Shown: one piece after another, positions 1 to 32,948 of the stretch
How the letters are laid out: every line of letters begins with the position of its first letter
How positions within the stretch are numbered: the first letter of the stretch is position 1
Assembly (NCBI GenBank): GCA_002796205.1
Contig: PCWO01000050.1
Location: 3,090-36,037 of the forward strand
Source: Candidatus Liptonbacteria bacterium CG11_big_fil_rev_8_21_14_0_20_35_14
GTDB lineage: Bacteria > Patescibacteriota > Minisyncoccia > UBA6257 > XYB1-36-10
DNA: 32,948 nucleotides
Direction of reading: 5' to 3'
The notes under the pieces: model-generated
Told to the model about the DNA's origin: nothing
The model's database searches: none
The model's input: the letters and a program-made list of their open reading frames with translations, nothing else
Made by a program: the position numbers and the translations under genes

Positions 1-244
1 TGGCTTGATTTTCCACTTCGTTTTTGACTTCGTGAAAGATGCCGGAAAACAACTGGCTGGCTGGAACACTGAATATGACTTCATAGGCAAAGACGGTTTC
101 GAGATTGGGAATCCGTTTGGCGCTTTCATAGTGCGATACCTTTGAACCGCAAAGTGAGCCAAGCAGTATAGCCACTTCTTTTTGCGAAAGACCCGAACGT
201 TTACGGAAAGTGCGCAGGTAATTTGAAAGTTGTTTGGCGGACAC
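1..244 (-). CDS. XRE-family helix-turn-helix transcriptional regulator, partial (C-terminus lies beyond window start)
   Basis: Absent from the ORF track because it runs off the window. The minus-strand frame from GTG (244-242) stays open for 81 codons to position 1: VSAKQLSNYLRTFRKRSGLSQKEVAILLGSLCGSKVSHYESAKRIPNLETVFAYEVIFSVPASQLF... This matches the HTH_3/XRE pattern (GLSQ.E.A, VS.YE, R.P). The start codon is uncertain and there is no clear SD. Confidence 0.55.
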   Translation of the reverse strand, partial: MSAKQLSNYLRTFRKRSGLSQKEVAILLGSLCGSKVSHYESAKRIPNLETVFAYEVIFSVPASQLFSGIFHEVKNEVENQA

Positions 245-482
245 AATATTTAAAATCAATTGAATTATATGATCTCATTGTAGTGTGAACGTACCTGTAA
301 AATAGGACGTGAAATATGTTATTGACGGCAAATAAAAAATACGGGAATACCGTACCGTTTCTTTATTTCATTGACAATTCGTTGCTTTTTCATCATATCA
401 TACAACCGGATTTATCCGTTGTGGATTTAGGGGATTTGGAAAACATATACCCATTTTCAATTTCAAATCTTTAACATTTCAG

Positions 483-518
483 GAAAAAGCGTTCATTTAA
501 CCTATCAAGAAAATGAAC
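483..518 (-). terminator. Possible intrinsic terminator downstream of the P-loop NTPase gene
   Basis: Perfect 8-bp inverted repeat gttcattt (491-498) / aaatgaac (511-518) with a 12-nt loop. On the minus strand it is followed by GCTTTTTCC. The stem is AT-rich, so this is weak. Confidence 0.35.
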
Positions 519-556
519 AACATCCCCATCATCCCCAAAGTCCACTGTATAATTTA

Positions 557-1924
557 TTAACTGGAGGATTGTTTATTTTCTGATTGCGTATCCAATCCAT
601 ACTTTTCCAGCAAGATACGAAGTTTTGGTTCCTCTGACGGTGGAATAATGTAGTTGCCGTTACTTTTAGCCGTCTTGAGGTTCAGTTTGGAGCGGATAAC
701 AAAGCCAATCCACTTGGTGGTGATTTTGCGTTGATACTCATCGCCATAGCGGTCGGTAAACCAGTCGGTGATATCTTTGACGGTGAGTTTGGTGTTTGGG
801 TTTTGCAGTATGTCTTTGATGATATCGAGTACCTGCCCCTCTACGGCGGTTCCCCTGTTCATAACGAGTTCTTTGTTGAATTGACGGGCTAGTAAACGGA
901 TTTCGTCTCTCATGGTTTCATCTTGAATCACGCTCAAGAGCGGGATAAAGATTTGATTAAGACGCGGTTCAATTTCCCAATCAATCATATCAGTATGTAT
1001 ATATACTTTATGGAAGTTACGGATACGAAAGAGCAGAAGTTTGTTACGCAACCTTTGGGCTTCTTCTTGATGTTCTTTTGAAAGATTGATCGGGATGTCC
1101 CGGCGTAGTTTGTTCTGTCCGGTGTTGTGAGTCAAAAAACGGCTTTCGAGTGCCGGGTCTTGGAAGGGACCGCATGTGGCAACCAGTTTTGGACCAAAGA
1201 CGACAAAGGCTCTTGGATTGAACTCACGGGTGTAGTTGGTTTCACTCCTTAATACCGGAAACCCTCTGGCGTTGCCGTTATTTAAGATTTTAACAAACTC
1301 GGTTTTTTCATCAGAGAAACGGAAATCGCTTTCATCTATGATGAGTGTGCCGCGAAAATCATTCAGCAGACGAAACAATGGTGAAATGGTTGAGGCTCCA
1401 TTGGCAAAAATCGGTTTGTAACATAAAGAGCCGATGGTTAATAAAAATCTTGTTTTTCCGGTTCCGTAATCGCCCTGAACGCGAAGGTATGGTAACTCAC
1501 TGAAACGGTCGTATACCCAACTTAACAAGATATAGTAACTGGATACCTTCTCGAACAGTTCAGGGATATCCATGTATTTATGAATATACGATTGTATGTC
1601 GGCGATAAGTTCCGTTTCAGAGGAATACTCCTCCACATCCGAAGGCAAGAGTACGATTTTGTTCTGTATGAGATTGTTTTCCGGCTTGTAGGGGGCGATG
1701 TTCAAGGTGTCGGATTTGTAAAAATCGGCATAATGCCATTTACCATCCCTCGCCACACAATACATGGTTTTGTGATTGTCCGGCTGATAGAGCATCTCAA
1801 TCAGTGTGCCGTTCTTGAGCAAAGCGGATGCTGTTGACTTGGCATAATTTTTTTTCTTGTCTTCTATGGTTTTTGAAAGTTTTGTGAGCATTAGGATGAG
1901 TAAATCACAATGGGCGGTAATCAA
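557..1924 (-). CDS. P-loop NTPase of unknown function, mobile-element associated
   Basis: 455-aa ORF with Walker A GDYGTGKT and Walker B TLIIDESD. I cannot assign a family from sequence alone. The track start is a TTG; the first ATG (MLTKLSK...) at 1891 is the more likely start. Confidence 0.7.
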   Translation of the reverse strand: MITAHCDLLILMLTKLSKTIEDKKKNYAKSTASALLKNGTLIEMLYQPDNHKTMYCVARDGKWHYADFYKSDTLNIAPYKPENNLIQNKIVLLPSDVEEYSSETELIADIQSYIHKYMDIPELFEKVSSYYILLSWVYDRFSELPYLRVQGDYGTGKTRFLLTIGSLCYKPIFANGASTISPLFRLLNDFRGTLIIDESDFRFSDEKTEFVKILNNGNARGFPVLRSETNYTREFNPRAFVVFGPKLVATCGPFQDPALESRFLTHNTGQNKLRRDIPINLSKEHQEEAQRLRNKLLLFRIRNFHKVYIHTDMIDWEIEPRLNQIFIPLLSVIQDETMRDEIRLLARQFNKELVMNRGTAVEGQVLDIIKDILQNPNTKLTVKDITDWFTDRYGDEYQRKITTKWIGFVIRSKLNLKTAKSNGNYIIPPSEEPKLRILLEKYGLDTQSENKQSSS

Positions 1925-1998
1925 TAGAATGAAACATCTGTGTTCTTTAACAAACTTGTACTTCTACTGAATGTTTTGATTCTCAATAAAGTTGAGAT

Positions 1999-2169
1999 AT
2001 GGAAAAAACCTTTTTTGAAGAACAGGATGGAAAAACACTTAAAGAGTTATTCCCTCATTTGAACGATGATGAAATACACCGTTTTGAGGAAAGTTTAGAA
2101 AAATATGTGGGGTTGGTATTACGAATTTTTGAGCGTACTTATCAACAAGATTCAGATTTGACAGAGTAA
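1999..2169 (+). CDS. Small hypothetical ORF (56 aa) directly upstream of the serine recombinase
   Basis: ATG 1999-2001 to TAA 2167-2169: MEKTFFEEQDGKTLKELFPHLNDDEIHRFEESLEKYVGLVLRIFERTYQQDSDLTE. It is below the ORF-track size cutoff, on the same strand as the recombinase and 20 nt upstream of it. No homology recognised. Confidence 0.3.
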   Translation: MEKTFFEEQDGKTLKELFPHLNDDEIHRFEESLEKYVGLVLRIFERTYQQDSDLTE

Positions 2170-2189
2170 TGGATACAGCTCTATCCTAG

Positions 2190-3653
2190 ATGATTATCAT
2201 TAAACAAAATGATCGTATGCCTTCCTACTTTGGTTATATACGTGTCTCAACCGTGAAACAGGGTGAGCACGGCGTATCGCTACAAGAACAAAAAGATGCC
2301 ATCGCACGATATGCCCTTGCAAAAGGATTTGAGATTATCCGCTGGTTTGAAGAACGCAAAACTGCCGCCAAAAGCGGTCGGCCTGAATTTGATTTGATGC
2401 TCAAGGAACTCAACAAAAGCACGGCAAAAGGGGTCATCATACACAAGATAGACCGAAGCGCACGAAACTTAAAAGATTGGAGTAACCTCGGAGAACTGAT
2501 AGATTCCGGCGTAGACGTGCATTTCGCTAATGAAAGCCTTGATCTTCATTCACGGGGTGGAAGGCTATCCGCCGACATTCAGGCGGTAGTAGCGGCGGAT
2601 TATATCCGCAATCTCAAAGAAGAAACCAAAAAAGGCTTTTACGGGCTAATCAAACAAGGGTTGTATCCCCTGCCCGCGCCATTAGGGTATGTTGACTGTG
2701 GTAAAGGCAAACCGAAAGAACTTGACCCGGAGAGAGCCCCATTGGTCAAAAAAGCATTTCTTCTATACGCATCCGGTCAATTCAGTTTGGATACCCTAAC
2801 GGCTGAGATGTACCAAAAAGGTTTACGGAACCGGAACGGTAGACCTGTCTCAAGAAGCGGATTGGCAAAAATGTTTAAGAACCCATTTTATATCGGCTTA
2901 ATTCGCATACACACATCCAATGAGTTGTTTTCAGGTATTCATCCGCCGCTGATTAGCAAAACTCTGTTAGACCGGGTCAACGATGTATTACAGGGCAAGC
3001 AAGTTAAAAAAATTGTTCAGCATGAATTTGTGTTTCGTAAGTTATTTTCATGCCGGCAATGCAATCGTCTTATGACAGGAGAAAAACAAAAAGGGTTTGT
3101 TTATTACCGCTGTCATACGCACGGCTGCAAAACATCCATTCGGGAAGACAATATAAACCAAGTTGTACAGGATAAATTGAGACGGATTATTTTCAATCAT
3201 GAATTGCGGCACGTATTGTACAAAGCCCTACAAAAGTTTAGAGAGACTTGGTTTGAGGAAAGAAACAACAATATAGCGCAAATGGAACTTCAATTGAGTC
3301 ATGTTTTAACACGCCTTAACCGCTTAACGGATGCCTATCTGGATGGAACGATTGACACAACTTTATACAAAGAAAAGAAAGAATCGTTGCTCATAGAACG
3401 AAAGGCTACGGAAGAAAAGTTAGCCCTTATCAAGTCAGAAAACATGAATATACCGGACAGGATACAAAAATACTTCGAACTGGCAGAAAGCCTTTATTTA
3501 TCATATAAAAGTGCAAATTTGGACGAAAAACAGGAATTATTGAAAATGGTGAGTTCGAACTGCGGGGTAGAGGGAAAAAACGTAGTATTTATGCTGAATT
3601 TTCCGTATTCTGAGCTCGAAAAAATGGCTAGCGTCTCCAGCGGTGGACCGTAG
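2190..3653 (+). CDS. Large serine recombinase (integrase-type)
   Basis: N-terminal resolvase domain (YFGYIRVSTVKQ with catalytic Ser, HKIDRSARN). Recombinase domain follows, then a zinc ribbon (CRQCNRLMTG...YYRCHTHGC) and a C-terminal coiled-coil region. The real start may be the ATG at 2217 (MPSYFGYIRVS). The last 10 nt, including the TAG stop, overlap tRNA-Ala. Confidence 0.92.
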   Translation: MIIIKQNDRMPSYFGYIRVSTVKQGEHGVSLQEQKDAIARYALAKGFEIIRWFEERKTAAKSGRPEFDLMLKELNKSTAKGVIIHKIDRSARNLKDWSNLGELIDSGVDVHFANESLDLHSRGGRLSADIQAVVAADYIRNLKEETKKGFYGLIKQGLYPLPAPLGYVDCGKGKPKELDPERAPLVKKAFLLYASGQFSLDTLTAEMYQKGLRNRNGRPVSRSGLAKMFKNPFYIGLIRIHTSNELFSGIHPPLISKTLLDRVNDVLQGKQVKKIVQHEFVFRKLFSCRQCNRLMTGEKQKGFVYYRCHTHGCKTSIREDNINQVVQDKLRRIIFNHELRHVLYKALQKFRETWFEERNNNIAQMELQLSHVLTRLNRLTDAYLDGTIDTTLYKEKKESLLIERKATEEKLALIKSENMNIPDRIQKYFELAESLYLSYKSANLDEKQELLKMVSSNCGVEGKNVVFMLNFPYSELEKMASVSSGGP

Positions 3654-3716
3654 GAGATTCGAACTCCTGACCTCCTGCTTGCAAAGCAGGCGCTCTACCA
3701 ACTAAGCTAACGGCCC
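3644..3716 (-). tRNA. tRNA-Ala(TGC): tRNA-Ala (anticodon TGC)
   Basis: Minus strand reads GGGCCGTTAGCTTAGTTGGTAGAGCGCCTGCTTTGCAAGCAGGAGGTCAGGAGTTCGAATCTCCTACGGTCCA. It folds as a cloverleaf with anticodon loop TTTGCAA and the G3:U70 alanine identity pair. CCA is not encoded. Confidence 0.93.
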
Positions 3717-3760
3717 AATAAGTAATATATAAACATATAAAAGCCTTTTGGGCAATATTA

Positions 3761-3790
3761 ATAAAAAACCTCCCGCTTATTAAGGGAGGA
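3761..3790 (-). terminator. Intrinsic terminator (minus strand) between the tRNA-Val/Ile unit and tRNA-Ala
   Basis: Stem CCTCCC (3769-3774) / GGGAGG (3784-3789) with a 9-nt loop, followed on the minus strand by TTTTTTATT. Confidence 0.55.
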
Positions 3791-3851
3791 ATTTGGTTTG
3801 TAATTGACCTTTTGATTTGTACTAATAATACAAAGATGAAAAATAAATATT

Positions 3852-3890
3852 ACAAAAAAGGGTTGGGCGTATTTGCACCCAACCCTTTAC
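3852..3890 (-). terminator. Intrinsic terminator (minus strand)
   Basis: 11-bp stem AAAGGGTTGGG (3857-3867) / CCCAACCCTTT (3878-3888), followed on the minus strand by TTTTTTGT. Confidence 0.6.
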
Positions 3891-4075
3891 AGGAGTCAAT
3901 TCATACTAATAAATAATCCTTTAAAATTATTGGATTAAACCCTGGATATCACTAGGTCTAAGGAATATCTACAAAACCTTAGAATTTATCCGATATCCAT
4001 ACAATCCGGAAAGGAGACGGAGTTGCCCTTTGTTTAGGCTTAGTATGAGTTGAACATTATTTAAAAGTGCTAATG

Positions 4076-4149
4076 TGCGCACGTCTGGATTTGAACCAGA
4101 GACCTCTTGCGTGTCATGCAAGCGCTCTAACCATCTGAGCTACGCGCGC
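4076..4149 (-). tRNA. tRNA-Val(GAC): tRNA-Val (anticodon GAC)
   Basis: Minus strand reads GCGCGCGTAGCTCAGATGGTTAGAGCGCTTGCATGACACGCAAGAGGTCTCTGGTTCAAATCCAGACGTGCGCA. The cloverleaf is intact and the anticodon loop is ATGACAC. Confidence 0.92.
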
Positions 4150-4164
4150 TGTTATTGTTTTGTG

Positions 4165-4238
4165 TGGGCGTGCCTGGACTCGAACCAGGGACCTCAGTCT
4201 TATCAGGACTGCGCTCTAACCACCTGAGCTACACGCCC
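4165..4238 (-). tRNA. tRNA-Ile(GAT): tRNA-Ile (anticodon GAT)
   Basis: Minus strand reads GGGCGTGTAGCTCAGGTGGTTAGAGCGCAGTCCTGATAAGACTGAGGTCCCTGGTTCGAGTCCAGGCACGCCCA. The anticodon loop is CTGATAA. Confidence 0.92.
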
Positions 4239-4239
4239 C

Positions 4240-4491
4240 TTATTCTAAATCCTCTCTTAAGGTATTTTTAGCTCCTTCAATATTGAACTCTAAATTGTTT
4301 TGATTTTTCTGAATATCTATATTAAAAGCTTTATTGAATCCGGTGACTAAGAAGCTAATATTACTGACAACATACCAGATAATAATAATTAATATTAAAA
4401 ACCCAAAAATGAAAAAAGTCAATTCTTGGCTTTTTTTAAAAAGTTTTTGAAATAAATCTTTTATATTTATATTGGAGTTTAATTTAGCCAT
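4240..4491 (-). CDS. Small single-pass membrane protein, hypothetical
   Basis: I place the start at the ATG at 4491 (MAKLNSNINIKDLF...), 1 nt after the stop of the upstream gene. The longer track ORF start (4539) would overlap that gene. One hydrophobic helix: FFIFGFLILIIIIWYVV. Confidence 0.5.
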   Translation of the reverse strand: MAKLNSNINIKDLFQKLFKKSQELTFFIFGFLILIIIIWYVVSNISFLVTGFNKAFNIDIQKNQNNLEFNIEGAKNTLREDLE

Positions 4492-4492
4492 A

Positions 4493-5059
4493 TTATTTTC
4501 TAAATATAACACTACCTCTAGCGAATAATCTAAATTCATTACTGTCCTTTAATTTGGAAACGTCAAAATTTTCATAGGTTATAAGAAAACGACTTTCCTC
4601 AACTAATTGCATAAAATTTAATATATTGGAGAAATTACCATCAACAGTTAAAGTCATATTGGCACTGCCAAAAAAATTTGACTCATCTTTTGATTCGCCG
4701 GTAAAGGCGGGGACGACGTTAACACTGGCTGTTTTACCAATAACACCAATGTCTCTGGTAAAGCTAATTAAGTCGTCTTTGCTGGCTAATTTCTTTTTTA
4801 AGAGAGGTTCAAAAATTTTAGCCTCGTTTTGTTGTTTGAGAAGATTATCTTTTTTTTCAAATATTTGGGCCTCAATTTGAACTTTCTGATTTTCATTACC
4901 AAGAATGTTAATTTTATCTTCAATTTTATTTTTTAATATGCCAATTACTATAAGTTGCGCTACAATAATTAAGATAGCGATAATACTACCGATACTAAAA
5001 ATTTGCTTCCAATTTTTTTTAAATTTTGCAAACATATTATTACTTATTAATAATATCAC
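4493..5059 (-). CDS. PilO-like membrane protein (type IV pilus assembly-like); function tentative
   Basis: N-terminal TM helix (IFSIGSIIAILIIVAQLIVIGIL), a coiled-coil stretch, then a C-terminal domain. That domain has the PilO-like pattern ...MTLTVDGNFSNILNFMQLVEESRFLITYENFDV. An alternative start is M9 at 5035. No pilM or pilN is adjacent. Confidence 0.4.
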   Translation of the reverse strand: MILLISNNMFAKFKKNWKQIFSIGSIIAILIIVAQLIVIGILKNKIEDKINILGNENQKVQIEAQIFEKKDNLLKQQNEAKIFEPLLKKKLASKDDLISFTRDIGVIGKTASVNVVPAFTGESKDESNFFGSANMTLTVDGNFSNILNFMQLVEESRFLITYENFDVSKLKDSNEFRLFARGSVIFRK

Positions 5060-5071
5060 GATAAAGACAAC

Positions 5072-5887
5072 ATGTTTAGAGAAGAACAGATATATTACAA
5101 CGCCATAAACATAGCTTTAAATAGTAATTTTAGAAAAATAAAAGAATATTTAGAAATTTATGGTTCTTTTAAAAAAAGTTTTGAGATTTTAAAAACTGCT
5201 TTAAATCCTTTTGAATTAATAAAAGATGTAGAGAAATTAAATGTTAGACTTATATTGTATAGTGATGAGGAATTTCCAAAAAGATTAAAAAATATACCAG
5301 ATAGCCCAATAGGGCTTTATGTTTTAGGAGAGGTACCTAGCGAAAGATGTGTGGCAATAGTAGGGACAAGAAAACCAAGTAAGTATGGAGAAAAAATAGC
5401 TTATGATATAGCTAAAGATTTAGCCAAAATAGGTTTTGGAATTGTGAGTGGATTAGCTTATGGGATTGATACTAAATCCCACTTTGGGGCAATTAAATCA
5501 AAAGGTAAAACTTGGGCAATATTAGCTAACGGCCTGGCGCACATATACCCAAAAGAGAATCGTTTTTTGGCTCAAAATATATTAGAAAATAAAGGAGGAA
5601 TAATGAGCGAGTATCCGATTTTAGATAGGCCTATCCCATATAGATTTTTAGAGAGAAACAGAATTATTAGCGGATTATCAGAGGATGTTATTATAATAGA
5701 AGCGCCACAAAGGAGTGGCTCTATATCAACAGCCAGGCACACACTGGAACAAGGAGGTAATGTGTATGTAGTGCCGGGAGAAGTTTATAATATTAATTTT
5801 AAAGGAAGTCATGAGTTAATAAGAGATGGAGCCAGACTGATAACATCATCTCAAGATCTTTTAGATGACATGGGGGTTAATATTTGA
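5072..5887 (+). CDS. dprA: DNA-processing protein DprA (Smf)
   Basis: Rossmann-like DprA core: IVGTRKPSKYG, VSGLAYGIDTKSH, ERNRIISGLS, EAPQRSGSISTA. TGA stop. Confidence 0.92.
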   Translation: MFREEQIYYNAINIALNSNFRKIKEYLEIYGSFKKSFEILKTALNPFELIKDVEKLNVRLILYSDEEFPKRLKNIPDSPIGLYVLGEVPSERCVAIVGTRKPSKYGEKIAYDIAKDLAKIGFGIVSGLAYGIDTKSHFGAIKSKGKTWAILANGLAHIYPKENRFLAQNILENKGGIMSEYPILDRPIPYRFLERNRIISGLSEDVIIIEAPQRSGSISTARHTLEQGGNVYVVPGEVYNINFKGSHELIRDGARLITSSQDLLDDMGVNI

Positions 5888-5924
5888 CATAATGCTTATT
5901 ATACGTAAACTCAAGAAATTATAG

Positions 5925-7997
5925 ATGACTAAAACATTAGATAATAAAACTCTGGTAATAGTTGAGTCGCCCACAAAAGCAAATACCATTGCGCGTTTTT
6001 TGGGTTCCGATTATATAATAGATTCTTCGTTTGGACATATAAGAGACTTGCCTAAATCAAAATTAGGGATTGACTGCGAAAAAAATTTTGAGCCACAATA
6101 TGTCATACCGACAAAATCTCGCAAGCAGGTTAATGCTTTAAAGAAGGAAGTAATGAAAGTAAAAGAAATAATACTAGCCACTGATGAAGACCGCGAGGGA
6201 GAGGCAATTGCCTATCATTTGGTTGAGGCGCTTGACTTGAAAGATAAATTAGCCCAAGGCGATGTTAAAAGAATTGTTTTCCACGAGATTACAGAAAGCG
6301 CCATTAGAGAGGCTTTAAGCCACCCCAGATCAATAAATATGGCTATGGTTGATGCTCAACAAGCTCGCCGAGTTTTAGATAGATTAGTTGGATATAAACT
6401 ATCTCCCTTTTTATGGAAAAAAGTTATGCGCGGACTTTCGGCTGGTAGAGTGCAATCGGTAGCGGTCAGATTAATAGTGCAAAGAGAAAGCGAGATAAAA
6501 GATTTTAAACCGGTTGAGTATTATACCATAGAGGTCGAGCTTGAGGCTTATGATAAAGAGTTAAAAAAACATATTATTACTTTTGCTTTAGCTAAAATAG
6601 GCGGTAAAGCTATAGAAAAACCCGGCATGACCGATAAAGATAAAGTAGAAAATATAATATTAGATTTACCAAAATCGGTTTGGAAAATTGAGAATATTAT
6701 TAAAAAAGACACCAAGCGTAATCCCCTCCCTCCTTTTATTACCAGCACTCTACAACAAACAGCGGTAAATAGACTAGGATATTCCTCAAAAAAAACTATG
6801 ATGCTCACCCAAAGATTATATGAAAAAGGATATATAACTTATATGCGTACCGACTCGGTAAATTTATCTAAAGAAGCCACTTTGGTAGCGAGTGAATTTA
6901 TTACAGAAAACTACGGCAAAGAATATGCGCTTTTAAAACCGCGCAAGTTTTCACAAAAAAGTAAGTTAGCCCAGGAGGCTCATGAGGCTATTAGACCAAC
7001 CAATCCAAAAGTCTTGTCTGCCAGTTTAAATATTGAACCAGCCGAGAAAAAAGTATATGAGATGATTTGGCAGAGATTTATGGCTTCACAAATGCAATCA
7101 GCTTCAATTACCTCTACCACTATAGAGGCTTTGGCTAAGGGAAAAGATAAATATACTTTTAGAGTGAGTGGCTCTATGATCGCTTTTGATGGATTTTTGC
7201 GTGTTTGGCCAACAAAGATGCAGGAGATAACACTACCCAATATAGATGAGAAAAAGGAAGTACTTTATAAAAAATCTTCTAGTAATCAACATTTTACAGA
7301 GCCACCAGCTAGATATAATGAGGCTAGTTTAATTAAGGCTCTAGAGGAACATGGGATTGGTAGACCTTCAACTTATGCTTCTATTATTTCTGTAATTCAG
7401 GATAGAAATTATGTGATTAAAAATGAGGTAAAAAGATTTGAGCCAACCGAGATTGGTGAGATTGTTAATAATTTATTAGTGGAACACTTTCCTAAAATCG
7501 TGGATATTGGTTTTACCTCTGATGTGGAGGAATCACTAGACGAAGTGGCGCTCGGAGTTTCTAATTGGAGAGAGGTTATAAAAGAATTTTATGAACCGTT
7601 TAATAAAAATTTAGAAAAAAAATATGAGGAGATACAAAAAAGCGAGATAGTACCCGAGGAAAAAACCGATAAAAAATGTCCGGAGTGTTCTAAGGATATG
7701 ATTATTAAAAGAGGTAGATTTGGAAAATTTTTAGCTTGTAGCGGATTTCCAGATTGTAAACATACCGAAAAAATTGAGGGAGAAAGCGGAGGCGCAAATA
7801 CCTCTCTATTCAAATCGGTGTCAACTGGTATAAGGTGCCCGGAGTGTGGTCAGGGAGAGCTTGTCTCTAGAAGAGTAGGCAAAGGAAGAGCACGAGGTAA
7901 AATATTTTGGGGATGTAATAGATATCCAGATTGCAAACATGCGGTTTGGGAAAATCCATTAGCAGAAAAGAAAGAGAAAAAAGAAAAAGACGCCTAA
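5925..7997 (+). CDS. topA: DNA topoisomerase I
   Basis: Toprim N-terminus (LVIVESPTKANTIARFLG, ATDEDREGEAIA), the YITYMRTDS active-site tyrosine region, and two C-terminal Cys4 zinc ribbons. The dprA-topA order is a common synteny. Confidence 0.96.
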   Translation: MTKTLDNKTLVIVESPTKANTIARFLGSDYIIDSSFGHIRDLPKSKLGIDCEKNFEPQYVIPTKSRKQVNALKKEVMKVKEIILATDEDREGEAIAYHLVEALDLKDKLAQGDVKRIVFHEITESAIREALSHPRSINMAMVDAQQARRVLDRLVGYKLSPFLWKKVMRGLSAGRVQSVAVRLIVQRESEIKDFKPVEYYTIEVELEAYDKELKKHIITFALAKIGGKAIEKPGMTDKDKVENIILDLPKSVWKIENIIKKDTKRNPLPPFITSTLQQTAVNRLGYSSKKTMMLTQRLYEKGYITYMRTDSVNLSKEATLVASEFITENYGKEYALLKPRKFSQKSKLAQEAHEAIRPTNPKVLSASLNIEPAEKKVYEMIWQRFMASQMQSASITSTTIEALAKGKDKYTFRVSGSMIAFDGFLRVWPTKMQEITLPNIDEKKEVLYKKSSSNQHFTEPPARYNEASLIKALEEHGIGRPSTYASIISVIQDRNYVIKNEVKRFEPTEIGEIVNNLLVEHFPKIVDIGFTSDVEESLDEVALGVSNWREVIKEFYEPFNKNLEKKYEEIQKSEIVPEEKTDKKCPECSKDMIIKRGRFGKFLACSGFPDCKHTEKIEGESGGANTSLFKSVSTGIRCPECGQGELVSRRVGKGRARGKIFWGCNRYPDCKHAVWENPLAEKKEKKEKDA

Positions 7998-8013
7998 GCC
8001 TTAAACTAGACTT

Positions 8014-9456
8014 ATGATGTTAAAAAAAGTAATACAAAATAATCCTCAAGGAATAGTTTTTAGAGCGCTAGAATTTACAAAAAAGACTCACGTGGGACAG
8101 ACTAGAAAAACTGGGGAACCTTATTATATACACCTGGAAGCGGTGGCCGAAACACTACTAGAATGGAATATGGATGAGGCCTGCATAGTAGCAGGTTTAC
8201 TACACGATGTTTTAGAGGACACAGAAACGACTTACGAGATGCTTAAAAAAGAATTTTCAATTGAGGTAGCTGACTTAGTTAATCAGGTAACAAAATTTGG
8301 CATTGTTAAATATAGAGGAGTTGAGGCGCAAGCCGAATTACTGCGCAAAATGATGTTATCTTTAGCCAAAGATGTGCGCGTGGTTTTGATAAAGTTTGCC
8401 GATAGATTACATAATATGAAAACATTAGGGGCTCTACCTCCTCAAAAACAAAAAAGAATTGCGCTGGAAACGGCTGAAATATATGCCCCACTGGCCTATC
8501 GACTCGGAATGCATAGATTATCGGGAACTTTTGAGGATTTAGCTTTTCCTTTTATACAACCGAAAGAATATAAGAAACTTTTAAAAGCAGTGGGTCAAAA
8601 ATATGGCGAGAGAGAGGCATATCTTGAGAGAGTAAAACCTGTGCTATATGAGGCGTTGGCAAAAAATAATATTGAGGCAGTTGACATAACTTTCAGAGCT
8701 AAAAGACTTTTTAGTTTGTATAAAAAATTATATAAGTATGATATGGATTTAGATCGTATTTATGATTTAGTGGCTTTTAGAATTGTTGTAAAAAATATTG
8801 AGGATTGTTACGCCGTGCTGGGAATTGTTCATAGTTTATGGAAACCATTACCGGGCAGAATAAAGGATTATATAGCGATGGCCAAACCAAATGGATATCA
8901 AAGTTTACACACCACTGTTTTTTGCTTGGATAATAAAATAACCGAATTTCAAATAAGAACAGACAATATGCATACCCAGGCCGAAAATGGCATCGCGGCT
9001 CATTGGCTTTATAAGACACAGCCAAACAGAAGACAGGATATAAATGAATTAATAAAAGAATCGGAGTGGGTGTCTAGAGTCAAAGAGTTTAATGAAAACG
9101 AAAAAGCCGAAAATTTTATTGAGATATTAAAGACGGACTCATTTTTAAATAGAATTTATGTGGTCACCCCGCAAGGAGAGGTGCGGGATTTACCATATGG
9201 CTCAACGCCAATTGATTTTGCCTACAGAATACATAGCGATTTAGGCAATGAGGCAGTGCGGGCGCGAGTCAATGGAAAAATAGTGCCTTTAAATTATTGT
9301 TTAGAATCGGGAGATATAGTTGAGATAATGCGCCAAAAAGGAAAATTACCGAGCGAGGATTGGCTTCTATTTATTAAAACACACTCAGCCAAAGACCATA
9401 TTCGTCAGACACTAAATAAAAAAGGTAAGCGGTTAAAAAATAGAGTTAGAGGTTAG
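8014..9456 (+). CDS. rel: RelA/SpoT-homolog (p)ppGpp synthetase/hydrolase, short form (HD + synthetase + TGS only)
   Basis: HD hydrolase motif (HLEAV...GLLHDVLEDT), synthetase domain (YDLVAFRIVV, GYQSLHTTV, EFQIRT) and TGS domain (VVTPQGEVRDLPYGSTPIDFAYRIH). At 480 aa it lacks the C-terminal regulatory domains of long RSHs. Confidence 0.9.
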   Translation: MMLKKVIQNNPQGIVFRALEFTKKTHVGQTRKTGEPYYIHLEAVAETLLEWNMDEACIVAGLLHDVLEDTETTYEMLKKEFSIEVADLVNQVTKFGIVKYRGVEAQAELLRKMMLSLAKDVRVVLIKFADRLHNMKTLGALPPQKQKRIALETAEIYAPLAYRLGMHRLSGTFEDLAFPFIQPKEYKKLLKAVGQKYGEREAYLERVKPVLYEALAKNNIEAVDITFRAKRLFSLYKKLYKYDMDLDRIYDLVAFRIVVKNIEDCYAVLGIVHSLWKPLPGRIKDYIAMAKPNGYQSLHTTVFCLDNKITEFQIRTDNMHTQAENGIAAHWLYKTQPNRRQDINELIKESEWVSRVKEFNENEKAENFIEILKTDSFLNRIYVVTPQGEVRDLPYGSTPIDFAYRIHSDLGNEAVRARVNGKIVPLNYCLESGDIVEIMRQKGKLPSEDWLLFIKTHSAKDHIRQTLNKKGKRLKNRVRG

Positions 9457-10667
9457 ATATCGCCCTCGGGGATGACGCGATCAATGATGCCTTTAAGCTC
9501 GTCGGCGGAGTTGAAAGAAATAGTAATTCTACCGGTGTCGCCATTTTTTTCTACTTTAACTTTGGTGCCTAATAATTCGGATAATTTTTCGGCTAGATGT
9601 CTTAACTCTGGGTCATCGTTTTTAAAACGCTTAATAGCATTTTCGCGGGCGTTGGTGTTGGCTACTTTGTTGCGTAATTCCTTGACGGTTAAACCTTTGG
9701 TTATAAGTTCTTGAAAAAGATTTTGTTGAGTGTTTAAGTCGGGAACGGTTAATAATAACCGACCTTGGCTTTCGCTTATCTTGCCTTGAGAAATAGCTTC
9801 TTGAATATAGGTGGGAAGAGATAATAATCGCATAGTGTTAGCGACGACTTCCCTACTCTTGCCCATACGAGTAGCTATTTCTCTTTGAGTCATCCCATAA
9901 TCGTCTTGAAGTTGAGCAAAAGAACGAGCGGCTTCAATCGGGTTAAGATCTTCTCTTTGAATATTTTCAATAATAGCGAGCTCAAGTTTTTCTTTTTTAG
10001 GTTGGGCTTGTTTGATAATAGACGGGACTCTTTCTAGGCCGGCCAATTTAGCGGCTCGCAGTCTTCTTTCGCCAGCGATAAGTTCATATTCAACATCAGT
10101 GCCGTATGAAGTTTCTATAATTTTTTTAGAAACAATTAAAGGTTGAATAATACCGAATTCGGCAATAGAGGCTGATAATTCTTTTAAGGCTTCTGCGTCA
10201 AAATATCTACGAGGTTGATATGGGTTGGGTTTTATTTTTTCAACTTCTAATAAGAAAATATGGTCGCTAGGCTCACCTTTAGAAAAATTTTTTGAGATAG
10301 TTGGTTGTTCTTTTTTAGGAGTAAAGTCGGCTTTAACAAAATTAACCTGATAAGAAGGATTTTGATTGTCTATTGGCATATCGTTTACCGGATAAACAGG
10401 AACTTGAGGAGCTGGTTCCGGTATCTGTTCTTCCTGATACTCCTCCTCTTCTTCTTCGGGATAAACTTCGGTGTTTGGGGCTATGGGGGTGGGAATTTTT
10501 TTAGGAAAGCTAGGAATTTGGTTTTGAAAACTCTTAGGCGGCTCGGGATTAATATTAGGAAAATTAAAAACAGGCTCGCCTGCTTGGTTTATGTTTTCTT
10601 CATTAAGGTTTTCGTTAACCTGATGATTTTTATTGGGTATAAGTGAATTTAAGCCGTCTCCTAACAT
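9453..10667 (-). CDS. parB: Chromosome partitioning protein ParB/Spo0J with a long low-complexity N-terminal extension
   Basis: ParB box IAGERRLRAAKLAGLERVPSII and the HTH region. It sits directly downstream of parA. Confidence 0.92.
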   Translation of the reverse strand: MLGDGLNSLIPNKNHQVNENLNEENINQAGEPVFNFPNINPEPPKSFQNQIPSFPKKIPTPIAPNTEVYPEEEEEEYQEEQIPEPAPQVPVYPVNDMPIDNQNPSYQVNFVKADFTPKKEQPTISKNFSKGEPSDHIFLLEVEKIKPNPYQPRRYFDAEALKELSASIAEFGIIQPLIVSKKIIETSYGTDVEYELIAGERRLRAAKLAGLERVPSIIKQAQPKKEKLELAIIENIQREDLNPIEAARSFAQLQDDYGMTQREIATRMGKSREVVANTMRLLSLPTYIQEAISQGKISESQGRLLLTVPDLNTQQNLFQELITKGLTVKELRNKVANTNARENAIKRFKNDDPELRHLAEKLSELLGTKVKVEKNGDTGRITISFNSADELKGIIDRVIPEGDI

Positions 10668-10668
10668 A

Positions 10669-11451
10669 TTAAAAGTTTACGCTATATTGTTTTTCTTGGC
10701 TAATTATTTCTTTAGCCAGACGATTGTAGGCTAGGGCACCCGGCGAGGTATTATTATATAAAATAACCGGTTTACCAAAACTTGGACTCTCGGCTAGCGC
10801 GACCGACCGAGGGATTTCTGATTCAAATACATGGTGTCTAAAATTGCGTCTAATTTCTTTAGCGACCTCGCGGGATAACCTTTCTCTTTTGTCGTACATA
10901 GTAATAACAGCGCCGGCTATTTGTAAGGGATGACTTAAGTGCGACTGTATAAGATAAATTGTTTCCAGAAGTTGTGATAGACCCTCTAAACTATAGTATT
11001 CGGCTTGGACGGGTATTAAAACTTCGTCACTGGCGACCATACCATTAACTGTGAGTAGACTTAGGCTAGGCGGAAGGTCTATTAATATATAATCATATCT
11101 GTGCCTTAGGCGATGAAGAAATTTTCTTAAATAATATTCTCTTTCGGGAAGATTGACTAATTCAACCAGAGCACCGGATAAATGATTATTGGCGGGAATA
11201 AAATGAAAGTTTAAAACGCTTGAGCCTTTAATAACACTTTCCGGTTCAACTTTACCGACCAGGCCGTGGTAGATGCTAATATCCTCTAAATTGTGTCTAT
11301 GCCCCAAACCGGAACTGGCATTACCTTGCGGGTCAAAGTCTACTAATAAAACTCGCCTACCAAGCGAGGCTAAATAAGCGCCTAGATTAATAGCCGATGT
11401 TGTTTTACCTGTACCACCTTTTTGATTAATGATTGAGATAACGCGTGCCAT
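10669..11451 (-). CDS. parA: ParA/Soj family partitioning ATPase
   Basis: Deviant Walker A NQKGGTGKTTSAINL and VLLVDFDPQGN. It forms an operon with parB, with a 1-nt gap. Confidence 0.93.
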   Translation of the reverse strand: MARVISIINQKGGTGKTTSAINLGAYLASLGRRVLLVDFDPQGNASSGLGHRHNLEDISIYHGLVGKVEPESVIKGSSVLNFHFIPANNHLSGALVELVNLPEREYYLRKFLHRLRHRYDYILIDLPPSLSLLTVNGMVASDEVLIPVQAEYYSLEGLSQLLETIYLIQSHLSHPLQIAGAVITMYDKRERLSREVAKEIRRNFRHHVFESEIPRSVALAESPSFGKPVILYNNTSPGALAYNRLAKEIISQEKQYSVNF

Positions 11452-11519
11452 TGAATTGATTTTGTGTTTCTTTTTATATATTATAGCAGTTATAAAGATT
11501 TGTTAAAAGAATTTAATAA

Positions 11520-11602
11520 GCCCAGGTGGCGGAAATAGGTATACGCGCACGACTCAAAATCGTGTCCCGTAAGGGATGTGGGTTCAATTCCCACCCTGGG
11601 CA
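11520..11602 (+). tRNA. tRNA-Leu(CAA): tRNA-Leu (anticodon CAA), class II with long variable arm
   Basis: GCCCAGGTGGCGGAAATAGGTATACGCGCACGACTCAAAATCGTGTCCCGTAAGGGATGTGGGTTCAATTCCCACCCTGGGCA. The anticodon loop is CTCAAAA and the variable stem-loop is TCCCGTAAGGGAT. Confidence 0.92.
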
Positions 11603-11679
11603 CAATTGACTTTATTTTTAAAATGAGTATTATTAATTGATACCTATTTTAGGTTTCAGTATATTTTAATTTAAGGAGG

Positions 11680-11889
11680 ATGGTTATGGTGATGGTTGTA
11701 AATCTAGATAAAGGCATTGAGCCAGGAAATGCAATAGTGTGCGGTGGAAAAAGTATATATGGGAGCGATAAACCTATATGTATTTATAGACAAAAAAATG
11801 GTCGACGAAAGACATGTATAAATCAACAAGCCAAAACAGAAACTATCATAGATACAAATGAGTGTCTATATTATCAACCAAAAAAATAG
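11680..11889 (+). CDS. Small hypothetical protein with four Cys residues
   Basis: A strong SD (TAAGGAGG) lies immediately 5' of an ATG/GTG cluster; the true start is probably the 2nd or 3rd Met. A strong terminator follows. No homology recognised. Confidence 0.4.
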   Translation: MVMVMVVNLDKGIEPGNAIVCGGKSIYGSDKPICIYRQKNGRRKTCINQQAKTETIIDTNECLYYQPKK

Positions 11890-11895
11890 TAATAA

Positions 11896-11939
11896 AAACC
11901 CGGAAAGTTTTAACTGACTTTTACGGGTTTATTTTTTTT
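11896..11939. terminator. Bidirectional intrinsic terminator between convergent genes
   Basis: Long stem AAACCCGGAAAGT (11896-11908) / ACTTTTACGGGTTT (11917-11930). A T-run follows on the plus strand and TTTTTATT on the minus strand. It overlaps the stop codon of the PAP2 gene. Confidence 0.6.
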
Positions 11940-12450
11940 CGTAAATAATAAAAGGTTTGAGGGCTAAGGGAACTATAACACCAATTAATAAACTGATAAT
12001 TATATCCGATGGCCAACTAACGCCGGTAATGATTCTAGAGAGAGCGACTATTATAGTGATGGCTAAAAATATACTCCCCCATTTTTTATTAAAAATAAAT
12101 ATTGAAACTCCGAGGAGAGAAAGGATGGTTATATGGTCGGAGGGAAAAGTTGAGGTGTTAGCCGGTACAAGATTTTGAATATTATCTAATACTTCAAAAG
12201 GAGCTTGTCTTTTAAAAATGAATTTTAAGGCTTGGCTAATTATACCCCAACCAATGAAAATTGAACTTAATGATAAAAATATATAGAGGTAAGCATCTTT
12301 CCAAAACTTAAGGTGCAAAATAAATATAACAGCGGATATAATTAATATATGAGGAATAAATCTAGCACTAATAATAGACAGACCATCGATTAGCCAATGG
12401 ATACCTGAAAGACCATATATAAAATTTATAAGGTTAATTTCTAAAGACAT
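11929..12450 (-). CDS. PAP2-superfamily membrane protein (divergent phosphatase motifs)
   Basis: Polytopic membrane protein with PAP2-like motifs KRQAPF, FPSDH and SRIITGVSWPSD, in the canonical order and spacing. Confidence 0.65.
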   Translation of the reverse strand: MSLEINLINFIYGLSGIHWLIDGLSIISARFIPHILIISAVIFILHLKFWKDAYLYIFLSLSSIFIGWGIISQALKFIFKRQAPFEVLDNIQNLVPANTSTFPSDHITILSLLGVSIFIFNKKWGSIFLAITIIVALSRIITGVSWPSDIIISLLIGVIVPLALKPFIIYEKK

Positions 12451-12472
12451 GGGAAAAACTTTTAAAGAAAGT

Positions 12473-12673
12473 CTATCTATTTATAAATGGTAAAAGAGCC
12501 ATAAAACGAGAACGTTTAATGGATTGACTTAATAGTCTTTGGTGTTTAGAACAAATATTAGTATGTATTCTACTAATAATTTTTGCCTGACCTGATACAA
12601 AACGCTTTAGAGTTTCTGTATCTTTGTAGTCTATATTTTTAACGTTTTGTGAACAAAAATAACACTGTTTCAT
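12473..12673 (-). CDS. rpsR: 30S ribosomal protein S18
   Basis: CYFC...IDYKD...LKRFVSGQAKIISR...TNICSKHQR. Position in rpsF-ssb-rpsR. Confidence 0.92.
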   Translation of the reverse strand: MKQCYFCSQNVKNIDYKDTETLKRFVSGQAKIISRIHTNICSKHQRLLSQSIKRSRFMALLPFINR

Positions 12674-12675
12674 AA

Positions 12676-13188
12676 TTAAAATGGTAAATCTTCATCTTTA
12701 ATTGAATCGCTAACATCATCTAATTCAATAGTTGGGATATTTTTAGATGATGGCATATTAGCTTCCTCGTTAAAGGGGTTATCTATACTTTCATCTGAGG
12801 CGCTACTATTTGAATTTGAGTAATTGTTGGCAGTAGAGCTAAGAGGAGCTCCGGCTCCTTGGGGACGTGGGCCTAGTTGAAGACGTTCGGCGATTATTTC
12901 AGTGGTACGCCTGGTTTGACCTTGAGCATCTTGCCATGACCTTGTTTTAATACGACCTTCAATCATAACTAATGACCCCTTAACGAGATACTGTTTGGCA
13001 ACCTCGGCTTGTCTTCCCCAAACAACAATATTATGAAATTCTACCTCTTCTTTTTTTTGATTATTTTGATCACGCCAAAATCGATTAGTAGCGATACTAA
13101 ATGTAGCGACGGGGTTGCCCGATGGAGTACTCCTGACTTGTGGGTCGGCTGTAACTCTGCCTATAATTATAGCTTTATTAAGATTCAT
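12676..13188 (-). CDS. ssb: Single-stranded DNA-binding protein
   Basis: OB-fold N-terminus (MNLNKAIIIGRVTADPQVRSTPSGNPVATFSIATNR), a disordered linker and the acidic C-terminal tip DEDLPF. Confidence 0.95.
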   Translation of the reverse strand: MNLNKAIIIGRVTADPQVRSTPSGNPVATFSIATNRFWRDQNNQKKEEVEFHNIVVWGRQAEVAKQYLVKGSLVMIEGRIKTRSWQDAQGQTRRTTEIIAERLQLGPRPQGAGAPLSSTANNYSNSNSSASDESIDNPFNEEANMPSSKNIPTIELDDVSDSIKDEDLPF

Positions 13189-13628
13189 TATTTTAAAATT
13201 TCTTCTAATTTTTTTTCTAAAGCTTCATTACTTAAAACTTCTTTTCTAAGGTCGACTGTTTTGGGTTTGGCCTCTAATTTAATTTCTTTAATATTATCAG
13301 TGGTAGATTTTGGAATAACTTGTCTTACTTCTCTTGGTTTAATATCTTGATGTTTTATAATTATGAATCTTAAAACTTCTTTATTCAACTCAAGGGCGTT
13401 GTTTAGTTTAGCAATTGAATCTGCGTTTTCGGTTGATATATATAAAACAGAAAAAAAACCTTCGCTAAATTTATTAATTTTATAAGCAAGAGTTAAATGT
13501 TTAACTTCTTCTTCTTTATCAATTGAAAAACTAAAATCTTTAAGTATTTTAGGAATAGACAAACTAGCCTCACTTGAGATTGTAATGATGCCTAATTCAT
13601 ATTTTAATTTGTCATTTTCTATAGCCAT
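13188..13628 (-). CDS. rpsF: 30S ribosomal protein S6 with C-terminal extension
   Basis: S6 pattern KYELGIIT...LAYKINKFSEGFFSVLYI...EVLRFIIIK and position upstream of ssb-rpsR. I use the ATG at 13628 as the start; the track ORF starts at a TTG at 13667. Confidence 0.8.
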   Translation of the reverse strand: MAIENDKLKYELGIITISSEASLSIPKILKDFSFSIDKEEEVKHLTLAYKINKFSEGFFSVLYISTENADSIAKLNNALELNKEVLRFIIIKHQDIKPREVRQVIPKSTTDNIKEIKLEAKPKTVDLRKEVLSNEALEKKLEEILK

Positions 13629-13670
13629 ATTTTGCTGAACAATAGCATTCTTTGTTCTTTGGGTCAACCC

Positions 13671-16600
13671 CTAGGATTCATCGTCTAAATCATCGGCATA
13701 ATCATCTTCTGAAAAGCCCTCGGCGTGTTTTTTAAAACCGGTTCCAACCGGAATTAAACGCCCGATGATAACATTTTCTTTTAGACCTCTTAAGTAGTCT
13801 ACTTTTCCAACAACAGCGGCGTTGACTAAGCTTTTAGCTGTTTCTTGGAAGGAGGCAGCTGATAGGAATGAATCGGAAGAGAGAGAAACTTTAGTGATAC
13901 CCATTAATAACTGCTGTGATTTAGCCGGAGTGTTACCGGCTTTTTTAACTTTACGGTTAACTTCCATAAAGCGTGATTTATCTACTATATCACCCAATAA
14001 AAAGTCGGAATCGCCTGTTTCGGTTATTTTGACACGAGAAAACATTTGTCTGATAACACACTCAATATGTTTATTGTTAATCGGCGCACCTTCTATGCTA
14101 TAAATTTTTTGAATCTCGTTAATAATATAACGTTGCACTTCATGTGGTCCTTTATATTTAAGAAGCTCTTTAAGATCTATATGCCCTTCGGTTATTTGAT
14201 GGCCTTTTTCTATAATATCTCCAGCTTTAACAAATATTTTAATGGCCCGATGGACCGGATATTCAATAACTTTAGATTTTTTACCATCAGTCATTTTGAA
14301 AATAATAGTTCTAACTAAATCATCTTCTCTGATATCTTCTATTACCCCGTCACCTTCGGCAATTATAGCTTTGCCTTTGGGTGAACGAACCTCAAATAAC
14401 TCCTCAACCCGGGGAAGTCCATGGGTAATGTCGGCGCCGGCGCTGCCAAGAAGATGGAAGGTTCTTAAAGTAAGTTGGGTACCCGGCTCACCGATTGATT
14501 GAGCGGCAATAACGCCAACAGCCTCTCCAATTTCAACATCGCGACTATTAGCAAGATCTAACCCGTAACATTTAGAACAAATACCAAATAATGACTTACA
14601 GGTAATAGGAGATCTAACCGAGATTAAATCAAGGTTAGTGGCTTCAATATTTTCGGCCTCCTTGCGTCCGATTGGAGCGCCGGCTTTAACGATAACTTTG
14701 TGACCATCTTTTATATCAATAGCGGCGGTGCGACTATATAATCTAGAAGAAAATGTTTGCCCGAAAGTTTCACCATCTTTACGAATGATTTTAATACTGT
14801 CTTTGGTGCGACAATCTTTTTCACGAATAATAACGTCTTGAGAGACATCAACTAAACGACGAGTTAGGTAACCGGCTTGGGCAGTTTTTAAAGCAGTGTC
14901 GGTTAAACCTTTTCTTGAACCATGGGTGGAAATAAAATATTCAAGCACTTTAAATCCCTCTTTTAAAGAAGATTTAATTGGAAGCTCAATAGCATCACCT
15001 TTAGGCGAAGCCACCAGTCCTTTAATACCCATCATTTGGAGTGGTTGCATCCAAGAACCACGAGAACCGGAGTCAATAATGTAATAAACAGAACCAAATT
15101 CATCAATAGTACTCGGAATAACTTTAGCAATTTCTCCTTTCACTTTATTCCAAACAGCCATAGATTTTGTTTTCTTTTCAGCGACTGTCATCAGACCTTC
15201 TGATAGTTGGTCTTCAATACGCTCAATTTCTTTTTCAGCCTCAATCATAATAGCCTCTTTTTCTTTAGGAGTTATAAGGTCAGACATAGCCCAGGAAATA
15301 CCACTTTTAGTAGCGTATTTAAAACCAAGCATCTTCATTTCATCAATAACCTCGGCGGTTTTTTCAAAGCCGTATTCACTAGTTATGTCACTTATAATAT
15401 TAATAACATCTTTCTTTTTGAGAATCTTGTTAACTTTATGTCCTTTGGGAAGAATTTCGTTAAATATAACCCGTCCACATGAGGTTTCTTTATTCTTTGG
15501 AGAACCGATTTTGATCGGAGCGTTCAAGTTAATATAACCAAAATCCAGAGCCATCATAGCTTCATTATCACTAGAAAAAACAGAATTTTTTCCTTTGGCG
15601 TTGGGATTGATTTTAGTTAAATAGTATATACCTAAAATCATATCAAGAGTGGGGTGAACAACTGGTTCTCCGTTGGCTGGTAATAAAAGGTTGGCCGAGG
15701 AAAGCATTCTTTCTCTAGCTTCGGTTTGAGCCTCATCGCTTAAAGGTAAGTGAACAGCCATTTGGTCTCCGTCAAAGTCAGCGTTAAAAGCTTTACAAAC
15801 TAGCGGAGGAACTTGAATAGCTAAATTTTCTGTTAGCACAGGCTTAAAGGCCTGAACAGACATACGGTGAAGAGTCGGGGCACGATTAAGAAGAACTTTG
15901 CGATCGGCAATAACTTCTTCTAAGATAGACCAGACTTCGGGCGGAGTTTGCTCAATAAAACGATTAGCATTTCTAATATTGTGAGCTAATTCTCTTTCAA
16001 TTATTTTTGAGATAACGAAAGGCTTAAATAATTCAAGAGCCATTTTTTTGGGCAGTCCACACTCATGTAAATGTAGAGAGGGGCCAACCACAATAACTGA
16101 ACGGCCAGAGTAGTCTACGCGCTTGCCAAGTAAATTTTGACGAAAACGTCCTTGTTTACCTTTAAGCATATCGGAAAGTGATCTTAAAGGCCGACGGGAA
16201 GAGGACATTTGTTGAGTTGAACCGGTGCGAGCGGAATTATCTACTAAAGCGTCAACGGCTTCTTGAAGCATTCTTTTTTCGTTGGTCACAATAACTTCAG
16301 GGGCGCGAAGTTCCATTAACTTTTTAAGACGGTTATTGCGATTAATAACACGTCTGTAAAGATCATTTAAGTCACTAGTGGCGTAACGACCACCATCTAA
16401 CGGAACCATCGGTCTTAAATCTGGTGGCAGAACCGGTAAATAAGTCATAACCATCCACTCTGGTCTTAAATTATTTTTCTTCATAGCCGTCATTATTTTA
16501 AGGCGCTTTAAAAGTTTTATTTTTTTAGTAGCATCCCTTATACTCTCTAAATCTTTCTCAACCTTTTCTATTTCATCACTAAGATTTATATTGACTAATA

Positions 16601-17249
16601 TTTTTCTAATAGCGCTTCCACCGGTGCCAGCCTCAAAAACGTTACCAAATTTTCTAGCTAAGTCAAAATAAGCAACCTCTGAAATTACTTCGCCTATTCT
16701 TAATAATTCTAAATTTTCTTTAGTGTATTCGGCGGCTTCCTCTAAAGATTTGATTGATTCTTTATCTTGTCCGTCCTGGTTTTTTCTTTCTTTAAGTTCT
16801 TTATTGATATCTTCAATCGCTTTGGCTCGGTTGATTTCATCTATTTTAGTAACAATATAAGCGGCGTAGTAGACAACTTTTTCCAGTTTACTGGTTGAAA
16901 TATCTAGAATTAAACCAAGTTTTGAGGGAATGTTTTTAAAAAACCAAATATGACAAACGGGAGTGGCTAATTCAATATGACCCATACGTTCACGACGAAC
17001 AATAGCCCGAGTAACCTCAACACCACACTTATCACAAGTAACACCTTTATAACGAATGCGACGATATTTACCACAGTAACATTCATAATCTTTAGTTGGT
17101 CCAAATATTCTTTCAGAGAAAAGTCCATCTTTTTCCGGTCTTTGAGTACGGTAGTTAATTGTTTCCGGTTTTATGATTTCACCATGCGACCATTTTTTAA
17201 TGTCGTCTGGTGAGGCAATGGTTATTTTTAATGAGTCAAAGTATTTCAT
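13671..17249 (-). CDS. rpoC: DNA-directed RNA polymerase subunit beta-prime
   Basis: Zinc-binding CxCGKY...C.KCGVEV, the catalytic NADFDGDQMAVH motif and the bridge and trigger regions. 1192 aa. Confidence 0.98.
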   Translation of the reverse strand: MKYFDSLKITIASPDDIKKWSHGEIIKPETINYRTQRPEKDGLFSERIFGPTKDYECYCGKYRRIRYKGVTCDKCGVEVTRAIVRRERMGHIELATPVCHIWFFKNIPSKLGLILDISTSKLEKVVYYAAYIVTKIDEINRAKAIEDINKELKERKNQDGQDKESIKSLEEAAEYTKENLELLRIGEVISEVAYFDLARKFGNVFEAGTGGSAIRKILVNINLSDEIEKVEKDLESIRDATKKIKLLKRLKIMTAMKKNNLRPEWMVMTYLPVLPPDLRPMVPLDGGRYATSDLNDLYRRVINRNNRLKKLMELRAPEVIVTNEKRMLQEAVDALVDNSARTGSTQQMSSSRRPLRSLSDMLKGKQGRFRQNLLGKRVDYSGRSVIVVGPSLHLHECGLPKKMALELFKPFVISKIIERELAHNIRNANRFIEQTPPEVWSILEEVIADRKVLLNRAPTLHRMSVQAFKPVLTENLAIQVPPLVCKAFNADFDGDQMAVHLPLSDEAQTEARERMLSSANLLLPANGEPVVHPTLDMILGIYYLTKINPNAKGKNSVFSSDNEAMMALDFGYINLNAPIKIGSPKNKETSCGRVIFNEILPKGHKVNKILKKKDVINIISDITSEYGFEKTAEVIDEMKMLGFKYATKSGISWAMSDLITPKEKEAIMIEAEKEIERIEDQLSEGLMTVAEKKTKSMAVWNKVKGEIAKVIPSTIDEFGSVYYIIDSGSRGSWMQPLQMMGIKGLVASPKGDAIELPIKSSLKEGFKVLEYFISTHGSRKGLTDTALKTAQAGYLTRRLVDVSQDVIIREKDCRTKDSIKIIRKDGETFGQTFSSRLYSRTAAIDIKDGHKVIVKAGAPIGRKEAENIEATNLDLISVRSPITCKSLFGICSKCYGLDLANSRDVEIGEAVGVIAAQSIGEPGTQLTLRTFHLLGSAGADITHGLPRVEELFEVRSPKGKAIIAEGDGVIEDIREDDLVRTIIFKMTDGKKSKVIEYPVHRAIKIFVKAGDIIEKGHQITEGHIDLKELLKYKGPHEVQRYIINEIQKIYSIEGAPINNKHIECVIRQMFSRVKITETGDSDFLLGDIVDKSRFMEVNRKVKKAGNTPAKSQQLLMGITKVSLSSDSFLSAASFQETAKSLVNAAVVGKVDYLRGLKENVIIGRLIPVGTGFKKHAEGFSEDDYADDLDDES

Positions 17250-17251
17250 AT

Positions 17252-20200
17252 TTATTTATCTTCATTATTATTTTGGTTTTGACTTTTTATATATTCGGCG
17301 TCTCCTTGTTTTTCAATATTAAATCCTAAGGATTTAAGTTCGCTAATAAGCACATTAAAGGAGGCTGGAAGATTGGGACTTTTAATTTTTTCACCACGAA
17401 TAATAGACTCAAAGGTAGCAGAACGACCAATAATATCGTCTGATTTAATAGTTAACATTTCCTGTAATATGTGGGCAGCTCCGTATCCTTGCAAAGCCCA
17501 AACCTCCATTTCTCCAAATCTTTGTCCACCAAATTGAGCTTTACCACCAAGTGGTTGCTGGGTAATAAGGGAGTATGGTCCAATAGAACGAGAGTGAATT
17601 TTATCTTCTACTAAATGGTTTAGTTTAATCATATAAATGTAACCGACGGTAACTTTATTATCAAACTTTTCTCCGGTTTGACCGCTATAAAGATCAATTT
17701 TACCATCTTTAGGCAGACCGGCTTTGGTAAGTTCAGCTTGGATTTCTGTTTCGGTAGCACCAGAGAGAGAGGGAGTAATAGCTCTATAACCAAGCCGGCT
17801 AGCCGCCCAACCTAAATGAGTTTCTAAAATTTGTCCAAGATTCATACGAGAAACAACACCGAGAGGATTTAAAACAATATCAACTGGTGTTCCGTCAGCC
17901 AGATAAGGCATATCCTCAACCGCTCTAATTTGTGAAATAACGCCTTTATTTCCGTGACGACCAGCTAATTTATCACCAACTCTAACTTTTCTGATTTGAG
18001 CGACCTCAACTTGGATTCTTTTAATAACGCCCTGATCTAAGCTGTCTCCATGTTCACGAGAAAATACTTTTATACCGATAATACGTCCATATTTACCGTG
18101 CGGAATAGTAAGAGAAGTGTCTTTAACATCACGAGCTTTTTCTCCAAAAATAGCTCGTAATAATCTTTCCTCTGAAGTTAGTTCGGACTCACCTTTTGGA
18201 GAAATTTTTCCAACTAAAATATCGCCAACCTTAACTTCAGCTCCGACTCTAATAATGCCTTCTTCATCTAGGTTCTTTAACTTATCCTCACTAATATTTG
18301 GAATATCAGGAGTAGTAATTTCAGGCCCTAATTTAGTATCACGAACATCACAATAAAAATTTTCAATATGAATAGATGAAAATACATCTCTTTGCGCCGC
18401 GCGTTCAGAAATAACAATAGCGTCCTCAAAATTAGCCCCTTCAAATGATAAGAAAGCCACTAAAAGATTGTGACCCAAAGCTAAAACTCCATTCTCGCTT
18501 GATGGACCATCTACTAAAATATCACCCTTTTTAAAAGTAGATCCTTTTTTGACTAATGGTCTTTGTGAGATAGAGCCAAATTGATTAGAGCGCTTGAATT
18601 TCTCTATTTTATATTCTTTATTACCGGCTTTTTCATATTTTACTTTAAGACCAGAGGCATCAACTTCTAAAACCTCACCTTTTTCTTCAGCGATAACTAA
18701 ATAACCCGAATCACGAGCGGCTATTTCTTCAACACCAGTAGAAACAAAGGGAGACTCTGGTACTAAAGGAATAACAGCTTGTTTTTGCATATTTGAACCC
18801 ATAAGAGCACGGTTAGCATCATCGTGTTTTAGAAATGGAATTAAGGAAGTAGCAATACTGACAAACTGGTGGGGAGCTACGTCCATAAAATCAACTTCTT
18901 TATTAGCACAAGTTCCAGCTGTACCTTTAATACGGACTTCAACTAAACTACTTAAAATTTTTCCGTCATCAGACAGTTTAGTATCAGCGGGAGCTATTTT
19001 ATATTTTTCTTCATTAAAGGCATCTAGCCATTCAATATTTTTTGTGACTAGACCATTCTCTACCTTATAGTATGGGGTTTCTAAAAAGCCTAAAGAGTTA
19101 ACCCTAGAAAAATTGGCTAAGTGATTAACCAGACCAATATTTGAACCTTCGGGGGTGTGGATAGGGCAAATACGTCCATAGTATGAACTATGAACGTCAC
19201 GAACCTCAAAACCGGCTCTTTCTCTTATAAGACCACCTGGTCCCATAGATGAAAGCCTGCGTTTGTGTTCAAGTTCGGCCAAAGGATTAATCTGATCCAT
19301 AAATTGAGAAAGTTGAGATGAGGAGTAAAATTCTTTACTAATAGCCATTAAAAGTCTGGGGTTTATTAATTGAGCCGGGTTAAGAGAATCTTTATCTAAA
19401 GTAGACATTCTATCTTGAATAACCCGACGCATACGAGCAAAACCAACGCGAAGACGGTTTTGGAATAACTCCCCGATTGGCCTAATACGACGATTACCTA
19501 AGTGATCAATGTCGTCTGGAGCCTCTGTTTGAACATCGTTTAAATGAATAATTTCTTTAACAATATCCAAAATATCCTCCTGACTTAAGAGTCTATTAAC
19601 TCTATTTTTTACTCCCAATCTTTGGTTAAGTTTAAAACGACCAACTTCTGATAAATCATAACGGTCATCATTTTTAAACATATTATCTATTAAGTTTTTG
19701 GCGTTTTCAACGGTAGCCAGATCGCCCGGTCTAATTCTTTTATATATTTCTAAGTAAGCGGTTGAAACATCTTTAGCTGAATCTTTTTCTAGAGAGGCTT
19801 TAATAATTTTTTTACCTAATTCACTCACTTTATTAAAGGCTTTTAAAATTTGCTCATCTGTTTCAAATCCAAAAATACGCAAAAGACTAGTAACCGGAAC
19901 TTTGCGATTACGATCTATTTTAACTCCAATAATACCAGTTGATTCAGATTCAAATTCAATCCAAGCTCCACGGTTGGGAATAATTTTAGCGCCAAATAAT
20001 TTTCGCCCACGAAACATATTGGCAGTAAAATAAACACCGGGAGAACGAACTAACTGACTAACTACCACTCGTTCAACACCATTTATAATAAAAGTGCCCC
20101 GACCGGTCATAATAGGAAAATCACCCAAATATACTTCTTGGGTGTCTGCTTCTTTGGTAATTTTATTAACTAAACGTAATTTAGCTCTAAGAGCGGCTTC

Positions 20201-20449
20201 ATAGGTTGTATCTTTATAGCGTGATTGTTCTTCGGTGTATTTGGGCTGGTCAAAATAATAATCGTCAAAGAAAAGATCAAATTCTTTTCCAGTATAATCG
20301 CTAACTGGGGAGATTTCAGAAAATAATTCCTTTAACCCCCGACTCTCAAGCCAGGCAAATGAATTTTTTTGAATAGCATCTAACTTTGGCTGTGAATTGA
20401 ATGACTCTTTAAATGATGAAAAAACTTTAGTGGTATTTTTGGTTGGCAT
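17252..20449 (-). CDS. rpoB: DNA-directed RNA polymerase subunit beta
   Basis: Conserved beta motifs (SQLSQFMDQINPL rifampicin region, GRHGNKGV, GGQRFGEMEVWAL). 1065 aa, with a 2-nt gap to rpoC. Confidence 0.98.
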   Translation of the reverse strand: MPTKNTTKVFSSFKESFNSQPKLDAIQKNSFAWLESRGLKELFSEISPVSDYTGKEFDLFFDDYYFDQPKYTEEQSRYKDTTYEAALRAKLRLVNKITKEADTQEVYLGDFPIMTGRGTFIINGVERVVVSQLVRSPGVYFTANMFRGRKLFGAKIIPNRGAWIEFESESTGIIGVKIDRNRKVPVTSLLRIFGFETDEQILKAFNKVSELGKKIIKASLEKDSAKDVSTAYLEIYKRIRPGDLATVENAKNLIDNMFKNDDRYDLSEVGRFKLNQRLGVKNRVNRLLSQEDILDIVKEIIHLNDVQTEAPDDIDHLGNRRIRPIGELFQNRLRVGFARMRRVIQDRMSTLDKDSLNPAQLINPRLLMAISKEFYSSSQLSQFMDQINPLAELEHKRRLSSMGPGGLIRERAGFEVRDVHSSYYGRICPIHTPEGSNIGLVNHLANFSRVNSLGFLETPYYKVENGLVTKNIEWLDAFNEEKYKIAPADTKLSDDGKILSSLVEVRIKGTAGTCANKEVDFMDVAPHQFVSIATSLIPFLKHDDANRALMGSNMQKQAVIPLVPESPFVSTGVEEIAARDSGYLVIAEEKGEVLEVDASGLKVKYEKAGNKEYKIEKFKRSNQFGSISQRPLVKKGSTFKKGDILVDGPSSENGVLALGHNLLVAFLSFEGANFEDAIVISERAAQRDVFSSIHIENFYCDVRDTKLGPEITTPDIPNISEDKLKNLDEEGIIRVGAEVKVGDILVGKISPKGESELTSEERLLRAIFGEKARDVKDTSLTIPHGKYGRIIGIKVFSREHGDSLDQGVIKRIQVEVAQIRKVRVGDKLAGRHGNKGVISQIRAVEDMPYLADGTPVDIVLNPLGVVSRMNLGQILETHLGWAASRLGYRAITPSLSGATETEIQAELTKAGLPKDGKIDLYSGQTGEKFDNKVTVGYIYMIKLNHLVEDKIHSRSIGPYSLITQQPLGGKAQFGGQRFGEMEVWALQGYGAAHILQEMLTIKSDDIIGRSATFESIIRGEKIKSPNLPASFNVLISELKSLGFNIEKQGDAEYIKSQNQNNNEDK

Positions 20450-20635
20450 AACTTTTATATGTTATAATTATTGAAAGAAAAGAGGGCGACTATATGTATT
20501 TATTAATAAATATTTGTGTTTAATCAAGTAAAAAAGCCGAAAATAATCTATAGATTTTACTTAAATAAAACTTTAGCGTTTATTTTATATTTTTTCGGCG
20601 ATAACTCATTGAAGAGTTTTAATACTTAATGACCG

Positions 20636-21394
20636 TTAGTTTAAATATTTGTAGCGGTTACTATTATGTTCTTCAAGCGTGCGACTAAAAATTGTTTTAC
20701 CAGTTTTGGGGTCATTTAGGTAAAACCAATATGGGGATTTTTTAGCTTCTATAACAGCTTGAAGAGCTTCTGACCCGGGATTTGAAATGGGCGCTGGGGG
20801 CAATCCTTTATAGAGATAAGTATTATACTGCGAATCTATCTCTTTATCAGACTTGGTTATAGGGTAACAGCTTTCACCCTCTAAGTCAACAGAAAAGTCC
20901 CGATAGAGTTTAATATAACACAAGGTAGCATCTAATTGCAAGAGCATATTAATAGATAGCCTTTTTTTAATAAGTCCAGCGACTATTTTTCTATCCTCAT
21001 AGTCGGGCACTTCCTTCTCTATTATAGAGGCAATAATTAAATTTATATCAAAATTATTTATATCTTCTTTAAGAATGGGTTCGGCTTTATTTTGAAAATT
21101 TTCTAAAAATTTATTTTTTATAACTAAAGCGGTAGAGCCTTCATAAAATCTGTATGTATCCGGGTATAGATAGCCTTCTATATTATTATAATTTAATAAA
21201 GTTTCACCATCGCGTAATACTCCGTTTTGAGTTAAAAGATTATTTATTTCTTTAACAGTTTTACCTTCATGGATAACAACTGATATCTCTTTGTTAATTT
21301 TAGAATTTGTGACAAAAAAAGACTCTAATAAAAAAGAGATAACAAAGGTTGATAAAGCTATTATTAGTAATGATTTAATTAATTCTTTAGACAC
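20636..21394 (-). CDS. mltG: Endolytic murein transglycosylase MltG (YceG family)
   Basis: N-terminal TM helix plus the YceG motifs GYLYPDTYRF, ASIIEKE, LQLDATLCY and YNTYLYKGLPPAPISNPG. Confidence 0.9.
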   Translation of the reverse strand: MSKELIKSLLIIALSTFVISFLLESFFVTNSKINKEISVVIHEGKTVKEINNLLTQNGVLRDGETLLNYNNIEGYLYPDTYRFYEGSTALVIKNKFLENFQNKAEPILKEDINNFDINLIIASIIEKEVPDYEDRKIVAGLIKKRLSINMLLQLDATLCYIKLYRDFSVDLEGESCYPITKSDKEIDSQYNTYLYKGLPPAPISNPGSEALQAVIEAKKSPYWFYLNDPKTGKTIFSRTLEEHNSNRYKYLN

Positions 21395-22442
21395 GGGTGG
21401 TGATAGAATTGATTATAGCGATAAGAGTAAAACTCATCAACATATTAGAACCTCCATAACTTAAAAATGGAAAGGGTATACCTATAACGGGCAGAAGTCC
21501 TAAAACGGAGCCTGTGTTTATCGTAAAATGAATAAGTAATATTACCACAGATCCTAAACAAAAAAAACGTATAAAATTATTTTCAGCTACATTGACGCCT
21601 ATATTTATTATTTCACGGCATAAAAAAGAAAAAGCTCCGATTATAATTAGCCCACCTAACAATCCCCACTCCTCTATAAAAGCTGGTAATATAAAATCAT
21701 TTTGAGATTCTGGTAAAAAACCTAATTGAACTTGAGTACCTTGGCCAAACCCTTTGCCTAAAAAACCGCTTGAACCAATGGCTATTTTAGATTGAATAAC
21801 ATTATAGTTAATACCTAAAGGATCGGATTCGGGAGAAAATAAACCAATAATGCGATCTTTTTGATAATTAGCTAATAATCCCCAAGAAATAAAAGAACCT
21901 AATATTAATAATATAAGGCCGATAATAATATGCTTTTTAGTTAGACCAGAAAATAGGATAAAACTTAACCACATACCAAACAAAACTAGAACCGAACCTA
22001 AATCTGGTTGATTTAAAACTATAACACTCGGAATTAATAAGAGAATTAGAGGAGTAATTATATTTCTAATATCCGCTAAAGAATTATGTTTTTTGGCAAA
22101 AAAATAAGCATACATTAAAAGTAAAGATATTTTTATTAATTCCACAGGTTGAAGGGCAAATATTCCTAAAGGAATCCAGGCTTTAATGCCACGAATTGGA
22201 CTAAAAAATAAGGTGGAGAAAACTAAAATTATAGATAAAATATAGATTATAAAAATAAATTCTCTATTATTTAATAGCGCTCTAACATCAATATATTTAA
22301 AAGATAAAATTATAATATTTCCTAAAATAATCCACATGAGTTGGAGATAAAAAAGTCTTGTATTAATAGAAAAAAGTATTAATAGGCTAGAGGCAGACAA
22401 TATATAAATAGGCAGTAATAGCTTAAAAGAATGGGTCAACAT
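21387..22442 (-). CDS. SEDS-family peptidoglycan polymerase (FtsW/RodA/SpoVE family)
   Basis: Polytopic membrane protein with QPVELIKISLLL, LPESQNDFILPAFIEEWG and PFPFLSYGGSNML. FtsW and RodA cannot be distinguished by eye. Confidence 0.9.
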   Translation of the reverse strand: MLTHSFKLLLPIYILSASSLLILFSINTRLFYLQLMWIILGNIIILSFKYIDVRALLNNREFIFIIYILSIILVFSTLFFSPIRGIKAWIPLGIFALQPVELIKISLLLMYAYFFAKKHNSLADIRNIITPLILLLIPSVIVLNQPDLGSVLVLFGMWLSFILFSGLTKKHIIIGLILLILGSFISWGLLANYQKDRIIGLFSPESDPLGINYNVIQSKIAIGSSGFLGKGFGQGTQVQLGFLPESQNDFILPAFIEEWGLLGGLIIIGAFSFLCREIINIGVNVAENNFIRFFCLGSVVILLIHFTINTGSVLGLLPVIGIPFPFLSYGGSNMLMSFTLIAIINSITTRV

Positions 22443-22450
22443 ATTTTAAA

Positions 22451-23212
22451 TTAATATAATATACCTTGTATATTAGGGCGTTTGGCTTCTATAAAAATTC
22501 TTGTTTTAGATAAATCAGCGCCAACATCTGGATGAGTTATATCAAATCTTCTTTGTTCAAAAGATAAAACATCAAAAATAATAGTGCGCGAGGCGCCTAT
22601 AATAGTATTAACTTCATTGTAGTATAGGGCGTTAATAATAATTTCTGGAAAAGGGTTGGTTTCATTATTAGAGACTAGGCCGTTGGTTTTAATAAATTGC
22701 CCATCGGTTGAATGTGTTACTTGAATAGTACCAACTTTAGGAAGGCTGAAATTATTTCTAGATTCCCATAATTTTTCCCTATTAACAACAACGCTTATCT
22801 GGTCGGATATAAATTTATCTATAGCCGGATGAATAATATATTTTATTTCAGAGGGATAAATAAATGATTCATTTTCTATTATATTTTTATCGTTGGAAGG
22901 ATCTTTAATTGAGTATTTAAAATTAACAACCCCATAGGTGCTATTAGGATTTTCTATGCGTAAAACTATGGAGGATTTTTGATTACCGGAATCCAAAACC
23001 AGGGCTTCTACCACTTTAATATCGGATAGATTTTTAATACTACAAGCAATACAACTGCCACCACAATCTATATTTTCTTCTAATCCATTTAATTTATTAT
23101 CAAAACAGGATGGGGCCGGGGAGGCTATATTATATCCCCCATATCCAATTAGTCCTAGGATAATTAAATAAAAAATACCGTATAAAAATTGTTTTAGAAG
23201 GCGGTTTTTCAT
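22451..23212 (-). CDS. Membrane-anchored hypothetical protein with a CFDN...DCGGSCIAC motif
   Basis: I place the start at the ATG at 23212 (MKNRLLKQFLYGIFYLIILGLIGY...). The first 53 codons of the track ORF overlap the 5S rRNA and its terminator and are rejected. It heads the SEDS-mltG gene string. Confidence 0.65.
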   Translation of the reverse strand: MKNRLLKQFLYGIFYLIILGLIGYGGYNIASPAPSCFDNKLNGLEENIDCGGSCIACSIKNLSDIKVVEALVLDSGNQKSSIVLRIENPNSTYGVVNFKYSIKDPSNDKNIIENESFIYPSEIKYIIHPAIDKFISDQISVVVNREKLWESRNNFSLPKVGTIQVTHSTDGQFIKTNGLVSNNETNPFPEIIINALYYNEVNTIIGASRTIIFDVLSFEQRRFDITHPDVGADLSKTRIFIEAKRPNIQGILY

Positions 23213-23225
23213 ATAAACATTATAG

Positions 23226-23256
23226 TACAAAAAAACGACCTTAGGTAGTCGTTTCT
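23226..23256 (-). terminator. Intrinsic terminator after the 5S rRNA
   Basis: On the minus strand, AAACGAC / GTCGTTT stem (23233-23239 with 23248-23254) with an 8-nt loop, followed by TTTTGTAC. Confidence 0.5.
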
Positions 23257-23271
23257 CTGTAGTTTTGAGCA

Positions 23272-23392
23272 ATGATATCCCGGCAAATCCTACTTTCCCC
23301 ACATTTAGAGTATCATCGGAATTATATGATTTCACTACCGAGTTCGGAATGGAATCGGGTGGGACACACATAATTAAATCACCGAGAAATCA
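23272..23392 (-). rRNA. rrf: 5S ribosomal RNA
   Basis: Minus strand contains GTCCCACCCGATTCCATTCCGAACTCGGTAGTGAAA ... GGGGAAAGTAGGATTTGCCGGGA, matching the universal 5S core. The terminal helix is extended by a 14-bp stem, GTTTTGAGCAATGAT (23403-23389) / ATCATTGCTCAAAAC (23276-23262). Mature ends are therefore uncertain by about 10 nt. Confidence 0.88.
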
Positions 23393-23404
23393 TTGCTCAA
23401 AACT

Positions 23405-23433
23405 AATACGTTTAAGTAAATAACAAATCAAAC
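23405..23433 (-). promoter_or_regulatory. 3' strand of the 23S precursor processing stem
   Basis: Its plus-strand sequence aatacgtttaagtaaataacaaatcaaac is nearly identical to the reverse complement of 27777-27803. In the minus-strand transcript the two flanks therefore pair. The stem is about 25 bp with 1 mismatch, 1 G-U pair and a 2-nt bulge. It brackets the 23S, like an RNase III processing stem. Confidence 0.6.
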
Positions 23434-23555
23434 CGCTCATGGTTGAGACGACTGCTCGTTCATTAGTACTCCTTGGCTAAACACATTACTGTGCGTACAC
23501 CTAGAGCCTATCAACGTGGTAGTCTTCCACGAGAACATATATCTTATCTTGGGAG

Positions 23556-23591
<36 letters not shown>

Positions 23592-23668
23592 TCCGAACAT
23601 AGCTACTCGGCATTTCACCTGGTGGCAAAGCCGATAGACCAGTGGTTCGTCCAACTCGGTCCTCTCGT

Positions 23669-24295
23669 CGCTTACACTTAATTAGTGTTTATTCCCCTAT
23701 TTCTAGGGGCGCAGACTATATCTTCACCCAATCTTTGGAACTTAGAAGTTTAACTTCATATTCTTTAAATTTCTCTTAAATTTTTAAGAGGATTGGGGAC
23801 GGCGTATTAGTATTATTAAATAATACTCTCTCCTTTCGGATCAGTCGTTACGGGGTCAAACCTAAAATTTTCACAAGGTCTTCTTTACTTTTCTTTCTAT
23901 GTGATTTGTAATTTTCACTTTGAATAGACAAAATCCAATTTATAATTTTTTTAAGATCCGATTTGTTTAAATCTGATATTTTTTTGGATTCTAATAAAGA
24001 TGATGTTTTTAACATAATTTCAGCCTGTTTTTTCTTAAACTTAAGATCTCGTCTTTTTTTAACTTGAATCATTAAACTACCATCTCCATCAAGAAAGCCT
24101 GCTATATATGCCATATTTATTTTAGATTGACTTCCCACGGTATTGCCTTAAAAATTATTGGTCCTCAAGTATTATACCATAAGAGACGGACCGTTGTCAC
24201 TTATGAGCCGTGATACTGACCATATAATTTATGAAGGTTTCACCGTTATTAGCCGTTTTGTCATCATGAATTACTTCATGAAGTAGCAATTTTTT
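23669..24295 (-). mobile_element. Group I intron inserted in the sarcin-ricin loop of 23S rRNA (between U2656 and A2657, E. coli numbering by my alignment)
   Basis: Exon sequence ...GCTGACTCTAGT | ACGAGAGGACCGAG is contiguous only after removing 627 nt. The upstream exon ends in U and the intron ends in G. P1 is possible (exon UAGU with intron GCUA). The group I core S element GAAGATATAGTC lies at 23711-23725 and the R-like GTAACGACTGATC at 23837-23851, with GACUG/UAGUC forming P7. Confidence 0.8.
23848..24138 (-). CDS. Internally deleted LAGLIDADG homing-endonuclease remnant (96 aa), intron-encoded
   Basis: It retains the [12 protein letters not shown] motif and the C-terminal helical region (KKKQAEIMLK...). 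Roughly 60 residues of beta-sheet DNA-binding core are missing relative to the neighbouring intron ORF and to I-CreI. The track start is GTG; an ATG start lies at 24114. The stop overlaps the intron R element. Confidence 0.7.
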   Translation of the reverse strand: MGSQSKINMAYIAGFLDGDGSLMIQVKKRRDLKFKKKQAEIMLKTSSLLESKKISDLNKSDLKKIINWILSIQSENYKSHRKKSKEDLVKILGLTP

Positions 24296-24358
24296 ACTAG
24301 AGTCAGCTTCCCTCAAATATTTAACGCCTGCAGTAGATAGAGACCAACCTGTCTCACG

Positions 24359-25062
24359 CATGTATTCCCATTATTACTAATGGCATTGGACTATAAATTC
24401 ATCCTTAATCTATTAAGGAGGCTAACGTTTAGTCTCTACGGGTGTCATTATACGTTTTTTTCTATTTTTAGAATAATTTAAATCTTTATAGATATAAATT
24501 AAATCTAAAAGTTTTTGAAAATCATTTTCATTTTTAACAGATTTTTTAGCTTTTATAATTTTAAGCATTAAATCTGCTTGTTTTTTCTTAAGAATTAAAA
24601 ATGGAGAAATATTTTTAATAAAAGATTCAATGTCATCTATACGATTTATTGAATATTCTAATATTCCATCTTTTCTTAATCTTAATTTTCCAAAACCAAT
24701 TAAGTTGCATATTTTCTTAAAAGCTTCTTTATCTTTTTGAGCTTGAAAAAGAACTATATATAAAGCTATTTAAAAATCATATTTATATGATTTATTAGGT
24801 TTAGCTCTAGCATATATACTACCGTCTCCATCAAGGAAACCGGCTATGTATGATTTCTTAATTGGTGTAAGTGATTTTAACATATAAGACTTCCCTCGGT
24901 ATTATCCTAACATATGACAGGTTATTTTAAAATAACTTATCACTAGGACTTCACCGATATAAGTTAGCTTTACACATAGAAATTACTTTCTATGGCCGCC
25001 GTGTATGATGTCATTTGCCTCGGGCTCAGACTGTTTAAAAGCCGATAAATATCCGCTTCTAA
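24359..25062 (-). mobile_element. Group I intron at the L2593-type (I-CreI-type) site of 23S rRNA
   Basis: Exon sequence GGGTTCAGACCGT | CGTGAGACAGGTTGG is contiguous after removing 704 nt. The upstream exon ends in U and the intron ends in G. P1 is possible (exon CCGU with intron GCGG). R element GTAGAGACTAAACG lies at 24426-24439 and S element AATTTATAGTCC at about 24388-24399. Confidence 0.82.
24422..24883 (-). pseudogene. I-CreI-like single-motif LAGLIDADG homing endonuclease with one in-frame TAA (codon 38)
   Basis: Manual translation: [152 protein letters not shown]. The internal stop is at 24770-24772. The ORF is absent from the track because the stop splits it. Confidence 0.78.
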
Positions 25063-25283
25063 ACGGTCTGAACCCAGCTCGCGTACCTTTTTAATTGGCG
25101 AACAGCCAAACGCTTGGGACCTTCTCCAGCCCCGCGCTAAGATGAGCCGACATCGAGGTGCCGAACCTTGCCGTCGCTATGGACGCTCGGGCAAGACTAG
25201 CCTGTTATCCCCAGGGTAGCTTTTATCCGTTGTCTCCGACCTTCCTGTAAAGGTTCGTCGGGTCATTAAGTTCCGCTTTCGCG

Positions 25284-25314
<31 letters not shown>

Positions 25315-27187
25315 CAGCTTTTGCCTTTATACGACCAACTCGATTTCCATCCGAGTCTAGCTGACCTTTAAACTCCTCCGTTACTTTTTAGGAGGATTCC
25401 GCCCCAGAAAAACTGCCCACCAGGCACTGTCTCCATAAGGTTTACCAAATAGATTCCTTATAGGTTAGACCTTGCCCCAATAAAGAGTGGTATTTCATAT
25501 TGCGACTCCATCCCGACCGAAATCGGAACTTCAAAGTCTCCCACCTATGCTACGCATTAAAAGAACAAGACCAATACCAAGCTACAGTAAAGCTCCTGGG
25601 GTCTTTTCGTCCCACTGCAGGTAACCCGCGTCTTCACGGGTATCGTATTTTCACCAAGCTTCTCGCTGAGACAGTTCTCCAGTCGTTACACCTTTCGTGC
25701 GCTCCGGAACTTACCCGGAAAGGAAATGCGCTACCTTAGAACGGTTATAGTTACCGCTGACATTGACGAGGGCTTCGGTCAGTCAGCATCTACCCGAAAG
25801 CAGATACCGCCAACGTTAACCTTCTCGCATCGGTCAGGTGTCACCCCCTATACATCCACTTACGTGTTAGCAGGGAGCTGTGTTTTTGATAAACAGTCGC
25901 CAGAGATTCTTTAGCTGCGGCCACCCGAAGGTGGCAGGCCTTATTGCGAACTTACGGCCGCTATTTTGCCGAGTTCCTTAGCGAGATTTCACTTGTTCCC
26001 CTTGGGCTACTCGCCCTACCCACCGGTGTTGGTTTGCGGTACGAACACCTATGCCTTAACTCTAGAGGCTTTTCTTGGAAGGCTCTGCGATTGAATCACT
26101 TGAGGGGCTTTAGCCCTCAAATTTTCGCCGGATTTTGGAGGTTGCTATTAAAAGCAGATAAGTCGATTTACGGCTTACCCATCCTACAATCAAGCGACGC
26201 CAAACCATTAAGGCGATCAATCTCTTTTCCTCCGTCCCCTCATTGAAAAACATAGGTGGGGCTGGAATATTAACCAGCAATCCATCGCGTGCGGCTTTCG
26301 CCATACACTAAGGGTCGCCTAACCCGTGGCTGATTGCCAGTGCCACGGAAACCTCGGGTTTTCGGGGTGCGGATTTCTCATCCGCATTGTGGTTACTCAT
26401 GCCAACATTCTCACTTCTATACGCTCCAGCAATTTTCACAAATCACCTTCAGTGCATATAGAACGCTCTCCTACCACTTATATTTTAAAAAAATATAAAT
26501 CCGCAACTTCGGTACTACGCTTAGCCCCGTTACATTCTCGGCGCATCTTGCCATTGAATAGTGAGTTGTTACACACTCTTTAAAGGATGGCTACCTCTAA
26601 GCCCACCTCCTATCTGTCTATGGCACTATACTACCTTGCATGCACTTAGCGTAAATTTTGGGACCTTAGTTTGCGATTAGGGCTGTTTCCCTTTTGACCA
26701 CGGAGCTTAGCCCCCGCAGTCTAACTCCTGAGTTATATTGTATGGTATTCGGAGTTTGATTGGTCTGGCGAAGTTTCCTCCTACTCAGACCATCCAGTGC
26801 TCTACCCCCACACATAAACACTCAAGGCTAGTCCAAAAACTATTTCGGAGAGAACCAGCTATTACCAGATTCGATTAGCTTTTCACTCCTTACCACAGGT
26901 CATCCGAAGGCGTTAAACGACCTAACGGTGCGGGCCTCCCCCTACCTTTCGGTAGGGTTCACCCTGCCCATGGCAAGCTCATCTGGCTTCGGGTCTTATC
27001 CATATCCTAAACGCGCTATTAACACTCGCTTTCGCTACGCCTTCCTTCCGTAGAAGTTAAACAAAGGATATACATAAACTCGTTGGCTCATTCTTCAATA
27101 GGCACGGCGTCATCCACGATAAATCGGGACTCCGCCTCCTTGTAAGCATACGGTTTCAGGTTCTATTTCATCGGCCTCACCGGCCTG

Positions 27188-27224
<37 letters not shown>

Positions 27225-27776
27225 ATCACTAAAGATATTTAGCCTTACGAGACAGTACTCGCAGATTCCCTCAAGGTTTTCTGCCCTCGAGGTACTCAAG
27301 AATATATACAAAAAAGTGAGCACGTTTTCGTCTACAGGACTTTCACCTTTTTTAGTTCGGCTTTCCAGCACGACTCGACTAACGTGTCCATTTATAACTT
27401 TTCTCTTTCCTCAACCTAAATCATTAAACTAGGGTGATCTAGGTTGAAAAAAGAATGTATATACCTTACAACCCCAAAAATTAGTAAACTAATATTTTGG
27501 TTTGGGCTCTTCCCTTTTAACTCGCCGCTACTCAGGGAATCACTATTTGTGTTTTCTTTTCCTCCGCTTACTGAGATGTTTCACTTCAGCGGGTTTGCAT
27601 ACATAAAATGTATAATACAGGTTTACTGTACTGGGTTTCCCCATTCGGAAATCTCCGGATCGTAGGTTGCTACACACCTCCCCGAAGCGTATCGTCGTTA
27701 CGCCACGTCCTTCATCGCTCTTTTAGTGTCTAGGCATCCACCGTATGCCCTTATGCAATCGTCTCAACATTGAGAA

Positions 27777-27803
27777 GTTTGATGTTACTTACATAAACGT
27801 ATT
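27777..27803 (-). promoter_or_regulatory. 5' strand of the 23S precursor processing stem
   Basis: Complementary, in the transcript, to 23405-23433 (see that feature). It lies immediately 5' of the mature 23S start. Confidence 0.6.
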
Positions 27804-27939
27804 TTGTTATTAAGCTTCAATCTAACGCTTGTAACTCCTATTAATAAAACAAAAACCGCGACTAGCGCGGCATTAGCAAAAAACAGATGCTTTTTAGCCG
27901 CTTGTTTTAGTTAATATACCTTCTCTTATCACAAGAGAG

Positions 27940-27969
27940 ATTATAGAGTATAAGGGGTATCGGTGTCAA
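27940..27969 (-). promoter_or_regulatory. Sigma-70-type promoter of the 23S-5S operon
   Basis: Minus strand reads TTGACA (27969-27964), an 18-nt spacer, then TATAAT (27945-27940). Both hexamers are consensus. It lies about 170 nt upstream of the mature 23S 5' end. Confidence 0.6.
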
Positions 27970-27997
27970 CACCTTATACGGCGGATAATTGCATAAA

Positions 27998-28028
27998 ATA
28001 AAACCGCTCAAACGAGCGGTTTTATTTT
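27998..28028 (-). terminator. Intrinsic terminator of the upstream membrane-protein gene
   Basis: Stem CCGCTC (28004-28009) / GAGCGG (28014-28019) extended by A/T pairs. T-runs flank it on both strands. Confidence 0.6.
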
Positions 28029-28055
28029 TATCTATTTTATCTATTTTCTTTAATC

Positions 28056-28736
28056 TTAACCTTCTACTTTGTCGCGGAATTTACCAATCAAGTGAGCGGC
28101 ATAATCTTTACCACCAACCCCAAAAGCGATACCACCAGCCAAAGCTATCATAGCGATGAATCCAGTGATTAGGGTATTGATAATAGTAGTAGCCACATTC
28201 AACTGGGAAAGAGCAGATAACAAACCGAAGATAACAATAGCGTACCAAGTTAAAGCTCCTAAGAACTTAGCGGCGCGTAATTTGGCCGACAAGACAGAGC
28301 CTTTAACAATTTTCTCAAAGAAGTTAGCGATAACCACAGCAGCCAACATAATGATGACAGCGATAACGATGTTTGGAATATATACCAAGACATCTCTTAA
28401 GAAAGCTGAAAGGGCAAAGAACTGTAGGATATCGGTAGCGGCTAACAAGAAAGCGATAACTAAGAACCAGAACACAACGCGGTCAAAAAATAATCCCGTA
28501 TCTAACTTAATACCAGCCCGATCAAAATATTTTTCAAGACCGAGTTTCTTTAAAGCGGAATCGATTTGAAGAACATTAATAATTTTACCAACCAAGGTAC
28601 CAAGAGCCGAGGCGACAATAAGACCGATTATAAAAACTATGATCGCCCCAAGAAGAGTGGGGATAAAACTAACTACATCAAGCCATAAGTTCTGCAAAGA
28701 ACGAGCGACAACATTACTCCATGCTTCTATAAACAT
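28056..28736 (-). CDS. Polytopic membrane protein, conserved-TM-helix / MscS-N-terminal-like repeats (tentative)
   Basis: 226 aa with about 5 hydrophobic helices. The repeated IxxxIxAxxIxIIGxxVA-type helices resemble the TM_helix repeat seen in mechanosensitive-channel relatives. The assignment comes from pattern memory only. Confidence 0.6.
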   Translation of the reverse strand: MFIEAWSNVVARSLQNLWLDVVSFIPTLLGAIIVFIIGLIVASALGTLVGKIINVLQIDSALKKLGLEKYFDRAGIKLDTGLFFDRVVFWFLVIAFLLAATDILQFFALSAFLRDVLVYIPNIVIAVIIMLAAVVIANFFEKIVKGSVLSAKLRAAKFLGALTWYAIVIFGLLSALSQLNVATTIINTLITGFIAMIALAGGIAFGVGGKDYAAHLIGKFRDKVEG

Positions 28737-28964
28737 AATACTTTTTAAAAATCTTTACTTTATAATATTTAAGGCGACCTTTTTATGAATAACGGATAAA
28801 CCGTTTTTGTTTTTACACTATTTATTATACCAAAAATATATTTATGTTTTGTAAAGTTGTGTGGAAAACTATGGAAAAACGATTTTGAATGATTTTAGTT
28901 TTATGTTATATTTTTGTTAGTAGCTTTTTTATGTTCTGAAAATAAGAAAGGAGAAAATAAATTT

Positions 28965-29125
28965 ATGATTGAAAGCGCAGGAATTTTTTATCCTACCAAA
29001 ATTACCCTGCGCCCCCTCTAAAAAATATGGGCCACCTCCAAGGCCCAACCCCCCTCAAATACCCATACTGCGGGGATCCTTTCAATAACACAGCCTGTAT
29101 AAAAAATATGGGCTGTTCTTTTTTT
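28965..29125 (+). promoter_or_regulatory. Candidate cis-regulatory leader (18-codon ORF, alternative helices, terminator) upstream of 29192..29689
   Basis: SD AAAGGAGA precedes ATG 28965, opening an 18-codon ORF (MIESAGIFYPTKITLRPL, stop 29019-29021). A GC-rich island sits in AT-rich DNA. Hairpins are GCGCAGGAATTTT/AAAATT(AC)CCTGCGC (28975-29012) and TGGGCC/GGCCCA (29028-29047). The 12-mer AAAAATATGGGC is repeated at 29021 and 29102. A possible promoter is TTGAAT (28885), 16-nt spacer, TGnTATATT (28904-28912). Confidence 0.35.
29090..29125 (+). terminator. Intrinsic terminator at the end of the leader
   Basis: Stem ACAGCCTGTAT (29090-29100) / ATATGGGCTGT (29106-29116), including two G-U pairs, with loop AAAAA. 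It is followed by TCTTTTTTT. Confidence 0.6.
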
Positions 29126-29191
29126 GACTTTTTTATTTTTTGTGTTTTAATAATATAAGCAAATTTTAATAATTGAAAAGGGAGAAATTTA

Positions 29192-29689
29192 ATGGCTCAA
29201 AATGAAGTTTATATTGAAAATTTTGATGTATCAAAATGTAGATGCAATATAGCTTGTATTGCTATAAGAAATTTACTTAAAAAAATTGAATGGGCACAAG
29301 AAAAAGGAAAATCTCAAATTGAAATTATGCCAATTCAATATGGAATAAATTTTTTTCCAACCAATGAAGATTATGACAATATTGAGTCTGGTAAAAGCCA
29401 TGCTGCAGAAGATGAAAATTATGGGTCGTATGCAAAGAAAAAATCTTCATCCTCGGGAACTAATGTAATTAGAGTTTTTAGAATAAAAAAATTAGTCGCA
29501 AGACTAAATAATGAATTCAAAACTATGGTTTATAAGAAAAATGGTCTTTTCTGGATTGGGCAATATATTTTTCATATTGGATTTAATATAGAACATATTG
29601 AAATACAAAATTTAGGTAAATACCCAAATCAAATAGAAAATAAACCAACAGCCTATAGAATCGTACTTATCCTTAATCTAAACACCTAG
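29192..29689 (+). CDS. Hypothetical protein (165 aa), no recognisable domain
   Basis: Good SD (AAAGGGAGA, 8-nt spacing), an uninterrupted ORF and a terminator overlapping the stop codon. Confidence 0.6.
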   Translation: MAQNEVYIENFDVSKCRCNIACIAIRNLLKKIEWAQEKGKSQIEIMPIQYGINFFPTNEDYDNIESGKSHAAEDENYGSYAKKKSSSSGTNVIRVFRIKKLVARLNNEFKTMVYKKNGLFWIGQYIFHIGFNIEHIEIQNLGKYPNQIENKPTAYRIVLILNLNT

Positions 29690-29712
29690 CTGGCATAAAT
29701 TAGGTGTTTTTT
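29681..29712 (+). terminator. Intrinsic terminator
   Basis: Stem AACACCTA (29681-29688) / TAGGTGTT (29701-29708) followed by TTTTT. Confidence 0.55.
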
Positions 29713-29713
29713 A

Positions 29714-29920
29714 TTACTTTAATTTAGCTTGTATTAGTCTTTCTACTTCGTCCTTAGAAATAAGATTTCTGCTTTTTATTTCCTCCTCTACTATTTTTCT
29801 AATTTGGCCGTCAAGCATTTTTTGACTTTCTTTAGCCTGCTCCATCATTTGTTTTATTTCCTCGGGGCTCATATTTTTCATCATATTTTGAGCCATTTTA
29901 AATTGATCAAATATACCCAT
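29714..29920 (-). CDS. Small helical, Met/Lys/Glu-rich hypothetical protein (68 aa)
   Basis: ORF lying 22 nt downstream of the dedA stop on the same strand. No TM segment and no recognised family. Confidence 0.5.
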   Translation of the reverse strand: MGIFDQFKMAQNMMKNMSPEEIKQMMEQAKESQKMLDGQIRKIVEEEIKSRNLISKDEVERLIQAKLK

Positions 29921-29942
29921 AGATTTTTATTATATATAACTC

Positions 29943-30590
29943 TTAATTATTATCAATATTCCGACGACTTCTATAATATTCAACAATGCTTGGGACTATG
30001 GAAAGAATAATTATTATAAGTATAACTACAGAGAAATTGGCTTTAACTACTTCTATATTACCAAAAACGTAGCCGGCTTCGAGAAACAAAAAAACCCAAA
30101 TAGTGGTGCCTATTATATTATAGAAAGTAAAAGTTCTATAAGACATTTTGCCAATGCCGGCTACAAAAGGAGCAAAGGTTCTAACTATCGGTAGGAATCT
30201 GGCCAGGATAATAGTTTTTGAACCATACTTAGCGTAGAAGTCGTGGGTTTTTTCTAGATATTCTTTTTTTAAAAATCTGGAGTCCTCGTATTTAAAAACT
30301 TTGGGGCCAATGACTCGGCCTATCCAATAATTAATAGCGTCTCCTAAAACTCCGGCGATAAATAGGAGGACAATTAAAAGTTCAATAGATAAAGCACCTT
30401 GAGCGGCTAGAGCTCCGGCGGCAAATAGAAGTGAGTCCCCTGGAAGAAAAGGCATTATAACGAGACCAGTTTCGGCAAATATAATGACAAATAAAAGGGA
30501 GTAGATCCAAGGGCCGAAGTCTGTAGCAATAAGACTTAGATATTTATCTAGGTGAATAATTATGTCTAAACTTTTTAATATAATTTCCAT
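29943..30590 (-). CDS. dedA: DedA-family (VTT domain) membrane protein
   Basis: FAETGLVIMPFLPGDSLLFAAGALA and LARFLPIVRTFAPFVAGIGKMSYRTF, the characteristic DedA motifs. Confidence 0.9.
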   Translation of the reverse strand: MEIILKSLDIIIHLDKYLSLIATDFGPWIYSLLFVIIFAETGLVIMPFLPGDSLLFAAGALAAQGALSIELLIVLLFIAGVLGDAINYWIGRVIGPKVFKYEDSRFLKKEYLEKTHDFYAKYGSKTIILARFLPIVRTFAPFVAGIGKMSYRTFTFYNIIGTTIWVFLFLEAGYVFGNIEVVKANFSVVILIIIILSIVPSIVEYYRSRRNIDNN

Positions 30591-30594
30591 TTTA

Positions 30595-31674
30595 TTATTT
30601 GTTTAAAAAAATTGTTTGAGTTGGGTAAGCAAACTCTATGCCATCTTTTTCAAATATTTCTTTCATTTTTAAATTAACTTCTTGATTAGCGTCCATATAA
30701 TCATTGTATTCCGGAGAGTTTATAAAATAGACAGCCTCAAAAGTTAGATCAGACGGGCCGAAAGAAATAAAGTGAGTGCGGTCAAAGCGTAATTTATCAA
30801 CGCTTTCAATTATGTCTTTAATAATTTGAGGGATTCTCTTTAATTTATCATTATCTGTTTGATAGACAACTCCAAACTTAAAAGCAATCCTTCTTTCTTT
30901 CATTTTTTTAAAATTTTGAATACGGGCCGAAACTAACTCTTGATTACTAATAACCACCTCTTCGCCTTGAAGAGCTCTTAGTCTGGTAGTTTTAATACCT
31001 ATTTTTTCAACAGTGCCCATATTTTGACCAACAACTATAAAATCGCCAACTTTAAAAGGCTTATCAAAATAGATAGCAAAAGAACTAAATAAATCCCCTA
31101 ATATATTTTGAATAGCTAAAGCGACGGCAATACCTCCAATACCAAGACCAGCGATGAGCGAGGTTATATCTATACCGAGGTTTGAAAGAACTAATAGACC
31201 GCCTGTTACCCAGAGAATTATTTTTATAATTATTTTTAAACTTTGGACGGCCGATTTAGAATCTTTATCTTTTTCTCCACTTGAAACTTTTGATACTACA
31301 TATTCGGCTATTATTTGAAAGGCTATTATAAATTGATAAACAATCCATATTATTAAAATAGTATCTATAATTTTTTGAGCAGTATCATCTATTGATATAA
31401 ATGTAAGGGCGAAATATAAAGCTAAAAATAAATAGAATGGAGGTTTTAGAGTGTCAATAACTTTAATAACGGTATCATCTATGTCGGTCTTAGTTTTTTT
31501 AGCCAGACTAGAAAGTTTAAAGACTACAAAGCTTTGTATTATTTTAAATATAATAATAAAAGCTATTAAAGCGATTAAGGCTATAAGATATTCTTTATAT
31601 GTATTATGCCACAAAGATGTTTGTAAAATTGGAAGATTTAAAAAATTTATTATTTTTTCAAAATATTGAGTCAT
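30595..31674 (-). CDS. Mechanosensitive ion channel, MscS family
   Basis: N-terminal TM helices followed by the MscS core LGDLFSSFAIYFDKPFKVGDFIVVGQNMGTVEKIGIKTTRLRALQGEEVVISN. Confidence 0.9.
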   Translation of the reverse strand: MTQYFEKIINFLNLPILQTSLWHNTYKEYLIALIALIAFIIIFKIIQSFVVFKLSSLAKKTKTDIDDTVIKVIDTLKPPFYLFLALYFALTFISIDDTAQKIIDTILIIWIVYQFIIAFQIIAEYVVSKVSSGEKDKDSKSAVQSLKIIIKIILWVTGGLLVLSNLGIDITSLIAGLGIGGIAVALAIQNILGDLFSSFAIYFDKPFKVGDFIVVGQNMGTVEKIGIKTTRLRALQGEEVVISNQELVSARIQNFKKMKERRIAFKFGVVYQTDNDKLKRIPQIIKDIIESVDKLRFDRTHFISFGPSDLTFEAVYFINSPEYNDYMDANQEVNLKMKEIFEKDGIEFAYPTQTIFLNK

Positions 31675-31724
31675 GTATACATACTAACTATTTTTGATTT
31701 TTAGGTCAAAAACTAACTATCATT

Positions 31725-32672
31725 TTATATAAGATTTTTTAATATTTTTTCTACATCTTTGGAGTTTTTGGCGGTCATTAATTTTGCTCTTAATTCTTTG
31801 GCGCCTGCAAAGCCTTCTATATATGAGGCGAAATGTTTTTTCATAATATTAAAGTTTCGATGCGAATGAAGCTTGGCAAAAAGCTTGGTGTGTTTAATTA
31901 GTGTTTTAGCTATTTCGTTAAAAGGTAAGTCTTCTTTTTTGTGTTTTGAGAAAAGCCAAGGATTACCAAAAATGGCGTGACCGAGCATAACGCCGTCTAG
32001 ATTATATTTTTTAGCTATCTCTTTCCCCTCTTCAACTGATTTAATATCACCATTGCCTAAAAAAATAATATGGGGATTTTTAGCTTTTATTATTTGAGCG
32101 ACCCGGCCTATCTCCTCGAAGTTATTTGGAACTTTAGACATCTCTTTTGAGGTGCGCCCATGAAGAGTTATAGCGGCTGGTTCAACCTCAATTAAAGTTG
32201 AAATCCATTTGTCGATTGTATTTTTATTAGTTCCTAATCTAGTTTTTACAGAAACTGGTAAGCCTCCAGCACCTTTCTTGGTTGCTAATATAATTTCTTT
32301 GGCTAATTCTGGTTTATCTATAAGAGCAGAACATACTCCTTGTTTAATTACTTTTTTAACGGGGCACCCCATATTTATATCTATGCCATCAAATTTCATT
32401 TTTTTGAGGAGTTTAGCAGTTTTATAAAAATTATCTGGATTGTTGCCAAAAATTTGAGCGATAATAGGGTGCTCTTTTTTATCAAAATATAAATCTTTAA
32501 TTACTCTTTCTTTACCCTCGCTTATTAAGCCGTCGGTTGAGACAAACCAAGTGAATAAAATATCGGGTCTACCCTTCTCTATTATGATTTGCCTAAAAGC
32601 CGAGTCGGTCACCTCCTCCATGGGAGCCAAAGCGATAATTGGTTTTTTAAGTTTTTGCCAGATGTTTAGCAT
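31725..32672 (-). CDS. dus: tRNA-dihydrouridine synthase
   Basis: LAPMEEVTDSAFRQI, GIDINMGCPVKKV (catalytic Cys) and ITLHGRT: the Dus TIM-barrel motifs. Confidence 0.9.
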   Translation of the reverse strand: MLNIWQKLKKPIIALAPMEEVTDSAFRQIIIEKGRPDILFTWFVSTDGLISEGKERVIKDLYFDKKEHPIIAQIFGNNPDNFYKTAKLLKKMKFDGIDINMGCPVKKVIKQGVCSALIDKPELAKEIILATKKGAGGLPVSVKTRLGTNKNTIDKWISTLIEVEPAAITLHGRTSKEMSKVPNNFEEIGRVAQIIKAKNPHIIFLGNGDIKSVEEGKEIAKKYNLDGVMLGHAIFGNPWLFSKHKKEDLPFNEIAKTLIKHTKLFAKLHSHRNFNIMKKHFASYIEGFAGAKELRAKLMTAKNSKDVEKILKNLI

Positions 32673-32866
32673 ATTGATTTATTAAACAGGAGTTTTAGAA
32701 TTTGGCAAATTTATTTTAATTTGATATATTAAATTTGCAGTTTAAAAATTTAAAAGGAGGTTTTATATTATGATGTATGTATCACGCCTTAAAAAAATAA
32801 CTAATTTATAGAAAGGGGGTGATCTATATATCTTTTTTATAAGTTGAGGGAGAAAGGTAAAAAAAC

Positions 32867-32898
32867 AAAAGCCCCGAGAAGTATGCGGGGCTTTTTTA
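32867..32898. terminator. Bidirectional intrinsic terminator
   Basis: Stem GCCCCG (32871-32876) / CGGGGC (32886-32891), flanked by an A-run and a T-run. It probably ends a minus-strand gene whose 3' end lies at the window edge. Confidence 0.55.
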
Positions 32899-32948
32899 AT
32901 TTTTATATTTAAATTATAAAGGACTCACTGTACCTTCTGATGGCTCTG

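Follow-up and report, generated by a model that had tools for sequence, protein, structure and literature searches.

A predicted integrative element whose large serine recombinase gene ends inside a tRNA-Ala gene in Candidatus Liptonbacteria

In a genome of Candidatus Liptonbacteria (Paceibacteria, CPR), the gene of a large serine recombinase (LSR) runs into the 3' end of a convergent tRNA-Ala(TGC) gene and stops there. [quoted passage not shown] The window (i.e. the whole stretch of 32,948 nt of contig PCWO01000050.1, hereafter C30, that was analysed) contributes positions 1–3653 to this backbone, which also includes C30:2473–3089. A foreign element integrated at tRNA-Ala had been proposed in the first-pass annotation of the window, and the composition of the DNA, a conserved gene backbone, the split LSR gene and unoccupied sites in relatives support that proposal. 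Its equation of the element with positions 1–3716 did not hold, as the element crosses a scaffold gap and extends to at least C30:2473.

Results

The recombinase gene runs into tRNA-Ala

The genome (0.62 Mb; 92%-complete assembly) is available as 51 scaffolds with gaps, one of which, of 43 N, occupies C30:3047–3089; the window begins directly after it. The left end of C30 lies 5.3 kb to the left of the LSR gene, inside a transposase gene of 53% GC. Positions 1–3641 of the window have a GC content of 0.41, where the genome averages 0.343 (sd 0.03 in 3.6-kb windows; z = 2.2, top 1.9%), while their tetranucleotide distance reaches z = 3.1 (top 1.1% of the genome), in agreement with the earlier remark that the stretch to the left of tRNA-Ala is compositionally foreign. 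The features of this region are listed in Table 1.

Table 1. Features of the predicted element and of the adjoining host DNA (positions in the window)
Feature	Position	Strand	Basis or remark
XRE-type HTH regulator, cut at window edge	2..259	-	HTH_31 2.6e-8, HTH_3 1.6e-6
P-loop NTPase, ~444–455 aa	557..1924	-	likely start ATG at 1891
Small conserved ORF, 56 aa (81–91 aa in relatives)	1999..2169	+	directly upstream of LSR
Large serine recombinase (LSR), 487 aa	2190..3653	+	ORF, Pfam, PHROGs
Putative recombination core GGTGGACCGTA	3639..3649	.	dyad CGGT-GG-ACCG; junction P-O-B'
tRNA-Ala(TGC), intact	3642..3716 (ARAGORN); 3644–3716 (Rfam, 73.7 bits, full model)	-
tRNA-Val(GAC) and tRNA-Ile(GAT)	4075..4238	-	host side of junction, syntenic in family relatives

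The LSR protein, which by its homologues probably starts at M10 (position 2217), carries the Pfam domains Resolvase (PF00239, 8.9e-28, residues 14–157), Recombinase (PF07508, 2e-12) and Zn_ribbon_recom (PF13408, 2.3e-6), and matches the integrase family phrog_95 in PHROGs (2e-79). An alignment of 29 clade sequences revealed that Y16, R18, V19, S20 and T21, the four cysteines of the Zn ribbon (C288, C291, C308 and C313) and P487 are invariant. By domain order the protein is a large serine recombinase, and attP x attB catalysis is predicted for it. The gene content given in the first-pass annotation (an XRE regulator, a P-loop NTPase and a large serine recombinase) was thus borne out by Pfam, PHROGs and the Walker motifs described below. 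To the eye, residues ~335–440 of the LSR appear helical and heptad-rich, which makes them a candidate for the coiled-coil motif that LSRs carry within the Zn-ribbon domain.

The stop codon of the LSR gene (TAG, 3651–3653) lies within the tRNA gene, and the overlap amounts to the 10 nt previously noted when the Rfam boundary is used, or to 12 nt with ARAGORN, where the CC following the discriminator is included. The tRNA was rightly described as otherwise perfect, being recognised by Rfam over the full model; it has the G3:U70 pair and an acceptor stem (GGGCCGT/ACGGTCC) typical of the family, and in an alignment with the tRNA-Ala genes of the family relatives G002, G003 and G004 it agrees with them in the first 28 nt and in the acceptor stem. 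Furthermore, in a set of loci drawn from other genomes of the same CPR order and from contigs C7, C17 and C30 of the present genome, the LSR frame enters the antisense strand of a convergent tRNA by 12–343 nt wherever a tRNA lies downstream (18/18 loci), so that the overlap is not a matter of chance. The LSRs from the other genomes of the order are ~30% identical to that of the window.

The reading frame breaks at a putative attachment site

The window LSR stops right after a GGP motif that is invariant in its clade. Approximately 74 of 85 LSR relatives are un-split and continue for 25–45 further codons past this motif (...GGP-YRDIPRTWD..., GxPYRDIPRTWD...), while six relatives are interrupted at this very codon, namely by tRNA-Ala (two), tRNA-Glu (two), tRNA-Leu and tRNA-Arg. 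Since un-split relatives read through the GGP and six others break there at tRNAs, the attP site is predicted to lie within the integrase ORF, and integration would alter the C-terminus of the protein. These comparisons uphold the earlier suggestions that the att junction sits at the recombinase C-terminus and that excision would change the last LSR codons, the un-integrated form in relatives having 25–45 more of them.

The presumed core GGTGGACCGTA is common to un-split LSR genes (as attP) and to the 3' strand of the tRNA-Ala acceptor plus CC (as attB). The same 11-mer occurs in the LSR gene of locus L061, whose attP shares an identity of 13 nt with the empty tRNA-Ala site of G002, and in seven un-split relatives second copies of the LSR tail begin exactly at the core. 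Conservation of the attP-like DNA extends to wobble positions, with TCGAAC retained at 97–98%, and the att consensus has a wider dyad, ACGGT-GG-(A/C)CCGT. Counted from a presumed centre, and to be read as a pattern only, CGA stands at position 20 in the P' arm of 56/59 loci and in the P arm of 18/59, as against positions 14–16 in the B' arms of tRNAs. Additionally, similarity between close pairs of loci ends just past the P' half-site. Most members of the clade, including those on contigs of up to 2.9 Mb, have an un-split LSR gene and hence an intact attP in the chromosome; such un-split LSRs within chromosomes are left unexplained by a simple insertion model.

These observations also bear on the view that a different integrase, of the tyrosine type, placed the island, or that the overlap is coincidental, the LSR being carried as cargo or acting as a resolvase. 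tRNA sites are classically used by tyrosine integrases (PMC4383910), and a tyrosine recombinase is present in the island upstream of locus L060. However, no tyrosine integrase is encoded in the 6.7 kb of C30 that lie left of the tRNA, the LSR stops exactly where tRNAs split six relatives, un-split relatives hold a tRNA-like, wobble-conserved site at the GGP, and the overlap recurs in all 18 order-level LSR loci with a downstream tRNA; we therefore consider this view highly improbable.

The backbone of the element and its relatives

The conserved backbone consists of a 165-aa ORF, an XRE regulator, an SF3-like helicase, sometimes a DnaG primase, the small ORF and the LSR, and it was found in L058–L061 and in many of 80 metagenome loci. 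Its nearest representative, L060, has the same layout as the window's element and ends in tRNA-Arg on a 146-kb contig of 36% GC. Relatives of the LSR itself are 49–58% identical and occur on contigs of 36–62% GC; the closest belong to other phyla, and the hosts of the clade range from CPR bacteria to genomes labelled Verrucomicrobia and Acidobacteria.

The complete XRE ORF (~128 aa, C30:2962–3348) bridges the 43-N gap and is 53–63% identical to the XRE protein of L060, the 15 X residues of the gap aligning with 15 residues of the latter; XRE homologues adjoin the LSR gene in 40 of the searched loci. The P-loop NTPase displays a Walker A (GDYGTGKT) and a Walker B motif (LIIDESD) in its translation, and is 84% identical to its homologue in L060 and 52–57% to others; searches against Pfam, NCBIfam and PDB sequences yielded no match. 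An AF2 model of the protein (pLDDT 71.6) gave as top Foldseek matches the helicase region of phage NrS-1 (E 6.8e-5), ASFV PrimPol, the SaPI5 primase-helicase, MCM and large T antigen, with low TM scores of ~0.3. From these low-TM fold matches, the NTPase is most probably a replicative helicase, SF3/D5-like and with a winged helix at its C-terminus. The element is likely to be self-replicating. The small ORF did not produce a significant match in a Pfam search; tblastn placed it immediately upstream of the LSR gene in 34 loci, and it can be aligned with its counterparts in L059, L060 and L061. In L059 and L061 the small gene, as called, ends 4 nt past the start of the LSR gene. We take the small ORF as a candidate for an accessory or directionality factor.

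The 165-aa backbone gene contains a frameshift and an in-frame TAA, and fragments of this gene are located at C30:1728–1937 and C44:1599–1780 among AT-rich, host-like ORFs. Such lesions, together with the absence of the primase of larger relatives, would fit a junction that arose by integration as proposed but now belongs to an immobile, decaying remnant with a truncated LSR, from which the far junction and the cargo were lost by deletion or rearrangement. The lack of any attL, displaced tail or tRNA fragment in the assembly points in the same direction. Conversely, the LSR, helicase, XRE and small ORF are all open and keep their invariant residues, errors of assembly beside the scaffold gap could account for the damage to the 165-aa gene, and in an assembly of 51 scaffolds, with C30 ending 5.3 kb to the left of the LSR gene, the far end may be unassembled. 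We regard such a fossil junction as a real possibility, though we lean against it. Given one broken backbone gene and no second junction, it is nonetheless doubtful that the window copy can still move, and it may be a remnant in decay.

The host site and the far junction

Empty-site alleles, which the first-pass annotation had recommended seeking, exist in the family relatives: in G002 a hydrolase gene lies 20 nt from an unoccupied tRNA-Ala, and in G003 the tRNA-Ala site is likewise without the element, while G004 bears a different insert, of 2.7 kb. The second att-like repeat that had been expected further to the left fared otherwise, as neither a copy of the tRNA-Ala 3' end nor a copy of the core nor the displaced tail was found in C30:1–6700 or in any of the 51 contigs of the 92%-complete assembly. 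This absence does not refute an LSR-mediated event, because an identity of only ~11 nt is expected. The order of host genes to the left of tRNA-Ala is rearranged relative to G002, so that synteny gives no position for the far end.

An alternative reading is that the LSR-carrying element of another organism was joined to this genome during assembly through a tRNA-Ala k-mer shared by both. The composition does shift at the tRNA, the nearest LSR relatives come from other phyla, and the scaffold is gapped with a transposase of 53% GC at its end. However, no interruption separates the LSR from the tRNA or the tRNA from the 29 kb of Paceibacteria genes that follow, and the tRNA at the join is complete, high-scoring and matched to family relatives in its first 28 nt and acceptor stem. 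Identity to a foreign attP or tRNA-Ala at the join spans ~11–13 nt, which is below the k-mer size of assemblers; the same junction geometry occurs in independent assemblies (L060, L098, L109 and others), and L060 itself, the nearest backbone relative, lies on a 146-kb contig of 36% GC. A chimeric join is thus very unlikely.

Discussion

In the scheme that we favour, the element's own LSR would insert the element at the extreme 3' end of the host tRNA-Ala(TGC), with the crossover presumably occurring in or beside GGTGG within the 11-nt core, corresponding to the last pairs of the tRNA acceptor stem. After insertion the tRNA would remain essentially host-encoded and intact, while the LSR gene would lose its last 25–45 codons, acquire a new stop codon (TAG) from the antisense strand of the tRNA, and have its displaced tail located at one time at the far end of the element. 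The acceptor/T-stem and T-loop sequence of the tRNA (TCGAAC, antisense) may act as the B' half-site; in the P' arm of attP the same motif would stand 6 nt farther from the centre, approximating the attP/attB register shift known for LSRs.

The order of Resolvase, Recombinase and Zn-ribbon domains is shared with phiC31, Bxb1, A118/LI, TP901-1, SPbeta SprA, CcrAB and XisF. The identity of the window LSR to characterised serine integrases is low; in NCBIfam it matches XisF and CcrA/B/C below threshold and reaches the threshold of no curated family, and its best match among PDB sequences is the catalytic domain of the TP901-1 integrase. Known LSR att sites are short, with a non-palindromic centre and inverted half-sites, attP being longer than attB, and the dyad and CGA positions described above would be compatible with a similar pattern here. 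In contrast, the serine integrases named above use protein-coding or intergenic targets and have attP outside the ORF, whereas the window LSR appears to use a tRNA 3' end and an attP inside its own 3' end.

The closest parallels in working mode, though not in family, are tyrosine recombinases of unrelated chemistry, fold and att organisation. The Myxococcus phage Mx8 has the 3' end of a tRNA gene as its target, as would the element described here. As set out in PMC4383910 (citing Tojo et al. 1996), the ORFs of Mx8 IntP and of SSV-type integrases span attP, and integration alters or removes the C-terminus; the position of attP in the integrase gene is thus the same as that predicted for the window LSR. 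The junction additionally recalls the Islander signature in that the integrase gene adjoins an intact tRNA, the 3' end of which is directed towards the foreign island, and in that the site is empty in relatives. It differs in having a serine rather than a tyrosine integrase, no displaced tRNA fragment found, and a shared identity of only ~11 nt, the latter because the crossover appears to fall at the last acceptor-stem pairs.

Seven relatives hold an accessory cassette of 1.3–4.4 kb between the LSR-internal att and a second copy of att and tail, as though the cassette had entered at the LSR's own site. This is reminiscent of integrons and SCC-type platforms, although the enzyme is not of the IntI class and no locus was seen to have more than one cassette; at the window locus no cassette lies between att copies, the LSR directly adjoining the tRNA. 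It is conceivable, but in our estimation rather unlikely, that this LSR family constitutes a cassette platform with its site in its own 3' end, where incoming DNA supplies a new C-terminal tail. Such DNA would be either an accessory-gene cassette with its own P' arm and tail, or the chromosome via a tRNA 3' end, and the resulting form of the enzyme, be it with a full tail, with a swapped tail or tRNA-truncated, would be a record of the element's state and possibly a means of controlling it. If true, directionality would be switched by integration, and defence and accessory genes would be captured in an integron-like manner across many phyla.

For the insertion of large DNA, serine integrases are the principal tools, and they are described as avoiding tRNA genes. 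We found no published description of a tRNA target, or of an attP within the integrase's own gene, for serine integrases. The present LSR clade would use a universally conserved tRNA 3' end, apparently with the T-loop as a half-site motif, and such targeting over hosts of 36–62% GC would mean integrases whose landing sites are predictable and ubiquitous. From the split gene there furthermore follows the testable idea that directionality or expression could be tied to the integrated state, as was previously documented only for the tyrosine integrases of Mx8 and SSV. Lastly, the 0.62 Mb genome studied here carries three LSR-tRNA islands as well as an LSR fragment beside a fourth tRNA (tRNA-Arg, on C35); elements of this kind would therefore be a major route of gene flow in reduced CPR genomes.

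A serine-integrase element adjoining tRNA-Ala

The mobile element beside tRNA-Ala(TGC) uses a serine integrase to target tRNA 3' ends, via an attachment (att) site located inside its own recombinase gene. The first-pass annotation had placed an XRE-type protein, a P-loop NTPase and a serine recombinase to the left of this tRNA, and each was recovered: the leftmost ORF of the window encodes an XRE-type HTH, a 455-aa ORF carries both Walker A and Walker B motifs, and the large serine recombinase (LSR) combines Resolvase, Recombinase and Zn_ribbon_recom domains and falls into phrog_95, an integrase family of PHROGs (2e-79). The recombinase frame was also said to enter the 3' end of tRNA-Ala by 10 nt, which was borne out by ARAGORN, Rfam and the ORF coordinates, the overlap amounting to 10 nt with the Rfam boundary or 12 nt with that of ARAGORN (Table).

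Coordinates and arrangement of the features discussed (a blank cell means that no value was reported)
Feature	Location	Strand	Remarks
tRNA-Ala(TGC)	window 3642-3716 (ARAGORN); 3644-3716 (Rfam)	-	Rfam 73.7 bits over whole model
LSR ORF, 487 aa (scaffold C30)	window 2190-3653	+	TAG stop at 3651-3653; frame enters tRNA-Ala
5S rRNA gene	window 23278-23386
23S rRNA gene	window 25022-27768
LSR, contig C7	136-1698		frame enters tRNA-Ser(GCT)
LSR, contig C17	17143-18657		frame enters tRNA-Arg(TCG)
LSR fragment, contig C35	5827-7094		beside tRNA-Arg(GCG); frame ends 388 nt before tRNA
Backbone: 165-aa ORF		-
Backbone: XRE regulator		-
Backbone: ~450-aa P-loop protein		-
Backbone: DnaG-type primase		-	often present
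Backbone: small ORF, 56-91 aa		+
Backbone: LSR		+
Split LSR genes, L098 and L109			split by tRNA-Ala(TGC)
Split LSR gene, L099			split by tRNA-Glu(CTC)
Split LSR gene, L113			split by tRNA-Glu(TTC)
Split LSR gene, L133			split by tRNA-Leu(GAG)
Split LSR gene, L060			split by tRNA-Arg(GCG)

Pfam, NCBIfam, PHROGs and PDB sequence searches with the 455-aa protein returned no family match. The AlphaFold model of this ~450-aa protein (pLDDT 71.6) produced low-TM fold matches to the helicase region of phage NrS-1 (E 6.8e-5), ASFV PrimPol, SaPI5 primase-helicase, MCM and large T antigen, and its C-terminus matched forkhead and winged-helix folds; from the predicted fold it may, with moderate confidence, be assigned as an SF3/D5-like replicative helicase. 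Pfam searches of the 165-aa ORF and of the small ORF gave no significant match, and the name RuvC-like, which the N-terminus of the former suggests, was therefore not adopted. The 165-aa gene of the studied scaffold (C30) carries a frameshift and an in-frame TAA. A 43-N scaffold gap (C30:3047-3089) ends right before the start of the window, with 3 kb more scaffold leftwards, and is spanned by the XRE ORF, whose 15 X residues align with 15 residues of the XRE protein of a related element (L060). This alignment validates the gap, and the element thus extends to at least C30:2473.

The difference in composition noticed to the left of tRNA-Ala holds at genome scale: window positions 1-3641 have a GC content of 0.41 (0.343±0.03 in 3.6-kb genome windows; z = 2.2, top 1.9%) and a tetranucleotide distance of z = 3.1 (top 1.1%). 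The genome is otherwise GC-rich at the 23S rRNA gene and in the LSR-tRNA islands on C17 and C35, the latter two ranking among its windows of highest GC content. The assembly comprises 0.62 Mb in 51 scaffolds and is 92% complete. Topoisomerase I, encoded near the element, is 68% identical to a 'Candidatus Paceibacterota' protein and further named matches are to Patescibacteria; these matches make the host a CPR bacterium, in line with the earlier guess.

LSR frames enter tRNA genes

LSR homologues were identified in 47 of the 101 genomes searched (the studied genome included), mostly at ~30% identity and often several per genome, and a tRNA was convergent with the LSR 3' end at 16 of the 19 best loci. 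When every LSR frame was carried on to its stop codon before the overlap was measured, the frame entered the antisense of the convergent tRNA by 12-343 nt in 18 of 18 loci having such a tRNA, the tRNA species concerned being Gln, Leu, Ser, Arg, Asn, Glu and Ala. The LSR/tRNA overlap is systematic, not a product of chance. Further LSR genes or fragments beside tRNAs are present on C7, C17 and C35 of the studied genome. At two other loci (L120 and L122, ~9390-9833), the LSR frame runs for ~400 nt through motifs resembling T-loop antisense (GNRT, GRIRT, DSNL, ESNR, RNRT, GIRT); ARAGORN called no tRNA on either locus, and tRNA 3' fragments or att remnants may be arrayed there.

The att site lies within the LSR gene

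The att junction had been predicted at the recombinase C-terminus, and comparison with relatives places it there: the final residue of the window LSR, P487 of the GGP motif, is invariant in a 29-sequence alignment, and six loci are split by a convergent tRNA at the codon where the window LSR ends (Table). Past …NGGP, most relatives possess 25-45 extra residues (YRDIPRTWDxLLxxL…). About 74 of 85 loci are un-split, retaining this tail. The chromosomes of most clade members carry the gene un-split, with its attP intact; contigs of 2.9 Mb and 283 kb are examples.

The DNA consensus of un-split genes reads CAAAyGGTGGCCCG^TATCGGGACATACCTCGAACTT, with ^ placed after the GGP codon. Its TCGAAC is 97-98% conserved even at wobble positions, a sign of constraint acting on the DNA itself. 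The window sequence at the junction is AGCGGTGGACCG^TAGGAGATTCGAACTCC; its 11-mer GGTGGACCGTA is identical in the LSR gene of L061, an un-split locus, while 13 nt (GTGGACCGTACCG) are common to L061 and the empty tRNA-Ala site of the family relative G002. The core forms a dyad, ACGGT-GG-ACCGT, centred on a non-palindromic GG corresponding to tRNA positions 71-72. At position 20 from this centre, CGA occurs in the P' arm of 56 and in the P arm of 18 of 59 un-split loci, and the T-loop CGA of the tRNA B' arms lies at position 14-16. A half-site shift of such size between attP and attB is reportedly known for LSRs from work on the LI/A118 integrase.

In seven un-split loci (L061, L087, L089, L123, L126, L130 and L145) the tail recurs on the same strand 1.3-4.4 kb downstream. 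In the five whose junctions were read (L061, L087, L089, L126 and L145), GTGG/CCCG is the exact point at which similarity sets in; a full tail is encoded in frame, and the arm to the left is unrelated. Similarly, in the close pairs L062/L089 (89% nucleotide identity) and L082/L087 (84%), similarity ends 21 and 41 nt past the GGP codon, just beyond the P' half-site. The second tail copies and these similarity breaks lend independent support to the proposed core position. Between the LSR and the second tail copy are encoded a KAP NTPase, a protein kinase, a peptidoglycan-binding protein and others of no named family; the downstream tails suggest that accessory cassettes may have been inserted at the LSR's own site, each bringing a replacement tail.

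Integrity of the join and occupancy of the tRNA-Ala site

An apparent insertion ending in a tRNA could arise as an assembly chimera, and the segment shared by the two sides is where such a join would fall. The identity between the tRNA end and the foreign attP spans only 11-13 nt, which is too short for an assembler mis-join. Furthermore, the tRNA-Ala is whole and has its first 28 nt and the acceptor stem GGGCCGT/ACGGTCC in common with the family relatives G002, G003 and G004, and sequence continues uninterrupted from the LSR side into tRNA-Val, tRNA-Ile, dprA and topA, which are syntenic in the same three genomes. A chimera is unlikely, and a genuine insertion is the preferred reading.

The search for empty sites in relatives, proposed in the first-pass annotation, found two: in G002 a gap of 20 nt separates a hydrolase gene from the tRNA-Ala 3' end, and G003 is likewise without an insert, so that both represent unoccupied sites. 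The original observation is confirmed, and its interpretation as a foreign element brought to tRNA-Ala by a serine recombinase is supported. In G004 (L035 1884-4362), an unrelated 2.7-kb insert occupies the same tRNA-Ala 3' end and carries HicB-like antitoxin and HD-domain genes and no recombinase. Its derivation from the LSR family was ruled out, as it displays no similarity to the LSR or the backbone. The tRNA-Ala 3' end may be a hotspot for inserts of various kinds.

Comparison with described integrases

According to the Islander paper, no integrases other than those of the tyrosine class are known to target tRNA genes, and the Mx8 and SSV integrases are the cited cases of an ORF extending across attP (PMC4383910). 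Neither a tRNA target nor an attP within the ORF turned up for serine integrases in our literature search, which covered tRNA genes and Patescibacteria. The window LSR differs from described serine integrases in both respects, as it targets a tRNA 3' end and its attP lies within the integrase ORF. It is a large serine recombinase by its domains. Its scores against the NCBIfam families XisF and CcrA/B/C fall well short of the curated cut-offs.

A family of elements across phyla

The window LSR is unlike typical CPR LSRs. Its homologues at 53-58% identity number more than 100, and some belong to genomes that bear the labels Verrucomicrobia, Brocadiia, Acidobacteria and Deltaproteobacteria, where the contigs reach 2.9 Mb. 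Searching genome contigs with the single protein returned mostly distant archaeal resolvases, and an alignment-based metagenome scan was the productive route. The backbone (Table) is kept in five such contigs and in 80 metagenome loci, at GC contents of 0.36-0.62. Its closest relative, L060, resides on a 146-kb contig of 36% GC and is 84% (450-aa protein), 63% (XRE), 59% (165-aa ORF) and 57% (LSR) identical to the window genes; its LSR enters tRNA-Arg(GCG) by 62 nt. Upstream of the L060 element, the region L162 1-9300 has the appearance of a composite mobile or defence island, with genes for a TIR-domain protein, a XerC/D-like tyrosine recombinase and a small resolvase, and at L162 1678-1693 there is a marginal (E 0.08) 16-nt inverted match to the tRNA-Arg T-arm.

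The far end and the region left of the backbone

A second att-like repeat had been expected at the other end of the element, and here the expectation failed in both scaffold and genome: repeat search, blastn-short and a pattern allowing 3 mismatches, applied to the 6.7 kb left of the tRNA and to the whole genome, gave only chance-level matches to the tRNA-Ala 3' end or the core. The missing junction would have the form x-GTGGACCG-TAYCG…, encoding YR.IPRT…. No displaced LSR tail was detected in the studied genome by tblastn with the tails of 11 relatives or by an HMM of 58 tails run against six-frame translations of the genome and all loci, nor was one detected in the extended L060 locus. Nor could the far end be placed by synteny with G002, whose left-flank genes (hydrolase, Mur-ligase-like, Ddl and RluD-like) are on contig C25 of the studied genome and continue there into other host genes, indicating that the region has been rearranged. 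The C30 copy may be a rearranged remnant, or its far end may merely be unassembled; it is incompletely bounded and possibly decaying.

To the left of the backbone, C30 carries AT-rich host-like ORFs, one of which has a paralogue on contig C44. The 3' end of the 165-aa gene is present as a 134-nt direct repeat (C30:1744-1877 and 2501-2634, 91% identical), and a 182-nt copy of its 5' end (93% identical) is found at C44:1599-1780. The copies at C30:1744-1877 and C44:1599-1780 adjoin paralogous AT-rich secreted-protein genes. These partial copies point to earlier related elements or to rearrangement. Further left, at C30:1-1056, the scaffold end truncates an ORF for a Mutator-family (IS256-like) transposase with a GC content of 52-54% (genome 34%). 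Its identity to the Mutator transposase located after the L061 LSR is just 34%.

The genes for tRNA-Ile(GAT) and tRNA-Ala(TGC) are usually located in the rRNA spacer. In the window they lie next to the element, ~19 kb from the rRNA genes, of which 5S and 23S are ~1.6 kb apart and 16S is absent.

Follow-up and report, generated by a model that had tools for sequence, protein, structure and literature searches.

The closest described system is a class of insertions that CPR bacteria carry in their 23S rRNA genes. Tsurumaki et al. (2024, J Bacteriol, PMC11270868) analysed 348 CPR 23S genes and defined 14 frequent insertion sites, with LAGLIDADG_1 found predominantly in the insertions at 1917, 1931, 1952, 2593, 2604 and 2657 (23IS6-8 and 23IS12-14). 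Position 2657, termed '23IS14', is thus a frequent site of group I introns with LAGLIDADG_1 in CPR, and for 23IS9-11, 13 and 14 the authors note that group I introns were previously unreported in other bacteria. ORF-less and deletion forms share the sites of the intact forms, the decay stage of the homing cycle is described generally for CPR introns, and CPR genomes usually carry one rrl copy (PMC11270868). The endonuclease tested in that study, I-ShaI, comes from 23IS7 at 1931 and not from 23IS14. The paper shows no structure or covariation for 23IS14 and has 0 occurrences of the word 'sarcin'; in the searchable library, no literature was found tying the sarcin-ricin loop, helix 95 or LSU position 2656 to an intron or a homing endonuclease.

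Here we describe a 627-nt insert in the sarcin-ricin loop of a 23S rRNA gene. It lies in a window of 32,948 nt, the whole stretch of DNA that was analysed. An earlier note on this DNA had suggested that the loop might not be a catalogued group I site, but the 2024 catalogue lists 2657 as 23IS14 (PMC11270868) and the premise of novelty therefore fails. The intron is not a new kind of system, its site and class having both been published in 2024. What is new is a covariation-backed structure for 23IS14 and the recognition of the sarcin-ricin loop as its site, together with the failure of 23IS14 at the Rfam gathering score, the in-frame nature of the deletion in its ORF and an intron-less twin contig. 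We consider it highly probable that this insert represents a group I intron which is spliced and carries a dead homing-endonuclease gene.

The split 23S gene and its intron-less counterpart

The rRNA unit of the window is encoded on the minus strand in the order 23S-5S, with the 5S gene at 23386..23278 (Rfam, gathering threshold). The bacterial LSU model at the Rfam gathering threshold covers only 27768 down to approximately 25022, stopping early because two introns interrupt the 23S gene. The first exon runs normally and ends ...GGGTTCAGACCGT at 25063, after which the gene is arranged as follows.

24359..25062, minus strand: group I intron at U2593, 704 nt, 63 nt upstream of the 627-nt intron
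24296..24358, minus strand: exon 2 of 23S, 63 nt (E. coli 2594-2656), CGTGAGACAG...GCTGACTCTAGT, between the two introns
23669..24295, minus strand: 627-nt insert, 5' end AAAAAATTGCTAC, 3' end TAAGTGTAAGCG
23430..23668, minus strand: 3' exon of 23S from A2657 (ACGAGAGGACC...), containing domain VI and what remains of the sarcin-ricin loop; the limit 23430 is approximate

A MAFFT alignment against the E. coli 23S gene L001 placed the 704-nt and 627-nt insertions after its positions 2591 and 2654. This reference is a 2902-nt copy with AGTACGAGAGGACC at 2652-2665; in standard 2904-nt numbering the same motif is 2654-2667, where A2660 is the target of ricin and sarcin cuts after G2661. The intron sites are therefore U2593 and U2656, and the 627-nt insert (24295..23669) splits the sarcin-ricin loop between U2656 and A2657. 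The insert coordinates, the 63-nt exon and the site after U2656 had all been proposed in the earlier note and are exact in this alignment, which likewise puts the 704-nt intron at U2593, where an L2593-type neighbour had been claimed. The last four bases of exon 2, UAGU (24299..24296), are the exon strand of P1, and exon 3 opens at 23668 with ACGAGAGGACCGAG. One base of the boundary is formally ambiguous, A24295 being the same as A23668, and the U...G rule settles the choice.

When the proteins of neighbouring genes and of the intron ORF were looked up by exact match, at least 12 contigs from independent samples (ENA, JGI 3300025034 and Logan) were retrieved. Across both introns they keep the order of the window, at 98.6-100% identity, so that the insertion is no artefact of assembly. 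At least about 99 homologous introns occupying this site in other genomes also argue against an assembly error or chimera, to which we give next to no chance.

By contrast with these contigs, JGI contig Ga0073993_150257 (L151, 1936 nt) lacks both introns. It joins window positions 26812..25063, 24358..24296 and 23668..23546, and aligned to the window gene without its introns it shows 0 mismatches and 0 gaps, with 100% identity over 1936 nt. It scores as a single continuous LSU match and lies entirely within 23S rRNA, and the U2593 intron, too, is missing from it. The intron boundaries are confirmed to the nucleotide by this contig, whether it derives from RNA or DNA. The ligated junction is CUCUAGU-ACGAGAGG, also given as GACTCTAGT-ACGAGAGG. 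When a metagenome collection was scanned, a 30-mer across this junction was found to be the same in 97 uninterrupted 23S genes, and exact excision thus recreates a normal helix 95. As an organism-specific transcript probe the 30-mer was rejected, its matches being mostly the 23S of other organisms; one match, L151, was exact. Exact look-ups of a 100-aa ORF of exon 1 and of a 105-aa antisense ORF over both ligated junctions returned none on record.

Two origins come into question for L151: mature spliced rRNA, or an allele of the window gene without introns. We lean towards mature rRNA because all DNA contigs retrieved, at least 12 from independent samples, keep both introns yet vary by occasional SNPs, whilst L151 has zero differences over 1936 nt though both introns are gone and lies wholly inside 23S, as expected of an rRNA transcript assembly. 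That it is instead rDNA of a co-existing strain without either intron, the introns being polymorphic and recently gained or lost, is a serious possibility to which we give somewhat less than an even chance. The collection is described as metagenome contigs, and intron-less alleles are expected after endonuclease decay in the homing cycle (PMC11270868). An origin in DNA would be compatible with group I identity and bears only on what the contig proves. In the literature the sample type of Ga0073993 was not found, only Ga0073930, a hot-spring sediment metagenome, being mentioned. Should L151 prove to be mature rRNA, splicing and ligation at both 2593 and 2656 in a CPR bacterium would have their first direct in-situ evidence.

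Homologues and the group I core

Species-representative bacterial and archaeal genomes were scanned with the pattern ATATAGTC-N(25-55)-ACGAGAGGAC, in which the S element is followed at short distance by the second half of the sarcin-ricin loop, with no terminal G required. At least 120 loci were obtained. Among the matches listed, at least about 99 are homologous introns at the same site, nearly all from Patescibacteria/CPR, with the core motif CCGTAACGACT upstream at approximately 99 loci and the expected 23S sequence downstream at 93. The comparison with catalogues and other CPR 23S genes, proposed as a check in the earlier note, shows the site to be common, which by the terms of that note itself removes the novelty. 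Approximately 19 other loci among the matches listed are chance matches outside rRNA genes, as are the non-CPR matches (Tundrisphaera, Arenicellales, Alistipes and others), which lie outside 23S genes. Host labels of the homologues include Parcubacteria/Paceibacteria, Microgenomates, WWE3, WS2, Moranbacteria, Saccharibacteria and the like. One locus, L075, is labelled 'Gammaproteobacteria', a doubtful label given approximately 75% identity to E. coli domain V.

Introns of the family start about AAGAAATTGCTACTTC right after ...TAGT, with the conserved 5' end AAGAAAUUGCUAC, and every one that lies in a 23S context has G as its last base, right before ACGAGAGG. ORF-less members measure 317-370 nt and the modal members approximately 760-820 nt, their P6 loop holding a LAGLIDADG ORF of 162 codons; intermediates are scattered between them, and the 627-nt copy of the window is one of these intermediate sizes.

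The 627-nt intron has a complete group I core, comprising P1 with its U.G pair, P2-P9, a P3/P7 pseudoknot and the terminal G. Its elements are given in 5' to 3' order of the transcript; MFE denotes the unconstrained minimum free energy fold.

24284..24295, minus strand: intron part of P1, with AA (24295..24294), loop AAAA and internal guide UUGCUA (24289..24284); 99.7% of helix 1 cells paired
24264..24281, minus strand: P2, UCAUGAA / UUCAUGA with loop GUAA; 7/7 pairs with changes on both sides in the 63 introns; in MFE fold
24252..24256, minus strand: P3 5' strand ACGGC, partner 23803..23799; 4/5 pairs covary
24137..24246, minus strand: P4-P5 domain with branched P5 extension, on which MFE fold, pair count and the Rfam alignment of homologue L062 agree
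24246..24242 with 24141..24137, minus strand: P4, ACGGU with ACCGU
24237..24234 with 24149..24146, minus strand: P5, CCUU with AAGG
24127..24136, minus strand: P6 5' strand GGG-AA-GUCAA, partner 23859..23852 (UUGACCCC); 5/8 pairs covary
23843..23846, minus strand: P7 5' strand GACU in R element GUAACGACU, partner AGUC 23717..23714; invariant in 62/62; aligned by RF00028
23809..23840, minus strand: two peripheral hairpins between P7 and P3', P7.1/P7.2-like, UCC-GAAA-GGA (23840..23831) and AGUAUUAU-UUA-AUAAUACU (23827..23809); in MFE fold; the family carries variable hairpins there
23799..23803, minus strand: P3 3' strand GCCGU, crossing P7 to form the P3/P7 pseudoknot
23727..23797, minus strand: P8, CCCAAUC / GAUUGGG closing a branched extension; in MFE fold and Rfam alignment
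23714..23725, minus strand: S element GAAGAUAUAGUC, J8/7 plus P7 3' strand; invariant in alignment A1
23694..23712, minus strand: P9.0 5' strand GCG (23712..23710) and P9 CCCCUA-GAAA-UAGGGG (23709..23694); 3/3 and 5/6 pairs covary
23669..23688, minus strand: extra 3' hairpin ACACUAAUUAAGUGU (23688..23674), then AAGC and terminal G 23669; most family members are without the hairpin

Covariation was assessed in an alignment (A1) of 63 introns including that of the window, over 52 pairs and against 500 shuffles. Standard pairs are formed by 94.2% of the cells, as against 83.3% in the shuffles and 34-47% when partners were slid by 1-3 columns. Changes on both sides occur in 32 of the 52 pairs, with 377 compensatory cells, and none of the 500 shuffles reached any of the observed covariation measures. 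The covarying helices are P2, P3, P6, P9 and P9.0, in the proportions listed above, and an independent anchor-based count on 70-73 introns is concordant with the A1 pair count. P7 and most of P4 show no variation across A1 and hence receive no covariation support; P7 being unvarying, covariation says nothing for it. Its GACU/AGUC pairing, unchanged in 62/62 introns, would be consistent with a guanosine-binding site. The register of P8 in the pair count holds for its two central pairs only, and in the 63 introns these are conserved or vary on one side only. In P1, UAGU|AA pairs with UUGCUA and U2656 makes a U.G wobble at the splice site. This U.G pair is present in 63/63 aligned introns and in 73/73 of the anchor-based count, window included.

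Folding recovered much the same architecture. RNAalifold of the family returned P1-P6, P8 and P9, and when the core of the window copy was folded with its ORF deleted, the unconstrained MFE structure contained the P2-P9 helices and both extra hairpins. The window has a single copy of GAAGATATAGTC, at 23725..23714 of the minus strand; alone this is weak, as 23 of 100 shuffles held at least one match with one mismatch allowed. The earlier note's reading of the insert as a group I intron inside the sarcin-ricin loop is thus borne out by the covarying core and by at least 99 homologues at the same site. The individual hallmarks it had named can all be located: the U before the 5' splice site, the terminal G, the UAGU/GCUA option for P1 (U.G in 63/63), the S element at 23725..23714 and an R element whose P7 strand GACU is invariant in the family.

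The Rfam group I model, which the same note had proposed as a check, gave a divided answer. Intron_gpI (RF00028) does match the window at 23693-23868 (31.9 bits, E = 7.4e-6), aligning P4-P9, and scores the ORF-less homologue L062 at 31.1 bits, but neither copy reaches the gathering score of 50; taken as pass or fail, the check is misleading. At the gathering threshold, a search of the window and seven ORF-less homologues gave no Intron_gpI match for the U2656 family. Two gathering-level matches in the loci of ORF-less homologues are other introns there. The score is low because the model cannot place P3, owing to the P7.1/P7.2-like insert. The shortfall is thus a limit of the model and not evidence against the fold.

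Details of the 3' end set the window copy apart from its relatives. The distance from S element to 3' splice site is 45 nt, compared with a modal 28-29 nt in the family. P9.0 contains one mismatched pair, which could affect the choice of 3' splice site. The extra hairpin just before the 3' splice site could also affect that choice. In the family architecture P9 is capped by a GNRA-type loop.

The structure bears on whether the exons are ligated at all. CPR 23S genes carry short insertions resembling intervening sequences at other sites (PMC11270868), and the insert could in principle be excised with its exons left unligated, fragmenting 23S at the sarcin-ricin loop in the manner of intervening sequences processed by RNase III. 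We consider this very improbable. A covarying group I core, a guide, the U.G pair and a terminal G are features of ligating introns; the insert ends form no long RNase III stem, the closing helix of the MFE fold being only 3 bp; a break at U2656/A2657 would cut within the loop motif; and the junction in L151 is continuous. The long end stem and missing ribozyme core of fragmenting intervening sequences were accordingly not found in the 627-nt insert.

Retention of the intron in mature 23S, or a splicing defect that makes this rrl copy a pseudogene, is similarly hard to credit. There is a precedent in Simkania, where, going by the title of the report, a 23S group I intron is unspliced, and the endonuclease gene here is decayed and the 3' hairpin atypical. 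Against this, samples agree to 100% in the exons, which are intact, and all core helices can form in the window copy. From established knowledge of the loop, 627 nt inserted into this factor-binding element should abolish its function. CPR bacteria usually have a single rrl copy (PMC11270868), and a perfectly intron-less version, L151, exists.

Endonuclease decay and proposed mechanism

The P6 loop of the intron contains the remains of a homing-endonuclease gene.

23848..24114, minus strand: ORF of the P6 loop, a LAGLIDADG remnant of 88 aa counted from ATG, or of 96 aa counted from GTG at 24138

In a protein alignment with the modal 162-codon homologues, this ORF lacks 63 codons (189 nt), deleted in frame at approximately 24043/24042, and the L6 insert is correspondingly 260 nt in the window compared with a modal 449 nt. 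The deleted codons span the beta-sheet region of the homologues (...GKxKxRFMATICFYQD...ELRINGF...LLPFI), whilst the LAGLIDADG helix (AGFLDGDGS) and the C-terminal helices are kept. Pfam LAGLIDADG_1 scores the window ORF at a borderline 24.1 bits (cut-off 23.1) and an intact homologue at 47.8 bits. A complete single-domain LAGLIDADG fold of approximately 150-170 aa with DNA-binding beta-sheets is not found in the 88-aa ORF. The ORF is a decayed homing-endonuclease gene that has lost its DNA-binding sheet. Its last codons, ...LGLTP-stop, overlap the P6 3' strand and J6/7 (GGUUUGACCCCGUAA), which explains why even heavily deleted copies retain that end. The U2593 intron resembles it in that its LAGLIDADG_1 ORF is broken by an in-frame TAA, and with 22.5 bits it, too, lies below threshold for the Rfam group I model.

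We propose that, in the precursor rRNA, exon bases UAGU and the first two intron bases would pair with the guide UUGCUA to form P1. An exogenous guanosine held in P7 would attack after U2656, and the 3'-OH of U2656 would then attack after the terminal G 23669, joining U2656 to A2657 and restoring the AGUACGAGAGGACC loop. This chemistry may proceed as protein-free self-splicing. Homing would originally have spread the intron, by way of a single-domain LAGLIDADG endonuclease whose gene lies in the P6 loop; in rDNA that lacks the intron, the family enzyme would cut the loop at its highly conserved sequence. Past homing of the 627-nt intron itself is likewise presumed. With 63 codons gone from its endonuclease gene, including those for the DNA-binding beta-sheet, the window copy is therefore predicted to be immobile. 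It would represent a fixed intron that has entered the decay phase of its homing cycle.

Several consequences follow for annotation and for the host. Automatic annotation at the Rfam gathering threshold cuts the 23S gene at the first intron and loses the last approximately 300 nt, including the sarcin-ricin loop, and at its gathering score the Rfam group I model overlooks the whole U2656 family. Even a ribosomal loop that ranks among the most conserved and the most critical for function is used as a homing site in CPR bacteria. Where rrl is present in a single copy, no ribosome can do without accurate splicing. Since translational GTPases are activated by a loop that ligation must first complete, a single-rrl cell could gate new large subunits by the rate of intron removal. 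That splicing in the sarcin-ricin loop is such a control point over large-subunit activity or maturation, and not mere tolerated parasitism, strikes us as a long shot. The intact endonucleases of the family have as their predicted target the near-universal rDNA sequence CTCTAGT|ACGAGAGGACC (CTCTAGTACGAGAGGACCG), and could be of interest for enzyme engineering.

Comparison with known introns

In overall design the 627-nt intron may be IA-like, a resemblance drawn from the extra hairpins between P7 and P3'. Subgroup IA introns such as those of phage T4 td and Twort share with it the P7-P3' hairpins, an AAGAUAUAGUC S element and a peripheral loop that holds an ORF, a likeness of architecture.

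The neighbouring intron at U2593 occupies exactly the site of the organellar and bacterial LSU introns at L2593. These introns, which we presume to be tied to I-CreI-type LAGLIDADG enzymes, are like the U2656 intron in being group I and in having a peripheral loop with a LAGLIDADG gene of the single-motif kind, and both would have spread by homing into highly conserved LSU sequence. They differ in site, and the U2656 family scores below the Rfam gathering threshold.

Two closely spaced group I introns in a bacterial 23S gene are the subject of a 2007 report, whose title indicates a very short internal exon, comparable to the 63 nt here. The window differs from that case, as far as the title describes it, in its sites (2593 and 2656) and in its CPR host. 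The sites in the other gene are, we assume, 1917/1951.

It is 23IS14 that the 627-nt intron matches on every count: site, group-I-like structure and homology, a single-domain LAGLIDADG_1 ORF, here a remnant, and a CPR host. That class likewise includes forms with large ORF deletions, alongside ORF-less ones. The 627-nt intron is a further member of 23IS14, the class published in 2024; it shows no essential difference from it, its own marks being the additional hairpin at the 3' end and the clean loss of 63 codons in frame.

A second intron and an intron-less contig

The 23S gene carries a second group I intron at site U2593, separated from the sarcin-ricin-loop intron by an exon of only 63 nt.

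24359-25062, minus strand: second group I intron, 704 nt, site U2593
24883..24422, minus strand: LAGLIDADG_1 ORF of the U2593 intron

Codon 37 of this ORF is followed by an in-frame TAA, which breaks the reading frame; with the stop masked, its Pfam score was 48.3 bits. Like the sarcin-ricin-loop intron, the U2593 intron is precisely missing from JGI contig Ga0073993_150257 (L151; 1936 nt), which was 100% identical to the 23S gene of the window minus both introns, cut at the predicted bonds. The contig is either mature spliced rRNA, recovered as an assembled transcript, or an allele that lacks the introns.

Comparison with E. coli 23S rRNA also revealed short extra insertions.

27393-27501, minus strand: insertions of 56 and 43 nt, near E. 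coli positions 270-280
26158-26182, minus strand: insertion of 25 nt, after position ~1477

These may be expansion segments or intervening sequences. The 25-nt insertion is still present in L151.

Annotation of the rRNA genes

At the gathering threshold, the Rfam LSU match covered 25022-27768, stopping at the first intron (25022). Automatic annotation would thus drop the final ~300 nt of rRNA sequence and, with them, the sarcin-ricin loop. In the remaining part of the gene (23430-25062), neither of the two introns was detected by the Rfam Intron_gpI model (RF00028) at its gathering threshold.

Two further features were listed beyond the 23S gene.

23278-23386: 5S rRNA gene
22451-23371, minus strand: 306-aa ORF

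The ORF had no Pfam match and, as listed, shares ~94 nt with the 3' part of the 5S rRNA gene, indicating that its actual start is probably farther downstream. Upstream of the 23S gene, the nearest 5 kb contain no 16S gene; the rRNA genes are therefore unlinked.

Homologous introns in other genomes

Introns of the same family, at the same 23S site, were found on MAG contigs binned as Elusimicrobiota, Methylomirabilota, Gammaproteobacteria and Mycoplasmatales (loci L020, L050, L075, L109 and L114). For L075, identity of the 23S to E. coli in domain V was only ~75%, and on this sequence comparison the taxon label of at least this locus seems to reflect a mistake in binning or naming. L020 was ~82% identical in the comparison, and its label may be either correct or mistaken.

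The homologous sarcin-ricin-loop intron of a Ca. Nomurabacteria MAG (L037; JAITGI010000021.1) is 889 nt long. Its P6 loop, where the modal class of the family carries a LAGLIDADG ORF, is without an ORF. A reading frame lies instead within the extension of another core helix, P5.

Intron nt 131-598, inside the P5 extension: 155-aa ORF

The predicted protein matched GNAT acetyltransferase domains (Acetyltransf_3, 38.4 bits; Acetyltransf_1, 32.9 bits). Judged by these domain matches, the ORF is cargo other than an endonuclease, which is unusual for a group I intron.

Follow-up and report, generated by a model that had tools for sequence, protein, structure and literature searches.

The window, by which we mean the whole stretch of 32,948 nucleotides that we analyzed, contains a 23S rRNA gene (23442..27768) and, downstream of it, a 5S rRNA gene (23278..23386; Rfam RF00001, 56 bits). 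Both genes are on the minus strand, as are all of the features described below. The 23S gene was delimited by a match to the Rfam LSU model (25022-27768) and, at its 3' end, by alignment to E. coli rrlB and by the helix 1 pairing of GUUGAGACG with CGUCUCAAC. No other LSU gene was found in this genome, which is 619 kb in 51 contigs and 92% complete. According to the alignment to rrlB, this lone gene carries two inserts: one of 704 nt after E. coli U2593 and another of 627 nt after U2656. The gene, whose bounds are approximate, measures 4327 nt before and about 2996 nt after the inserts are spliced out. Since the only LSU gene of a 92%-complete genome is interrupted, the cell could have no ribosomes unless the introns were removed.

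The junctions can be read to the nucleotide. Exon 1 ends with ...GGGUUCAGACCGU at 25063, and its final U aligns with E. coli U2593; exon 3 begins with ACGAGAGGACC at 23668. Between the two inserts lies a micro-exon of 63 nt (24296..24358), which was identified by reading the strand and from the rrlB alignment. It starts with CGUGAGACAGG, ends with CUCUAGU, and corresponds to E. coli positions 2594-2656, so that it holds the 3' half of helix 93, helix 94, and the 5' half of the sarcin-ricin stem-loop. Excising both inserts restores CCGU-CGUGAGACAG as well as the universal sarcin-ricin sequence AGUACGAGAGGACC. The cut positions are unambiguous: no alternative restores CCGU/CGUGAG and AGU/ACGAGAGGACC (the slash marks the splice site). 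The predicted letters across the spliced junctions are CCGU-CGUGAG and CUAGU-ACGAGAGG.

An earlier sequence-only reading of this DNA had proposed two group I introns around a 63-nt exon (24358-24296) in domains V and VI of the 23S rRNA. The lengths that it gave for the inserts and the exon are exact, both by reading the strand and by the rrlB alignment; this alignment also agrees with the spliced gene of about 2996 nt that it had described as colinear with E. coli 23S, and every number in it was right. The domains are right as well, as helix 93 is in domain V and the sarcin-ricin loop is in domain VI. It had warned that automatic tools would mishandle the gene, and indeed the Rfam bacterial LSU model calls just 25022-27768. 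In practice, standard rRNA callers truncate this gene (the Rfam match ended at 25022, which loses the final 430 nt of exon sequence), and the two endonuclease remnants described below would be called as small proteins by gene callers.

We then considered related genomes: the region was compared to 40 relatives by BLAST, and the loci were then mapped by motifs. Of 20 relatives, 7 are uninterrupted at 2593, and most are uninterrupted at 2656, which shows that the inserts break the gene at exact points and do not represent expansion segments. In particular, a relative from the same family (G004, contig C34) is contiguous across both sites, with 95-96% identity in the exons, which supplies the intron-less sibling allele that the sequence-only reading had left to be looked for. 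Other combinations also occur: G002 has the first insert only, G039 has the second only, and G017, G018, G021, and G038 have both.

The first insert, intron 1 (24359..25062, 704 nt), lies at L2593 in helix 93, which is the I-CreI site. It is assigned to group I by covariation across 22 homologues and by matches of ORF-less homologues to Rfam RF00028. The insert is preceded by exon U25063 and ends with G24359, and all 30 of the distinct L2593 inserts that we recovered have a U before the insert and a G at its end. The internal guide is CACGGCGG (24996..25003), which sits just 5' of P2 and is conserved across all subtypes. Its GCGG pairs with CCGU of the exon to form P1, with a U.G wobble at the splice site, and its CACG pairs with CGUG of the 3' exon to form P10. 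In L026, exon and guide have changed together, to AACGU and GCGUU, respectively. In two minimal relatives (L027 and L028), GGCGG is the sole possible guide.

The core of intron 1 (24389..24994) was derived from pair counts, and the Rfam alignment of a homologue (L008) assigns the same helices. These are P2 (24994-24975), P3 (24968-24963 with 24426-24421), P4 (24957-24953 with 24900-24896), P5 (24949-24944 with 24909-24904), P6 (24895-24893 with 24442-24440), P7 (24434-24430 with 24393-24389), P8 (24419-24402), and P9 (24383-24368), which has a GUAA loop. The window copy has no P7.1 or P7.2; a second L2593 subtype in the same order does have these helices (L003-L009, L019, and L026-L029).

To score this fold, we used a MAFFT alignment of 22 sequences (A1), which comprised ORF-less and ORF-trimmed members of the L2593 family. 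The structure that was scored (P10, P2 to P6, P7 crossing P3, P8, and P9) was derived from the window copy. In A1, 91.6% of the cells are paired, a value that is somewhat favored because the ORFs in the P6 loop were cut out and the window copy was the structural reference; 26 of the 50 pairs changed on both sides, and this count is not favored in that way. None of 500 shuffles reached the observed values, and when the partners were slid, 32-43% of the cells were paired. Also, ORF-less homologues of intron 1 matched Rfam's Intron_gpI model with 77.2, 63.4, and 52.9 bits (the gathering score is 50), and in the Rfam alignment, L008 matches the model's consensus in the J6/7-P7 and J8/7-P7 segments.

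The second insert, intron 2 (23669..24295, 627 nt), lies at L2656 in helix 95, inside the sarcin-ricin loop (AGU/ACGAGAGGACC), and is assigned to group I by covariation across 25 homologues. It is preceded by exon U24296 and ends with G23669; the distinct L2656 inserts that we recovered all start with A after an exon that ends in ...UAGU, and all end with G (32/32). Its helices (23694..24299) are supported by pair counts, except for P7.1 and P7.2. In P1, exon UAGU (24299-24296) pairs with the guide GCUA (24287-24284), and both are invariant in 25 of 25 sequences. The other helices are P2 (24281-24264), P3 (24256-24252 with 23803-23799), P4 (24246-24242 with 24141-24137), P5 (24237-24234 with 24149-24146), P6/P6a (24136-24129 with 23857-23852), P7 (23846-23842 with 23718-23714), P8 (23797-23727), and P9 (23709-23694). 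Two hairpins between P7 and P3' (23840-23831 and 23826-23810), which were read from the sequence and lie outside the pair counts, would fit as P7.1 and P7.2. P10 has 1-2 base pairs at most.

The corresponding alignment for intron 2 (A2) has 25 L2656 sequences and was scored for P1 to P5, P6/P6a, P7, P8, and P9. Here 92.7% of the cells are paired, again with the slight advantage of a window-derived reference and trimmed ORFs, and double changes occurred in 25 of 49 pairs. As with A1, none of 500 shuffles reached the observed values; the slid controls gave 36-46%. P3 illustrates the covariation: its two strands are ACGGC/GCCGU, UCAGC/GCUGA, CCGGC/GCCGG, or UUGGC/GCCAA. The best ORF-less homologue of intron 2 (L025) scored 37.4 bits against RF00028 (E = 3e-8), which is under the gathering score; the Rfam model cannot bridge the P7.1/P7.2 insert.

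Both introns show double changes in P2, P3, P5, P8, and P9; in addition, intron 1 has them in one pair of P7, and intron 2 has them in P4 and P6a. The window's own two introns gave no match to Intron_gpI, either at the gathering threshold or at E ≤ 1; the ORFs, which insert about 450 nt into P6, likely explain this. The group I identity that the sequence-only reading had proposed is borne out for both inserts by features of sequence and structure, by covariation among homologues at the same site, and, for the ORF-less homologues of intron 1, by Rfam. The insertion sites are exact, the fold covaries, the ORFs have homologues, the distribution is patchy, and intron-less alleles exist. These are very probably two mobile group I introns, inserted after U2593 and U2656 of a single 23S gene, whose related cores bear R and S elements; that they splice themselves, that they once homed, and the order of these events are what we infer from such evidence.

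Related introns are common in these bacteria. Among 301 genomes from the same order, BLAST detected homologues of intron 1 in at least 22 cases and homologues of intron 2 in at least 52, and two inserts separated by an exon of 62-63 nt were found at 11 or more other loci of the order. Among the 80 matches listed in named genome records, 11 are true L2656 introns. All 11 of these records carry CPR labels (Paceibacterota or Parcubacteria, Magasanikbacteria, Yanofskybacteria, Daviesbacteria, or Saccharibacteria). One of the 11, with the label Candidatus Paceibacter sp., matches a genome from the order of the window without a difference over 3.1 kb, which puts the host among CPR bacteria of the Paceibacteria type. 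A match in Coriobacteriia (L085) turned out to be coding DNA instead of an L2656 intron. The 14-mer TGACGAGAGGACCG was too unspecific as a probe for L2656 introns, as it gave mostly chance matches in GC-rich genomes.

The cores of the two introns have conserved blocks in common, and their endonucleases share about 32% identity. When 59 cores were placed in a tree, the 30 from L2656 fell on one side of a branch with an SH-aLRT support of 99, and the nearest neighbors of each of the window's introns are introns at the same site from other genomes. Because the tree splits by site and the nearest neighbors share the site, it does not support the idea that one intron was recently copied into the neighboring site. 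An ancient common origin of both introns is possible.

Each intron has an endonuclease gene in the loop of P6, and both genes are broken. ORF 1 (24422..24883, 153 codons), in intron 1, is an I-CreI-type LAGLIDADG gene according to its translation and its matches in PDB and Pfam: the PDB matches are I-CreI and I-MsoI (E of about 4e-21), and when read through, it matches Pfam LAGLIDADG_1 (PF00961) with E = 2e-12. Its 3' end crosses P6' and P7 and extends into P3'. Codon 38 is an in-frame TAA (24772-24770), where the intact homologue in L012 has CAA. We considered whether TAA might be a sense codon, but TAA ends 166 of the 221 long open frames in this genome, so it must be a true stop.

ORF 2 (23848..24138), in intron 2, is a LAGLIDADG remnant with an open frame of 96 codons, as identified by a match to Pfam LAGLIDADG_1 (E = 1e-4) and by alignment to the homologue in L018. 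It starts with GTG inside P4'/P6 and stops inside J6/7. Compared to intact homologues of 159 amino acids, it lacks 63 codons between the LAGLIDADG helix and the C-terminal helices; by comparison with I-CreI, the deleted part would be the DNA-binding sheet. An intact homologue of ORF 2 matches I-CreI, I-MsoI, and I-CvuI (E = 1e-12 to 1e-15). Thus, neither ORF in the window is an intact single-motif frame of about 150-170 amino acids; such frames are present in the relatives L012 and L018. The pattern fits the late phase of a homing cycle, in which selection acts on the ribozymes while the nucleases decay.

Intron 1 also has an additional element at its 5' splice site (25022..25075), which we call the clamp. 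Exon positions -13 to -1 (25075-25063) pair with intron positions 29-41 (25034-25022, ACAGUCUGAGCCC), and intron positions 1-10 pair with positions 19-28, so that the whole forms one hairpin of 23 bp that spans the splice site (folding energy, -33.6 kcal/mol; z = -9.8). Across 21 distinct homologues, this helix has 94% of its cells paired, and 11 of its 23 pairs changed on both sides. The clamp helix covaries with natural polymorphisms in the rRNA: at exon position -6, which may be G or A, the partner base follows suit as C or U in 22 of 22 sequences, and position -8 behaves likewise. Facing the splice-site U there is usually an A (17 of 21 homologues), and otherwise a G (4 of 21). A P1 that was drawn by eye, in which CCGU paired with the GCGG at intron positions 7-10, was dropped, as that GCGG is not conserved and sits in the clamp hairpin.

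Its covariation suggests that the clamp is a structure kept by selection. The clamp occupies the same CCGU as P1, so it must open or rearrange for catalysis to occur. Topologically, the long helix could be P1 plus P1ex. As for the details of the helix, an A stands opposite the splice-site U in 17 of 21 homologues, there is no adjoining P10 guide, and L027 and L028 use only GGCGG; these points speak against P1 plus P1ex. We tentatively suggest, as something that is possible without yet being probable, that the L2593 intron begins with an accessory domain of 41 nt that is under selection. This domain might clamp the exon, or it might be a switch that times or proofreads the use of the 5' splice site during ribosome assembly. 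In the papers that we consulted, we found no description of a group I element like this one, and the clamp is the sole part of the finding that could lead to new RNA biology.

The clamp and the broken genes also bear on whether the ribozymes of the window are still functional. They might have decayed as their nuclease genes did, in which case they would depend on a host factor or another factor in trans, or one of them would be removed together with its neighbor. Both ORFs are broken, intron 1 lacks the P7.1 and P7.2 of other L2593 introns, and its P1 has to compete with a helix of -33.6 kcal/mol for CCGU. However, all of the core helices that we counted are intact in the window copies (the reference rows of A1 and A2), and the gene is the genome's sole 23S. 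Furthermore, the clamp and the absence of P7.1 and P7.2 are not private defects: they are common to about 20 homologues. We therefore consider decayed ribozymes to be unlikely.

A ten-helix group I core that is maintained by covariation is also more than an IVS would need, as an IVS requires just a stem that joins its ends, and in neither insert do the ends pair with each other. If these were IVS-type inserts, they would be excised by RNase III without rejoining, and the 23S rRNA would work as three pieces, one of which would be just 63 nt. IVS-type inserts are thought to occur in the 23S genes of CPR bacteria too, according to a recent survey (PMC11270868), and intron 1 does start with a 23-bp helix that is long enough for RNase III. 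But the known IVS sites are helices 25 and 45 (PMC11270868), while the inserts here are in helices 93 and 95. The U at position -1 and the terminal G are kept in all copies, and a nick within the sarcin-ricin loop would probably harm the loop. We rate fragmentation of this kind as slightly less likely again than decayed ribozymes.

Finally, rRNA regions in metagenome bins are prone to chimeras, but it is hardly conceivable that the assembly joined rRNA pieces from different populations here, as the locus occupies the middle part of a contig longer than 36 kb, and the layout of two introns around an exon of 62-63 nt recurs in 11 other assemblies, including an 800-kb genome in a single contig.

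If the inserts are group I introns with working ribozymes, then each ribozyme would fold independently after transcription. The internal guides would pair with the last four bases of the exons, leaving a U.G wobble at the splice site, and an external guanosine would attack the 5' splice site. The terminal G would then enter the pocket in P7, and the exons would be ligated. Splicing would thereby rebuild helix 93 and the sarcin-ricin loop. Because the guides differ between the introns (CACGGCGG in intron 1 versus GCUA in intron 2), inclusion of the 63-nt exon should be favored over skipping. The introns may originally have spread at the DNA level, with an I-CreI-type single-motif LAGLIDADG endonuclease, encoded in the P6 loop, cutting intron-less alleles. 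With both endonuclease genes decayed (by a nonsense codon in one and a deletion of 63 codons in the other), the introns would now be fixed passengers, late in the homing cycle. The locus may thus offer a snapshot of this stage: the ribozymes would be kept intact by the cell's dependence on its single 23S gene, while both nuclease genes are decaying.

How does this locus compare to known systems? Tsurumaki, Sato, Saito, and Kanai (2024, J Bacteriol, PMC11270868) surveyed 348 23S genes from CPR bacteria. In that paper, 82% of the genes have inserts, with up to 16 per gene, and the recurrent group I sites that are rich in LAGLIDADG_1 include 23IS12 (position 2593) and 23IS14 (position 2657); the authors point out that no other bacteria had been reported to carry 23IS14. 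The window resembles these classes in its CPR host, in both sites, in its group-I-like RNA, in its single-domain LAGLIDADG_1 ORFs, and in having several inserts in one gene. Specifically, the sites are U2593 and U2656, the genome is a CPR genome of 0.62 Mb, and the ORFs, both broken, belong to LAGLIDADG_1. [quoted passage not shown] There are also differences. The survey classified inserts by Rfam model only, whereas Rfam misses the copies in the window, and we established their fold by covariation. Both endonuclease genes in the window are broken, and we found no description of the 5' clamp in the sections of the paper that we consulted.

Cyanobacteria and chloroplasts likewise have L2593 introns that contain single-motif LAGLIDADG genes (Haugen et al. 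2007, PMC1995217). Intron 1 shares its site (GU/CGUGAGACAG) and a homologous ORF with the cyanobacterial L2593 introns and with those of the chloroplasts of Chlamydomonas (Cr.LSU, which encodes I-CreI) and Monomastix (I-MsoI). As in the rRNA introns of cyanobacteria, the ORFs in the window overlap core helices at their ends (PMC1995217). However, the cyanobacterial L2593 introns have P7.1 and P7.2 and a short P5 (PMC1995217), while intron 1 is without P7.1 and P7.2. Intron 1 also differs from the classical L2593 introns in its 41-nt domain for the 5' clamp and in the nonsense codon in its endonuclease gene.

Very short exons between group I introns have been described before. In the 23S gene of Coxiella burnetii, the introns L1917 and L1951 surround an exon of 34 nt (PMC10136302), and in orf142 of phage Twort, an exon of 23 nt lies between two introns (PMC1995217; PMC10136302). 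Exon skipping was seen in both Coxiella and Twort, and in engineered pairs of introns, distinct guides suppress it (PMC10136302). Like Coxiella, the window has two group I introns with a very short exon between them in one bacterial 23S gene. The sites in Coxiella, however, are in domain IV, and its introns belong to subgroups IB2 and IA3, whereas the sites in the window are in domains V and VI, and the introns have related cores with differing guides.

The intron after E. coli position U2593 of the 23S gene (the L2593 intron; 25062-24359, minus strand) begins inside a clamp, a 23-bp helix (25022-25075, minus strand) that spans its 5' splice site. Exon positions -13 to -1 pair with intron positions 29-41, and intron positions 1-10 pair with intron positions 19-28. 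Exon polymorphisms at -6 and -8 covary with their partners in the clamp, and the nucleotide opposite the splice-site U in this helix is mostly A. From these pairings, the canonical P1 of the L2593 intron is predicted to be in competition with the clamp helix.

The clamp also coincides with a boundary in gene calling. Rfam's LSU call ends at 25022, which is the exact 3' end of the clamp element and lies 41 nt inside the intron. On this window, the call lacks both the 63-nt micro-exon (24358-24296, minus strand) between this intron and the one in the sarcin-ricin loop and the last ~227 nt of the 23S gene; automatic annotation of the genome will truncate the 23S gene. Near position 312 of the Rfam model, the alignment also leaves an unaligned insert of ~60-70 nt relative to the consensus, in domain I (~27355-27425, minus strand), which looks like an expansion rather than an intron. 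Rfam identified no 16S gene in the window (1-32948); the 23S-5S pair is separate from any SSU gene. A 23S-5S pair apart from the SSU gene is a common arrangement in CPR genomes.

Within one bacterial order, L2593 introns of two structural subtypes occur side by side. In the first, found at loci L003-L009, L019, and L026-L029 in other genomes, P7.1/P7.2 are present and exon GGGUUC is matched by only a short complementary element, GAACCC; the other has the long clamp and is without P7.1/P7.2. The window's copy (24359-25062) and L012 have the clamp, yet the core tree (59 intron cores) places them with the P7.1/P7.2 subtype.

In the intron of the sarcin-ricin loop (the L2656 intron), a deleted LAGLIDADG gene remains as a still-open frame of 96 codons (23848-24138, minus strand), with a conserved GTG start within P4'/P6 and a stop within J6/7. 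At least five records labelled Candidatus Saccharibacteria (L100, L113, L114, L117, and L136; assigned by record label) also contain complete group I introns at L2656, 300-820 nt in length. A 2024 survey of inserts in CPR 23S genes found the rRNA genes of Saccharibacteria to be nearly free of introns (Tsurumaki et al. 2024, PMC11270868). Another L2656 intron, L083, is the first branch within the L2656 group of the core tree, and motifs of the L2593 type (CCCCGUAGAGACU and AUAGUCC) replace CCCCGUAACGACU and AUAGUCU; L083 may be an intermediate or recombinant form.
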